A stretch of DNA of 59,897 nt, the filler included, from Dugesia japonica (Eukaryota): assembly GCA_001938525.1 (NCBI GenBank). It is 4 parts of 4 records of this genome, joined end to end, with 100 filler letters (N's around TTAATTAATTAA, not from the genome) between each part and the next. Parts side by side here need not be neighbours in the genome. Positions count along the whole stretch, not along the records: positions 31,364 to 44,982 come from MQRL01638189.1; 3 more parts are not named here. One strand, written 5' to 3'. Every line of letters begins with the position of its first letter. Within the stretch, counting starts at the first letter, position 1. Of the stretch, positions 1 to 59,897 are shown piece after piece. Under the pieces are notes generated by a model that saw only the letters and a list, made by a program, of their open reading frames with translations, was not told the origin of the DNA and did not search any database. A program made the position numbers and the translations under genes.

Positions 1-400
1 TTTCATATTTTAGTGGTGAATATGAAAGTATGGATATTAAATTAGTTTTTGATACTAGTAAAGATTTTGGAGATTCTTGGCTTTCAACATTTTAAAAACG
101 ATGAATTCATTGAAAAAATAAAAATTAAATATTATTATCCGATTGTAACTAAGCATTCTTTTCAATTCGAATCTTAACTATGTATAAAGGATTTAAATCA
201 ACTAAATGACTATTTTAAGAAACACCTTCCAAAGTTATTTAAAACTTTATCATTAAAGCAAGATGAAATATTTGAATTTACATTAGCAAATAGAACTAAA
301 AGTGTTAAATTCGATAAAATCTTAAAAAAAACATTAGGATTAAAAGAATCGCAATATACTCGAATATAATTTAATGATAACAACTACTATATAAAAGTAA
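1..400 (+). pseudogene. Fragment of Polinton minor capsid (penton) gene, second copy
   Basis: Translates with stops/frameshifts as FQHFKNDEFIEKIKIK...KDLNQLNDYFKK...FEFTLANRTKSVKFDKILKKTLGLKESQYTRI. This is colinear with FHDFKNNDSVEKINIK...EDLNQLNENFKK...FEYTLSIKTKNIKFDKILTKSLLLKDPQYTRI at ~40640-40970 (-). Confidence 0.85.
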
Positions 401-404
401 TAAT

Positions 405-720
405 AATAAAAGAAAAAGTCAACAATGCTATGTATTCTTGAAGTAATTGTAATAAAGTAAGAGTTATTGTTTAATTTACTGTTTAATTCTATTTAGATTG
501 AACGGAGTACATCAATGTTACTTAAATCGTCTTATTTCAGTAGAAAATGCCCTAATCGTCAATACTCATACAACAAATTTATGTGGAGAACACTAGATAG
601 TGGTTTACAATAAAAAAAGCAACATTACACATAAAATATTTATTTGCATGTATTTGAATTTTAAAAAATATGTTTTATTATCAAAATGTCTTCATTTTTA
701 ATAATACTAAGAAACAAAAG
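405..720 (+). pseudogene. Possible remnant of Polinton cysteine protease (adenain-like) C-terminus
   Basis: One frame reads NALIVNTHTTNLCGEH*IVVY, resembling the Q-x3-S-x2-CG-x-(Y/H)C motif. 600-720 matches the reverse complement of ~35170-35295, which is preceded by VYNKIVYQDPFT. Very degenerate. Confidence 0.3.
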
Positions 721-958
721 TACTCTATTATTTTATATTATTTATTTAATTTCGTAAACATAGCATGCATTTACATTATTACAAGGTTATTATGTGAATA
801 AACCCTGTAATACACGGTTACTATGTAAATAATGCACTCATAAACCAATTTTAGTTAAAAAAAACTATTTATTTATAAGATTTTNNNNNNNNNNNNNNNN
901 NNNNNNNNNNNNNNNNNNNNNNNNNNNNNATTTATTAAACAACAAAATAATAATTACA

Positions 959-1273
959 TTAATTTCGACCAAACAAATAAAATATCACAACAGATGTCAA
1001 TAAAATACCAGCAATAAATTTATTTCTCTTTGGTCTCTTTAATTTTTCTTTAATTTTCTCCATGAATATTGACCGGACAATGCGTTCAACAAAGTCATGT
1101 TTTCTCAATAGGCCATTGTCAATCCTGCTTATAAATTGAATTTCGTCAACGGATTCACTGGTAATTTCATCTGCCAATTTTTTAATTTGTCTTTCCATTT
1201 CATTCATTTCTTCAACTGATCCATTGGTGATTGCATCTGTAATTTGTTTAATTCCCCTTTCGATTTGGTTCAT
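959..1273 (-). CDS. 104-aa tail-anchored membrane protein with a duplicated 22-aa helical repeat, Polinton-associated
   Basis: Intact ORF. Residues 1-22 and 23-44 are repeats; a basic stretch precedes a hydrophobic C-terminus (FIAGILLTSVVIFYLF). A homolog lies at 32294-32541. Confidence 0.75.
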   Translation of the reverse strand: MNQIERGIKQITDAITNGSVEEMNEMERQIKKLADEITSESVDEIQFISRIDNGLLRKHDFVERIVRSIFMEKIKEKLKRPKRNKFIAGILLTSVVIFYLFGRN

Positions 1274-1774
1274 TTTGTTTTCAACTTTGAAATGTAAAAG
1301 TGACTGATTTTACAAAAGCTACTGATTATATACTTGCTGCGATACATACATACTCGTTATTTGTTAGATTTTATTGGTCATTAAATGTTTTAAAGGAAAT
1401 GAATGGTTATTATTAATTTATATGATTGGATGTAATTTGTTTAAAATGATATAATTTGTTATCTAAATTACTCATGAACATGATGCGAGCATGTATTGTG
1501 CATGACGTGCGCATCCATTTTGCATGGTGACATCTTATGCCACGGTTAATGTATAAATAATATACTCATAATCTTTAAAATACATTGTTGCTATGTAAAT
1601 AATACAAATAATATACTCATAAACCTATACAATCATGAAAATATTTTCTTACAAGTTTTTTATATAGTCTTATTAAGTATACATGTCTTGAAAGGTTCCA
1701 TGAATTTATGATTTTTATGAAAAAAGTCCCGTGATTTTATCATTTTCTTCTCAGAAATGTTCTCAACCAATATG

Positions 1775-1965
1775 TTTTTTATTAGACATGGCATCGCTAA
1801 TTAGACTTTTTATTAAAACTTGCATCGCTAATGATACTTTTTGTTAAAAATTGCAACACTAATGAGACATTTTATTAAAAGTTGCATCGCTAATGAGATT
1901 TGTTATTTAAAATTGCAACACTAATGTGACTTTTTATTAAATATTGCATCACTAATATGTTTTTA
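1775..1965. repeat. 31-bp tandem repeat, ~6 copies (TTTTATTAAAAnTTGCATCGCTAATGAGAC-like)
   Basis: The GCAWCRCTAA core recurs at 1791, 1822, 1853, 1884, 1915 and 1946. Confidence 0.85.
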
Positions 1966-4024
1966 TAGAAAATTCCTTAGTTAATGTTTTTTTATGAAAA
2001 AAGTTCTGTTTTTATCATCTTGTAAAGAAATGTTTTAATTTAAATATTGTATCAGGTAAATAGGACAAAGACTCCCCTCTATGAACTTTTTTTTAATTTG
2101 AATAATATATTATGTAAATATCTCATAGACTCCCCTCTTTGAAGTTTTTTTTGATAGATATATTTTCATAAATGCAACTCAGAAGCATTACAGCTGCAAC
2201 ACACACACTGAAAATCACGTGCCTGAGAATTTTTAATAAATTTCTCATCAAAAAATAAGTTTTTTAATCTCAACATAGCTGCCATTTTGATTTTCTTTAA
2301 ATAAATGCAATAGGTATGCAACTCATTTGCAACTCAGATGCAACACAGACACATACATTAAAAAACCACATGCCTGGGAATTTTTATTGTTATTTTAAAT
2401 AAATGCAATAGTTATGCAGCTTAGATGCAACTCAAATGTAACACATATAGACTGAAAATCACGTGTCTATGAATTTTAGACTGCTTTATACATTGCAAAA
2501 TATCAAGCCTATCCCATCCTATGCTAAATATAGTTGCTCCCAATTCAAAATTTCAAGACTGCTCATACCAGACAAAATATCAAGACTACCCATACCATGC
2601 ATCAATTTCCTGTTATAATATCTTAAATATATCAAGACTGCCCGATATCATGTAATAATATCTTTAAAAATATCTTTAAAAATATCAAGACTTATCTCCT
2701 TACCATATAATTACCTTATAAAACCCAATAATTATCTTATAAAGCCTATAGAAAACATATTGTAGTTTGTAAATTACAATATTTGAAAAAATATTTTTGA
2801 TTAAAAAAAAAATGTATATCAATATCTATAAATAATATTTTTAAAATAAATATATTTTTTATATAAAAAATTTAAAAAACTAAATAAAATTAATTAAACA
2901 TAATATTAATAATATTAATTAAATATATTAATTAGTTGTCCTAATACGAATTTAAAAGAAACTTTTAAAAATGTTTAGTTCAAAAAAAATTAATTTTATA
3001 ATATTGTGTGAAATTTTTGAATGAATTTTAAAATAGAAATTTATATACAAAATAATATTTATTTAAAATAACTTAAATTATGTATAAAAAACACAAAGCA
3101 AAATAAAATNTTTAAAAATTTTCAAAAAAAATACAAAAATTAAAAATTAAAAAATTCTAAGTATAATATATCTAAAATATTTAAAAGACTTTTCTGTATT
3201 AATCAAAAAAAAATTTTTGAGTTGATTTAAAAATAAAAATTAAAATCATTAAAATTAAAAGTAAACAAATATAAACCAATAAAATTTCGATAAAATTTAA
3301 AGAATTGAGTAACAAAGATCTATTGTATTGAATATCTCAANNNNNNNNNNNNNNNNNNNNNNNNNNNNNNNNNNNNNNNNNNNNNNNNNNNNNNNNNNNN
3401 NNNNNNNNNNNNNNNNNNNNNNNNNNNNNNNNNNNNNNNNNNNNNNNNNNNNNNNNNNNNNNNNNNNNNNNNNNAGTATTATATGACTATATTATGTTAA
3501 TTGTGGATATTACATTACTCTATTTAGTTTATTTTATGTATAAGATCAGATTGGTTTTATTGTGTATAAAACAAAATTGGCTATTTTTGTTTTTAATTGG
3601 CTATTTTTTTTTCATATGTATAAGATTCAAACAAAAAACAAAATCAAAAAAAAACATTTAAAAAAAAAATAACTACACACTTAAAAAAATTAAAACTTAA
3701 AAAAAATAAAAAATATTTAAAAAAAATTTAAAACAAAAACAAACTAAAAAATTTTTAAAAAAATTTAAAAAAAGAATTAGAAAAAGTATTTAACACAAAA
3801 AAACAAATTAAAGAAAAAATTTTAAAAAAAAGTAAATAAAAGAATTTTTAAAATCCCAAAAAAATCATGTAGTAATTAAAACAAAAACAAAAAATCACTT
3901 TATTTTGACGGGGAAGGTGACACGTTATTATGTTTTCCTATTAACATGAATGCAATGATTANNNNNNNNNNNNNNNNNNNNNNNNNNNNNNNNNNNNNNN
4001 NNNNNNCATGAAATCAATTATAAT

Positions 4025-4212
4025 AAGGAAAATGCAACACTGATGCAACTGTAACAAAGAAAATACAACACTAATGCATCTATAACAAGGAAAATTCAAC
4101 ACGAATTCAACTATAACAAAGAAAGTACGACACTAATGCAACTATAACAAAGAAAATGCAACATTAATGCAACTATAACAAGGAAAATACAACAATAATT
4201 CAATTAAACAAA
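4025..4212. repeat. 31-bp tandem repeat, ~6 copies (AAATGCAACACTAATGCAACTATAACAAAGA-like)
   Basis: Read directly; shares the TGCAACACTAATG core with the 1775-1965 array. Confidence 0.85.
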
Positions 4213-5469
4213 GAACATGAGTCATATTTGTGTGACATGAATGCAATGGAAACAATGAAAATGCACGATAAATCAAAGTTTTAATAAGGTTTGTTTAGAA
4301 TATTATAGGATGTTATAGGTTATCTATTTAGTTTTAAAAAATTCTTAAAAAGTTTTAAGATTTTATTGGTTTGAAAATGTTTTTAAAGTTCAATAGATTT
4401 TAATTAATAAATTTTAAATTATTATTAAATTAGTTTTTGTTTAAGTATATTAAATTAAAAATGATTAATAATTAATTATTATTATGATATGGAAATTATT
4501 TATTTATTTTTGTTTAACTGAGTTAAATAAATAAAACGGTAGATGACCTTGAAAAATCTATNATAAAATAAGTGAATATTTATTTGTTAATTTATTTTAA
4601 TGTTTTTTTTTATTCAAATATTAACAAAATGAATTCAAGGAAAAATATTTCAACAAATATGTTAAGTAAATTTATTGTTATTGATTTATATTTTAGACTG
4701 ANNNNNNNNNNNNNNNNNNNNNNNNNNNNNNNNNNNNNNNNNNNNNNNNNNTTTATTGTTATTGATTTATATTTTAGACTGAAAAAATAAATGATGTGTC
4801 TAAGGAATTTTATGACAAAGGAATTCATGAATAGAGGTTAGATTTATTAAGATTAAATTTTAGGTTAATGACTTTATTTAATAATTATAAGTTAATGATT
4901 TTATTTTAATAATTTTAAGTTAATGATTTTATTTTAATTTGATTATAATTTCATTTCAATTTTTTATGTAATGATTTAAATTTTACATAATATTATAAAA
5001 TTTAGCTTAATAATTTTTATTTAATTTAAAGATTTTAATTGAACTTAATGGTTTAATTTAATGATACAACCTAATTATTATGAAAAGAAGCACATTTACA
5101 GGTAATTTATTTTATTATTTAAACTAATTAATTTGTACTATTAAAATCTTATTTATAATTAAGATTCAGATTTAAACCACTGTACATAATGATTATGAAT
5201 ATCCATGTTTTATCATTATTTAAATTTTATGATTTGATTAGTCTTTTCATTTGTTTTTTATATATTATTTTTAACATTGTTTGAGAAGCATTTTATATAA
5301 ATATTTCGCGGGCAGAATTCACTTCAAAATATGAAAATGTTTAACAAAATAAGGTTTTCCATCGATTTTCTATGAAAAATCCATAAAAAATAATTAAATC
5401 ACTTAATTTAAATAAAACTCTCAAAAATCAGTAAATTTAAACAAGTCATAAAAATCAATTAATTTAAAC

Positions 5470-5600
5470 AAAAAATATTAAGTCTGCACGGGAAATTTAA
5501 ATATTAATTATGCACGGAGAATTTAAATATTAAGTCTGTCCGGTGAATATTAATATTAATTCAGTCTGGAGAACTTTATTATTAAGTCTGCCCGGATGAT
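5470..5600. repeat. Short degenerate ~30-bp tandem repeat (AATATTAAGTCTGnnCGG core)
   Basis: 4-5 degenerate units are visible. Confidence 0.6.
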
Positions 5601-5782
5601 AGTTGACATTGACCTAATAAAGATTGTCATGGAAATATCATNNNNNNNNNNNNNNNNNNNNNNNNNNNNNNNNNNNNNNNNNNNNNNNNNNNNNNNNNNN
5701 NNNNTCTGACCTTGAAAATTCGACCTTGAATTATTTCAGCCAATGAGAATGAAGTATACTAAAACACTGACCTTGAAAGACT

Positions 5783-6010
5783 TTACTCGAAGAACTTGGA
5801 AATGATAATTTGCAGAAGATCACCCTCATCACACTTTTCTTGCCTCATAAAATTTTTAAGTGATCTAAAAAGGTAAAAATCACTTGGAGAAAGGTCTGAG
5901 GAATAAGGCAGGTTGTGAATGATGTCACATCCAAGTTCGTCCTTGATGTATTTTTTCGTTGCAGTAACAGTATGCGGAGGAGCGCTGTCCATCTGAATCC
6001 TAAATTTTTA
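5783..6010 (-). mobile_element. Mariner (DD34D-type) transposase C-terminal remnant
   Basis: MDSAPPH...LPYSSDLSPSDFYLFRSLK matches the mariner DNA(R)PH and PYSPDLAPSDFxLF motifs. Confidence 0.85.
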
Positions 6011-8597
6011 TTTGGAAGCTTCCTTTGGCCCTGTGTAGCTGCACATTGATTTCATCATGCCTGTGACAATTTCTGAGCTGGAAGATATGGTTACATGAGC
6101 AAGAGCTTGCTGCTCCTAGAGCTTGTCGATCCTCAGTTAAAGGTCTTCTAGAATCTTGTTTATGTACAGGGCTCTATTGTATCTTCTTAATGTTGAGTTT
6201 ATAAGGTACAAAAATACATATAGCATGCAAGTCAACAGAAGCAGATCTTAAAAAACCAAATCCCAAAACAAATCAACTCAATCCAAATCCAATATCATAA
6301 GAAGATTCAATTTATTATGACATTATTATCAATTTGAATTATCCTGACATTATTTATTTAATCTTATTGAACNNNNNNNNNNNNNNNNNNNNNNNNCAAT
6401 TGTGTATATTTGAATTTATGAAATTTATTCTATTTTTATTTATTTGTTTTATTTTATTTTTATTTTGAAAAACAATTTTATTTTTATTTTAATTTTTATC
6501 AATTTTGTAAAACATTTGGAAAAAACAATTTATTTTTATGAAAAATATTTGATTTTATTGAAAATGTAAAAATANNNNNNNNNNNNNNNNNNNNNNNNNN
6601 NNNNNNNNNNNNNNNNNNNNNNNNNNNNNNNNNNNNNNNNNNNNNNNNNNNNNNNNNNNNNNNNNNNNNNNNNNNNNNNNNNNNNNNNNNNNNNNNNNNN
6701 NNNNNNNNNNNNNNNNNNNNNNNNNNNNNNNNNNNNNNNNNNNNNNNNNNNNNNNNNNNNNNNNNNNNNNNNNNNNNNNNNNNNNNNNNNNNNNNNNNNN
6801 NNNNNNNNNNNNNNNNNNNNNNNNNNNNNNNNNNNNNNNNNNNNNNNNNNNNNNNNNNNNNNNNNNNNNNNNNNAATATCGTATTAACATATATTTGAAA
6901 ACAAACAAAGAATTTTTAACACCCGTAAAATCTTAATATATATATTTTTTCGAACCATAAAATCTTTTGTTGAGTAGAAATACCCAACATTAAACTGCTA
7001 GAACTACTTTTGTACCATAAGTGCTGATATTACATCTAGGCCCCTCATTTCATTAATAATTAGCACATTTTCACTTTCATTCCTTCCATTTTTATAGTGT
7101 GTTTGTAAAAGTACATGAATTTTATCCTTGCATTCTGTCATTCTAAAATAAATTTTTAAAAAATCGATATAATTAAATTAAAAATAATTAAATTAAATTA
7201 ATATTAAAATAAATGAAAGAAAAGAAGATAAGCGAGTAATGAAATACGAATTAAACGCAAATTAATCATCTATATTTAGATGGATGAAAACGCTTAACAA
7301 AACTTTGGAAACCAGCAAATTTTCCAGAATTGTCCCAATTAAAGCTATCGAGTCGAAGTGCAAATATTCGCCAGTTTCGATGGTCGTTGCTACGAACTGA
7401 TCAAGAATTTTCCAGGCGTTGCACGGGAAAATTGCAATGCTAGTAATCTAGATGTCACAGATGAGATGACAAAATCTTGAATATACCCGTAGACACAAAG
7501 CTCAGAGTATGAAGATCTGAGAGTTAGAAACCAACGTAAAGTAGTTCTACAAGAAAACAAGAGTTTATGCAGACTCCGCCTGCCTCTTCCTCAGTTTCAC
7601 CACTCAAGAATATCCAACGAACATTCGTTGATTTGAGCATTGAAGACGATTTACATCGTATTGTGTTTGCTCATAAATTTGAACATCTGGGTGTGAAAAT
7701 ATGATAAATTGATTTAAATTGTTTTGTTTACTTAATATGACTTCTAACGCCTATTAAGAATGAGTCCGTAAACATGCAAATGGTGCGGTTATGCACTCTT
7801 AACGACAGTTAAGAATTTTTTAGGTGGCCATTAACGTATCGAAGGGACGAATGCATTAGGTCCTCGTTGGTGAGTCATAGTGTAATATCTTTACAGTCAA
7901 GAAACCCCAACAATAGCAAAAATTCCCGTATTTGGATCATAAGTAACTACCATAGTTTACAGAAAGAACCTAATCACAGAAAAGTGAAAATAAACTACCT
8001 CCCTCTGGAAAATTGGAGTCGGTATGTCTAATACAACTGGTGAATATATAAAGGGTTATAAAGGAATATTTTAAGGGTTCTTGGAGCTGTTGACGATTTA
8101 TTTTGTTATTCAAACTGAAAAGAAATTGTTGAAATCCCATTATGAAGCATTAACTATTTCATCGAAAATCGTAAATAGACGTCTCAGATTATGGATGGAT
8201 CAGAATAAACTAAATTATTCAAAAAATTATAAATGATCACAAAATGAAGATAATTTTTTGCAAAGATCAAACGAAGTAATAGCTAATAAACTCTTAAAGA
8301 AGTCAATCAATCCCAACGTCGAAATAATTATAAGAAAAAACATAAAAATAATCTCAGAACTTAAAAAAATAAAATTAAACAAATTTATTATTAATCCAGG
8401 AAAAATTATTTATTTGGAGTTGTAAGTTGAATTTATTTGTTTTAAATATCTAATTTGATAGTTTTTTAAACGCTATTAATATTCAAAAAGTAAATTTTAT
8501 TTAAAATGTATTAAAATTAAAAACTTAACTAATAGTAAAATTAAGTATTTGCGAAAAAATTGTGAAATTATAAATTAATCATAAATTATATTTTAGA

Positions 8598-9153
8598 ATG
8601 AGTATATCATCATCAAAAGTTACTGATTTGAATAATGGTAGTTTAATTAAGGAAAATAATCTGTGTTAACTTAATATTTTCCAGGAAAATCTGAAAATCC
8701 GGCTTATCGAATTTACGATAATCCAGTTTTTGAAAGTAAATATTCAGTAACATATTTCTATTTTATTAAATACAAATTTTATGAGGATCTCAAAGTATAC
8801 ACTCAATGAAATCAAGTAAAATAAAGAAATCCAAAAAGAAAACCAAAGAACCGGATGCAGTCAGTATTAAAAAATTAGTATGGTTTTTATATACAAAAGA
8901 AATTTTTTTTAACTATTTCAAAATCATAGTTTTCCTTTGCTACACGCGGTGACATTGTAATGATTATTATTGCTTTAATAATGTCGTGTGGTACTGGGAT
9001 TTGTTGGCCATTAATAATTTTAGTATTTGGCAGCACCACTTATTCAATGGCAGATTATCAATATTATGTTTATAATTTAACAGCGTTACTAACTTCTAAG
9101 AACATATCAAATCCATCATCAATGACTGTCACAGAAATGGAACAAATTGCTAC
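8598..9153 (+). CDS. ABCB1: 5' exons of an ABCB1/MDR P-glycoprotein-family transporter, truncated by scaffold end
   Basis: Exons 8598-8637, 8685-8735, 8786-8877 and 8930-9153, joined by GT-AG introns of 47, 50 and 52 nt, stay in frame. They give ...KKTKEPDAVSIKKLFSFATRGDIVMIIIALIMSCGTGICWPLIILVFGST, the typical MDR elbow helix and TM1. The symbol is family-level only. Confidence 0.8.
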
Positions 9154-9217
9154 GTAAGAGTGTAATTTATGAAATGAAAATTCAGTTTTAGAAAATGAAT
9201 TTAAACAAATTTTATTT

Positions 9218-9317
9218 NNNNNNNNNNNNNNNNNNNNNNNNNNNNNNNNNNNNNNNNNNNNTTAATTAATTAANNNNNNNNNNNNNNNNNNNNNNNNNNN
9301 NNNNNNNNNNNNNNNNN
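9218..9317. other. Artificial scaffold linker (44 N + TTAATTAATTAA + 44 N)
   Basis: Exactly 100 bp, stops in all six frames, identical at three places. Confidence 0.95.
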
Positions 9318-9690
9318 CCATTTAACAACATCTTTGTATCCATTTAACAACATCTTTGTATCCATTTAACAACATCTTTGTATCCATTTACTTAAATCTT
9401 TGTATCCATTTACCTACATCTTTGTATCAATTTACCTACATCTTTGTATACATTTAACAACATCTTTGTATCCATTTACTTACATCTTTGTATCCATATA
9501 ACAACATCTTTGTATCCATTTAACAACATCTTTGTATCCATTTAACTACATCTTTGTATCCATTTACCTACATCTTTGTATACATTTAACAACATCTTTG
9601 TATCAATTTAACTACATCTTTGTATCCATTTAACTACATCTTTGTATTCATTTAACTACATCTTTGTATCCTTATAACAAGATCTTTGTT
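9318..9690. repeat. 22-bp minisatellite CCATTTAACWACATCTTTGTAT, ~16 copies
   Basis: Units start at 9318, 9340, 9362 and so on. Confidence 0.95.
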
Positions 9691-9790
9691 TTTTCCAATC
9701 TCGAATTGTTGATTTCCGAATACTTCTAAACCTTTCTACGGCTCTAATTGATTTATGTTGAATTTATTCTCATATTTCTAGCTTTTGCCA
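9685..9790 (-). mobile_element. Remnant N-terminal HTH of a pogo/CENP-B-type transposase; second copy at ~28590-28690
   Basis: Minus frame reads KLEI*E*IQHKSIRAVERFRSIRKSTIRDWKKQ. Confidence 0.5.
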
Positions 9791-12687
9791 ATATTCAAAA
9801 TTGGAGATTTTGGTTAAATTTCATGCTGGATTTTTAATGTACAAATATTCTTTCTCTGAATTCATTGTATTCCTATGCTAATTATCTTCTGTGATTCTTT
9901 CAATAATGACTTGGTAGTTCGAAACAAGAATTTGTTTAATTGAATTTTTTCGGTTTTTTCAAAAAATTTCGACTATAAAAAGCTTAACTTCTATATTTTA
10001 CTAAAATTTTTTTTAGAAATTCTGTCTAAATTATATACATTTATCCTACTAAATATCAGTAACATTATCATAATATTTATCAAAATATTGCATAATAATT
10101 ATAAAAAATAGTCAGAAGATTTCAGAATCTGGTTTTTAAATGATTTTTAAATGTTCTATGTTTGTTTTGATTTGTTAATTTTTTTTGTTTTTGATTCAAA
10201 TCAACTTTTTAGAATTTTTCTGTTTTAGTCTTAAAATTAATAACGACAAGGAAATTATAAAGATAAATTTCCAATATAAACAGAATTTAAATTTAACATG
10301 CATGCGCAAATGAAATATTATCAATAATATATTAGGTTTTTATATATAATTAATAAGTAGATAAACACGTCAGCACTAAACTAACCCCCATGCCGACAAA
10401 GTGGTTCAGAAATTTTGCTTGGTTTTTTTATCTTTCAAATTTTATTTTCAGAAAATTTTCGTGGAAGTTCAAAATTTGAATTTTGGTTTCGAATTTTTTC
10501 CGGAAAAAATACCGCATGGTTGTAAATTTGGTATTTAATTAATTATAAACTATTTCCAGATTTTATGTTACTTTAATCGAAAATTTTTTGTTCTTGCTGG
10601 AATGAAGTGGATCGCTCTAAACCACTTTGAACTTAGTTTAGAATTTTCTCATTCAATAATGATCACATGATTTCAAATTTAATATTGTTAGAATCAGAAT
10701 ATAAAACTACTTGTATAATGCCTAAATAACTTAACTAAAAATGATTCCTTCTCATAATTTGATTTCAATATGTGCTTTGTTTAATTTTCACGTGTTAATT
10801 TTGATTAAATTTGTTGGGCTGGAACACGTTGAAAAATAGAAATTGTAATCCCGAAAAGTGTGAATATCAATGAGTAAAGTACGGATAATGGATGGCAGAG
10901 TAGATGTGCTGGACCGGAAAATGGATTATTTTATACGAAATTATTATTATTATTATGTAATTATTATTAGTATAATTATTACAAAATTATTTGTGAAAAA
11001 ATTGAAAATCGGGCGTAAAGGACCCAAATTTTATCACACAGAAATAAAATTTATACGAGCTAAAAGGAAATGAAGAATGAAATAATAAAAATAATCTACA
11101 ATAATATATTAGAAGGGCCTCTATTTATTATAAATAACGCTAATTAGAGTTTAATATTATTTGAAAGTTAATTAATTTTTGGTCCAGTCATCTTGCTTTG
11201 CCTGAATCACGCGATAAGAGTTACAAATAAATAACGAAAACTCTTATTCATCGGAAGTCAGACAAGGACTTTGCCTAGAAACTGACGGATTCATCAGAGG
11301 TCACATGAGATGACGGTCGAAATTAATCAAAATCCGAAAATTCCGAGTTCTTGTGCAGAAACACTGAGGTATGCTCATCGAATTCAGGACTGTGGCAGTA
11401 AATCGGGAAGTCCAGGTAGTAAAATTATTCGAAGGCTAATCAAGAGCCAAGCAATCTCTTTCTCCAAGGTGGAATACGAAGAAATTAAGCAGTTGTTGTT
11501 AAAAAAAATTTAATTTTGTTATAGCTAACATATTTTTACAAATCAATTTGGTAAATCAAATTTCTTAAAATCTACTACTTGTGGTTGAATATTATTTTTC
11601 TCAATATTGGATCCTTGATTCCGGAACGACTAAAAGAGTAAATTTTTTTATTCATTTATAGTTCTTATCCCATTTTAAAATTTATGTGTAAGAGTGCCAT
11701 TCCCCAAACTTGAGTTTTCCAGGATGGATCGAGCTCCTGATGCATTCCGACCATTAGTTAATGTGCAAGTGTTATGAAGTTCTACACATTCACGGGCAAC
11801 CTAAGTTAAAAGAAATGAGCGTCATCGTTAGAGTAAATATGGAAAATGAATCTGGTATAATTGAATTACCGTCAAAGTATGCATTGACGAGGATTGGTAG
11901 TTCGATCGATCTCTGGAGCAACCGTCTGATTATTTGATTTTAAAAGAAAATGTGTTGGGTTTTGATTCATGGGCAGTTATCAGGTCCATTGGCGTTTTGG
12001 TCGCTAAGTATTTTTTTTCTTTATTATTTTTGTTATTGTCAAGTTATTTAATTTTTATAAAATTATTGTAACAAAGTAACTTTTTCTTGATCTGCCGATC
12101 AATTCATATCACTAAGGTTATGAATGAATCATGCTAATATTAATCGCCGTTAGACGGTTGTAAGATTTGATGATGCAAGTAATGATAATAATAATATAAT
12201 CATTCTCTTATAATTTTATTCATTTATTTATAATTTTGTTTATTCTATTTAGTTAATAATCTTAAATCATATAAGGTATTATTTAGAAGAATAATTATTT
12301 AACCTTAAATTTCAATAATTTGTCTCACTGAATTATTTTACATTAGTCGATAAAAATCAATACGAAAAATCCATCCTAGCATATGGCGATGACGGGAACG
12401 AGAAAAGATGTGTAATTTAAATGCTCATCTTTCCTGGTTCGCGTCATATAACATTGGAAGCGAAATATTAGGCCGTAGGCCGAAGNNNNNNNNNNNNNNN
12501 NNNNNNNNNNNNNNNNNNNNNNNNNNNNNNNNNNNCTCATCTTTCCTGGTTCGCGTCATATAACATTGGAAGCGAAATATTAGGCCGTAGGCCGAAGAAA
12601 ATTATTCTAAAATTAAAACGCGATGATTCTGTCAAATCAACGCTCATGTCATTTCACTACTTTATTTAATTGCTTTTGATTTCTTAG

Positions 12688-13010
12688 ATGGCTAAAAGTA
12701 TGCAAAATCTAAAAAGGCCTCGATATATCTGGTCCTACATTGATGAGGTAGGCCGATATTACATTGAGTGGGACGAAGTGCGGACCATGATGAGAACGGA
12801 GGGAGAGAGGCATGATCATAAAATCAAGAACCTCGAGGCGGACAACGAGACGGTTCAGTTACAACTAGCAGTCAAAAGTATCCGGATAAAAGCGTTAGAG
12901 GGCCAATTGGAACGAGCCAGAGATTCCCTGTGGAACCAGATAAAGCAACTCCAAGAGGAGCTATCTGGTACTTCGCCGAAAATCGTCCAGGTTTTTTCGC
13001 TTATTAGTGC
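12688..13010 (+). CDS. Unknown coiled-coil ORF; the 3' part of the ORF-track call is read-through into an antisense Penelope fragment
   Basis: GC-richer than its flanks, heptad-like (KIKNLEADNETVQLQL...IKALEGQLERARDSLWNQIKQLQEEL), preceded by an acceptor-like TTCTTAG. Confidence 0.45.
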
Positions 13011-13011
13011 T

Positions 13012-13225
13012 GTACCGTGCAACTTAGCTGGCTGTGAACCAATCACCTTAAAAACATACAATTCAAAATCAAGAAGTTTATCACTGATTAATTTTTTTAA
13101 TAAACTATTCAAATTTTCTTCGTCTTTGATTTGTGGCAGTTTACCATTTTTACGAAATTTATTAATTTTATAACATTGCGATCATTTCAAAATATCTTTT
13201 TTATTTATGTAATGAAAATCATTGA
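13012..13225 (-). mobile_element. Penelope-like element fragment, region just upstream of the RT core
   Basis: YINKKDILK*...EENLNSLLKKL...FKVIGSQPAKLHG matches the PLE GSxPxxLYGLPKxHK context. Confidence 0.65.
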
Positions 13226-13319
13226 AAATTACCCTTTACAAATCTTCCAAATTTTAATTGGTTTTTTAAAAAACCTGTAATATTAAGTTTGGATGTATTA
13301 TTATTTATTATTTTGCATG

Positions 13320-14468
13320 ACAAATTAAGGTGGAAGTAAGGTATATAAGCCTTTAAAGCCAGATAAATACGGAATCAAATCGTATGCACTTTGCGAATCT
13401 AAAACAAGATATGCATGTGCGCTGATTCAATATAATTCTAGAAAACCGGAAACTAATTTAGATATGTAATTGCGGTTAACCAAAAATTACCAAAATAAAA
13501 ACCATCGTCTGTATATAGACAATTTCTAAACTACTGTAAAAATTGTCGAGGTAATGTCAGGAAGAGGTATCTAATGTTGTGGAACTCTTAGGGATACTCG
13601 AGGTGGTCCTAAGAATCTTAAAAAACCGTGAAGCGATTTAAAAAGGGAGAAGGATTGGTTTATACTAATAATTCAATCAACTGTATTGGGTTAATTGATA
13701 ATGATCCGGTAGTGATACTTACTAGTATACATTCGAACATAGTGGACGAGTATTGAAAGTGAGGGGGAAGAGAAATTGAGCAAATCAAATGTAGTTAAAG
13801 ATTATAATTCATATATGGGTGGTGTTGATTTAATGGACCAAATAACTGGATATTGTGAGATTAATAGAAGATCTCAAAAGTGGACAACAAATTTCTGCCT
13901 CCACGTACTCAACATTGCTTTCCATAACAGTTATGTCATATATAAAAAATTAAGTTCAGCTTCTCAGAAAAAAACTTATTTAAATTATCTAATTAAATTA
14001 ATGTATGAGTTGGGAAGGAATAGTGTTGCCGACTTTCTTGAAGAAGAATCTAGAATCATGGCAGTAAATGCTCCACCCGCCTAAGTAGAACAGATTTCTA
14101 ATGGCGCAGACAAAACCAGTGCATTTTCCTATTAGAACCGACAAACGAAAGAAATGTGTGATATGCAAGATATATTCTTCAAGAACTGAAATAAAAACTG
14201 GATGTTCTAAATGTTTGGCTCTTCTATGTTTATTAGGTTGTTTTGAGGAATATCAATATGGGCCTCGAGAATAAAAATTATTTAGTTTAATAATTTTCAG
14301 CAGTTTTTTTTCGATATTTTTTGATTTTAGTAAATATTTAAAAAATCCTTTTTAAGCCCTGTTATTTATTATATATTTTAATATCTAAGCCCCAATATTT
14401 TAAAAATAATTTTTGTTTTTAAAACAAATATTTCGACCCCTAATTGTTTAGTTATAACTGTGAAAGGG
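13320..14468 (+). mobile_element. Decayed piggyBac transposon (C-terminal half of transposase and right end)
   Basis: Motifs KPDKYGIK, LYIDNF*TT, CGTLR, YNSYMGGVDLMDQ and RRSQKW, plus a cysteine-rich tail (KCVIC...CSKC...LC...CF). The end is AAAGGG followed by TTAA at 14469-14472. Confidence 0.9.
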
Positions 14469-14743
14469 TTAATTAAAGAAAATTAAATATCTTATTAATG
14501 TATATTGGTGAAAGAGTACAAATTAGTTAATATAAATTGAAATATTGCAAACAATTTCCAAGAAGTGTTGAGAGTAAAATTTCTGAGTATGCAAACCTTT
14601 TTCTATCATTATTTTTCATTCGTGCATCTGAACAAATATGATTGGCTGAAATTTAATAAAAAAGTCATTATTATTATAAATGATTACATTTATTTTTATT
14701 TTTCATTCAATTATTAAAAAAAATTAATTTTATTTTATTTAAT

Positions 14744-15557
14744 ATGTATCTTTTATTCTTATTATGTTTATTTATGAAATCAAATATTATTGAAACATCA
14801 TTAATATTCGATTGTGCTACCAATGCGTGGAATAGTTATGGTAATTATTTTATAATAAAAGATGGAGTATGTTATTATGATATTNNNNNNNNNNNNNNNN
14901 NNNNNNNNNNNNNNNNNNNNNNNNNNNNNNNNNNNNNNNNNNNNNNNNNNNNNNNNNNGGATGAATAGTTATAATTATTATTACTTGGCGGGCAGTTATT
15001 CAGATTCAATTGATATTAATAAACAATTTAATGACACGAATTACAAAAGTAAATTATTGAGTAAATGGAATGTGATAAAACCGAAGATGATAAATCTTAT
15101 CATGAGAAATAATAGTGGCAATGTGGTTGTTTCAATTCTATTTCAGGTGAATGCAAATGATGATCTTTTATCTTGGTTTCAAAAATCAAATTTGTTATCA
15201 ACATTTCCTTGGAAACTGGAAAATGTGTTGTCGCACACTTTTTCTTCGTTTAGTATTAGAGGAGAAGTATCAAGTAATACCTGGCGAACATTCCAAACCA
15301 AGTACTATGACGGTAATGGTTGCAATGGTGATATGGGATTAATAACAATATTTGAAATCGTGCCTGAATATTGCAGCTATCTTAATTTTAACATGGCTCC
15401 AGCAATTACATTTACAATAAACGGTGATAATTTGGGATATTGGTATCAATCGNNNNNNNNNNNNNNNNNNNNNNNNNNNNNNNNNNNNNNNNNNNNNNNN
15501 NNNNNNNNNNNNNNNNNNNNNNNNNNATTTCGATATAATGAATATAATATCTTCTAG
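14744..15557 (+). CDS. Secreted protein (~260-270 aa) with an unnamed invertebrate extracellular domain
   Basis: Signal-peptide-like MYLLFLLCLFM. After an N gap (frame differs across it) come YKSKLLSKW...LLSWFQKSNLL..PW...FSIRG...RTF...GCNGDMG...YC...PAITFT. Confidence 0.7.
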
Positions 15558-16250
15558 TTGACTGGAAAATTAATTTAGATTTTATTAAATTGTTTAATTG
15601 AAATTTGTTTAAATATTTTAATTTATCTATTTTATTAAAATTTCTAATAAAACAAATATTAATTTTTGTGGAAAATAANNNNNNNNNNNNNNNNNNNNNN
15701 NNNNNNNNNNNNNNNNNNNNNNNNNNNNNNNNTATCGATATGAGCACATTCGATTAAATTATTTATTTCTCAGTTACGAATGAATGACTTGGAATAGAGT
15801 TTTAATTATGTTAATTAATTTCAATATTAATCTAGCCACTACGATAAATCTAAATGATCAGTATTATGATTTGTTTATAAACATAATTTTATTAATTATT
15901 GTATTATATTAATTAAAATATTAATATTATTTATTGAGTTTAAATTATTTAATTTAATTATTTTATATATCAAATTTTATGAAGTATTCAAAATTTTNNN
16001 NNNNNNNNNNNNNNNNNNNNNNNNNNNNNNNNNNNNNNNNNNNNNNNNNNNNNNNNNNNNNNNNNNNGTTTTTGTTAAATGAATTTAAATAAAATAATAA
16101 TTTTTATAAATAAATACATACATGCAGTCATTTTTAAATGTTAAAAAGTTCAAAGAAAAATTTTAAAATATTGATAGAATTAAATTTTTAATTGAAATTC
16201 TCTCAATAATTTTTTTTGTAAATTATAAACTACCTATACATTGTCTAAAA

Positions 16251-16318
16251 TAGTGGTCCCCTACCTTATTTCGACCACAAGCCGGTCAGGGTTCAAAATT
16301 TTTGTCGCGGACCACTAA
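16251..16318 (+). mobile_element. hAT-like terminal sequence of a non-autonomous element
   Basis: TAGTGGTCCCCTACCTT resembles CAGTGGTCCCCAACCTT-type hAT ends. No partner end was confirmed. Confidence 0.35.
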
Positions 16319-16601
16319 GATTTTTTGGATATTAATTTATTGACAAACTTAATTTAAACCTTTTATTTATCAAATGACGAAAATGAATTTTTTTAACATT
16401 TTATTTATTATTGAGAACCTCGTGCTTGTTTATCTTAGACGAGATGTTTTCATTTATGATAATAGGAAATAATGAAACACGAAATGTACTGCTTATATCT
16501 AATTTGTTTCGTTACTTTTTTTTGGTTGATGTTTATTTTTTATTTTATTATTTTCATTTACCTCTATCTAGTCATATTTTTAGTAATTTTCCATCGGTGA
16601 C

Positions 16602-16732
16602 CGGACATATGCGCACACGAAAAAAAGCCTACATACATAAATGCCCACATACGTAAATGCCCACATGGACAAAACCCCACATGGACAAAACCCCACATGG
16701 ACAAAATCCCACATGGACAAAATCTCACATGG
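16602..16732. repeat. 16-bp tandem repeat GGACAAAACCCCACAT, probably subterminal repeats of a DNA transposon
   Basis: Four clear units and several degenerate ones. Confidence 0.8.
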
Positions 16733-16839
16733 CTTTAATCAAAATGGCTTTACTATTATGGACCACTTTGGTTTTCATGAATTTATTTATCTTTTAAATA
16801 CTAAACTATAAGTCAGTAAAATCAATATTTTAACTATAA

Positions 16840-18500
16840 CTTATACCTTATAACACTGTTTCGTTATTGAACATATGAGTTTCACTATTGGAAAATAATG
16901 GACTTATCATAGAAAACTATTGACTATTCATAGAATATACAAGTTTTACCATTAGAAAATATGAGTTTAGACATAGAAAATATTAAATAGAGTAAATCTT
17001 GCCATATTTTTAGTCATTTACAAACATTTACCCCTATCTGCCTGATTTACCCCTATTTACTTCTATTTAGCTATATTCCCATTATTTCCACTTATTTTCC
17101 ATCATTTCCCATTATTTACTATTATTTAAGTATATTTAAACTATTTAGACATATTTTCACTATTTTCAATCGGGTTTTATTGTATATTTTCACTTCATAT
17201 TTTCATAGACCTCACTTCAATAATCTTAAAAGACTGCCATATAGTGAGAAAAGAAGACATGTACACTGAGTGATAGTGAGTAAAATTGGATATGACATGC
17301 TTTTTATTTAAAATAATATAACAATTTAGTATATTTTAATCATAGGATTATCGTTCTTCATATTTGCTTACAACTTGGCAACCCTGCTTGCCTTTGGTTT
17401 TATGGGATTCTTTTTCATTTTGATGGCAAATATTCAAATACATTGTTAGAAAATAAGAGTTTTATATAGAAAATACGTATCTTATCATTAAAAATATTGA
17501 TCTCAATATTGAAAATATTAGTTCCAATAGATAAAGTTATGGTTTAAAATATGGGGTTTATCGTGAAAATATGGTATTAGTAAGTTTCTTTGTTTAAAGT
17601 TAGAGAAATGAATAAGAGTGAGATGGATCGAGTGAAAAAGGGTAAGTGCGAGAGGCCAAGAATGAAGGTAAAAAGTAGCTAGATAGTATTATCTTATTTT
17701 CTTGAAGTCATGAAATATAATCTGAAATTTACATGAACGCTTTTCGATTTGATGAAAAATTACACAATATTTTTTATCATCACTGAAAAATGACAGGAAC
17801 TTTCAAAAAATGGTTTAAATTTACTAGAACTTTTCTAAAGCTTGTTAAAATTCACGCAATCCTTTTAATCACCGTTGAAAATTTAAAGGAACTTTTTATT
17901 CACACTTGAAAATTTCAATAATCTTCTCTGTAATAGTGATTCTAATACAGTCAAGATTCTTGCCTTAATAATCCATTCATAGAATTACTTATTAAGTCAT
18001 CTTTATTTTAAATGTTAATATTCTCTGGGAGAATATCTAAACATACACAATTATTTCTACTAATACATACACAATGCTCATTATCAACAAGTATTAACAT
18101 ATAGAATACTCGATATCATTAAGTCTTAATATACACAATATTCGTTACCAACAAGTATTATCATTTAAAATACTCGTTATCATCAAGTATTAACATACAG
18201 AATACTCGTTATCATCATTTACCTATTGATTATTCAGTTGATGGTTTAATTTCTTCTCCTTTATTTCATATAGCCAACTCTATAATTCACAATGGATATA
18301 TACTTTAGAACCATTAGCCAGGTAATTATTCACATATTTTCACTTTAATATAGAAAATTTCTTTGACAATAGACCTTATAATGTGCTTTATTAACCAATT
18401 AATCATCAACTTTTAATATAAATTTATTCCTTCATTCCTTAAAAATCTAACCAAATTAACATATTATTAACCTTTCGTATCATTAAATGTATTTATTTAA
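16840..18500 (+). repeat. Interspersed repeat, colinear with ~54330-56150
   Basis: Blocks 16861-16998 ~ 54351-54487, 17580-17740 ~ 55350-55505 and 18220-18490 ~ 55877-56150 align by eye. Confidence 0.8.
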
Positions 18501-21159
18501 ATATTTATTAAAATTAATTAGTTAAATCTTCAAAGAAATTTTTTTCAAAATAAAATTATAATCAAATCAATAATTATCTGAGTAACTAACTTGATTCATT
18601 ATTATCCTTATTTATTGTATTACCCTAATTGAAAATAAAATTTGTAAATGTTTTTTCATCTTTATAATTGTAAAAGCTTAAATTTCAGTTTTTATTTTAC
18701 AAAGTCTAAAGTCACGGTATTTTATACTTAAAATTAAAGTTTTAAGTACTTTTCTGATAATTATTTGAAAAGTTTGAAATCCATCATAAATTATTTGCAA
18801 TATATTCAATAAATAGTTTATTATTTATTATTTCAAAACAAATTATTTCAAAATTTTCAATACTTAATAGATTTGCTATTATATTCTTAAGTTAACTGTT
18901 AGATGAATCTGTAACATTCATCTTTTCATTAAAAAAAGGAACACTTTTCATTCAAGATTTATTTACAACCAAAACAAAAACACAATATCAATTTGGTTTT
19001 TAAACAAAGTTTTAAAACAAACTAACATTTTTATTTAATTTTGACCGAAATTATTTAAAAATATTCTTAATGAAATTTTTTAAAATAATTCATTTAAATA
19101 TTTCAATGTTTAACAAAAATATTCTTAATTAAATGTTTGAAAGTAATTAATTTAGAAATTTTTATAATCAAAAAATATTTTCAATTAAATTTTTCAACTT
19201 TATTACATGAATTAACTTAATTATTTATTAAACTATTTACGTTTATCAACTTTGGTCGAACTATCAAAAAATTTAACTGTCCAAAATCATACTTACATTA
19301 ACAATAACAATATATGTATATATGAAATCTAATTACTTTTAAAAATTTATTCAAAATATAATTCAATTAACCAACAAAAGCATAGTTTTAATCAAATTAC
19401 ATATTGAAAATTAATCAATTCACCATACTTAATTTATTCAATCAAATAAATGGATTCTTTTCAATAAATGTTTATAAATTATTTCAATGAATCAATCTTT
19501 ATAAAGATTTATATTATGAATTACAATTTAATTAAATTTTACAATATAAAATAGAACAATTTATTAAAAATCCACAATATCTAATTTATCTTTCAAAATT
19601 ACAAGTAAAAAATATAGATCAGGTTAAATAAACAGTATATTTACTACTAGTAAAGACATGAAAATAGAGGATTAAAACCAATAAGTAATAGAAAATACTA
19701 GTATTCTGTAATAAAATCATTGATGATTGAAATCCAGTGCGCTGTGATCAGAACATTGATGACTGAAATCTAGTCGGGAGAGCACTAGTACACAGATCTT
19801 TGATAACTGAAGACTGATGAAGAGTAAAATATAAACCAAATTTATCTACAATTCAGTTAGAAATAGACCAAATCGAGTAAATTATAAGATAAGTCGTTTA
19901 ATATTTATTCAATAAAATTTTCATTCAATTTTTTGAGTTGATTTAACTTTCCAAATTGGTTTTACTATTTCTTTCAATTTCTTGTATCCGATAAGTTCAA
20001 CTGTAATCTTTGATTTGCTTTCATAAACATCATCTTCTTTAGATTTAATAAATGTTGCGTCTTCAATTCATTGATTCTTACGAATAGTTCATTAAGAGTC
20101 TTTTGATCATTGTCACTGATTTCAGATATGCATAAATCGTAAACACAAGGTTTCCCTTTTACAGTATTCTAAATAGAAATTATTAATAAAGTTATTAACA
20201 AATCAAATATTACTTGAAAAGTATAATTGATTGTTCTCTTAAAGAAAACCATTTCATGCTTGAAGTAATTTGTGGGTTTGCCCACTCGAATACTAGTGTA
20301 GAAGAAATTTTCGTGGTAAGAGTTTTGATAATCTCCATTTTGAAAAAATGAATTAAAGAATAAGTTTATATAGGTCTTAGAACAGATGTGTATTAATTAA
20401 ATATATTAATACGTTTAAACCATTAATTTTAGAACATTCTTATTGAAATTATTTAAAAATTAAATTTTTTAAATTAAATTAAATTGAATTATAATAGATA
20501 AAGTACTTGCTTTTTCTATATAACTGTTTATGTATAAGGTTTGTTGATTTTTGACCGTGTTATTTTTACTCACCGTAAATTTTCCAATCGAATAGTATCA
20601 TTTTTCAAAATTTTATAGGTACTTTAGATATTTTTGAAAAATTTTACCAAAATCCGGGAGAACGGCTGTATATATTCGTTAAGTAGCATTTTCCCCGAGA
20701 CTTTTAGCATTGCATTTTAATTTTACACAGTAAATTTATTCTCTTGAGTAAAAAATTATCAAATTTGAAATCATATGAGTTATGCACGGAGAAAGAATTG
20801 AGTGTAAAATTCAAAATTTGAGATTTTTTCAAAATAAAACCCCATTTATTTCATATGTATTAACTTTGGCGATTTTAGGTTAACATATTTGGAATTAGCG
20901 AAAATTTCTCTATCTAAGAAATACTTTCGTAAACTTATTTGACAAGGAAAATCTTTTCGTAAATGTTTTAATTGTGAGAAATGATTGCTGTAAAATTGTC
21001 TCAGCAGTTGGGTACAAAAATCTTTGAAATCTGATATATAGAACATATTTTCGCAAAGTTTTGGACTATTCACGCAGACTCCCATAAAGTTTTCATCTAA
21101 AAAAATTTTTAAAAAACTTGAAAATTTAAAAAATTTCCACTTTTCCCATTAATTTCCTT

Positions 21160-22110
21160 AAAATTCAACGCAAACTGTCCACCCGAGAAAATTATCATTC
21201 CAATTCGCCTACAACTTACCCTTGTGATAAAATAATTGACTAAATCGTCCAAAACTGACCAAAACACACTAATGTGAGAAAAAATTGACCAATATTACTT
21301 AAACCATGTAAATATTTGACAAACCTTACCTAAAACTTACCCAAGTTAACCATTCCCGAGGAAACAATTGACCAAAATCATCTCAAATTCCCCTTCTGAG
21401 AAAATAATTAACCAAAATTAGCTAAACCAAGTAAATAATTGACCAAATTGTCCAAAACTGCCCAAATTGACTAATCCGTATAAAAAATTCAATCAAATCA
21501 CCCAAAAACTACCCAAAGTGACTATTCCCGACGAAAAATTTGGTCGTATTCACCTAAAACCGACCAAGTTTGCCCAGATTCGACCTTACCGAAACATTTT
21601 CACCGAGAAAAAAAGCACCCAAAAATTACCCAAACCAAGAAATCTCAATGAAATAATTGACTAAATCACCTAAAAATTACTCTAAACCATTCAAATATTG
21701 ACCATATTCTACTTCACTGGCAAAACTTTCAAATTAATTTCTCCTAAATCACCCAAAAATTACTCAAACCGAGAAATCCCGAGGAAATATTGAACCAAAT
21801 TTATCTGAATCAGCCAAAAATTTACCTCATTCCATCTCACCGACTAAAGTTTGGACAAAAACAGCATAAAACTAATCAAAGTTTACTCAAATTGACCAAT
21901 TCTGAGGAAATATTCAACCAAATCTCCCAAAAACTGCCTAAAACCTACCAAGTTTGCCGAAACTGACCAAACAGAGGAGATTTTCGACCAAATTTACCTA
22001 AACTAACCAAAAATTTACCTTATTCAACCTCACCGAGGAAAGTTTGAACAAAAACCATCTAAAACCAATAAAAAATTGACCTCATTTGACCTAACCGATT
22101 AAATTCCAAA
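21160..22110. repeat. Degenerate complex tandem array (CCGAGAAAA...TTGACCAAA...CCAAAA units); inverted fragment at ~51170-51300
   Basis: Recurrent motifs and strong C-over-G strand skew. Confidence 0.7.
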
Positions 22111-22999
22111 CTTAATACATGTGAAAAATATTACCGCTTAAAAAGCCTAAATAATTTTCCCAACTAAATACATAGGAAAAATTAAACACCACTTTTAATT
22201 TAATTAAAATTTAAAACCACTTTTTGACACTATCAGGGGGGACTCTAATGAGGTTAAAATCAAGTGGTGTTATGCGCCACTATCGGCAAGTTGTGTTGTG
22301 TATGGGGGTCATTGTGTTTAAATGTTAGTGGTGGTGTGTTCAGGGGGGTGGGTTTAAATACAAGTGATGTTGTGTGCAGGGGGGTTGGGTTCATTGTTTT
22401 TAAATGCAACCATATAATTAAGAATTTATAACGTATACAATTATCATCTGAAAATCAATTTATTAACTTAAAAGAAATTATTAATTTTAAAAATTGTTAA
22501 CTTAAAATAAAATCATTACGAAAATTGTTAAAACTTAAGAAAATCATTACCGTTTAATTTAAATAAAAATAAATACTAACTTATTTTTATTATTTATCAA
22601 ATTTTATAATAACATTGATCACAATAAATTTCTATATTATATATATCATAAATCATAATAAATAATCTAAAATAAAATTTATATAGAAAATTAAATAAAA
22701 AACATCTTACTTGATCTTGTTAAAATGGTGAAGTAATGATGAAATAATATGAAATTATTCCATTCAGGTCATATTTAATTAAAATGTTTAAACAAAATTA
22801 TTTAATAATAAATAATTGTTTGACATATTTTAAATAATATGATTTAGCAAAAACAATTTTAATAAACATTAATTCTAACTGATCAATTTTAAAGTTTAAT
22901 TTACATTAATTTTAAACTGTTTAATTTTGATTCTTATTAAATTTAAACTGTTAAATTTTTCTCTTAAAATCTTATGAATTTTAAGGTTTATGATGAAAG

Positions 23000-24680
23000 T
23001 CGTAATTTAAATTATGAGTTCTTTACTTTCTATGTAGTCGTTTCTAATTTTCTATGATGACTTGTGTATTTACCATGATGATACCTGTATATTCTATGAT
23101 GAAGTGTCTATGTTTTGTTATGAAACAATAATTTTCCACGACAAAGCGATTATTTTTCCATGTTGAAGTGTTTATTTTCAATAATGAATCTTATATTTTA
23201 CACGATGACTTATAAATTTAGTGTGTGTTAGAATTTTTTTGGATGAAATGTAATTTTAAAGAGTTTACTTAGAAATTTCAATGTGATGGATTATAAGTTT
23301 AACTGAGTGGTTTGAAATTTTAATTGATGACTTAGAGATTTTATTATTTTCTATGAAATCCTTGAATATTATTGAATACTTCTGTGTAATATAAATAACC
23401 TTTCATTAAAAATATACAATGTTTGAAATTTTTTATTGACTTATATGTATTATTAAATAATCTTAATGACTTCTATATAACTTTAACACAAAGAATTATA
23501 CTTTTTATGTACTAGTTTAGAAATTTAATGTGTCTACTTAGAGTTTTACTGTGATTGAATGCAGTTTTTTGAGATAGAATGCAAAGTTTAGTGTTATTTG
23601 CTACAATTATGTGTGATTGATTGTAATTTTAGTGTGAAAAATTATAATTTTTATGTATTGGCTTAGAAATTGTATGTGCTGACTTAAAATTTTACTTGTC
23701 CAGTTTTATGGGTTGAATTAGACTTTTGTAAAACGAATTTTAATTTTAAAGCGTTGAATTAGAAATTTCAATGTGAGGAACTATATTTTAGTGCGATATT
23801 ATAAGTTTAACTTGTTGGTTAGAATTTTTATGTGTTGACTAAGAAATTTTATGTAACAAAATACAAATTATGTGTTGACATTATACATTTTATGTGTTGG
23901 CTTAAAGGTTTTCTGAGTTGACTTAAAATTTTGTGTAATGAATTATAATTTTAATGTAATGGGTTACAGTTTTATTGTGATGGAATGTAATTTTAGTGTG
24001 AAGGATTAAAATTTTTATGCCTTGACTAAAAATGTTATTACTTGTTTTACTTGTTGAGGGTTAATTTATATGGGTTGGATTAGACTTATGTGAGATGCAT
24101 TATACTTTGATGTGTTGGCTTATATATTTTATTTGACGGAAAATAATTTTAGTGTACGTAATATAGTTTTAAAGTGAATGACAGATTATAAGTTGAACTT
24201 TTTGGTTAAAATTTTTATGTGTTGACTAAGAAATTTTATGTGGCAAAATGTGATGAAATGTAATTTTTGTATGATGAAATTTAATTTTTATGTGTTTGCT
24301 TAAGGTTTTGACATGTTGAATGTTAATTTTTGTTTGACGAATTGTAATTTTTATATGATGGAATGCAATTTTAGTGAATGATAATTATTTTGACTTCGAT
24401 GTAATGTTTTGAGAATTTTTAAAGTTATCGAATACTTCTTTGTAATTTATGAAATATTTGTATGACTTCTATGTATTCTTTGTGTTCAGTTTTAATTTTC
24501 AAGAGTTGAGTAAATATTTTGTGTGATGGATTATATCTTTTATTGTTGATTTTAAAAATTTTCATGAGTTAACTTAGAAATTTTATGTGATTGAATTCAA
24601 TTTTAATGTGATGGATTATAAATTTTATGTATTGGCTTAGAAACTTATATGATTGAATGTAAAGTTTTAAATTCTGTATA
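23000..24680. repeat. Degenerate short-period (~20-bp) array, TTTTATGTGTTGACTTA-like
   Basis: Recurrent motif with G/T strand skew. Confidence 0.7.
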
Positions 24681-24709
24681 ATTATATAAAAAACGTAGAC
24701 AATTATAAA

Positions 24710-24961
24710 TTCATCAATGCACAATTTCAACCAATCAAATTTCAGTATGACCGCCGCAATTACATAATCACACACCAAAAAACTTAGACCAATCAAATCG
24801 ATCAAATTGAAGCTGTAAAAAAATGGGCGGGGGTATTGTGCCTTTGCTGAACTATCTTTAAAAGAAAATTGACCAATCGAAACGCTTAAAATCTGACACA
24901 GTTGACCTTTAAAAAAACTGGGGGGGGGGATATTGTACCCGTACTGATCTATAACACTACT
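24710..24961 (+). mobile_element. Candidate Polinton terminus ending in ACTACT
   Basis: CCAAT boxes, TGACC motifs and G-runs lead to ACACTACT (ACTACT at 24956-24961). Polinton ends are commonly AGTAGT...ACTACT. Confidence 0.45.
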
Positions 24962-25439
24962 ATTAAATAGAGAATTACAGATCGGCTAAGATTTACTAAA
25001 TTTGTCAGTATAAAAATTATGAAGCTTAATCTAACAAGATGCAATTGAAAATACGATATTTAAAGACAATTCAAAAGTTTTACAATCAGACTTATTGCGA
25101 GATCAATCGCTGAACGTAACGATTGATCCTATTTTTGATTTCATTAAATTAAATGCTTCGATTAAAATATTGTTTTCTTTTTTATATATTTTTAGTTCTC
25201 AAAGTATATATCAAAAAGAAAAAAACAATAATTTTATGAAAGCTTTTAATTAAATGAAATTTAAAATTTGTACTAAAATGACGATACTTTTAAAATTTGA
25301 AGTCAAATTATCTCTAAAATTGATTTAAAAAAAAGAAATTTATCTCAAGGATAATATATTTCATTAAATGAATTTCAAAAAAAGTAATAAGTTCTGCTAA
25401 AATAATAAAAAATATTTCCAATTAAATTGAAGTTTTCAA

Positions 25440-26027
25440 TTACAATTTTCCAATTAAATGAGTATTATAAAGACTTCTACAGTAGTTTTTTGCAGCATTA
25501 TTTGATGGAATATATGGAGATGTTGTTCTTGGTTTTGAGATAATTTTATCTGGCTCAAATACAGGATTAGCGTAGAATCCAGAAGATTCAGGAAGTTTCT
25601 TTGGAGAATACATTTTGTTTGATGAATAATTATTCAATTGTTGTAGAGTTGAGTTTGGTTTTGGATAATTATTAACTGTCAAATTTGTATTGTCATTCAT
25701 TTTTCGTTGATTGTCATTTTTATTACTTATTTGATTGTTATTATTAGTTTTTGATTTTTTCTGCTCAAAAACCCTTTCAGGAGATAATAAATGAGAATTC
25801 TTTTGAATATTTTGAAAACTTTCATGTTTTAATTGTTCTTTATCAAGAATCAAAGAGTTCTCTTTCAATATTCGAGCATTCTTTCTGGGTTTTTTCATTC
25901 GTTTCAAACATTTTAAAATATTAAACAAAATCGCTAGAATTAAGAAACTGCTACCAACAATGAAAATAACAATACCAGTTGTGTATTTATTATTATATCT
26001 TGGTCTTGTCCTAGTCTCCAAAGACAT
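25440..26027 (-). CDS. 195-aa single-pass membrane protein with a long low-complexity cytoplasmic tail
   Basis: Long ORF in very AT-rich DNA. TM segment GIVIFIVGSSFLILAILFNIL is followed by a basic stop-transfer stretch and a YANPVF motif. Confidence 0.65.
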   Translation of the reverse strand: MSLETRTRPRYNNKYTTGIVIFIVGSSFLILAILFNILKCLKRMKKPRKNARILKENSLILDKEQLKHESFQNIQKNSHLLSPERVFEQKKSKTNNNNQISNKNDNQRKMNDNTNLTVNNYPKPNSTLQQLNNYSSNKMYSPKKLPESSGFYANPVFEPDKIISKPRTTSPYIPSNNAAKNYCRSLYNTHLIGKL

Positions 26028-28740
26028 TCACATATTAATAAAAGAATAATTGACAATAAATATAAGCCAAATAATATTTGATCACCACCACACAATAACA
26101 TTGCTAAAAATATCCAATTATAATATAGTAATTGAAAATATTTTCAATTAAATACAAAAACTTTGATAAAAAATCGATGAATTTGAAACAGCATACATTT
26201 AATTTATTGATTGATACTAATTATACAAATAATTTTGGAATCGAAACAATTATTACTGATTGAAATACGAACAAAATATTTCAACTAATCAGCATTCAAC
26301 AAAACTATATGAAATGTAACATTTCATTTAAGTTGATTTCATTTGAGATTTATTTTTCCATTTATTTTATGAAATCACACCTTTAAAATTATTTTGAGGA
26401 AAATTAAGTAAACATAATTTTATCAATGATAAATGATTTCCTTTCCTTTAAATTAAAAAATTGCAAAATATAAATGAAATTTTATGTCCAAATTAATTAT
26501 TTAAAAAGATTTCTGTGGTTTAGATATCCAGTTGACAGTGCCTTAACAAGATTATGAAGCGCTTTTAGTTAATGCGTGATTTGCGTTTTCCGGTAACTCA
26601 ATAATGACAAACATTTTAACGTAAGAGGTCGAATTTGGCTAAATTGGACAAAATAAAAAAGCTATTTTAACAAATTTCCGAAAATTAATTTTTTTATGAT
26701 GTAAAACGTTATGCTTTAAAAGTTTTACGAAGAGAAAATTTTTAAATTTTAATCTCAGATAAAAAAAAACTATTTTAACAAATAAAAAAACTTAAAAAAT
26801 AAACTTTTGGAAACTAAATTACAGATATTAGCCATTTAATGAAATTCATCATTCTCCATGATTAAGATAGAATTATGCATACACTGTTCATTCATTTTTT
26901 TGAAAAATTCAGATAAAAAATAAATAAAAAGATAAATAAAATAATATGAAACATACTATTGCAGTAAACGTAAATAAAAATAATTTTACAGAAACCTGCT
27001 AACAAACAATGAAGTTTAATTTAAAACGTTACATTTAATTATCTAAATGTTATTGTGTTTTTGAAGTTATAATTATAATTTTAAAAATTAATGTTGATAC
27101 TTGAACATTTTGAACATTTTTGTACCATTCGATTCTGAATCAAAAACTTTTTCTACATTACCTAAGGGACTATTATTTAAAGTGCTACCATCTCATAGTA
27201 TTATACTTCCTTCCACTGGTAATTGGTAAAAAATTTATACCTCGGGTTATATGATTAATACATTTGTTTTAATTTTTCGGGAGCAATTTAATTTAAAATT
27301 GTTTATGGATAAAAATTGTATTTATGTTATTTTAGGNGATGAAACGTTTTTAGATTTACTTTGTGTTGTTAATTTATTTTCATTAATAAATGTTATTATT
27401 GACAATTATAAATTTACTAAAATAAAAACAAATGCTGAATGTAAATATTTATTAATAAAACATTTAAAACTATACACGTTTTAAAAGTTTTCTTTGCGAA
27501 CATATTTGAGCTGTAATGGTTGGTAAGTTTAAAAATAATACAACGCAATATATTAACAAAAAGCTCTTAGTTGCACACGAACTGTATTTGAATGGCTTTA
27601 CTAGTAATAAAATACAAATTGACTGAAATAAATTTTTGATTAAAAACATTGATTTTTATACCACTATACAATTTTAATATGGATATTTCAACGATAATTA
27701 TCAAGGTAGTCGGCAAGTTGTTGTGAATGGATTTTGATATCTAATTTTGTTGTACACAAGAAGTTTTTTATAATTTCGAAAAATGGGATATCAACAATAG
27801 CGTTTAATATCATGCAAACAGATCAAATACCATTATGTGTGTACGTTTATTGTTGTCTACGGTTTGTTGAATTTACTGAATGAAAACCAGTATAATTGAG
27901 AATGGTTTCGTTTACAATACGGCAGGATCCTATGAAAATGTTCCAATATTGAATATTTTTGTTTATGTTATCTTCAATTAGATTATATTTTTTAATGTTA
28001 TTTTTAAATTGTTGGATTTATCGTAAGTGAAGCATATGATAAATAAAAAATAAATTATCAATGCCAATAATATTAATAATTTTGGTTGGGAAGCGAATGT
28101 TAATATCAAGGTTTTCTATCACACAAGTTTAAATTTATTGTTTTATTTATTCTGACTCCCAATTTTCCTGTTGTAAAATAATTTAAACAATAGCCATGTT
28201 ATAATTTAGTTTCTATGTTTATTAGAATGCATCAAAGCTTCATTATTATTTATGTTATGGCTAATTGCTTGATTAATTGGATAAAGAATTAAGTTTTACC
28301 CTGTTCAATAGTGGTTTTAAATTGCTTTTATTCATTTTTAAAATGGTGTTTATTTATGGTATTCATTATATTCATTAAATGAGATCCAACAACATGATAC
28401 AATTGTTAACAAAAAAAAGAACAAATTGATCACAATACCAATGAAATTAACTAGTTTTGCAAGCACGCGCGAAATATTTAAAATAGATGATTTTTAAAAC
28501 ATTACAAAGTATGTAGTTTTTCATTTTACAATTTTCCGCTAATATATTTGTATCTATTTAACAACATCTTTATATCTATTTAACAAATCTTTGTTTTTTT
28601 TATCAATCTCGAATTATTGATTTCGGAAAAATTCCTAGCTTTTCTACGTCTTTAATTGATTTATGTTTGATTTCTTATATTTCTAGATTTTATTAAAATA
28701 AAAAAAAGCTTCGATCAAAATAAAATGTATTTACAAAGAA

Positions 28741-28774
28741 ATTCAAATACTCGACACTTGTCTTCTTCAGGAAT
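28741..28774 (-). ncRNA. Degenerate minimal hammerhead ribozyme (Penelope-type)
   Basis: ATTC-CTGAAGA-A-GAC-AAGT-GTC-GAG-TATTT-GAAT: stems I and II retained, GAAA box damaged. Confidence 0.55.
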
Positions 28775-29310
28775 GATGACTTTTTTATAGAATCAAAATG
28801 ACATTAGATATTTGCTATAAAATTCTTTATATTTCATCAAAATTTTATTGGTCTATTTAAATTATAATTTTGTTATTTTTAAATTTTAAAATTAAATCAC
28901 AAAAAAATCTTTTCTAATGAAATTGTTTTGGAAATCTTTTGACGGTTTTTTCAAAACCAAACTAATATATTAAAATATTAAACTATTTAAAATATGTATT
29001 TTTATTTATTTAAATGTTAAAATATTTAAATTATTTATTTTTTTAATTAAATTATTTTATTTAAATATTATTTATTTTTAAATATTTAAAATATGTATTT
29101 TACAATATTAAAACTTTAAAACACTTTAATATAAAATTATTTTCTTTTATTTCAACTTTTAATAAACATTCATAAGCTTCTCCAAATTCATATTACAACA
29201 AGTTTGTTATCAATTATATTTTATAATCTTTTTTAATTTTTTATAAGATTAAATTATTTAATATAAAAGCTTTGATCAAAATTTAGGCTTTAATTATTGA
29301 TATTGGATAA

Positions 29311-29347
29311 CAATTCGATATTTAGACCTTGTCTTCGTCAGGAATTG
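29311..29347 (-). ncRNA. Minimal hammerhead ribozyme with a G12-to-T substitution
   Basis: CAATTC-CTGACGA-A-GAC-AAG-GTC-TAAA-TA-TC-GAATTG: 6-bp stem I, 3-bp stem II. Confidence 0.7.
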
Positions 29348-29369
29348 ACTTTTTTTAAAATAAAATAAA

Positions 29370-29992
29370 AAACAACAATATTACAAATATGATAACAATG
29401 CAATCACAACAAATTATTAAAAAACGTAAAATATCCAAAACATCACTTATAAACAAACGAATGAGACGAAATGGAACAATATTTCAAAAATGATTTGCGG
29501 TAAAACTGAATAAAGTATTTTTGCTAGTCCATCACATCAAGAAGTTATTGAAAATTGTGCATTGTAAGATATGTTTATGATGAATTTAATTTCCAAATCA
29601 CAAAGCAATGTAAAGTTTTTTATATGGATCACAAACTGAATATTTGGATTTGAATGATACTTTATTGTATATTTATGTGAAGGTAGTTGATTGGGCGGGT
29701 AAAAATTTGACTGACAAACATGATGCAGTTCCTAGTAACTATATACTGCATGTGCTTATTAAGGATGTAATTCTTTCATTTAATATTTTCAAAATTGAAG
29801 GTGTAAATGGTACTTGTATTTTAAAAGGCATTCATTGAAACTATATTGAATTAAAGTTGTGACAGTAAAAATAGTGTATGGATTACAGCAAAGGGTCAGA
29901 AGATGACAGAAAAATGTCTATTAAAGCATATAAACCATTGTCTCTATGTGGTTTCTTGCAACTTAACTTCATGGATGAACTGAAATATCTTA
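29370..29992 (+). pseudogene. Polinton fragment: basic tail of the virion protein plus major capsid N-terminus (ATG 29490)
   Basis: KKRKISKTSLINKRMRRNGTIFQK* then MICGKTE*SIF..P..Q..IE...EYLDLNDTLLYIYVKVVD..GKNL...VPSNYILH...LCGFLQLNFMDELKYL; colinear with ~39410-40010 (-). Confidence 0.88.
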
Positions 29993-30352
29993 AAATCATA
30001 AAAATATAAAGCAGTTAATTGATCTTTTTTATAATCATAAACTTGCCTTTGTTATTTTCATGAATAATTACTTGTAAATGCAACAAAATACTACGTTGCA
30101 GTATTTTAAAATTATTTTATCATAAAAATCTTTCATACCATAACTACATATAATGCGTTGTGGTATTTTAAGATTTTTTAACAATCTTATTGACTGGTTA
30201 CCAAAAATTTGCAACAAATGTGTTTTACTGAATAAATTTTGTCAGAATTTACAAATTTTTTTACAAATCAAGAAAAAATTACTATCGAATTATTGTAAGT
30301 TTTTTATTTATTTTTCAATTTATTTTTGTTATTTTATTCTTATTTTATTTAG

Positions 30353-30712
30353 ATAAGATGACCTACGAAAATAAAAAGAATTTAATTTCGAGAAAACGAT
30401 TATGTAAAGAAGTAAGTTTATATTTTATTTTAAAGATAATATATGTCAATTATATATTTAAGGCTATAAATATAGCGGAAGAAGAATATAGGGCAGCTGC
30501 TACTGAAAATATGAAGAAAAAAAAATTTATTACTTTTAATATTTGATTATTATTAATATTTTCATTGTTTTAGTTGTTACAACTTTTGCAAATCAATACC
30601 GAACCGTCTGCTGTCAATCTATGCTCGTCAAAAAATGTTGGAAATGCGAGCCGAATCATTCCTGTGTCGGATAATAGCCTGATTACTGCGATGGATCTGA
30701 ACCCAATGAATA
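30353..30712 (+). CDS. Probable short-intron gene of unknown function (partial, perhaps decayed)
   Basis: Exon-like blocks bounded by TTTAG acceptors and GTAAG donors about 50-60 nt apart; one donor is not canonical. Confidence 0.35.
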
Positions 30713-30795
30713 AGTTGATAAAAAAATTGTTTTTATCGATTTTTATTTATTTACATTTATTTATTTTCAATTTATAGAAACTTTTTTATATTAAT

Positions 30796-30798
<3 letters not shown>

Positions 30799-30857
<59 letters not shown>

Positions 30858-30907
30858 NNNNNNNNNNNNNNNNNNNNNNNNNNNNNNNNNNNNNNNNNNN
30901 NNNNNNN

Positions 30908-30960
<53 letters not shown>
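30799..30960. repeat. (AAT)n microsatellite with internal gap
   Basis: Seen directly. Confidence 0.98.
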
Positions 30961-30961
<1 letters not shown>

Positions 30962-31263
30962 TTGGGGTGAAACACTCACTAGAATATAGAATAATCAATA
31001 GCAGAAGTCACAAAGAAGGATATAAAGCAAAAAAGCACCATGAAAAGGAAATGAAGTCAAAATAAAGAAGATACGGGGAAAATAGAAACCAATTATGATC
31101 AATAATTAAGAAAAATTTATTAAATGAAAAGGATGAACAAGAAAAAATAATATAGAAAATAATTAATTAAAATGAAAAAATTAATTAATTTTCAAACAAA
31201 AAATTAACAAAATTAGTCAAAAATATGTTTTTTGCCGATAACTCCGGTCCCGGATGTCAGAAA

Positions 31264-31363
31264 NNNNNNNNNNNNNNNNNNNNNNNNNNNNNNNNNNNNN
31301 NNNNNNNTTAATTAATTAANNNNNNNNNNNNNNNNNNNNNNNNNNNNNNNNNNNNNNNNNNNN
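31264..31363. other. Artificial scaffold linker
   Basis: 44 N + TTAATTAATTAA (31308-31319) + 44 N. Confidence 0.95.
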
Positions 31364-32293
31364 TAATTATATTTATTTAATACTTACTAAAAATAACCAG
31401 AGTGGAGTCTTTGTATATTTTTATTATAAGATATAACCCAAAATAACCAAAGTATTTGTATATTTTCATGATAAAATAGCCAGAGCTAAGCCGATGGATA
31501 TTTACATGATAAAGTATTCAAAGAGGAGAGACTTTGTTTATTTTTTTATTTAAAAAATCATAAAGTGTAGTACTTTTTTTAAAAATAATAAATACCTTAT
31601 AAGACTTTATTAGTAAGTAAATTTTTATTTAAAAGTAACAAGTTTTATTAAATTCTTTTAGGAACGTATAAGTAAATATTTTTTAAAAAGTAAATTTTAA
31701 ANAATTTTTATTAAAATTAACAAGTTTTATTAAATTTCTTTAAAAATGTGACAGTTTTATTTAATTTTAATAAAAATCAAAAATAATTATTAAATTTCTA
31801 TAATAAATATGAATAATGAAATGCAATATATTATATATGCGTAATATATTTAATTACTTAAAAATTAAATTTATAAATTTCAATTGATATAATTTGTACT
31901 TGAGTTGTACTTATATTGCATCTGTATTACGAATTTTCTAAATGGGTTTTCAACCAAATTGAGTAAATTTTATTTAATGTTATCCACAAATCTTTGAAAA
32001 TACAAATCTTTTTTATTGAGAGTATGGGTTTATAAATGTATAGGAATTTTTTAAAAAAAACATGTCCTATTTATATAATTCAGATCATAAAATCATATAA
32101 AATCAAATCATTTAAAACGAATTACATTCAATCATACGAATTAAAATGAATAATAACTATTCATTTACTTTGAAACCGGTAATTTTTTATAGAAACTAGC
32201 AAATAACGAATATGTATGTATGTATCATAGTGAGTAGATAAGCAGTAGTTTTCGTAAAATAAATCAATTTTACAATTCAAAATTATTATCAAT

Positions 32294-32541
32294 ATGAATC
32301 ANNNNNNNNNNNNNNNNNNNNNNNNNNNNNNNNNNNNNNNNNNNNNNNNNNNNNNNNNNNNNNNNNNNNNNNNNNNNNNNGAAAATGGTCCGATGAGTAA
32401 ACTAGACCATTTTGAATTTATTGTCCAATCAATATTCATGAACAAAATTAAGAAAGAATTGGAGAGACAAAGAGAATTAAATTTGTTGCTGTAACTCTAT
32501 TCACACCCATTGTGTTGTTTTATTTGTATAAAAGAAATTGA
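32294..32541 (+). pseudogene. Frameshifted homolog of the 959-1273 tail-anchored protein
   Basis: MN...ENGPMSKLDHFEFIVQSIFMNKIKKELERQR, then in another frame IKFVAVTLFTPIVLFYLYKRN*. About 200 bp upstream also matches 1275-1470. Confidence 0.8.
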
Positions 32542-32899
32542 TGTAGTTATTTTTTATATTGATTAATAAATAGAGATGGCTTATTATCAATCTTTATGAA
32601 ACATTTAGAGTCCGCCTAGTCAAAGTGATTGTAAATAATGGTAATGAGATAAATAAATAGTTACGTGTTGTACATTTTTTTGGATGTTGTCAATAATTAT
32701 GCACATCTGAAAAATAATTTGTGAAACAAAAATGTTAATATTATGAATTTAATTTAAAAGTGTAGTAAATCAATAACTAACATTATTTGAAAAAAATTGC
32801 CTACATCGATAAAAATTGACATTTTCAGGGTTGTCAAAAAACTTTGTCATCAGACCCATTGGTTTCCTGTGTAATAAATCAAATGGTTATTTAAAAATA

Positions 32900-34889
32900 C
32901 AATAAAACCAATAAAGCGTCTTCATTACACGCACTACATACAATGAAAACATATAATACATACACTAAACCGTATGAATCTTATACATTATAAGCCGAAT
33001 GACTATTATACATACAAAACAAAATTAATATGTTTTATGCACACAGAAAACTAAGGAGTATTATACACACTATTAACCCTATAGAGTTATATAATACACA
33101 CACTAAACTCAACAGAGTTTCTTAATTACACACAATAATTCTTAAAGAGTAATAACTACATAATACACTCAATATAGTCGTATAATACATACAATAAACG
33201 TAATAATGTCAAATAACTCACCTACAACAAGCCTTATAATGACACTAAATATACACACAAATAACTCAATTGAACTAGTTAAAACATACAATAAATCCAA
33301 TACAAACAGTTAAATACATACAATAAACCAACTAGAGCCATATAATACACGCAATACATCAAATATACTCATAAAATATACTCATCTCTGTAAATAATGT
33401 TACAGAATCCCAGGGGGAATATTAAAATTTTATACATATTTATCTATCTTTGCATCATAAGTACATGTTAACCAATGAAATGTAAGTTAAACAAAGGACT
33501 GATATAAACTTAACAATTGATTAGTAACGCATTTGTATAAAATTATAGACGATATGATTGAACATATAACTTCACCGGTTCAAGGTAATAATAATAACTA
33601 ATATTAATACAAATAATTATTTAATCGTATCTGATGTTCAAGAAAACGTTGTAGAAATAGTTGGAATAAATTGATCGATAGAGGAAGAAATGAGCGATAC
33701 TCACCTAAATAATGTCATTATTGATGAAGATATACAACCAAATAATGACAATATTGATGAAATATTGTCGGATACACCTACCAATAAGGAAATAACTGAT
33801 TTTCAGTCAATTGAGGAAGAAAATGATAAAGAATTGACTGATAAAGCCACATTGATTAAATTTTCAAGCGTCTAATGCATTTTTTAAATAAATTTTTCTC
33901 ATAATTGTCTTTTGGGTGTTATCTTACATAAATATTTTAATTGTAATACATAGATATTGATAAAATATTTCAAAATTTACTTGAAAGTAAATAAATAAAA
34001 ATTAGAAGTAATATATTATAGAGGCCGGTGAAATATTTTATAAATTAGATAGAAGTCTACAAAAATATATTAAAAATTAAATAGAGGTAATTAAACGCTT
34101 TTAAAAATTACATAGAAGTCTGTGAGATTTTACAAAAAATTACATAGAAATCGGCGAAATTTTCTAAAAATTACATAGACTTCAGTGAAATTTTATAAAA
34201 ATTACATAGAAGTGTGTGAAAATATAACAAAGTACTTGTATGTGTGTTCATTTTTTATTAAATATTACATGTGCAACACGAATGCAATACATATATGCAA
34301 CATAAATACATTTTTAAAATAAATATCATTTTTAAATAATTTTGTCTATTTATAATTTGTAAGTAGTAAAATTTACCATCTGCATCATAAATACAACATA
34401 AAAGAATTTTAAAATCTTTCATAATACTTTTTAAACAATTTTATCTACTTATAATTTGTAAATAGTTAAATACGACATCTGCATCATAAATGCAACATAA
34501 ATATATTTTTAAAATTTTTCATAATCATTTTTAAGTAGTTTTGTCTAATTATAATTTGAAAGTAGTAAAATATAACATCTACACCATAAATGCAGCATAA
34601 AGAAATTAAAAATTCTTTCATAATCAATTTTAAAAAATTTATCCACTTATAATTTATGAGTAGTTAAATATGAAATCTACAACAAAAAGATGATAATTAA
34701 ATGAAAAAAATGAAAATGAAAACCCTGAAATACTTAAACAGGTCCAAAGGTCAAACCCGTACAATTGCACATGGGTCAAAAGTCAAATCCCGAAATCCAT
34801 AAACAAAGTCTAGAATACTTAATTCATAAACACTTTGCCGACAGGGGAAAGAGGGAAAGGGTGTTTATGTGCGCCTTTTTTACACTACT
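32900..34889 (+). mobile_element. Repeat-rich element arm (degenerate acidic ORF, ~33-bp and ~100-bp tandem arrays) ending in ACTACT; paralog of ~45350-47337
   Basis: 33240-33285 ~ 45942-45987 and 33491-33980 ~ 46204-46760. The ~100-bp unit recurs at 34377, 34476 and 34576. Both copies end GTGCGC...ACTACT. Confidence 0.55.
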
Positions 34890-35324
34890 TCTTATGGTTT
34901 CAAAGGTTCAACAAGAATATATTTTTATACTTGTCATTTTCTCTGTATAATTATTAAAAAAAATATATAAAAAATCGTAGATTTTGAACATTCAAAATTA
35001 CATGGTAATTAATTAAATTATACAGTTTATCAATTATATTTAAACTTAAATTTAATTTATATTGATTTATATATAATGAAATTTTCAGACAATAATTTTT
35101 AGATATTATTTTTCAGACATTAATTTTTTATAACATCGGATTTTACAGAATATTGTTATTAATTTGTTTTGCGTTTTCTTAGTAAAAAATAAAAAAAATG
35201 AACAACATTTTTTTGAAATTAAAGCATATATTTTAGTATACTACAAACCCATGCAATAAAATATTTCATTTGTAATGTTGCTTTTTGTTGTAAATGGATC
35301 TTGATATACAATTTTATTGTACAC

Positions 35325-35797
35325 AATTAGTTTTGATAATATCAAAATCTGGAGCAAGAACAAATGTAAAGAAGGGATGATTGTTCTTAAAATCATTAAG
35401 TGTTATTCCACAATTCAGATTCTTATCCAAATATCCCATATTTCTTACTATAAATTGCAATTGAAAGTTAATAATTTAATAATTTGTGTTGTGGTATAAT
35501 TATCGCTTGGAAAATCACGAGTATATATTTCTCGATAATCAGTGTTTTTGTCAAGGAAACAGAAACAGTATCTAGATTTTGAAATGTTGAATTCGAGATT
35601 TTATACTTACCATTATATTGTTCTCCACTTTGAAATGTAACTAGAATAAAATTAGTCAATGAAAGATCACCAAAGATTTGTTCTTTATAAAACTATGAAC
35701 TATTTTTACTATTGCAAATGCGACGTATTCCTTGGTTCTTATCGGATAAATAGCATTTTGCTTTTTTAGTCCTAATTGATGAGCAGCTAATACTGAG
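35325..35797 (-). pseudogene. Polinton major capsid protein (double jelly-roll), C-terminal part
   Basis: SVLAAHQLGLKKQNAIYPIRTKE...QIFGDLSLTNFILVTFQSGEQYNGKY...NCGITLNDFKNNHPFFTFVLAPD fits the MCP motifs AHxxxL..A.YP, NGxY and FDLxPD. Confidence 0.85.
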
Positions 35798-38700
35798 TGT
35801 TAGGTAAATCTTCAATTGTTAATTCATTTTGCAAATCAGAATTCATATTGTTAGAAATTTTTTATTTTACTACTACAAACTATACTTAATNNNNNNNNNN
35901 NNNNNNNNNNNNNNNNNNNNNNNNNNNNNNNNNNNNNNNNNNNNNNNNNNNNNNNNNNNNNNNNNNNNNNNNNNNNNNNNNNNNNNNNNNNNNNNNNNNN
36001 NNNNNNNNNNNNNNNNNNNNNNNNNNNNNNNNNNNNNNNNNNNNNNNNNNNNNNNNNNNNNNNNNNNNNNNNNNNNNNNNNNNNNNNNNNNNNNNNNNNN
36101 NNNNTTCAAATCTGTCTTGGCTTTTATTTTTTGTTTCTACCTTGATGAGTACAAAATGAGTAAGATGAGTAAGAGTAAATGTTCTACCATACAAGTAATG
36201 TTTGAAATGTATACAGAAATAATAAACAGCCAATTACTTCTTTCGTGTAATGCATTAGCCTTTCTCATAACTTGTCATTAAGTGTGATCCATAGGCAACA
36301 AGTCTTTCTCTTCCTTCTTTATCTCTCTGTGACAATACTGCTCCACTTGTATCGAAACTAGCATCTGTATCTAATATAAATTCTTTGTTTATGTCCGGAA
36401 AACACAATATTGTTTCAGTAATTAAAGATTTTTTCAGACCCTCAAAAGTATCGTTTATTTCATCTGTCCATTCTAATTTCTTGTTGCTTNNNNNNNNNNN
36501 NNNNNNNNNNNNNNNNNNNNNNNNNNNNNNNNNNNNNNNNNNNNNNNNNNNNNNNNNNNNNNNNNNNNNNNNNNNNNNNNNNNNNNNNNNNNNNNNNNNN
36601 NNNNNNNNNNNNNNNNNNNNNNNNNNNNNNNNNNNNNNNNNNNNNNNNNNNNNNNNNNNNATCCCTGCTAATTATGTGTCCAAGAAACTTGATTTCGCTT
36701 AGAAGAAACTGACACTTTTCCGGATTAATTCTTATACCAGCCTTCATTATTTCCATCAATACTCTTTCAATTACTTCATAGTGTTGATCTTTGTTGTTCG
36801 TAAATATCAGTATGTAAACAAGATAAACCATGGCTTCATTGATTCCACCTACCACTTTTGTCATCATTTCCTCAAAAATATTTAAATAATCTTCTTTTTC
36901 CTTTTCAATTATATTCAGTATTCTCGTTTTAATCTTCCCTTTCTTGTCCCTGGTGCTGCTGCGATGCCAAATGGCATTCTATTAAAACAATATTGCGCGT
37001 GCTTCGTTGAAAACGCCGTTTTTTCTTGAGATTTGTCTTCGAGCTCTAACTGATAATATGCATTTCCCAAATCTATTGAACTGAAATATTTGGTTCCATC
37101 NAACTTGTTCAGCATTTCATCGACATTAGGCACCGGAAAAGCTTGTCTTTTCGTTACAGCATTCAATTTTCTGAAATCCAAACATACTCTTATGCCTTTC
37201 TTTTCCTTTATCCAAACACATATCAGTGGAGTATTCCCTGGAGAGTTGCATTTCCGGATAATATTATTCTCGAAACGGTATTGGATAGCTTCTTCAATTT
37301 TAGATTCTAAGTTCATTGGTTGTCTTAACGATTTTTCATTGATTGGTTCACCACTTAAGATTATTTTGTGTCTTGTCAGATGTGTGCGTCCTACATCCCA
37401 TTTATTTGCCATAAAAGCATCTTCTTTACTTTCAATTATTTTCAATGACCGCTGATCCTCTTTAATCTTAAAAATATTTAAGGCTCTTTTTAATCGCTCT
37501 CCTTTTTTAATTTGTCTACCGAATTTCGCTTCAATATTACAAATGTAATTTTCTACTTTTCATCCGTTTTGCTGTTAACCTTTCGCATAAGCTGATATCC
37601 AAAATTCTTCTGCATATCTATTCCTTCTATCAGATCTGGTGTTACTCTTTCAGCAACTAAGAAAGTAATCTCTTTGCAAACTTCATCAATTATCATCCCG
37701 GTTTTAACTTTCCAAACAATTTCAAGTGTACTATTATTTGCACAACGCAATCTTTCATCACTCATTTCTAAATTTCCTTATCATAATTTATTAAAACAAC
37801 TCAAACTCATCTCATTAATTCGAGACCCTGTATCTAATAGACATTCTACTTTTTTTCGTTGAATTGATACCGTAGCACTTGGTCTGCTTTGCAATTTATG
37901 GTAAGAAATATTTGTTTTCTTTTTTGCTTCAACTGTTTCAACCCATTCTACTTTTCTATCATCTGCAAAATTTTTCATCTTTAAGAACCTATATACTTTT
38001 CTGTAACTTTTCCTATATCATCCCACTTTTCGACTCCTTGAGAATAATTACTAACTTCATTTAACAATGAATGACTCCAACCTACTCCTCTACTAGTAGA
38101 GCTCTGCCTTTCGGAATCACTTTCATATGCTTCCTCATATCCATCGTTTGTACTAACATCTTCATCTTCAATTGCATGTACTCGATTATATCGGTTTCTT
38201 GATCTTTCTGTAGTCATAAATTTCTCACCTGTTCTTTTCGCTTTCAAATTTGTGTAGCACTCTTCTGCTCTATGTCCACCCTAACCACATTGTTTACACC
38301 TCACTTCTTGACATAACCTTCTAATATGACCAACCTTTCCACAACCAAAACATTTTGTTGGTTTTTTATTTGGACAATCTCGACTTATATGTCCTGTTTT
38401 ATGACAAGTCCAGCACTCTACTCCTTTTTTGTCGGACAATTTACTTTAGTATGACCGATCTTATGACATAACCAACATTCGGTATTTTGTTTTCCCTTNN
38501 NNNNNNNNNNNNNNNNNNNNNNNNNNNNNNNNNNNNNNNNNNNNNNNNTTCGATTTGTAACTCTCACGTAACTTCTAACTGCATCAACTCGATCTCTGTT
38601 TTTCTCTACTCAATCTACTAACATCATCATTTCTTCAATTTCTTCTATATTCTATCGTTTCCGCCAATTCACTTTTTCTTCAACTTTTTTGTTATCTGAT

Positions 38701-39283
38701 CAATATACTAGCATCTTTGCAANNNNNNNNNNNNNNNNNNNNNNNNNNNNNNNNNNNNNNNNNNNNNCTAAATCTTTTACATTTCTAAAATAAACTTGAA
38801 TCTCTTCATTTCCACGTCTGTAGTTAATCAAATTTTGAAAATTTTTGATAAAATCTTTCTTTTTCTCAAATGCCATGCGTAAACGAGCCTGAAAACCTTC
38901 AACGTTTTTCAACGTCTTTGCATATTCTTCCACCAAATCTTCATCTAACAAACAAGAGACTAATCTCTCTTGTTGTTTCACATGAGTGATGTTTTTAGCT
39001 TCAAAATNNNNNNNNNNNNNNNNNNNNNNNNNNNNNNNNNNNNNNNNNNNNNNNNNNNNNNNNNNNNNNNNNNNNNNNNNNNNNNNNNNNNNNNNNNNNN
39101 NNNNNNNNNNNNNNNNNNNNNNNNNNNNNNNNNNNNNNNNNNNNNNNNNNNNNNNNNNNNNNNNNNNNNNNNNNNNNNNNNNNNNNNNNNNNNNNNNNNN
39201 NNNNNNNNNNNNNNNNNNNNNNNNNNNNNNNNNNAATTAACTCAATTTCTATTGGCTCAAAAAATAATAATTATTTCCTCATA
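35798..39283 (-). mobile_element. Ty3/Gypsy LTR retrotransposon (gag-PR-RT-RNase H, integrase not seen) inserted in the MCP gene
   Basis: CCHC knuckles (~38260-38480), LLDTGS, CLDFRKLN, SIDLGNAYYQ, RMPFG and ILDTDAS...FKHYLYGR. CTGAG is duplicated at 35793-35797 and 39284-39288; plus-strand ends are TGTTAGG...CCTCATA. Confidence 0.93.
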
Positions 39284-39921
39284 CTGAGAGTTCAACATGT
39301 ACATTAACTAATAATTTTACATCTACTAATACACATTTAGGCTCATTGGCTGCATTTTCCAATCAAATCTTAGATGATGTTCTTTTCAATTGAATATGAA
39401 CATTGAGACTTGGAATAAGATATTTCGGCTGATCCAGGAAGTCGAGTTGCAATGAACCGCACAGAGACAATTGTTTTGATGTTTTAATAGACTTTTCTAC
39501 CTGCTTCTGATCCATATTCCATTGCTGTAAGACATATATTCTTACTATCACCATTATAAATTATTATAGTTTCAATTAATGCTTTGTGAAGATAAGATCC
39601 ATTCCTACCTTCAATTTTGAAATTATTAACCAAAAGAATTACATCCTTAAACAGTGTATGCACATATAGTTACTAGGAACCACATCATGCGTGTTAGTCA
39701 AATTTTTACCTGTCCTATCAACTTCCTTCACTTTAATATACAATAAAGTATCATTCAGACTCAAATATTCTGTTTTAGATCCATTTATAAGAAACGCTAC
39801 GTCGCTTTGTGATTCAGAAATTAAATTCATAGTAAAGGACATCTTTAAATGTATCACTTTCAATTACAGCTTGTAGAGATAGACGATAAAAAATACATAA
39901 TTCAGTTATACCACAAAGCAT
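39284..39921 (-). pseudogene. Polinton major capsid protein, N-terminal part
   Basis: MLCGITELCIF...QAVIE...FLINGSKTEYLSLNDTLLYIKVK...VVPSNY...LCGSLQLDFLDQPKYLIPSLNVHIQLKR; frameshifted. Confidence 0.9.
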
Positions 39922-40361
39922 TTTTTAAATATTGTTCTATGGCCTCTCATCCGTTTGTTTATGCGTGATGCATGTGATTTTTTACGCTTTTTATTAGTTG
40001 GCTGTGTTTTTGGTTGATTTCTTTTCATATTGCTTATTTTAGATGATATTTTATTTGTTATACTTTGCGGTAATATGTTTGCTACTTTTGGAATCATACT
40101 GTTAACTCCAATAGGTAACAAAGATACTTCATTTCCAAGTTCGGCTAATGTATTAGATTTTAATGTTGATAGTATTTTTCCATTATTTGCTAGTACATTC
40201 TGAGCTGTTATCAAATCAAAAGAACCAATTCGTATTAGAATAGGTTAAGTAAATCTATCTATTGTTTGAAACCAACCAGATCCATACTGTTTTCCAAGAA
40301 AGTAAGGTAATTATCCGCTTGCTTGACTAGTACTCTACAATAATACAATATCAGGATTCAT
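39906..40361 (-). pseudogene. Polinton small virion protein (QxGxG motifs, amphipathic helix, basic tail)
   Basis: MNPD...QASG*LPYFLGKQYGSGWFQTIDRFT*PILIRIGSFDLITAQNVL...KKRKKSHASRINKRMRGHR; lies between the minor and major capsid genes. Confidence 0.7.
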
Positions 40362-43162
40362 TATTAATTTTACTAAATCAGTTTTTGAGTCTTCAGCAAA
40401 ATTGAGTAGTTTTATAGTATTATCTTGTATATTAATTTTTATATTGTTTATATATGATGAAAAATAGGTAAATACATTGGATGATCAACAATTATTTGAA
40501 CTACCTCATCATTCTCCTGTTCTTCTATCTATACTGCTTTTAATAAAGGAACATTAACATCAACAACTAAAATAGGTTCAACAATACTACAATATATGAA
40601 CATTTCTTTATAACACGTTAGTATTCTAGGCTTCATGATACTTTTATATTGTAGATGTTCATCATCAATACGTATTCGAGTATATTGTGGATCTTTTAAT
40701 AATAATGATTTTGTTAAGATTTTATCGAATTTAATATTTTTAGTTTTAATTGATAATGTATATTCAAATAGTCCATCTTTATTTAATTTAAACGTTTGAA
40801 ATAACGTTGATAGGGTTTTCTTAAAATTTTCATTTAGCTGATTTAAATCCTCTTTATACAATTCGGTTTCAAATTGGAAATAATGTTCAGTTACAATTTT
40901 ATAATACTATTTAATATTTATTTTTTCAACGGAATCATTGTTTTTAAAGTCATGAAAACGAATCAAAAAAATTTGATGATCATCGAAATTTATACTATTA
41001 TACTTTCTCTTAACTTCCCTCTCTACCATATGTAAATTATACCAAGTTTTCAAATGTACTGTATTTTCACTATTTGAAGGCAGTACTAGAATAAAAGGCA
41101 GTAAAGAGTTTGATAATATTTGGAAATAGAAGGCAGTGCTCGAATAGAAGGCGGTATAGATTTTAATTAAGAATTTCAATAATTAACAGTATTCAAAAGA
41201 GCAAAATAATGTCAATGAGCCATCTTGAAAAAAGTTGAAAAGACAACATAATATATTTTATAGATTATTTTCCTAAAATCGATTGCCAATAAATTTTATA
41301 TACCTCATTATTTGAAAGTTTATATTACCAAACCGTTAATTAATGACCAGCAGAAGAAAATCATAAAGCATTTAGTATAAAAAAGAGATTGTCAACCAAC
41401 TCGAACATAAGTCGCTTTTTGGAGTGTCAAAAGAAAATAACATTCATATCAGACTAATTTCAAAATGGAAAAGTGAATTCGGGGAGGAACATTTGGGTTA
41501 TCAGTATATGACATGTAGAAAATCTGGAGCTGGCCGCAAGCCAATCATTGAAGAATTGAAGGACAATATCTTCGACATGATTGTAGACAAACGCTACCGT
41601 GGATTGATAGTGAGTCGCGGATATATCCAGGTGTTTGCACTTCAACTTGCGAAGACAGATGAAAGTGGGTTTAAGGCGAGTCCTCATTNNCTTTCTAACT
41701 TCATGAAGAGATTTCATTTGTCTTTGCGTGCACCAACAACCCTGTTTAAAATTCAAGATGATCAGATTGTTGCACGAGCCTTGTCTTACAAGAAGTTTAT
41801 TGAAGATACGAATTTAACAAACTACGGTAATTCTAATATTATATGCATGGATGAAACAGCAGTATATTATGGGGATATCAATCAAAGAACAGTTGACATG
41901 ACGGGAAAAAGTTCTATTTATATTGCGGCAACCAGGTAAGAGTCATTTAGAGTTACATGTATTTTGGAAATAAGGCGTGATGGTACAAAAGTTACACCGA
42001 TGATCATTTCTAAGGGAAAAAAGAATGGAACTTCAAGTATTAACAGTATCGATATTTTTGAAAGCGAGAAAAGCTGGGGAACTCAAGAAATTATCAAACA
42101 ATGGTTGGACAGAAATTTCAAATCAGGATTTTTTAACAACATAAAACATATTCTTGTTTGAGACTCCCCATCCACTCGACGTGCAAAGGGCATGAAAGAG
42201 AATTCGGACATTAAAAAGATATATTCTATTATAATACCATCTGGCCTTACGGCATATCTTCAAAGTCTTGGTTTGCTAATCAACCATCCATTCAAGATTT
42301 ATATTAGAGACGAAATTAATGATTTTATTGAACACCGTATGAAGATAAATGTAAGAGGAAATCCTATCAAGCCAAGTCTTGATGAAGTCATGACGTGGAT
42401 TAAAAATGCCTTGGATAAAATAACACCTGAAGTAGTTAACTATGAGTTTATTGCTTCATACATGCATCCGAGTGCATCTTAGAAGGATTCGGCAATAATG
42501 AAGCATGAAAAGTTCGGTCTTCTTGTTGATAGCCAAAATATGATACAAGTGATGACAGATGCCCTTTTTAAAGAAGAAGACGATGTATTGGTGATTGATG
42601 AATAAATTACATTATCATTAATAAAATTATAAATATTTGTTTTACATTTACAAAAACAAAATAATTATAAACATTCTTTCTAATTTTTATAGAAATTTAA
42701 TAGAAGGCAGTACCCAAATAAAAGGCGATGTAGTATTTTTATAAATTTTTGAAAAGCTGGAAATAGAAGGCAGTGTTTTTCAATAAAGAAAACACGGTAT
42801 CAAATGATAAAACTGTGAAATTTAATATCACAACTAAAGTTGATCTTTTTTTCTTGAATGTTATACCTGTTTCTAAATTATTTTAAATTTATCGTGAGAA
42901 TTAACAGTTAAAAGCCCTTTTTTCTTTTTATTAACATCAAGTATTAGTTCCTTCTCAATTGGTTTAAATAATTCATATTCAATCCTAGATTGACGGTAAA
43001 TTGGCATGGTTGAATATAAAAAGCTGAAATCCATCAACTTTCCAACTACCATCTTGTAAATTGGATTTTGAAGCTCAACAATGTAATTACTAGTAGTATT
43101 ATTTGGATGAACTAAAAGGCTACTATTACTAGGTAAAGTGTATAGAAATTATTGGATTACAT
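40362..43162 (-). pseudogene. Polinton minor capsid (penton) gene interrupted by a pogo-like transposon
   Basis: N-terminus FY-TLPSNSSLLVHPNNTTSNYIVELQNPI..DGSWKV (from 43162); C-terminus MFIYCSIVEPILVVDVNVPLLKAV...MYLPI...IKINIQD. Confidence 0.9.
41059..42797 (+). mobile_element. pogo/Tc2-like DNA transposon, 1739 bp, decayed transposase ~41343-42606
   Basis: TA on both sides (41057-58, 42798-99); imperfect TIRs CTGTATTTTC / GAAAACACGG; subterminal AATAGAAGGCAGT repeats; CENP-B HTH (FKASPHxLSNFMKRF) and DDE_1 motifs (ICMDET, LV*DS, GLTAYLQSL). Confidence 0.92.
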
Positions 43163-43164
43163 CT

Positions 43165-43554
43165 TATTTTTCGTCTTGATTGACTATTTGCGATGCTAAT
43201 ATCCAACTTGGTTTTCGTGCCCATGTCATATTACATAGTATTGTTTATTCTTTCTAGTTCCCATTGATTTAACCGGAACAGCTTTTACCAATCTACTGAA
43301 TACAACCATACATTTCAAAATATACTTGTAACTGTTATTAATTCTTGAATATGAAATCATCTCCATTATTTCCATTTGCCATAATTCATAAATACCATAT
43401 ACTTTATATACTCTTATTAGAAATCTTTTCAACATAGGTTTGTCAGATTCTCTTTTCTTTTCGATTTTTGAGCTGTTTTCATCAATTTTTCAATGCATCA
43501 AAAGCCTGCTAGGCTTTTTGGATCCGTTTATATTGTTTTTATTTTTGTCTCCAT
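43165..43554 (-). pseudogene. Polinton RVE integrase with C-terminal chromodomain, catalytic core largely deleted
   Basis: METKIKTI*TDPKSLAGF...RVYKVYGIYELWQMEIMEMISYSRINNSYKYILKCMVVFSR..AVPVKS is joined directly to QYYVI*HGHE..SWILASQI. Confidence 0.85.
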
Positions 43555-43770
43555 TACAACAATTCGATGCGAATTCCATGTCAAAATTAGATATTGATTG
43601 CATTGGATGCATTCAAATCTACATTACCACGAACAATATTTATAATATTCTCAAGTAAATCATTTATAAAATATGGCGGGAATGATTATAAAATTCTCAT
43701 TCTCAAAGATTTTGATGATTTAATCAATGTAGTAAAAAACGGAATACTTCTTTGTAATTTCATATTAATT
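43555..43770 (-). pseudogene. Conserved small Polinton protein (PW-like, tentative)
   Basis: MKLQRSIPFFTTLIKSSKSLRMRIL*SFPPYFINDLLENYINIVRGNVDL resembles the L..L......R..IL......I....E...N...GNV.L pattern of Polinton small ORFs. Confidence 0.55.
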
Positions 43771-44033
43771 AAATTATACATACCATTTATTTGTTTATAA
43801 TGATATTTATTCATCATTCTCAGTTTCTTTTTGCTAGTTTTTTTAATGATATTTAATTGCTACCTTTTATTTACCCGCGGCTTCTTATTTAGACGATGTT
43901 TCGTATGCGATTGCTTTCTATTTTTTGATATGTTTTCTTCGTTAAAGATATTATTTACCATTTAACAAGACCAATAGTTACTTGATCAACTACAAATTTC
44001 TTTAATTTGGCCATTTTTATAATATTAAGAAGA

Positions 44034-44666
44034 TTACCTATTTTGTTTATATACTGTGATACCGTTTGGATTGAATATATCTGTTCTCACTCTATAGTCA
44101 TCTTGAAATTGTTATGTACAGTCAAGAAATACATATCCATGAGGTATTTCTGTTGCATCTTGAAATGATTCAATCAGGAATTGTCTGTTATTAGGATATG
44201 CTTGTCTTGCTAGAAAATCAACCACAGTTTGATCTCTAGAATTTTTGAATAGAATCAAGATTTGCAAATTTAAATTGTGTGTTCTATGACTACCTTCTTG
44301 ATGAAATAGATTTTGAGTAATAAATATCACAGTCACATTACGATGTCTCGATATCCATTGTAAATAAATTATTGAAATTTCTTTCTTTATTTGCCTCCTG
44401 ATACAGATCAACAATAACATAACCTGGTCTCAATCTTTTGTTCCAATTTTTATCAAACCCACTTATAAATTTCATTTTAATACTACAAAATTCAGATTCA
44501 GTGAGACCATTCTCTTCATCTGCGCCTCTATACCAGTATATGTTTTTAAATTTCGACATGAATAAATTTGATTTCAATAATTTATATACAAAGTTTTTTC
44601 ATTATCACTAGACCCAATAATTTGATAGACTGCATCATTTCTTAATTTCTTTTTAGAATTTTTCAT
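44034..44666 (-). pseudogene. Polinton A32/FtsK-like DNA packaging ATPase
   Basis: Decayed Walker A IIGSSDNEKT and Walker B YVIVDLY, then SRHRNVTVIFITQNLF, LILFKNSRD, PHGYVFLD and YRVRTDIF. Confidence 0.92.
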
Positions 44667-44917
44667 AATTTATTACATTGTTTATATTTTTTTTATCGGA
44701 TCAATTAAATTAATTCCGTCAAAATCCAAATGTTCCTCATTAATTATGATAACTAATATTAATTTCAAAGGTGAAATGTTGCAAGAAAATGAGCTTTTCA
44801 ATATGTTAACACTGTCAATTCAAAGGTAAATGTGACATGTATATGATTACTATACTATTTTGAATGTCCAAAATCTAGGATGGTTGACATATTATTAAAT
44901 AATTATACAATCATATC

Positions 44918-44920
<3 letters not shown>

Positions 44921-44982
<62 letters not shown>
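44921..44982. repeat. (AAT)n microsatellite at scaffold end
   Basis: Seen directly. Confidence 0.98.
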
Positions 44983-45082
44983 NNNNNNNNNNNNNNNNNN
45001 NNNNNNNNNNNNNNNNNNNNNNNNNNTTAATTAATTAANNNNNNNNNNNNNNNNNNNNNNNNNNNNNNNNNNNNNNNNNNNN
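44983..45082. other. Artificial scaffold linker
   Basis: 44 N + TTAATTAATTAA (45027-45038) + 44 N. Confidence 0.95.
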
Positions 45083-45349
45083 ACTTCATACATTAAATTT
45101 ATCCAATACAATCTTTTAAACCGCATCTTAATACCTAAAATTATCACAATTTACATGTCATTTTATTAAGGTAAACACAACAAATCTATTTATTTACATA
45201 TAAATTTCATTAATTTATACTAATTACAATAAATTACTAGCAAACCTGATAATTTCATTAATCAATTTCAGTAATTATTGTATTCATTTCATCAAAATAC
45301 ATTAAATTTAAAATTTAAAATTTAAAAATTTACTTCATAAAGAGTAAAC

Positions 45350-47337
45350 TAATTGAGTCTTATACACAGTATACCATTGGATATTATACACACAATAAAC
45401 CACATAGATTCATAAAATAAACACAAAAGTTCTGGTGATAGATGCATTAAGATATCTAAAGTCATATAATACACACAACTAATCCAATATAGTGATATAA
45501 TACACACACATAATATACTCTATATATTCATATAATCCAAACAATATATCTTATAATTCACACAATACATGAAATAATGTCATACAATACATATATATAA
45601 CCCAATCAAATCATTTAAATACACACACAATATACCATATAGTCATATAATACGTACAAATCACTCTATATAGTCATATAATACACATATACAACACAAT
45701 AAATTCTTTTAAATACACAGAATAAACCTATAATCTTTATAATGAATTCAACATGGCCATATAATATACAAACAAATATCCTAATAAAGTCACTTAAATA
45801 CATAAATAACCTAATAGTATCTTATGCATAGAAAACAAATTGGTATTACATATTAAATAGAGCCATATAAAATACATAAGAAACCTAATTAAACCATATA
45901 ATAAATCATATACAGTCGCTAAATACTTACAATAAACCTAATAATGACATTATATACACACAAATAACTCAATTGAACTAGTTAAAANNNNNNNNNNNNN
46001 NNNNNNNNNNNNNNNNNNNNNNNNNNNNNNNNNNNNNNNNNNNNNNNNNNNNNNNNNNNNNNNNNNNNNNNNNNNNNNNNNNNNNNNNNNNNNNNNNNNN
46101 NNNNNNNNNNNNNNNNNNNNNNNNNNNNNNNNNNNNNNNNNNNNNNNNNNNNNNNNNNNNNNNNNNNNNNNNNNNNNNNNNNNNNNNNNNNNNNNNNNNN
46201 NNNACAAAGGATTGATATAAACAACTGATTAGTAATGCATTTGTATAATATTATAGACGATATTATTGAACATATAAATTCATCGGTTCATGGTAATAAT
46301 AATAATAATAACTAATATTAATCTAAATAATTATTTAATAGTAGATGATTTTCTAGAAAATGATGTAGAGATAGACGAAAACCATTTGATATTGATGAAA
46401 TAGATGCAACATTAAAGAGAGAGATTAACGATACTACAACTAAATGATGATATTATTATCGAGAAATTGATTGATGTACAGCCAAATTATGTCAATATTG
46501 ATGATGAAATAATTGATATGGTTCCACATGATGATATTTCTGATGAAGTTATACCTGATACAAATACAAATAAGTATATGATTCGTGAGGAAATAAATGA
46601 TTGATAAAGAAATATTGATAGAATTATAAATGGAAAAAAAAGATTTATGTTATTGAAAATTTTTTTTATTATTTTCTTTTGTGTGTTATCTTTTGTGTGT
46701 TAGATATTTCAATTGTAATAATTAGATGAAAGTTAAAATATTGCCAAAATTAAATAGAAATCATTACAATTTTTAATAATAAATTACAAAGAAGTCTACA
46801 AATATTTTCAAAAATTGCATAGAAAAAATAAATATATTTGTTCAAATTTGTATTTTTAGAGTCTAAAATGTATCGAAANNATAAACTTTAATTTAATTAT
46901 AACATATGTAATAAAAATAATTAAATTATCAAACGCGAGTTTATTTTGAAATGCAAAAAGAATATAGAAATGCATTTGGTAAGCAGTTTAAACAAAGACA
47001 TGTTGGATGTGATACTGGATAATATTTTTAAATATTTTTAATAAATTTATCAGGGGGGGTGGTCTTTGTTCTGACTTAGAAAAGTTTTCGAAAAAAGTTT
47101 TACTCATCCAATGAGTCATTGTCTTTGTTCTACATAACCGATGTAGAATGAGTTTCAAATGAGTTCAAACGAGCGATGACTCATCAGCATGACTAATTTT
47201 TTTGTTACAAAAATGATGAGTCATACAAATTTTTCATAATCATTATTTAATTTAATTTAGCTACTTACTATTTGTAAGTAGTTAATAAGCGACTAATATT
47301 TCTTAGTGATTTTGTGCGCTTCTATCTACCTACTACT
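45350..47337 (+). mobile_element. Second copy of the repeat-rich arm with acidic ORF relic, ending in ACTACT
   Basis: Homologous to 32900-34889; ACTACT at 47332-47337. Confidence 0.55.
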
Positions 47338-47899
47338 TATATAAATAAACATCAAACACTAGTATCGGGAATTACTGCCAACACACAATTAATATTTTTG
47401 AAATGTTTTAGTGAAATGTTGTCTACAAGCAATGGATCATTTTGCGTGATTAGATTATAAGTAGTATTTGGAGGTAATATGAAAATATTTGAATTGTTAT
47501 TATATCAACTTTGGACAAGGTTAAATACGCATCGCTTTTATTATTCAATTCATTATTATTTAATTTCAATTTAAATCGCTTGGAATTCACAATTGCTTTT
47601 TAAATTTTTTAACAGTGGGCAGTTAAGATCAAGGAGTTCCGGCACCATTTTTGCCTTCTTTCTTTTCCTGTATGTGACACTTTTCAATCTGTGAACTTTC
47701 TTCTTAATGTCTTTGATGAATCCATCGGGAATCGAGTCCTATTCTTTAGTTATGTACACAGCATAGTTGCAAGTAAAAGGTCCCAATCATAAAAATGCTT
47801 TTGGTTAATGATATATTTATGAGGATTATGACCAAGGTAATATTAATTTTAAAGATTTTATTATGTGTGGTGTTTAATTTAAGTGCGAGTATTTGTCAA

Positions 47900-50230
47900 T
47901 TTTTTGAGGTTTTGCGAGTATAAAGATTTTAGATGAAATTTCAACAATCTTTGTAACTAATGGTGTAAGGAGCAAAATTATAAAAGAATCTTTTCTTTTT
48001 AACCAGAACTTACTGATATGCATAGAAAAGAATTACTCAATAATTTGGATAAATTAATACCGACATATTNTGTTAATGGGGTACAAACAGCTGTGTAGAT
48101 ACAATAAAGAAAGATGATTATCAGTCAACGTTTTCAAAATGTCATCCACGATTGAATGCTTAAAACGATCCAAGTACTAGAAATCGACCAGTTTTTTTCA
48201 AAGAGAACCAGTATTGTGCAAATGAAATTTAGACCCAAAGATGGGCCAAATCAAAAGTTTTACTCGATACTCGATGAAGTCTTTTGCCAATAAGCTTTAT
48301 TGCAAAGCCAAAGAAAAGAATCCTCCTAGAGAAAAGTTTAGGCATATCTCCAGAAGCATGTTTCTGCTGTAGAGATACAAGACATAAAAGAATGAATTGT
48401 CCGTTACAAGACAAATATGTGGATAGAAAGATCTTAATTTTTGAGATTGTCCAATTATTCGAATAAGGAATTTTACATATCCGAAGATTTTGTGTATAGC
48501 AGAAAAAGATATCCTATAGTGGTGAAAAAATTGAATACATATACGATGTTCCTTCAATAGATGATGATGCAAAAAAACTATCAGAAACCCGTTGCATCCA
48601 TTTCCTCAGTGAGGTTGCAATAACATAGAAAATACTCCTAGATAAAAATTTGATGTTTGATGATAAGATGTTTTAGTAGAGATATGAAAGAGAATAGAGT
48701 TTAATACTTTGTAATGGATATAATAATTAGATGTTATGGGATTCAGAAGCAGCAATATCAGGGCAGAGGTTTGGAGGAGAAATAGATCACCTTAATTATT
48801 ACCGTCACACAATGTTCTAGAAGGAGATTTTTCTGTAAAAGAAGAAAAATGAAGGGTGAAAATTAAACTGAAATTACGATGGAATGGGAATTTAGAGTGA
48901 ATGAAATAATAACTGTTAGAATATTTTGTCTCATATTTATTGGATGTGTTGATATGAAGAATCTATTTGAAATGAAAATAACTTAAGTTGATTTTATTAA
49001 CTCAAATGATAAAAATGCATTTGATTATAATCCAGAAGGAGTGAAAAATGGCTTTAATACTTCAAGTAATATCAATTATGAAGTAAAAGAAATAATAGAA
49101 ACTTACAAAGATATATTTATGACATTAAGATTTGATCTTGGATATACGAAACTAATGCAACATCACATTGAAACGACAGAACTTCCAATAGTGATAAACC
49201 CAAGAAGACACATAATGCACTTGGAAAATAAAATAGATGAATTTTTAGTAAATCTTAGAAAATCAAATCTTATAACAAGTTGCAGAAGTCCATAGAATTC
49301 CCCAATGGCCATGAATTTAGAAAATTGAATTCAATTACAGAAAGTATTTGTTTCCAGTTACAGATATTCAAATATTATTAGATACACTTAAAGGATCAGT
49401 TATATTTTCTTCTTTAGATTTGAGGCAAGCATATTATCAAATTGAACTCAACTAAGAATCAAAACTGAAGACGGCCTTTAGTATAAAGATACGTCAAGTT
49501 TGTTTTAATCAAACGCCCTTTGGATTATGTACTTCACCAGCAACATTTCAAGGCTTGATCCATAAAATATTTTAAAGAATGTTGTACAAAGGATTATTAG
49601 TATATCTGGATGATATTTTAATATATGGTAAAACTAAAACAAACGAGTTTGTAAAGTTTTCAGCTACCAAATAATGCAGGCTTTAAAATGAATCCCAGTA
49701 AACTTTTATGACATAGAAATAGCGCTAAAGATTTGGAGTCAAATTACGAAACCATCAAATAAAATTGAGAGGCCGTAACGCCAGAAAACGCCATGCAAAT
49801 ACGAATGTTCTTAGAATTAACAAATTATTAAAGGCGTTTCATAAAAGATTATGCTTTATTGGCAGCACCATTGTAAGTAGTGACAACTGGACAAGAAGAA
49901 AGAAAACATTGTAAAGATAAAATTGTGCAGTGCACCGATTTTGACTTTCTCAAATAATATGGGCGAAATGATTTGAATACTAATGCTAGTTTTGGAACAG
50001 GTGAAGGGGCTTTGAGTCAAATAGCGGAATATGGATTGAAACAGATCATATCACATTGTTCTCAAATTTTAAAAAATCACAAAGAAGGATATTGTGCTAC
50101 TTGCAAGGAATTGTTAGCTCTGCGTGCGTTTATGAAGTATTTTAAACACTATTTGTATGGCAAGAAATTTAGAAAAAGAACGGATCATAAAGCATTGACT
50201 TTTATGTTATTTGGAATTACAATTAATTTA
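47900..50230 (+). mobile_element. Heavily decayed Ty3/Gypsy gag-pol
   Basis: CFCCRDTRHKRMNC knuckle, LWDSEAAIS (protease), QHHIET...SP*NSP, FSSLDL..AYYQ, YLDDILIY, KELLAL...FKHYLYGKKF..RTDHKAL. Confidence 0.9.
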
Positions 50231-50619
50231 TGATTTCATACTTTTGCAGAGATTTGAATTACAATCAAATATACATTTGCAATTGTTAGATGAGTTTGGA
50301 GTAATCAGTGAAGAATTGAATTCACAACTTGATTCAATAAAAGATATTCATAATACAGAAACAAATAACCATCATTATTTGTTTATTCAAACAAATTAAA
50401 ACTTAAGTTAGAAATTTTTAGCTTAATTTAAAATTAAAAATTAAATTTTTCAGCTTAAACACTTTTAACTTTTTACAATAAATAGTCATTTTATTATTTA
50501 CAATTTTAATTTAAAATATTTTTGACATAATTCAATAAATAGTCATTAAAATATTTCCAACCAAAGCACAAAAATTTCAATCCACTTTTCAAAACATACT
50601 CACATATTCCTGTAAAAGC

Positions 50620-50990
50620 AATTTTTGATATTTTCTACGTTTCTTTCAAGACTTTTAAATTTTATCTTTCAGGATGTATCGTCTTTTGTGAACCTTTCCA
50701 TTGATCTTATAGAATCCTTAAAATCAATTTTGGTTTTTCTTTCAAATTTTTTCAAAACCCAATCACAATCTTAAATTGTCTCTTGGTAGGTATCTATTTA
50801 TCTTGCTGCTTGCGAATTTTTTGAATATCTATTTCCTCCCATTTTTTTCGGCTTACTACCTTCCCAAATAGGATTTCAGCAGGGTTTTTCCCAGTGGTCT
50901 TCTGTTTTGTAACATCCAAAGTAAATTCTATTTCAGGAAATACATCCACNNNNNNNNNNNNNNTCCTTTCTTTTAGTGTCATATTTATTA
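50620..50990 (-). mobile_element. LTR-retrotransposon integrase C-terminal fragment
   Basis: FPEIEFTLDVTKQKTTGKNPAEILFGK. Confidence 0.7.
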
Positions 50991-53081
50991 TATCTAGCGT
51001 ATTTAATGTTTTAATAAACTTCAATTAAAAACTGTAGTTTTCATTTGGATTTTATTGAAGATACTAGGGGACTGGGCAAGCACACATTTAGTAAGCAGTA
51101 TTTTGGTTTAATTTTTCCATGTTTATTTAGTTGGGAGAACTTTTTAGGCTTTTTAAGCTGTATTATTTTTCAATCGTTTTGGTTGGGAATTTATTCGGTG
51201 AGGTCGAATGAGGTCAATTTTTGGTTGGTTCAGGTGAACTTGGTTGAATGTTTCCTCGGGAATGGATAGTTTTCGTAATTTTGTGTGATTTGGTTGAAAT
51301 TTTTGTTAAATAATTTGTAAAAATAATAAATTTCAAAGTTTAAAATCTAGTAGACATGAAATTGTATTTTGTCTTATTTCTACATTTTCCTAAAAATTGA
51401 TGTGAATTATTATTAAATAGCGGTCTATGTTATAAATATGATACATTCTGTAAAATTAATCACGTTGACCTTTTCATTCAGTTTTTCCTAATAATTACTG
51501 TTTATTATCAGTAATAATCGATTAATAAATTTAACCTAACAAATAGATGATTTTTATTGAAAGTAAAGTAATTATTTAATTAATTCATATTTATAACAAA
51601 TGCAGGTTATTTATTTACCGGTCATATTATTTACAAAAAATATGTATTTTATAATATATTCAAACAACTAAATCAGCATAAATTTGAAATGTTTTGTTAC
51701 TAAGTTATTTGAATATCAGTAAGTAACAATATGGTTACCTGTTTATTATTCAAATTATTGCAACAAATGGAATTTATTATTACTTATTTTGATCGTTACA
51801 GTATTCTAAAGTAATAAAATCATATTAAATATTTCAAAATTATTTGAACTTGATTATGCTCGTTGATCTTTAAAATTTGAGGAAAAATAATTTAAATTAA
51901 ATAAAACGATAAAATCAGTCTCTACTAAATCTATTTTAAACATCTTGAAAAGACTTTCATTCCATAAATTATGTTCGATTTACAAACGTTTATTCAAATT
52001 CACTGAAATTCGGAAATATTCTGTATTCTTCATTTAACTTCATCAAACCAATTTGACAATAAATGTCAAAACACCAATCGGAATTTAATATTATTACAAC
52101 AAAGATTTACAAATAAGAATAATTAAAATGTCTTTATTTAAATTGAAAGAATAAATAAAAAGGCGCGTTAATAAATTGTAAAAACATAAGAAAAATTTAC
52201 AATGTTAATAAAATAATTAAACCAAGTAAAATATATTATTGTTGATTATTATTCCAAATCCACTTTAAACAATTATAAAGAAATTTATGAATGTTTTTTA
52301 CCAAGCTTCATTATCAATTCCAAGTTAAAATTAAAATATTAAAATTAAAAAAATTAAAATAAAAATTCAAGAAACACAGCTATAATATAACATAATTTTT
52401 GACAGCAATTTTTAATTAAATTTATTATACACATCTGAAAATAAAAAATAAAATAAAGATATTGAAGTGGGTGAAAAAGACAAAAACTATATCTTTAGCA
52501 CTCAAAAAATTTCGGCAGACAGATAAAAAATGAAGAAAGGTTGACTGAAGCTATGGAAGTTAAAAAGATCAAAGAAAAAAAATTAAAATAAATAATTATG
52601 AACAAAGCAACCGTGTTTATTGCGGATAAATTGAACGTGGTACGTCAAGCATCTATGATAGATGCGAAATAGTGAATTCTTCTTCGTTAGGCAAAACTTC
52701 TGTATTATATTCGGATACTGTTTTTGGTTCAACAACAAAGCTATATGAGTAAAATACGAGCAACTCAGCTATCAATCACTTGCGTTTCAGCTTATCTCTC
52801 AAATTTTAAGCTGATATCTAGCTTTACATCTTTAAAATTTTCATTAAGTAATCTTGTGCCAGTATTGTAACAAACTAAGTTTATTAATTCGCTCGTCTTT
52901 CAATAGATGGATTAAGTTTAATAGCTAAATTGATTTGGTTTAAATTCCAGAGTAAGATATAAATAGTTTTACAATTGCAATTATTTCGAGAATAATTTTT
53001 GAACGTAACCATTGATCGTTTTTCAAAATTCATTAAAATAAAATCTTCGATCAAAATTGGTTTTTTTGGTTTTTAATAATA

Positions 53082-53114
53082 ATTCTATATTTCGACTTTG
53101 TCTTCGTCAGGAAT
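53082..53114 (-). ncRNA. Minimal type I hammerhead ribozyme with intact core
   Basis: ATTC-CTGACGA-A-GAC-AAA-GTC-GAAA-TA-TA-GAAT, about 120 nt downstream of a Penelope GIY-YIG end. Confidence 0.8.
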
Positions 53115-53236
53115 GGACTTTGTAATTAATTCAAGATTTCTTTTTAAAATAGTACAATTATTGCCAAGTTTTTTTTGAATCAATTTATTTTCATAAAGTT
53201 TTAATTGGTTGATTTTAATTTTTTTCTAAATTTAAT

Positions 53237-53600
53237 TAATTATTATGAATTACATTGATTTTAGGATAAGCTTCTTTAATTTGTGATTCTTCATGTTTAT
53301 TTTCTATGAAGTGTATAAATGTAGCCTATTCCTAGTGTTTTCCATGTTATATGATGTTATTCTGGTGAAATTCTATGTTTATGTTTAAANNGTTCACTTT
53401 CTTTCACTTCACTTTGTTTTTGTTTTAGATATTCCTTAATTCTTGTTCGGATGGTTCTGCATGTTTCACTTATATATGTTTCTTGACAAATGGTGCATGT
53501 TATTTTATAAGTGACATTTTTCTTATTGCATGTATTTTTACCATCACAAATGCATTTGGGACTACAAAAATATGTCTTGCTTTCTGTAAATGGATGCCCA
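53237..53600 (-). mobile_element. Penelope-like element 3' end: GIY-YIG endonuclease remnant
   Basis: CSPKCIC...CNKKNVTYKITCTICQETYISETCRTIRTRIKEY...H.H...EESQIKEAYPKIN. Confidence 0.88.
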
Positions 53601-54768
53601 AAGGAATAAATAGTTACAACAGCATTTAAAGTATAAAAATACGACAAACTATTGCTTCAAAAGCCAACTGTACTAGTTCTAGTGTTGATATCAGATATGT
53701 AATTAATTAAAGTTCAGCATCAATGATGATAAAGGAGATTTATTATGAATCAATGGTTTTTAAAGTAGTATTTTACTCCACAAAGCCACTGTTGCAACTA
53801 GTTAATAAGTCAAAAAACAAAAACCATTCTTTAAAAAATTCTGCATTTATAAAATTTTGAAGATTATTATTAGGAACAGACGAAATAATCTGACAACACT
53901 TCCTACTATTGAACCAATAAAAATTAAATAATCAAAATATATAAAGATTTGTAATAGTCGATGATACATTGTTATTCACGTTAACAGTCGATACCTACGC
54001 ACTAAAGAAACAAGAATCAATACTTCGTCCTATAAAAGTGTAATCAAGCAAATAAAAAGAGAATTATAATTGACGAGATTCATTTTATCAAAATATTTTA
54101 AAACATGTTTGAGTTTCAAGATTGATCATAATGGATTCTATAGGTACCTTTGCTTGCAGCGTTAACACATCTTGGACCGTACAAACTCTTATCTCTTGTA
54201 ACTTCTTTAGTCGCCCAGCGAAGGTCTTAAATTGTGTCTTCCAAAGACTTACCTGTTCTTGAAAATGAGCCGCGTTTTCGTGGAACTATTTACAGTGCTT
54301 CTTATATATCAATCAATCCGTTGACCTTAACTTATAAATTATTTTATGGTTTTGTTATGGAAAATATGAGTTTCAACATAGGAGAATAATGGACTTTTCA
54401 TAGAAAGAAATATGAACTTATCATAGAAAATACAAACTTTACCATTCAAAAATATGAGTTTATATAAATATTTATTAGAGTAAAGCTAGTCACTAATTAA
54501 ATTGTATTTATTTGATAAATAGTCAATTAATATGCTTAATTTGTCTACTTTTTGTCAATTTACAATTATATTTCTACCATTTTCCCTATCTTTAGTCCTT
54601 TTCCACCATTTACTCCTATTTCCCTGATTTAATATAGCTATATTTAGCTTTTCAAATACTTTCGAATACTTTCAAATAAAAAGTAAAAAACATATTACTA
54701 TTAATACAGTACTATTAAATGTTTATTTTTATAAATACTATTACATTATATTTTTTTTATTCTTTTCT

Positions 54769-55010
54769 TTAATAAAATGTTTTTAATGAAATAATAGCAT
54801 TTAATGCTTTGTTATCTATTCTAGAGCTTAATTTTGTAGCAAACAAACTAGCAGTAAAAAATGTACGCTCGATTTCAATCGACATTGGTTTAATTTTTAA
54901 GAAAGCTATAAATAGTAATTCTAGATTAGAAGTTCTCTTTCCTGTTGCCCCAAACAATTTGATTTCTTTTTGCGAATGGTTATGTTGTTGCATTGCTTTA
55001 AAAGTTTCTG
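54769..55010 (-). mobile_element. hAT transposase C-terminal dimerisation-domain remnant
   Basis: KEIKLFGATGKRTSNLELLF..FLKIKPMSIEIERTF...FATKL fits the PTSVExERxFS motif; it sits inside the 54330-56150 repeat. Confidence 0.8.
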
Positions 55011-56413
55011 TAGAGGTTTCATTTAATTTGTTACCAATTGGCTACCAACCGGGAAACTATTTTATNNNNNNNNNNNNNNNNNNNNNNNNNNNNNNNNNNN
55101 NNNNNNNCTGCTTTGAAGATTAATTTCTTGTATGCATTTGAGAATAATTTAATTTCAGATTTATATTTAGTCTTACGTTTCAATACAATTCCATGTTTTA
55201 TAGGTTATTGAATCAGATATATTTAAATAACCAATGCTATAAGTAGGATCCACTACATTAGAATTTATTGATATATATTCCCTATAACAACACATGGACA
55301 AGCAAAAAATGCCAATTCATTTATTTCTTATCTAAGTTTCACTTTATTTTTAGTATGTCTCTGCTTTAAGTTAGAGAAAAAAATATTTAAGGGTAAAAAA
55401 GGATAAGAACGAGAGAACGCTAATGCGAATGAGGACACGAAAGAATGAGATAGTATTATCTAATTTAATTGAAGTCAAATAATTTTATCTGATATTTACA
55501 TGACGTTGAAAAATATTTTATGAAATTTACATAAAGTATGTAAGTCAAATACACAATATGATGTATTACATACATAATATGAATCCATTACATATACAGT
55601 ATGAGTACCATACAAGTGCAAGATTAGTGCAATATAAATTCCACCCACATGGCATTCTAACATCATTTAAGGAAAGGAATATATGGAAAATAATGACTAT
55701 AATGCTGATAAATTTCATGATCCTTTAATTCATTCATATAATAACTTAGTTAAACACACTGATTTTAAATTTAATTATTCTCCATAATGAGTAGTGAGTA
55801 TTAATAATTCGATTTTATACACTTTTATAAAACGTTTATCAGTTTAAACCAATTCAAATACTTTTCGAATTAATTTACCTATCAATCACTTAGTTAATGG
55901 TTCAATTTATTCATCGCTTATACCTTATAGTCAACCCTATAATCTACACCGAATATAAACTTTTTAACCAATTAGCATATTTTAACCTTAATATAGAAAA
56001 TTCCTTTGAAAATAGATTTCTACTGTGTTTATTCACCTATTAGTCATATCAAATGATTAATATGGAACGACTACATTTATTTATTAATTAATATTATAAT
56101 CAATAATTTATTAATCTATCATTAACCTTTCACATCAAATAATTTATACATTTAAATATTTGATTTGACAAATTTCTACCGCATATATTTTCTAAAAAAT
56201 TTATAATTGTAAATTAAAACTTATTTAAAATACTTTGAAAATTTAAGCAAATAATTATCTATTATTGAAATTTTATTTACTTTGTACTTTTACAAACTTT
56301 TAAACTAATTTTTTGATTAATTTGTGATTTACAATTTATCAAATAAGAGATTTTTTAAAAATAATTAATTCCCAATCAAAGCATAAAAATTTCAACTCGC
56401 TTCAAAACCACTC

Positions 56414-56415
<2 letters not shown>

Positions 56416-56473
<58 letters not shown>
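56416..56473. repeat. (AAT)n microsatellite
   Basis: Seen directly. Confidence 0.98.
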
Positions 56474-56999
56474 NNNNNNNNNNNNNNNNNNNNNNNNNNN
56501 NNNNNNNNNNNNNNNNNNNNNNNNNNNNNNNNNNNNNNNNNNNNNNNNNNNNNNNNNNNNNNNNNNNNNNNNNNNNNNNNNNNNNNNNNNNNNNNNNNNN
56601 NNNNNNNNNNNNNNNNNNNNNNNNNNNNNNNNNNNNNNNNNNNNNNNNNNNNNNNNNNNNNNNNNNNNNNNAAATTTTATTAATTATAACAAATTTGAAA
56701 ATTTAAACAAAGAGGATGTTCTGCGTGGAACAAAACATCAAATGCTATTTAAAATATCATTTGTCTTTGTGAAAATATTTGATTGTTTTTTCAAATATTT
56801 CTTTGGAATAATTGTTTTGTGAATACTTTAACTCTCCATTAAAATTTATAATTGCATTATTGGAAAGAAGGTAGAGCACAATTTTTGTGAAAATTTTGAA
56901 CTGTAGCAGAGTGTGAGATGTTGGCACATTCTTTTATTAGTTTATTTACTATGTCTCTCCTTATACCAATATTTGTCCGAATTTTATTGTTTTCCTCAG

Positions 57000-57900
57000 G
57001 AATTGATCTGAGAGATCCAAATATGCATGTGAATAAACGAACATAATAATGAGGTCTTACTGCTTAAATTTTACTTTTTTAAATTTTCATATTTAACCGG
57101 ATTGCTTTCTTTAATCAATTGAAAGTTTACTTGTACATCTAAATGACATTTTATGTCTAATGAGTAGATTGTTTTCTTATCATCGTTAGTAATGCTTAAG
57201 TCGATACATTCTATAGAATTTTTGACAAAAAAAGTAAGTTTTGTCAAGTCCCGAAGATTTCAGACAATCAACTAATTTTTTAAGCATGCAATAGGTCTTT
57301 CAGTTGGCAAACTTAGAATAAATTTACAACTTTGAAGAACATGAAACATAGTTTCCTCTGCATCATGACAACAGCAACATAGATGACTGCTAAGTAATAA
57401 TAAATTGACGAGCAAATAAGGACAGGTTATTTAGACAAGCCCTGTGAATGAAGTTCCGTTGAAATTCATTGAGTTAGCCATTATAAATCAATTTGTTGAT
57501 AATAGGACAGAATTGAATAGTTGATATGAGTATATTGCTAAGATTGCTATTTGTTGTATATTGCTGATTATATATAATGCCGATAAAACTGAGTCTTTTT
57601 TGACTTTCAGTTGAGATTTGTTTGGCCATCATTAATCCATTGGAAGCATTCTTGTATAGTTGGATTTGACTTATTCATCTGATTACATGCTGGACAACAG
57701 AGTGAGTCGAACTTTATCTATCTAGTGTATGAGAATTTTGAAGTTTATAGTCTGAAATATTGAACTATGTTTTAAGTGTGACATTCATCAAGCATATCAG
57801 TACATGCTGCTTCACCATTTTCTGTAGAATTATAGAAGTAAATTGTTTCTGAATGATGAGGATATTCAATATTTGTCTGAGTTGCTCTCTTAAATTAGAA
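57000..57900 (-). mobile_element. Non-LTR (L1/Tx1-like) ORF2 C-terminal remnant
   Basis: NEFQRNFIHRACLNN...LCCCCHDAEETMFHVLQSC matches the zf-RVT C-x2-C...ET..H....C motif. Boundaries are approximate. Confidence 0.65.
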
Positions 57901-59897
57901 ATTTTATTATCCTTAGAATTTTTATTTCCTTGTGAATATACCTGAGCGCACTACATTTAATTTCACGCGTTCAAAAAAGGAAAAAATTATTCTTCGGTGT
58001 AAGAATACTTTGTAAGCTTTTAGTTTAGCCATCCATAAGGATTTACAATTATTTTGTATAACTAATTAATTTTGTTTTATTAATTGGTCTAGTGTGTTCA
58101 TATATGTAACCACAACTTTTCTAAGGAAGAAAGCACTTTACGACACTAATATTTGAAGATATGCATAGTTACCTTTTAATTATCTACCAAGTAGTGTAAA
58201 TTGCAAAGCTGCATTTTCCAAAATGGCGACTATTTTTATTTAAATCTTTAATAAATATTTACCTACGAATTTCATTAAATATTTAACCATACTATGCTGT
58301 TTGCCTTTACATTCCACTTCTAATGATACCAATTTAGTGTTACTCACACTGGAATGGGAGAAATTTAAATTTAAGATAATTAAACAATCGATCACATAAT
58401 TGAAATGAAATCTGTTCGAATTGTTAATGTTATAACGAAATCCGATGAAAAGTCTGTTGTAAACAAATGTAATATCGACCTACTCTAAATTGAATTTAAC
58501 TGTATTTAACTGTAAACGCAGCGTTTTTCTATACCAGCCCTTTAAGCAATATAGGCAATTTTTAATTGTTTATCCAATGGTATCAAAATAATTTAAATAT
58601 GTCATAAATAACATTATCAAGAACTACCAAAGGTTTCTTGCGGATCACAGATTGACGACCTCTGCTTTGAACAATCTTTGAATTGAATATTACCAAATTC
58701 TACGCTATGCGCCCATTTTTGCAGAAAAAATTTGAATCTTCTGCACGAATTTCCAGCCAACCAAAGTCAAAATCCAAAATTTTTTTCACTGAAATGGGTT
58801 GATGAATAAAAATGAAAGAGACGTAAAACAATCAGAATAGTAAAACATTGCTGTCGGGGATGTTTCATTCCCTTTTTCAGATAATAATCTTCCTTATTCT
58901 GTGATTTCTCTTTTTTTCTGGAATATCTGAGAAGTGCTGCAAAAAATAAATTAATTTTGGCAATATGATTAGAGTTTTAATTTATAGCATATTGTAATGG
59001 AGGAATAGCGATTAGCAAACCAAATACTTCTTAGTAGTTTTCTAAATATTATTAATATACTATTAAACCTGCTCTTTACAATGTTAAGTAAGAAGAAATA
59101 ACATATGGGATCATTGCTCAGCGATTTGATATCCAAACTATATAGTGTTTTGAACACCCCTGGTCAAAATTATATACATACATACATACATACATGCATA
59201 CAAATATTTATATATATTCATGAAATATGGGAAATTCTCAAAACAAGTTCAAACTCACAAATAGAATAAATTCTTTAAAATGCAAGCATTTAAACAAATT
59301 TTCAGAATTAAATTATAATATTCAATTTACTGGGACAGAAATTAGTTTAAATATTACATATATATTTAAAAAATATAAAATTAACCACTTTCGAAAAATA
59401 AAACTTTATATAAAAAAATTCATTTTACAAAATGTATGTTTTGAAAAATTTAAGCGTTTTTTATGTTATTTTTCAATTGAATCTTTTATTTAATGGTAAC
59501 AAAATTGTAACAATTAATTGTGTTTTATCATTGATAATTTTTTTTAGTACATTCCATCGATGAAGGTCAACTGGTGATATTGAGTGACCGAGTTCGATTG
59601 GAAACATCAGTAAAACTTTGCCAATTGTATAAAATGAAGCTCATTCGCATTGATGATGAATATACAAATGTGAGTTTGATTTCATTTTGTGTATTTAATT
59701 CATTATTTATTAATTAATTTTATCAAAATTTATTTTCTTTTAAGTTTCGAAAGAAGACTTATTATTCCTAATATTTAAAAAAAACTAAAATATTAATTAG
59801 ATTTAAATATTCATAAATACCACAATTTTCGAAACAAGATTTAAGAATCAAACGTAAAATAGCAATCACGAAAGATAGACTTTCAATTATAATTATT

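Follow-up and report, generated by a model that had tools for sequence, protein, structure and literature searches.

The open reading frame and the two elements of the window

The window analysed here, 59,897 nt of AT-rich DNA joined from four contig parts of the Dugesia japonica genome, carries on its minus strand an intact, ATG-to-stop ORF of 104 aa (959–1273). ORFs of at least this length arise by chance at a rate of 0.05 per window, as judged from 20 shuffles of the window DNA. A hydropathy scan of the protein found a single hydrophobic stretch (residues 86–102, mean Kyte-Doolittle value 2.35) with basic residues ahead of it and a tail of only two residues behind, which represents a predicted C-terminal membrane helix (968–1018, minus strand), in agreement with the first-pass annotation, where the locus had been described as an intact ORF ending in a TM helix. 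It will be referred to as the tail-anchor gene, and its 104-aa version as subfamily A. Two tandem 22-codon units (1142–1273, minus strand) share 76% DNA identity and 12 of their 22 residues; the 82-aa forms of the gene, and most homologues from outside this genome, have just one such unit, and form A carries it as an in-frame tandem duplication. Upstream of the gene is a conserved block (1274–1400, minus strand), in which a TATA-type box precedes the ATG by about 55 nt; the box is altered in the window copy. Beyond the block comes a repeat-rich end region (1620–2700) that corresponds to the terminal inverted repeat of sister copies, the outer terminus of which is not reached in the window. On the other side, a non-coding spacer (418–884), holding a marker segment at 604–714, stretches from the capsid module to the ORF. 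What is left of that module is a penton-like (minor capsid) remnant at 46–399 (plus strand), so labelled from its similarity to L164, a contig described below, and partly from motifs that we take to be penton-like. The remnant is cut at a deletion junction near 418 and adjoins the spacer only by way of this internal deletion; in sister copies it is the major capsid gene that ends there.

A homologue occurs on a different contig at 32294–32541 (plus strand), with about 75% DNA identity to the window ORF, some 190 nt of upstream sequence included, and the marker segment recurs nearby (35175–35294, 74.6% identity to 604–714). The homology, upstream conservation, marker and separate contig had all been recognised previously and stand, but this second copy is of the shorter, 82-aa type, has 79 N at 32302–32380, and is frameshifted just before the hydrophobic helix. 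The remnants of its element comprise an acidic ORF (33570–33842, plus strand), the decayed 3' part of a major capsid-like gene (35326–35796, minus strand) with the remainder of that gene past a retroelement insertion (39282–39921, minus strand), PZ-like and penton-like remnants split by a DNA transposon (39906–43148, minus strand), integrase and packaging-ATPase remnants (43229–44598, minus strand), and a short TBP-like remnant (44734–44850, plus strand) that is head-to-head with the ATPase. The retroelement that splits the capsid gene (36105–39007) is presumably Gypsy-like, and the transposon that splits the penton gene (41376–42482) is presumably of the pogo/Tigger kind. Both window copies of the tail-anchor gene are antisense to capsid-module sequence, as had been reported. 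Other pieces of the same element family were seen at 29356–29992 (PZ and capsid) and 45083–46838 (repeats and an acidic ORF), and a 195-aa ORF at 25440–26027 (minus strand), in which an N-terminal hydrophobic stretch is combined with a low-complexity tail, is possibly a host exon.

Genomic copies and the TBP-carrying Polinton lineage

Far from being confined to two copies, the tail-anchor gene is a high-copy repeat. Searches of the D. japonica genome with the 104-aa form scored at least 150 matches out of 1,468 candidates, and with the 82-aa form at least 150 out of 1,370, figures that are lower bounds and not copy numbers. From 98 loci, 79 gap-free copies were recovered, falling into three subfamilies, A (104 aa), B1 and B2 (both 82 aa), and 40 of the 79 are free of stops. 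Linkage to Polinton genes was assessed at 114 loci, one per contig, drawn from the top matches. Of the 26 type-A loci with at least 1.3 kb of downstream sequence, 24 lie no more than 3.5 kb from a Polinton gene, which at 21 loci is the capsid gene, convergent with the tail-anchor gene, the 26 including the second copy of the window, which was misfiled there and is really of the 82-aa type. End-repeat DNA lies upstream of the gene at 29 of 31 type-A loci. The type-B (82-aa) loci have a recognised Polinton gene nearby in only 8 of 29 cases; what they share is little more than the gene and some 400 nt upstream of it, their flanks being heterogeneous, and they look like varied deletion derivatives. 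Inverted duplications in which the gene recurs at the other end of an element were also observed (L031, at 402–1661 and 8146–9536; L043:4616–4918; L248), that of L031 taking with it the end of the capsid gene, and an 82-aa copy (L076) is found with a tandem array of repeated TGACTCA motifs 200–600 nt downstream of the gene.

The DNA context of homologues outside this genome could be followed for one cluster, represented by three near-identical JGI contigs, including L164 and L165. L164 (13.2 kb) is an intact-looking Polinton, and carries an acidic ORF, a TBP-like gene, the tail-anchor gene, an ATPase, two small ORFs and an integrase, followed by the structural genes (two penton-like ORFs, then PZ-like and capsid-like ORFs), a 154-aa ORF and PolB. 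Its TBP-like gene matches PF00352 (E = 5e-18), its integrase rve (E = 1e-12) and its packaging ATPase Pox_A32 (E = 5e-6, over the cut-off), the latter two with identities of 44% (remnants) and 63%, respectively, in type-A copies. ORFs whose size and order would suit major and minor capsid proteins occur, none with a Pfam match, and the labels capsid, penton, PZ and PW are applied to L164 and to this lineage on the basis of motifs that we take to be characteristic, the capsid labels also following the first-pass annotation. The two penton-like ORFs of L164 are tandem paralogues (5616–7687), and an ORF for a ubiquitin-conjugating enzyme (PF00179, E = 2e-12) lies at its left edge (222–719). An unnamed ORF of 189 aa (1253–1822), which we presume to resemble a single-strand DNA-binding protein, has homologues in the D. 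japonica genome (L268–L277, E about 1e-5) and no match among PDB sequences.

In the D. japonica type-A elements L038, L031 and L247, the order is end repeat, unnamed ORF, Cys-rich ORF, TBP-like gene, ATPase, PW-like gene, integrase, penton, PZ, capsid, the tail-anchor gene (reversed) and end repeat. Long inverted end-repeat arms are present in L033, L036, L038 and L039, and ends of the AGTAG type in L033, L036 and L042, so the element is bounded by terminal inverted repeats. TBP-like ORFs over the PF00352 cut-off were found at L043:3481–3834, L038:3485–3784 and L164:2420–2869; in the D. japonica genome, where it has at least 150 matches, the TBP-like gene is head-to-head with the ATPase. L038, L031 and L074 have a second version of the block upstream of the tail-anchor gene, 77–79% identical, at their opposite end, and in L038 and L074 it directly precedes the start of another ORF. 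A comparison of this promoter-block ORF of the D. japonica copies with ORF 1253–1822 of L164 gave no clear homology call either way.

The 19 type-A contigs that were mapped over long stretches yielded no PolB. L038 (1–7656), L031, L247, L036 and L039 retain the genes for capsid, ATPase, integrase and TBP, and between their end repeats neither PolB nor a protease was seen. A lineage without PolB altogether was considered and rejected, as PolB is present in L164 and in TBP-carrying relatives within the genome. The PolB of L164 shares 44–60% identity with D. japonica loci matching PF03175, and PolB of this type is abundant elsewhere in the genome, with TBP-lineage genes as neighbours in 4 of 19 contigs selected by TBP; in L198, L201 and L214 PolB adjoins DNA 76–88% identical to type A, and PolB fragments occur near 82-aa copies in L106 and L202. 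A polymerase-less master element is possible. It could be speculated that the abundant subfamily is a satellite Polinton lacking a polymerase, with integrase, ATPase, capsid genes and its own TBP, which would borrow PolB from relatives with similar ends, the tail-anchor gene occupying the PolB slot of those relatives and the promoter block being duplicated at both ends, but we regard this as rather doubtful. If true, the gene would give the TBP-encoding Polinton clade its first described host modulator of the membrane-tethered kind. An adenovirus-like maturation protease is reported for 74% of Polintons (PMC4028283). A protease-like query from another family of the genome retrieved only the 10 loci of that family, and neither L164 nor the TBP lineage. 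A second, unrelated group of Polintons (L090–L103) has open PolB frames of up to 1,527 codons and, presumably, protease-like, 2-TM and PLA2X-like ORFs as well; ORFs adjoining an L164-type PolB at L104:1150–3141 are presumed to resemble a viral envelope glycoprotein.

Of the TBP-selected contigs 2 of 19 carry the tail-anchor gene, and of the PolB-selected contigs 1 of 18; it is therefore regarded as accessory, although these contigs are short and absence from them is weak evidence. Its linkage, its patchy presence, and the selection on it in the active element (see below) favour the original proposal of a viral accessory gene belonging to a Polinton.

Selection, decay and transcription of the copies

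Variants common to at least three copies comprise 48 synonymous and 61 other changes (44% synonymous), and singleton variants comprise 99 synonymous and 345 non-synonymous or stop changes (22%; p = 1e-5 against shared). Since shared variants are more synonymous than private ones, selection acted on the active element, and decay followed insertion. In type A by itself (55 copies), the synonymous share in the tail-anchor ORF is 0.38 for shared and 0.18 for private variants (p = 2e-4). As controls within type A, two capsid stretches gave a share of 0.52 for shared and about 0.2 for private variants, two non-coding flanks and frame +2 gave no signal in the shared-versus-private test, and frame +1 gave a weak one (p = 0.04). 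Pairwise dN/dS within groups is 0.34–0.92, values from protein-ranked copies being biased low, for which reason DNA-ranked copies and the frame and flank controls were added. Net dN/dS between subfamilies is 0.6–1.8, with a bootstrap range that spans 1, and so does not differ from 1, and a codon model applied to all 79 copies returned a whole-tree omega of 0.58; given these two results, constraint on the gene is weak. The tail-anchor gene was constrained while the element multiplied, less so than the capsid gene, and its copies decay after insertion. Besides its bearing on this gene, the comparison of shared and private variants offers a way to read selection on an endogenous virus gene from fossil copies.

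The first-pass annotation had also raised the possibility that the window copy is retained or domesticated. That it has become a host gene might be suggested by an intact ORF lying beside a decayed penton remnant, and by the low-level, mostly sense-strand transcripts of the family seen in three poly(A) runs of a single study. The ORF is indeed intact, but its position next to the penton remnant is due to the deletion near 418, and 6 of the 29 copies nearest to it in DNA are equally intact; such intactness is ordinary and domestication is therefore unsupported. The dN/dS of the window copy against its sisters (0.46–0.63) is like that among the sisters (0.52–0.70), and four of its eight private changes fall at first or second codon positions. 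RNA depth over 991–1260 reached about 30–40 in the three oligo-dT runs and was near 1 over the ORF in a fourth run from the same species; the first mate mapped mostly to the plus strand in the three oligo-dT runs, which in most stranded libraries corresponds to sense RNA. Reads at least 99% identical to the window copy numbered only 4 of 1,912 (0/44, 0/600, 0/629 and 4/639 on a 2.7-kb stretch), many of the differing sites being shared; the runs may come from a different strain. The RNA-seq data point to weak transcription of some member of the family, and the window copy itself is nearly without such reads. A domesticated gene would be a single locus, more strongly constrained than its sisters and expressed, a combination that the window copy does not present. 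Domestication is already largely refuted and we consider it highly improbable; the window copy is a fossil, intact by chance, and one of many.

Protein design, possible function and known systems

A profile of 29 intact natural copies, searched against 1.84 billion protein representatives, gave 21 matches, 20 of them true family members of 52–112 aa; the other (P0002) was rejected as a repeat-protein artefact. The 20 homologue clusters come only from ENA, JGI, Logan or MetaClust and have no informative name, and these roughly 20 metagenome protein clusters share 23–82% identity and the same design. Identity to the 82-aa form is 23–51% among 17 distant homologues that were aligned, and the tree is deep. 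A hydrophobic stretch at the end, with a tail of 0–9 residues, is present in all 18 homologues examined, and a hydropathy scan of 20 proteins found what is expected of tail-anchored proteins, namely one hydrophobic helix, no more than about 30 residues from the C-terminus, and no N-terminal signal. G18 and R45 are invariant in the 17 outside homologues, which keep a hydrophobic core in residues 4–52, and the anchor keeps only its hydrophobicity; judged from this alignment, the protein is a putative binding domain on a plain anchor. The model of the 82-aa form consists of a helix (2–16), a loop (17–35) and a long helix (36–81) at pLDDT 76, and that of the 104-aa form is poor (pLDDT 51).

Among 23 members, Pfam gave no informative family match and PHROGs only one weak match, and no tail-anchor protein matched a PDB sequence. 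Foldseek found nothing among viral and PDB structures at E up to 0.001, the best hit of a wide VIA-align fold search (Z 6.4) was to generic helices and uninformative, and the ESM Atlas had no usable match (best 0.82, for P0052). A Bcl-2 or BH3-only relationship drew no Pfam or PDB sequence match and no BH3 pattern by eye in the alignment, the fold search being uninformative on this point. Word-index protein searches gave 1, 6 and 7 matches, and scans of viral contigs and prokaryote genomes gave no true locus of the gene; L163, a phage, was a chance match, and L267 was judged to be one from its 24-residue match alone. These Pfam, PDB sequence and fold searches are consistent with the earlier statement that the gene matches no recognised Polinton core gene, and they revealed no known family.

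We are confident of the coding status of the gene, its linkage to the element, its selection followed by neutral decay, and the existence of outside homologues with the same design. As a complete reading, just short of an even chance, we favour an accessory gene of the TBP-carrying Polinton lineage whose predicted tail-anchored protein is likely a host-facing adaptor. The protein would be inserted after translation by its single C-terminal helix. Short helices with basic flanks target the outer mitochondrial or ER membrane, and one or the other would be its site. The conserved cytosolic domain of 50 residues, held on the organelle membrane, would bind a host partner while the element is active, and expression may be early rather than late, as the upstream motifs hint. 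An adaptor fits best because a conserved domain sits on an unconserved anchor, divergence is fast, presence is patchy, and the promoter pattern agrees. That the membrane-tethered protein binds a host protein and probably keeps the cell permissive is the part of the proposal put forward with more reserve.

The promoter pattern is mixed. The motif TATAAACA occurs 10 times in L164, mostly just upstream of ORF starts, including those of the ATPase, PZ and capsid; it is absent upstream of the tail-anchor gene in L164, which has a different upstream motif in common with ORF 1253–1822. A canonical TATA is found upstream of 21 of 30 type-A and 24 of 33 type-B copies, and TATAAACA upstream of 20 of the 30, where it overlaps a canonical TATA, and of 1 of the 33. 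In L164, L036 and L038, TATAAACA precedes most structural genes, often from within the preceding ORF. Taken together, the upstream motifs appear to lean to early, host-TBP-driven expression.

The TATAAACA box of type-A copies, and the position of the gene in L164 and L165, where the ATPase follows it immediately on the same strand, count against the adaptor and fit a late role. The main competing explanation is a late assembly or egress factor that would hold capsids or the packaging apparatus at the nuclear envelope or the ER and aid particle exit, as do herpesvirus UL34 or the adenovirus death protein, and it gains from the convergent capsid gene of most type-A loci and from the lack of a detected maturation protease in the TBP lineage. 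We think it possible though on balance unlikely, since the box is missing from L164 and from nearly all 82-aa copies, the position and strand of the gene vary between subfamilies, the long capsid-bearing relatives L249, L254, L263 and L266 showed no homologue, and the tail-anchor gene diverges fastest of the eight genes compared (32% between L164 and type A, the others 39–63%).

The adaptor proposal also has to be set against two readings of the helices themselves. Small size, a single helix, and a central helix hydrophobic on most faces, a feature suggestive of packing with a partner or with itself, might indicate a viroporin or a small phospholamban-like oligomer, either making membranes permeable or regulating a host pump. 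This is improbable, as no polar or small residue is conserved within the membrane helix, conservation lies in the cytosolic domain, and phospholamban was matched by only 1 of 23 members (E = 0.008). A SNARE mimic, driving or blocking membrane fusion, had been suggested when the locus was first described, and the helices of the cytosolic part, the basic residues next to the membrane, the C-terminal anchor and the invariant arginine recall one. SNAREs have a 60-residue heptad motif with a central Q/R layer next to the anchor, which was not found here: the model is a broken helix-loop-helix, with its loop at 17–35, and has no clear fold match. In R-SNAREs about 39 residues separate the arginine from the anchor, here about 19, and no SNARE or synaptobrevin family appeared among the Pfam matches of 23 members at E up to 0.1, so that a SNARE mimic is very improbable.

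Returning to the host-facing adaptor, viral tail-anchored or small membrane proteins that resemble it in topology or general role are herpesvirus UL34, the adenovirus E3 death protein and viral Bcl-2, from which it differs in having no sequence or fold match to them in Pfam, PDB or BFVD searches. L164 presumably has PW-like and PZ-like genes as separate ORFs. A literature search on Polintons and adintoviruses returned no description of the tail-anchor gene in the parts of the papers it covered (including PMC8502044, PMC8097293, PMC4028283 and PMC11071308), and the element is of a known kind whereas this family of accessory genes is apparently undescribed; it demonstrates neither a new mechanism nor domestication. 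Vertebrate Maverick PM, PW and PZ are core genes of uncertain function with an omega of about 0.001 (Barreat and Katzourakis 2021, PMC8097293); the tail-anchor gene shares with them its small size, its conservation, its uncertain function and the type of element that carries it, but it is patchy and weakly constrained.

Among the accessory genes of adintoviruses are PLA2X, GasderminX and Cupiennin, which are membrane-active, and a set of unnamed 'Adintoc' genes (Starrett et al. 2021, PMC8502044; preprint 10.1101/697771). The tail-anchor gene is similarly small, conserved, lacking in database matches and predicted to be membrane-associated, and differs by its single C-terminal anchor and a conserved 50-residue domain of its own; the word 'transmembrane' is absent from the main text of that paper. 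Identity with an Adintoc gene is possible. The gene does not appear in the gene lists of PMC8502044, and may already be labelled in its sequence files, Repbase or GenBank TPA. Several accessory genes of Polintons and adintoviruses are unexplained, with no tested host-interaction factor found in print. MELD viruses with an adintovirus-like PolB have a TBP-labelled gene (PMC8502044, Figure 5 legend), just as the lineage that carries the tail-anchor gene encodes a TBP-like protein, but the text of that legend names no tail-anchored neighbour. The tail-anchor gene provides a marker for the TBP-encoding clade, and adds a compact, easily expressed family (78–104 aa) with invariant residues to mutate.

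Follow-up and report, generated by a model that had tools for sequence, protein, structure and literature searches.

A decayed Polinton (Maverick) relic, split by two other transposons, in the genome of Dugesia japonica

The main stretch described here is a decayed Polinton (Maverick) virus-like relic, a genomic copy that has been split by two other transposons. It lies in the Dugesia japonica record MQRL01638189.1, one part of the window (the whole stretch of DNA analysed, 59,897 nucleotides with filler), which also holds pieces of two further copies. We read it, with a probability of about 0.84, as a dead Polinton/Maverick copy, one that its own integrase likely inserted and that likely has a great many sister copies; its intact relatives are predicted to form icosahedral virions. 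The main copy retains about 4.3 kb of the element, in a minus-strand row running from 44651 to 35170: ATPase, small ORFs, integrase, penton, glycine-motif protein, major capsid and a scrap of protease. The features are as follows.

77..714, plus strand: third copy (A), a piece of penton with 80% identity to the main copy, then the N-terminal half of the protease
29356..29992, plus strand: second copy (B), with 76.6% identity to the main copy, holding the end of the glycine-motif gene, the ATGA overlap and positions 1-170 of the capsid
34944..35009: first arm of a 66-bp inverted repeat, possible terminal-repeat remnant
35170..35348, minus strand: likely C-terminal scrap of the maturation protease and following DNA (weak, 4.5 bits)
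35314..35797, minus strand: major capsid, profile positions 214-368, lacking ~40 residues at the C-terminus (match 35799-35317, iE 5e-22)
35798..39283, minus strand: Ty3/Gypsy retroelement inside the capsid gene, with zinc knuckle, protease and RT
39284..39921, minus strand: major capsid, profile positions 1-216, several frame breaks (match 39921-39282, iE 2e-33)
39921..40361, minus strand: small protein with a glycine motif (GSGW), a basic tail and three stops, between the penton and capsid genes (iE 9e-30)
40374..41058, minus strand: penton, 3' part, broken (match 40963-40374, iE 3e-26)
41059..42797, plus strand: DDE transposon of the pogo type, inserted in the penton gene; HTH_Tnp_Tc5 passes the cutoff, DDE_1 does not
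42800..43162, minus strand: penton (minor capsid), 5' part, broken (match 43148-42858, iE 7e-10)
43164..43551, minus strand: integrase relic, N-terminal part and weak chromodomain remnant
43457..43603, minus strand: small Cys-Cys ORF, weak remnant (iE 8e-4)
43521..43784, minus strand: conserved small ORF with several stops (iE 7e-18)
43860..44014, minus strand: possible small Lys/Arg-rich ORF, broken, with no profile match
44040..44651, minus strand: packaging ATPase of the A32/FtsK type, with two breaks and a disrupted Walker A (iE 4e-54)
44846..44909: second arm of the inverted repeat, partner of 34944..35009

Gene order and strand are as the original prediction had them, since profiles made from intact relatives give collinear matches along the row; none of the 12 profiles matches the reversed window, used as a control. 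The same order is found in intact metagenome relatives (8 of 8 among the loci listed that reach the capsid gene). The set recognised in the window is the Polinton/Maverick morphogenesis module, and intact relatives carry a complete virion gene set; the claim of a virion-capable lineage holds as far as these genes go, virion formation itself being predicted from gene content. Domains in the relatives include Pox_A32, rve, Chromo and Peptidase_C5 (Pfam), along with a PolB-like ORF (score 0.99). The window's own Polinton pieces reached no Pfam cutoff, a search of 29 pieces naming only Gypsy and pogo, and viral contigs were a poor source of relatives (0/20 stretches matched; one distant locus from 600).

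Stops or frame breaks occur in each of the profile-matched genes, as had been claimed. The module was also called reconstructable, which is overstated, because the main copy lacks two thirds of its integrase, some 40 residues of the capsid protein and the greater part of the protease. Profiles of two further genes of the relatives, the small one after the protease and the small basic ORF, found nothing in the window. A TBP in the window was considered and rejected, being a single weak profile match on the wrong strand (iE 0.008).

At the upstream end of the row, the remnant covering 209/211 profile positions is recognisable as an FtsK/A32 packaging ATPase, though the gene is broken. It is 62-79% identical to 25 matched ATPases, 21 of which carry PF04665. 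Between it and the integrase lie two or three small ORFs rather than the single one first described. The conserved one at 43521..43784 has 41 homologs among the relatives' loci retrieved, the Cys-Cys ORF overlaps the integrase start in relatives, and 43860..44014 is, by position, a possible counterpart of their small basic ORF. The predicted integrase-chromodomain gene is clear in its N-terminal part (match 43444-43265 to the relatives' profile, iE 4e-22), but profile positions 111-316 are missing and the chromodomain is matched only weakly (5 bits, local search). With 115/348 positions kept and most of the catalytic core gone, it is recognisable as an rve integrase only as a remnant; relatives match PF00665, one of them also Chromo. 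The TAA-G-ATG junction between integrase and penton was found at 43166-43160.

The two penton pieces together cover 286/339 profile positions, and a penton of the single jelly-roll type lies near the capsid gene. The intervening ORF, predicted to be a glycine-motif virion protein, is real, and its position suggests the virion role; an Atlas search with it returned only unnamed clusters. The ATGA overlap before the capsid gene was confirmed in the second copy at 29490-29493, and is shared by 5/8 relatives. The capsid gene ends at profile position 368 of 407, and the last ~170 bp before 35170, formerly included in it, are not capsid: they give the weak protease match and share DNA with the protease-bearing copy A (35175-35294 against 604-714 of that copy, 74.6% match).

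The structure prediction proposed as a check was carried out on the relative L013, whose two capsid proteins are predicted to adopt double and single jelly-rolls; these folds are those of a relative showing ~35-42% (capsid) and ~29-36% (penton) identity to the window genes. The capsid model (pLDDT 92) matches the major capsid proteins of iridovirus, PBCV-1 and virophage (best E 5e-15), and the penton model matches the pentons of mavirus, Sputnik and adenovirus (Z 11-14) and also that of PBCV-1. Together, the profile match in the window and the double jelly-roll-like model of L013 identify the major capsid protein as of the double jelly-roll type. A 74-aa window capsid piece used as query gave 0/15 candidates, and a sequence search of solved structures with the capsid profile gave no match. 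Among predicted structures, the best match of the relative's capsid is the Cotesia sesamiae Mombasa bracovirus protein R9XLG5 (E 6e-26, 22% identity), which is distant and in another genomic setting, and which we take to derive from a Maverick inside a bracovirus. A Cotesia bracovirus circle is among the maps in the available part of the PMC8502044 supplement.

Both secondary insertions are sited as predicted, give or take one target-site copy. The one in the capsid gene has the order zf-CCHC, RVP (below cutoff) and RVT_1 and a 5-bp target duplication, which place it in Ty3/Gypsy; its integrase and full LTRs were not seen, and N gaps lie near both ends. Gypsy-free copies exist, as joints skipping it are found in host DNA runs X2 and X6. 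The insertion in the penton gene has TA at both sides and degenerate terminal inverted repeats (18/30 letters alike), as in pogo/Tc1-mariner elements.

PolB is absent from the window, as had been stated (no match with a profile from 9 relatives), and the main copy is for this reason filed as a Polinton relic and not as a complete Polinton. Its proposed location beyond the scaffold break is not supported, as PolB lies downstream of the capsid gene in both close relatives that show it (L006 and L013), on the side away from the break; deletion is therefore the likelier account. Downstream of the capsid gene, the window runs for a further ~3.8 kb with neither a scaffold break nor a PolB match. PolB is upstream in seven more distant relatives, which leaves the proposed location some probability. 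The relatives' PolB does not match PF03175 at E 0.01, the domain being found in 18-40% of the members of its Atlas neighbours, and a sequence search of solved structures with it gave no match.

The protease remnant is clear in copy A (498-629, iE 9e-10, local search), and the protease of relative L032 matches PF00770. A 5-nt micro-exon, followed by an intron of 37-47 nt, likely opens the protease gene in six relatives. This predicted intron sets them apart from vertebrate Mavericks, whose intact genes are reported to be intronless (PMC8097293). As far as the accessible text goes, no publication on Polinton introns or TBP was found to describe a spliced protease, and the PMC8502044 supplement may already annotate the intron.

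The element's ends are less clear. A short inverted repeat (66 bp, 79% identity, score 61) surrounds the module, a score reached by 0/646 null windows (best 47). As this repeat encloses exactly the module, and PolB and accessory genes are missing on both sides, the unit 34944-44909 could be a Polinton derivative that had no PolB, retained the capsid module and, being non-autonomous, relied on helper elements to copy it in trans before its decay. We consider this unlikely, as neither a target duplication nor the AG..CT ends given in the available part of PMC8097293 are found beside the repeat. Furthermore, X2 and X6 each show 34913-35339, with one arm, as one contig of single-copy depth, and other contigs depart from the window sequence at 35341, so that the downstream end looks private to the main copy. 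Depth is low (319 and 593) in the bin holding an arm, and the missing parts differ between copies A and B, as they do among all three window copies, which are 75-80% identical to one another. Canonical termini and a 6-bp target duplication were not seen for the main copy, nor terminal repeats in five long relatives, whose contigs are probably incomplete.

That the stretch is free virus or a mis-assembly placed into the scaffold, rather than a germline insertion, is very improbable: the scaffold piece, which stops at 44983, is interrupted by several N gaps, and metagenomes yielded close relatives, but the transposon insertions with target duplications, the many stops and the identical single-copy short-read contigs crossing the downstream junction in two studies all argue against it, as does the single organism label on all 12 of 12 runs, from 5 studies, that hold the stretch or part of it. 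Equally hard to credit is that the host has domesticated some of the module, such as the capsid or the ATPase: RNA reads do map to the stretch (5463 in run X14 and 333 in run X17), but only 31/5463 and 0/333 are at least 99% alike to it, on both strands, so that most stem from other copies and are no evidence that the main copy is expressed, and every profile-matched gene is broken as described above. No RNA run is among the listed runs with the stretch.

For a dead copy of a Polinton, established Polinton biology suggests that the ancestor would have replicated by protein-primed PolB and integrated via its rve integrase, and that its ATPase could have packaged DNA into a double and single jelly-roll capsid matured by the protease. 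After insertion the copy would have decayed neutrally, deletions presumably removing PolB, the accessory genes, the integrase core and the capsid-protease junction.

The capsid gene set of Polintons/Mavericks has been published (Krupovic, Bamford, Koonin 2014, PMC4028283), and the element shares with it the double jelly-roll capsid (PY) with the penton (PX) one gene away, the FtsK/A32 ATPase, the rve integrase and probably the adenovirus-like protease. Unlike those elements, which measure 15-20 kb, the main copy is without PolB and clear termini; split capsid genes are common among them (13/72). The relatives also share the core gene set of adintoviruses (Starrett et al. 2021, PMC8502044), now Eupolintoviridae (PMC12451622), for which degraded germline relics, including a human one, are described. 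The element is probably of the Beta adintovirus type, a type defined by a divergent (non-PF03175-like) PolB plus GasderminX and Cupiennin genes, and the relatives' PolB lacking PF03175 would fit that divergent class. Vertebrate Mavericks are likewise mostly degraded (96%), carrying stops, frameshifts and secondary insertions, in the available part of Barreat and Katzourakis (2021, PMC8097293), and degraded germline Polinton-type copies are published in both this paper and PMC8502044. TBP- and TRAF-like genes have been described in related MELD viruses (PMC8502044).

The Polinton family is very abundant in the host. Summed contig depth in run X2, which is not a copy number, is 3e4-2.5e5 for 13 Polinton bins, 4e2-1.5e3 for six pogo-dominated bins and ~9 for unique contigs. 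In abundance, the family seems to be roughly on a par with a Gypsy family.

The relic is new as a copy but ordinary, since Polintons with virion modules and their degraded copies are established knowledge. The locus itself carries little weight, being one more Polinton fossil and an example of ORF-based annotation overlooking such fossils. The abundance of the family, in a host for which public DNA and RNA runs are plentiful, makes this a place to seek the long-sought Maverick particles. We would give even odds that the relic comes from an undescribed animal polintovirus clade, hugely amplified in the host and intact in metagenomes, with a protease spliced through a micro-exon and a TATA-binding protein of its own. 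An intron conserved in close relatives would account for the protease gene being frequently overlooked or annotated as truncated. Such an intron would also suggest splice control of capsid maturation and, if this holds true, splicing would be a switch over that maturation for the host cell or the virus.

The gene row on the minus strand (here the main copy) works like, and derives from, a Polinton or eupolintovirus, a family renamed from Adintoviridae (PMC12451622). Polintons are described as replicating through a protein-primed PolB, integrating by an rve integrase and encoding the capsid, penton, ATPase and protease of an icosahedral particle (PMC4028283; PMC6431247). What we find is a collinear but broken module with two secondary insertions, belonging to a repeated family. 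The reading we favour, with a probability of roughly 84%, is that the main copy integrated into the host, would then no longer have been under selection, and decayed through point changes, deletions and insertions. With a GC content of mostly 17-33% the window is AT-rich, and three of its four pieces each carry a Polinton fragment:

Polinton-related features and linkers in the window
about 44651 to 35170, minus strand: main copy
35798-39283: Ty3/Gypsy element in the capsid gene
41059-42797: pogo element in the penton gene
34944-35009 and 44846-44909: 66-bp inverted repeat bracketing the module
77-714, plus strand: second Polinton fragment (copy A)
29356-29992, plus strand: third Polinton fragment (copy B)
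9218-9317, 31264-31363, 44983-45082: 100-nt linkers (N runs flanking a stop-rich 12-mer)

Relatives were collected from metagenomes with an alignment of 24 of the 25 proteins matching the ATPase as query; 156 of 399 stretches were confirmed, the best 80 loci were used, and gene order was read in 11 longer, closer loci among them. The order ATPase, small ORFs, integrase, penton, glycine-motif protein, capsid is found in all eight examined relatives that reach the capsid gene. Searched with the relatives' profiles, the main copy gives minus-strand matches in this same order and the reversed window gives none with any of the 12, which bears out the packed row of the original prediction. The two gene junctions it had pointed to are likewise present: TAA-G-ATG at 43166-43160, and in copy B an ATGA overlap at 29490-29493, a feature of the glycine-motif/capsid junction also seen in five of the eight relatives.

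A Pfam search of 29 stop-to-stop pieces of the window named only the two insertions. Of 42 candidate proteins for the 105-aa ATPase piece of the main copy, 25 match it at 62-79% identity, and 21 of these carry Pox_A32; a Pfam scan of 30 proteins found Pox_A32, rve, Chromo and Peptidase_C5 in the relatives. The capsid candidate of one related metagenome locus, L013, found 118 homologs in a set of 1974 candidates, all of them unnamed; its model (107 sequences, pLDDT 92, pTM 0.89) matches the major capsid proteins of iridovirus, PBCV-1, mavirus and Sputnik (best E 5e-15, TM 0.64), as well as adomavirus and bracovirus proteins. For the L013 penton model (15 sequences, pLDDT 86.5, pTM 0.53), the matches are pentons of mavirus, Sputnik and adenovirus (best E 1e-8; Z 13.9, 12.8, 12.8, 12.6 and 11.1 against a background near 5). 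The jelly-roll folds that had been expected were thus matched, on L013 rather than on the broken genes of the main copy, whose capsid and penton take their identity from L013 through sequence similarity (35-42% and 29-36%, respectively) together with gene order. The glycine-motif protein, with an invariant GxxW block and a basic tail, belongs to no named family in the Pfam scan or the Atlas. Its place between penton and capsid suggests a virion role, and fits the rule, stated for Polintons in PMC4028283, that penton and capsid genes usually lie one gene apart.

As had been claimed, every profile-matched gene of the main copy is broken by stops, frame breaks or both, the profiles being covered to varying extents (ATPase 209/211 positions, integrase 115/348, penton 286/339, glycine-motif protein 113/113, capsid 368/407, protease 22/124). 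The Ty3/Gypsy element (3486 nt as assembled) has a 5-bp duplication and the pogo element (1739 nt) a TA at both sides; about 4.3 kb of element DNA is left. Copies A and B are 75-80% identical with different parts missing, and copy A keeps the N-terminal half of the protease, which the original prediction did not mention. Degraded copies are reported to make up 96% of Mavericks in vertebrates (PMC8097293), and a human relic of such an element has been described (PMC8502044). The main copy is a further, degraded Polinton of established type, degraded copies being the rule.

The PolB profile has no match anywhere in the window, so the main copy cannot be filed as a complete Polinton. A PolB-less derivative dependent on a helper would also lack this gene, and we consider it unlikely. 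The original prediction, whose Polinton module stands, held that PolB probably lies past the scaffold break. PolB does lie upstream of the ATPase in seven more distant loci among the best 80, but in L006 and L013, both members of the group that ATPase scores place nearest to the window, it follows the capsid gene and is encoded on the opposite strand, and on that side the window runs for about 3.8 kb up to the next linker; a PolB past the break appears the weaker reading. The Atlas classes the 1089-aa ORF of L013 as PolB-like (0.99), Pfam finds in it endonuclease VII only, and it has no match among PDB sequences. An endonuclease VII-like domain occurs in the PolB-like ORFs of both loci (L006:10212-13907, L013:9125-12391). 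None of 646 null windows reaches the score of the 66-bp inverted repeat, which has low depth, no target duplication alongside and no AG..CT ends, the ends given for vertebrate Mavericks (PMC8097293).

Past the capsid stop, six of nine relatives examined there probably open the protease gene on a 5-nt exon followed by a GTAAGT donor (L006:9194, L008:5598, L012:7450, L013:8479, L016:5262, L017:5232; L016 and L017 are near-identical), followed by a predicted intron of 37-47 nt; L032, L068 and L079 have none there. This exon-donor start lies 4-10 nt past the capsid stop, and predicted splicing gives protease frames of 113-122 aa. Without the intron, five of the six lack an ATG in frame ahead of the catalytic His; L012 has one. 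The start-plus-donor motif has only three other occurrences in 19 loci (234,540 nt, both strands). At the matching place copy A (440-500) has decayed donor- and acceptor-like letters, ambiguous between two candidate donors. Introns are reported to be absent from intact vertebrate Mavericks (PMC8097293), and no report of a protease intron in Polintons was found in the literature covered, which took in neither Repbase nor Kapitonov and Jurka 2006, and one supplement only in part.

A TBP-like gene (PF00352, E about 1e-17) occurs in 13 of the best 80 loci (for example L006:2420-2866, L013:2175-2618, L032:6502-6966), and the profile search did not find it in the window; such genes have been noted before in related viruses (10.1101/697771). 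Other accessory genes of the relatives encode a dual-specificity phosphatase, a TRAF-like protein and a ubiquitin-conjugating E2 (L002:190-702, L002:1545-2729, L006:225-719), and L006:5616-7684 holds two tandem penton-like genes. In the window, a fragment at 1034-1207 (minus strand), within a short duplicated stretch with counterparts near 32100-32570, matches (E about 2e-7) a 97-aa ORF directly upstream of the ATPase in L003, L005 and L006. The window also carries a piggyBac-type DDE_Tnp_1_7 piece and an RT RNase H piece (13743-14081 and 49958-50230, both plus strand), minisatellite arrays of 22, 21 and 99 nt (9318-9689, 23200-24700, 34290-34680) and several of 31-32 nt.

The window has numerous N gaps besides its linkers, and contamination or mis-assembly might be invoked; we regard this as highly improbable. 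All 12 sequencing runs holding 39300-41050 or part of it, from five studies, are under one organism label. Its gene types (PMC8502044) and the Atlas neighbours suggest that the host is an animal. One identical contig (depth about 9) covers 34913-35339 in two DNA runs from different studies, X2 and X6, and the downstream junction is therefore real. Contigs of both runs join 35801 to 39305, so copies without the Gypsy element exist. RNA reads on the stretch are few, lie on both strands and come mostly from other copies (31/5463 and 0/333 at 99% or better); they thus do not demonstrate transcription of the main copy, and domestication of so broken a gene set is scarcely credible.

Contigs placed on the stretch are mostly under 95% alike. 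Summed contig depth in X2 is 3e4-2.5e5 in 13 Polinton bins, 1.4e5-6.7e5 in ten Gypsy bins, 4e2-1.5e3 in six pogo-dominated bins and 3e2 in the flank. The Polinton family is very abundant in this host, summed depth being no copy number. Expansion of Mavericks in animal genomes has been reported before (10.64898/2025.12.11.693146). Judged from sequence, and with the odds evenly balanced, a TBP-bearing clade with a spliced protease, its intron predicted, may have been amplified in this host.
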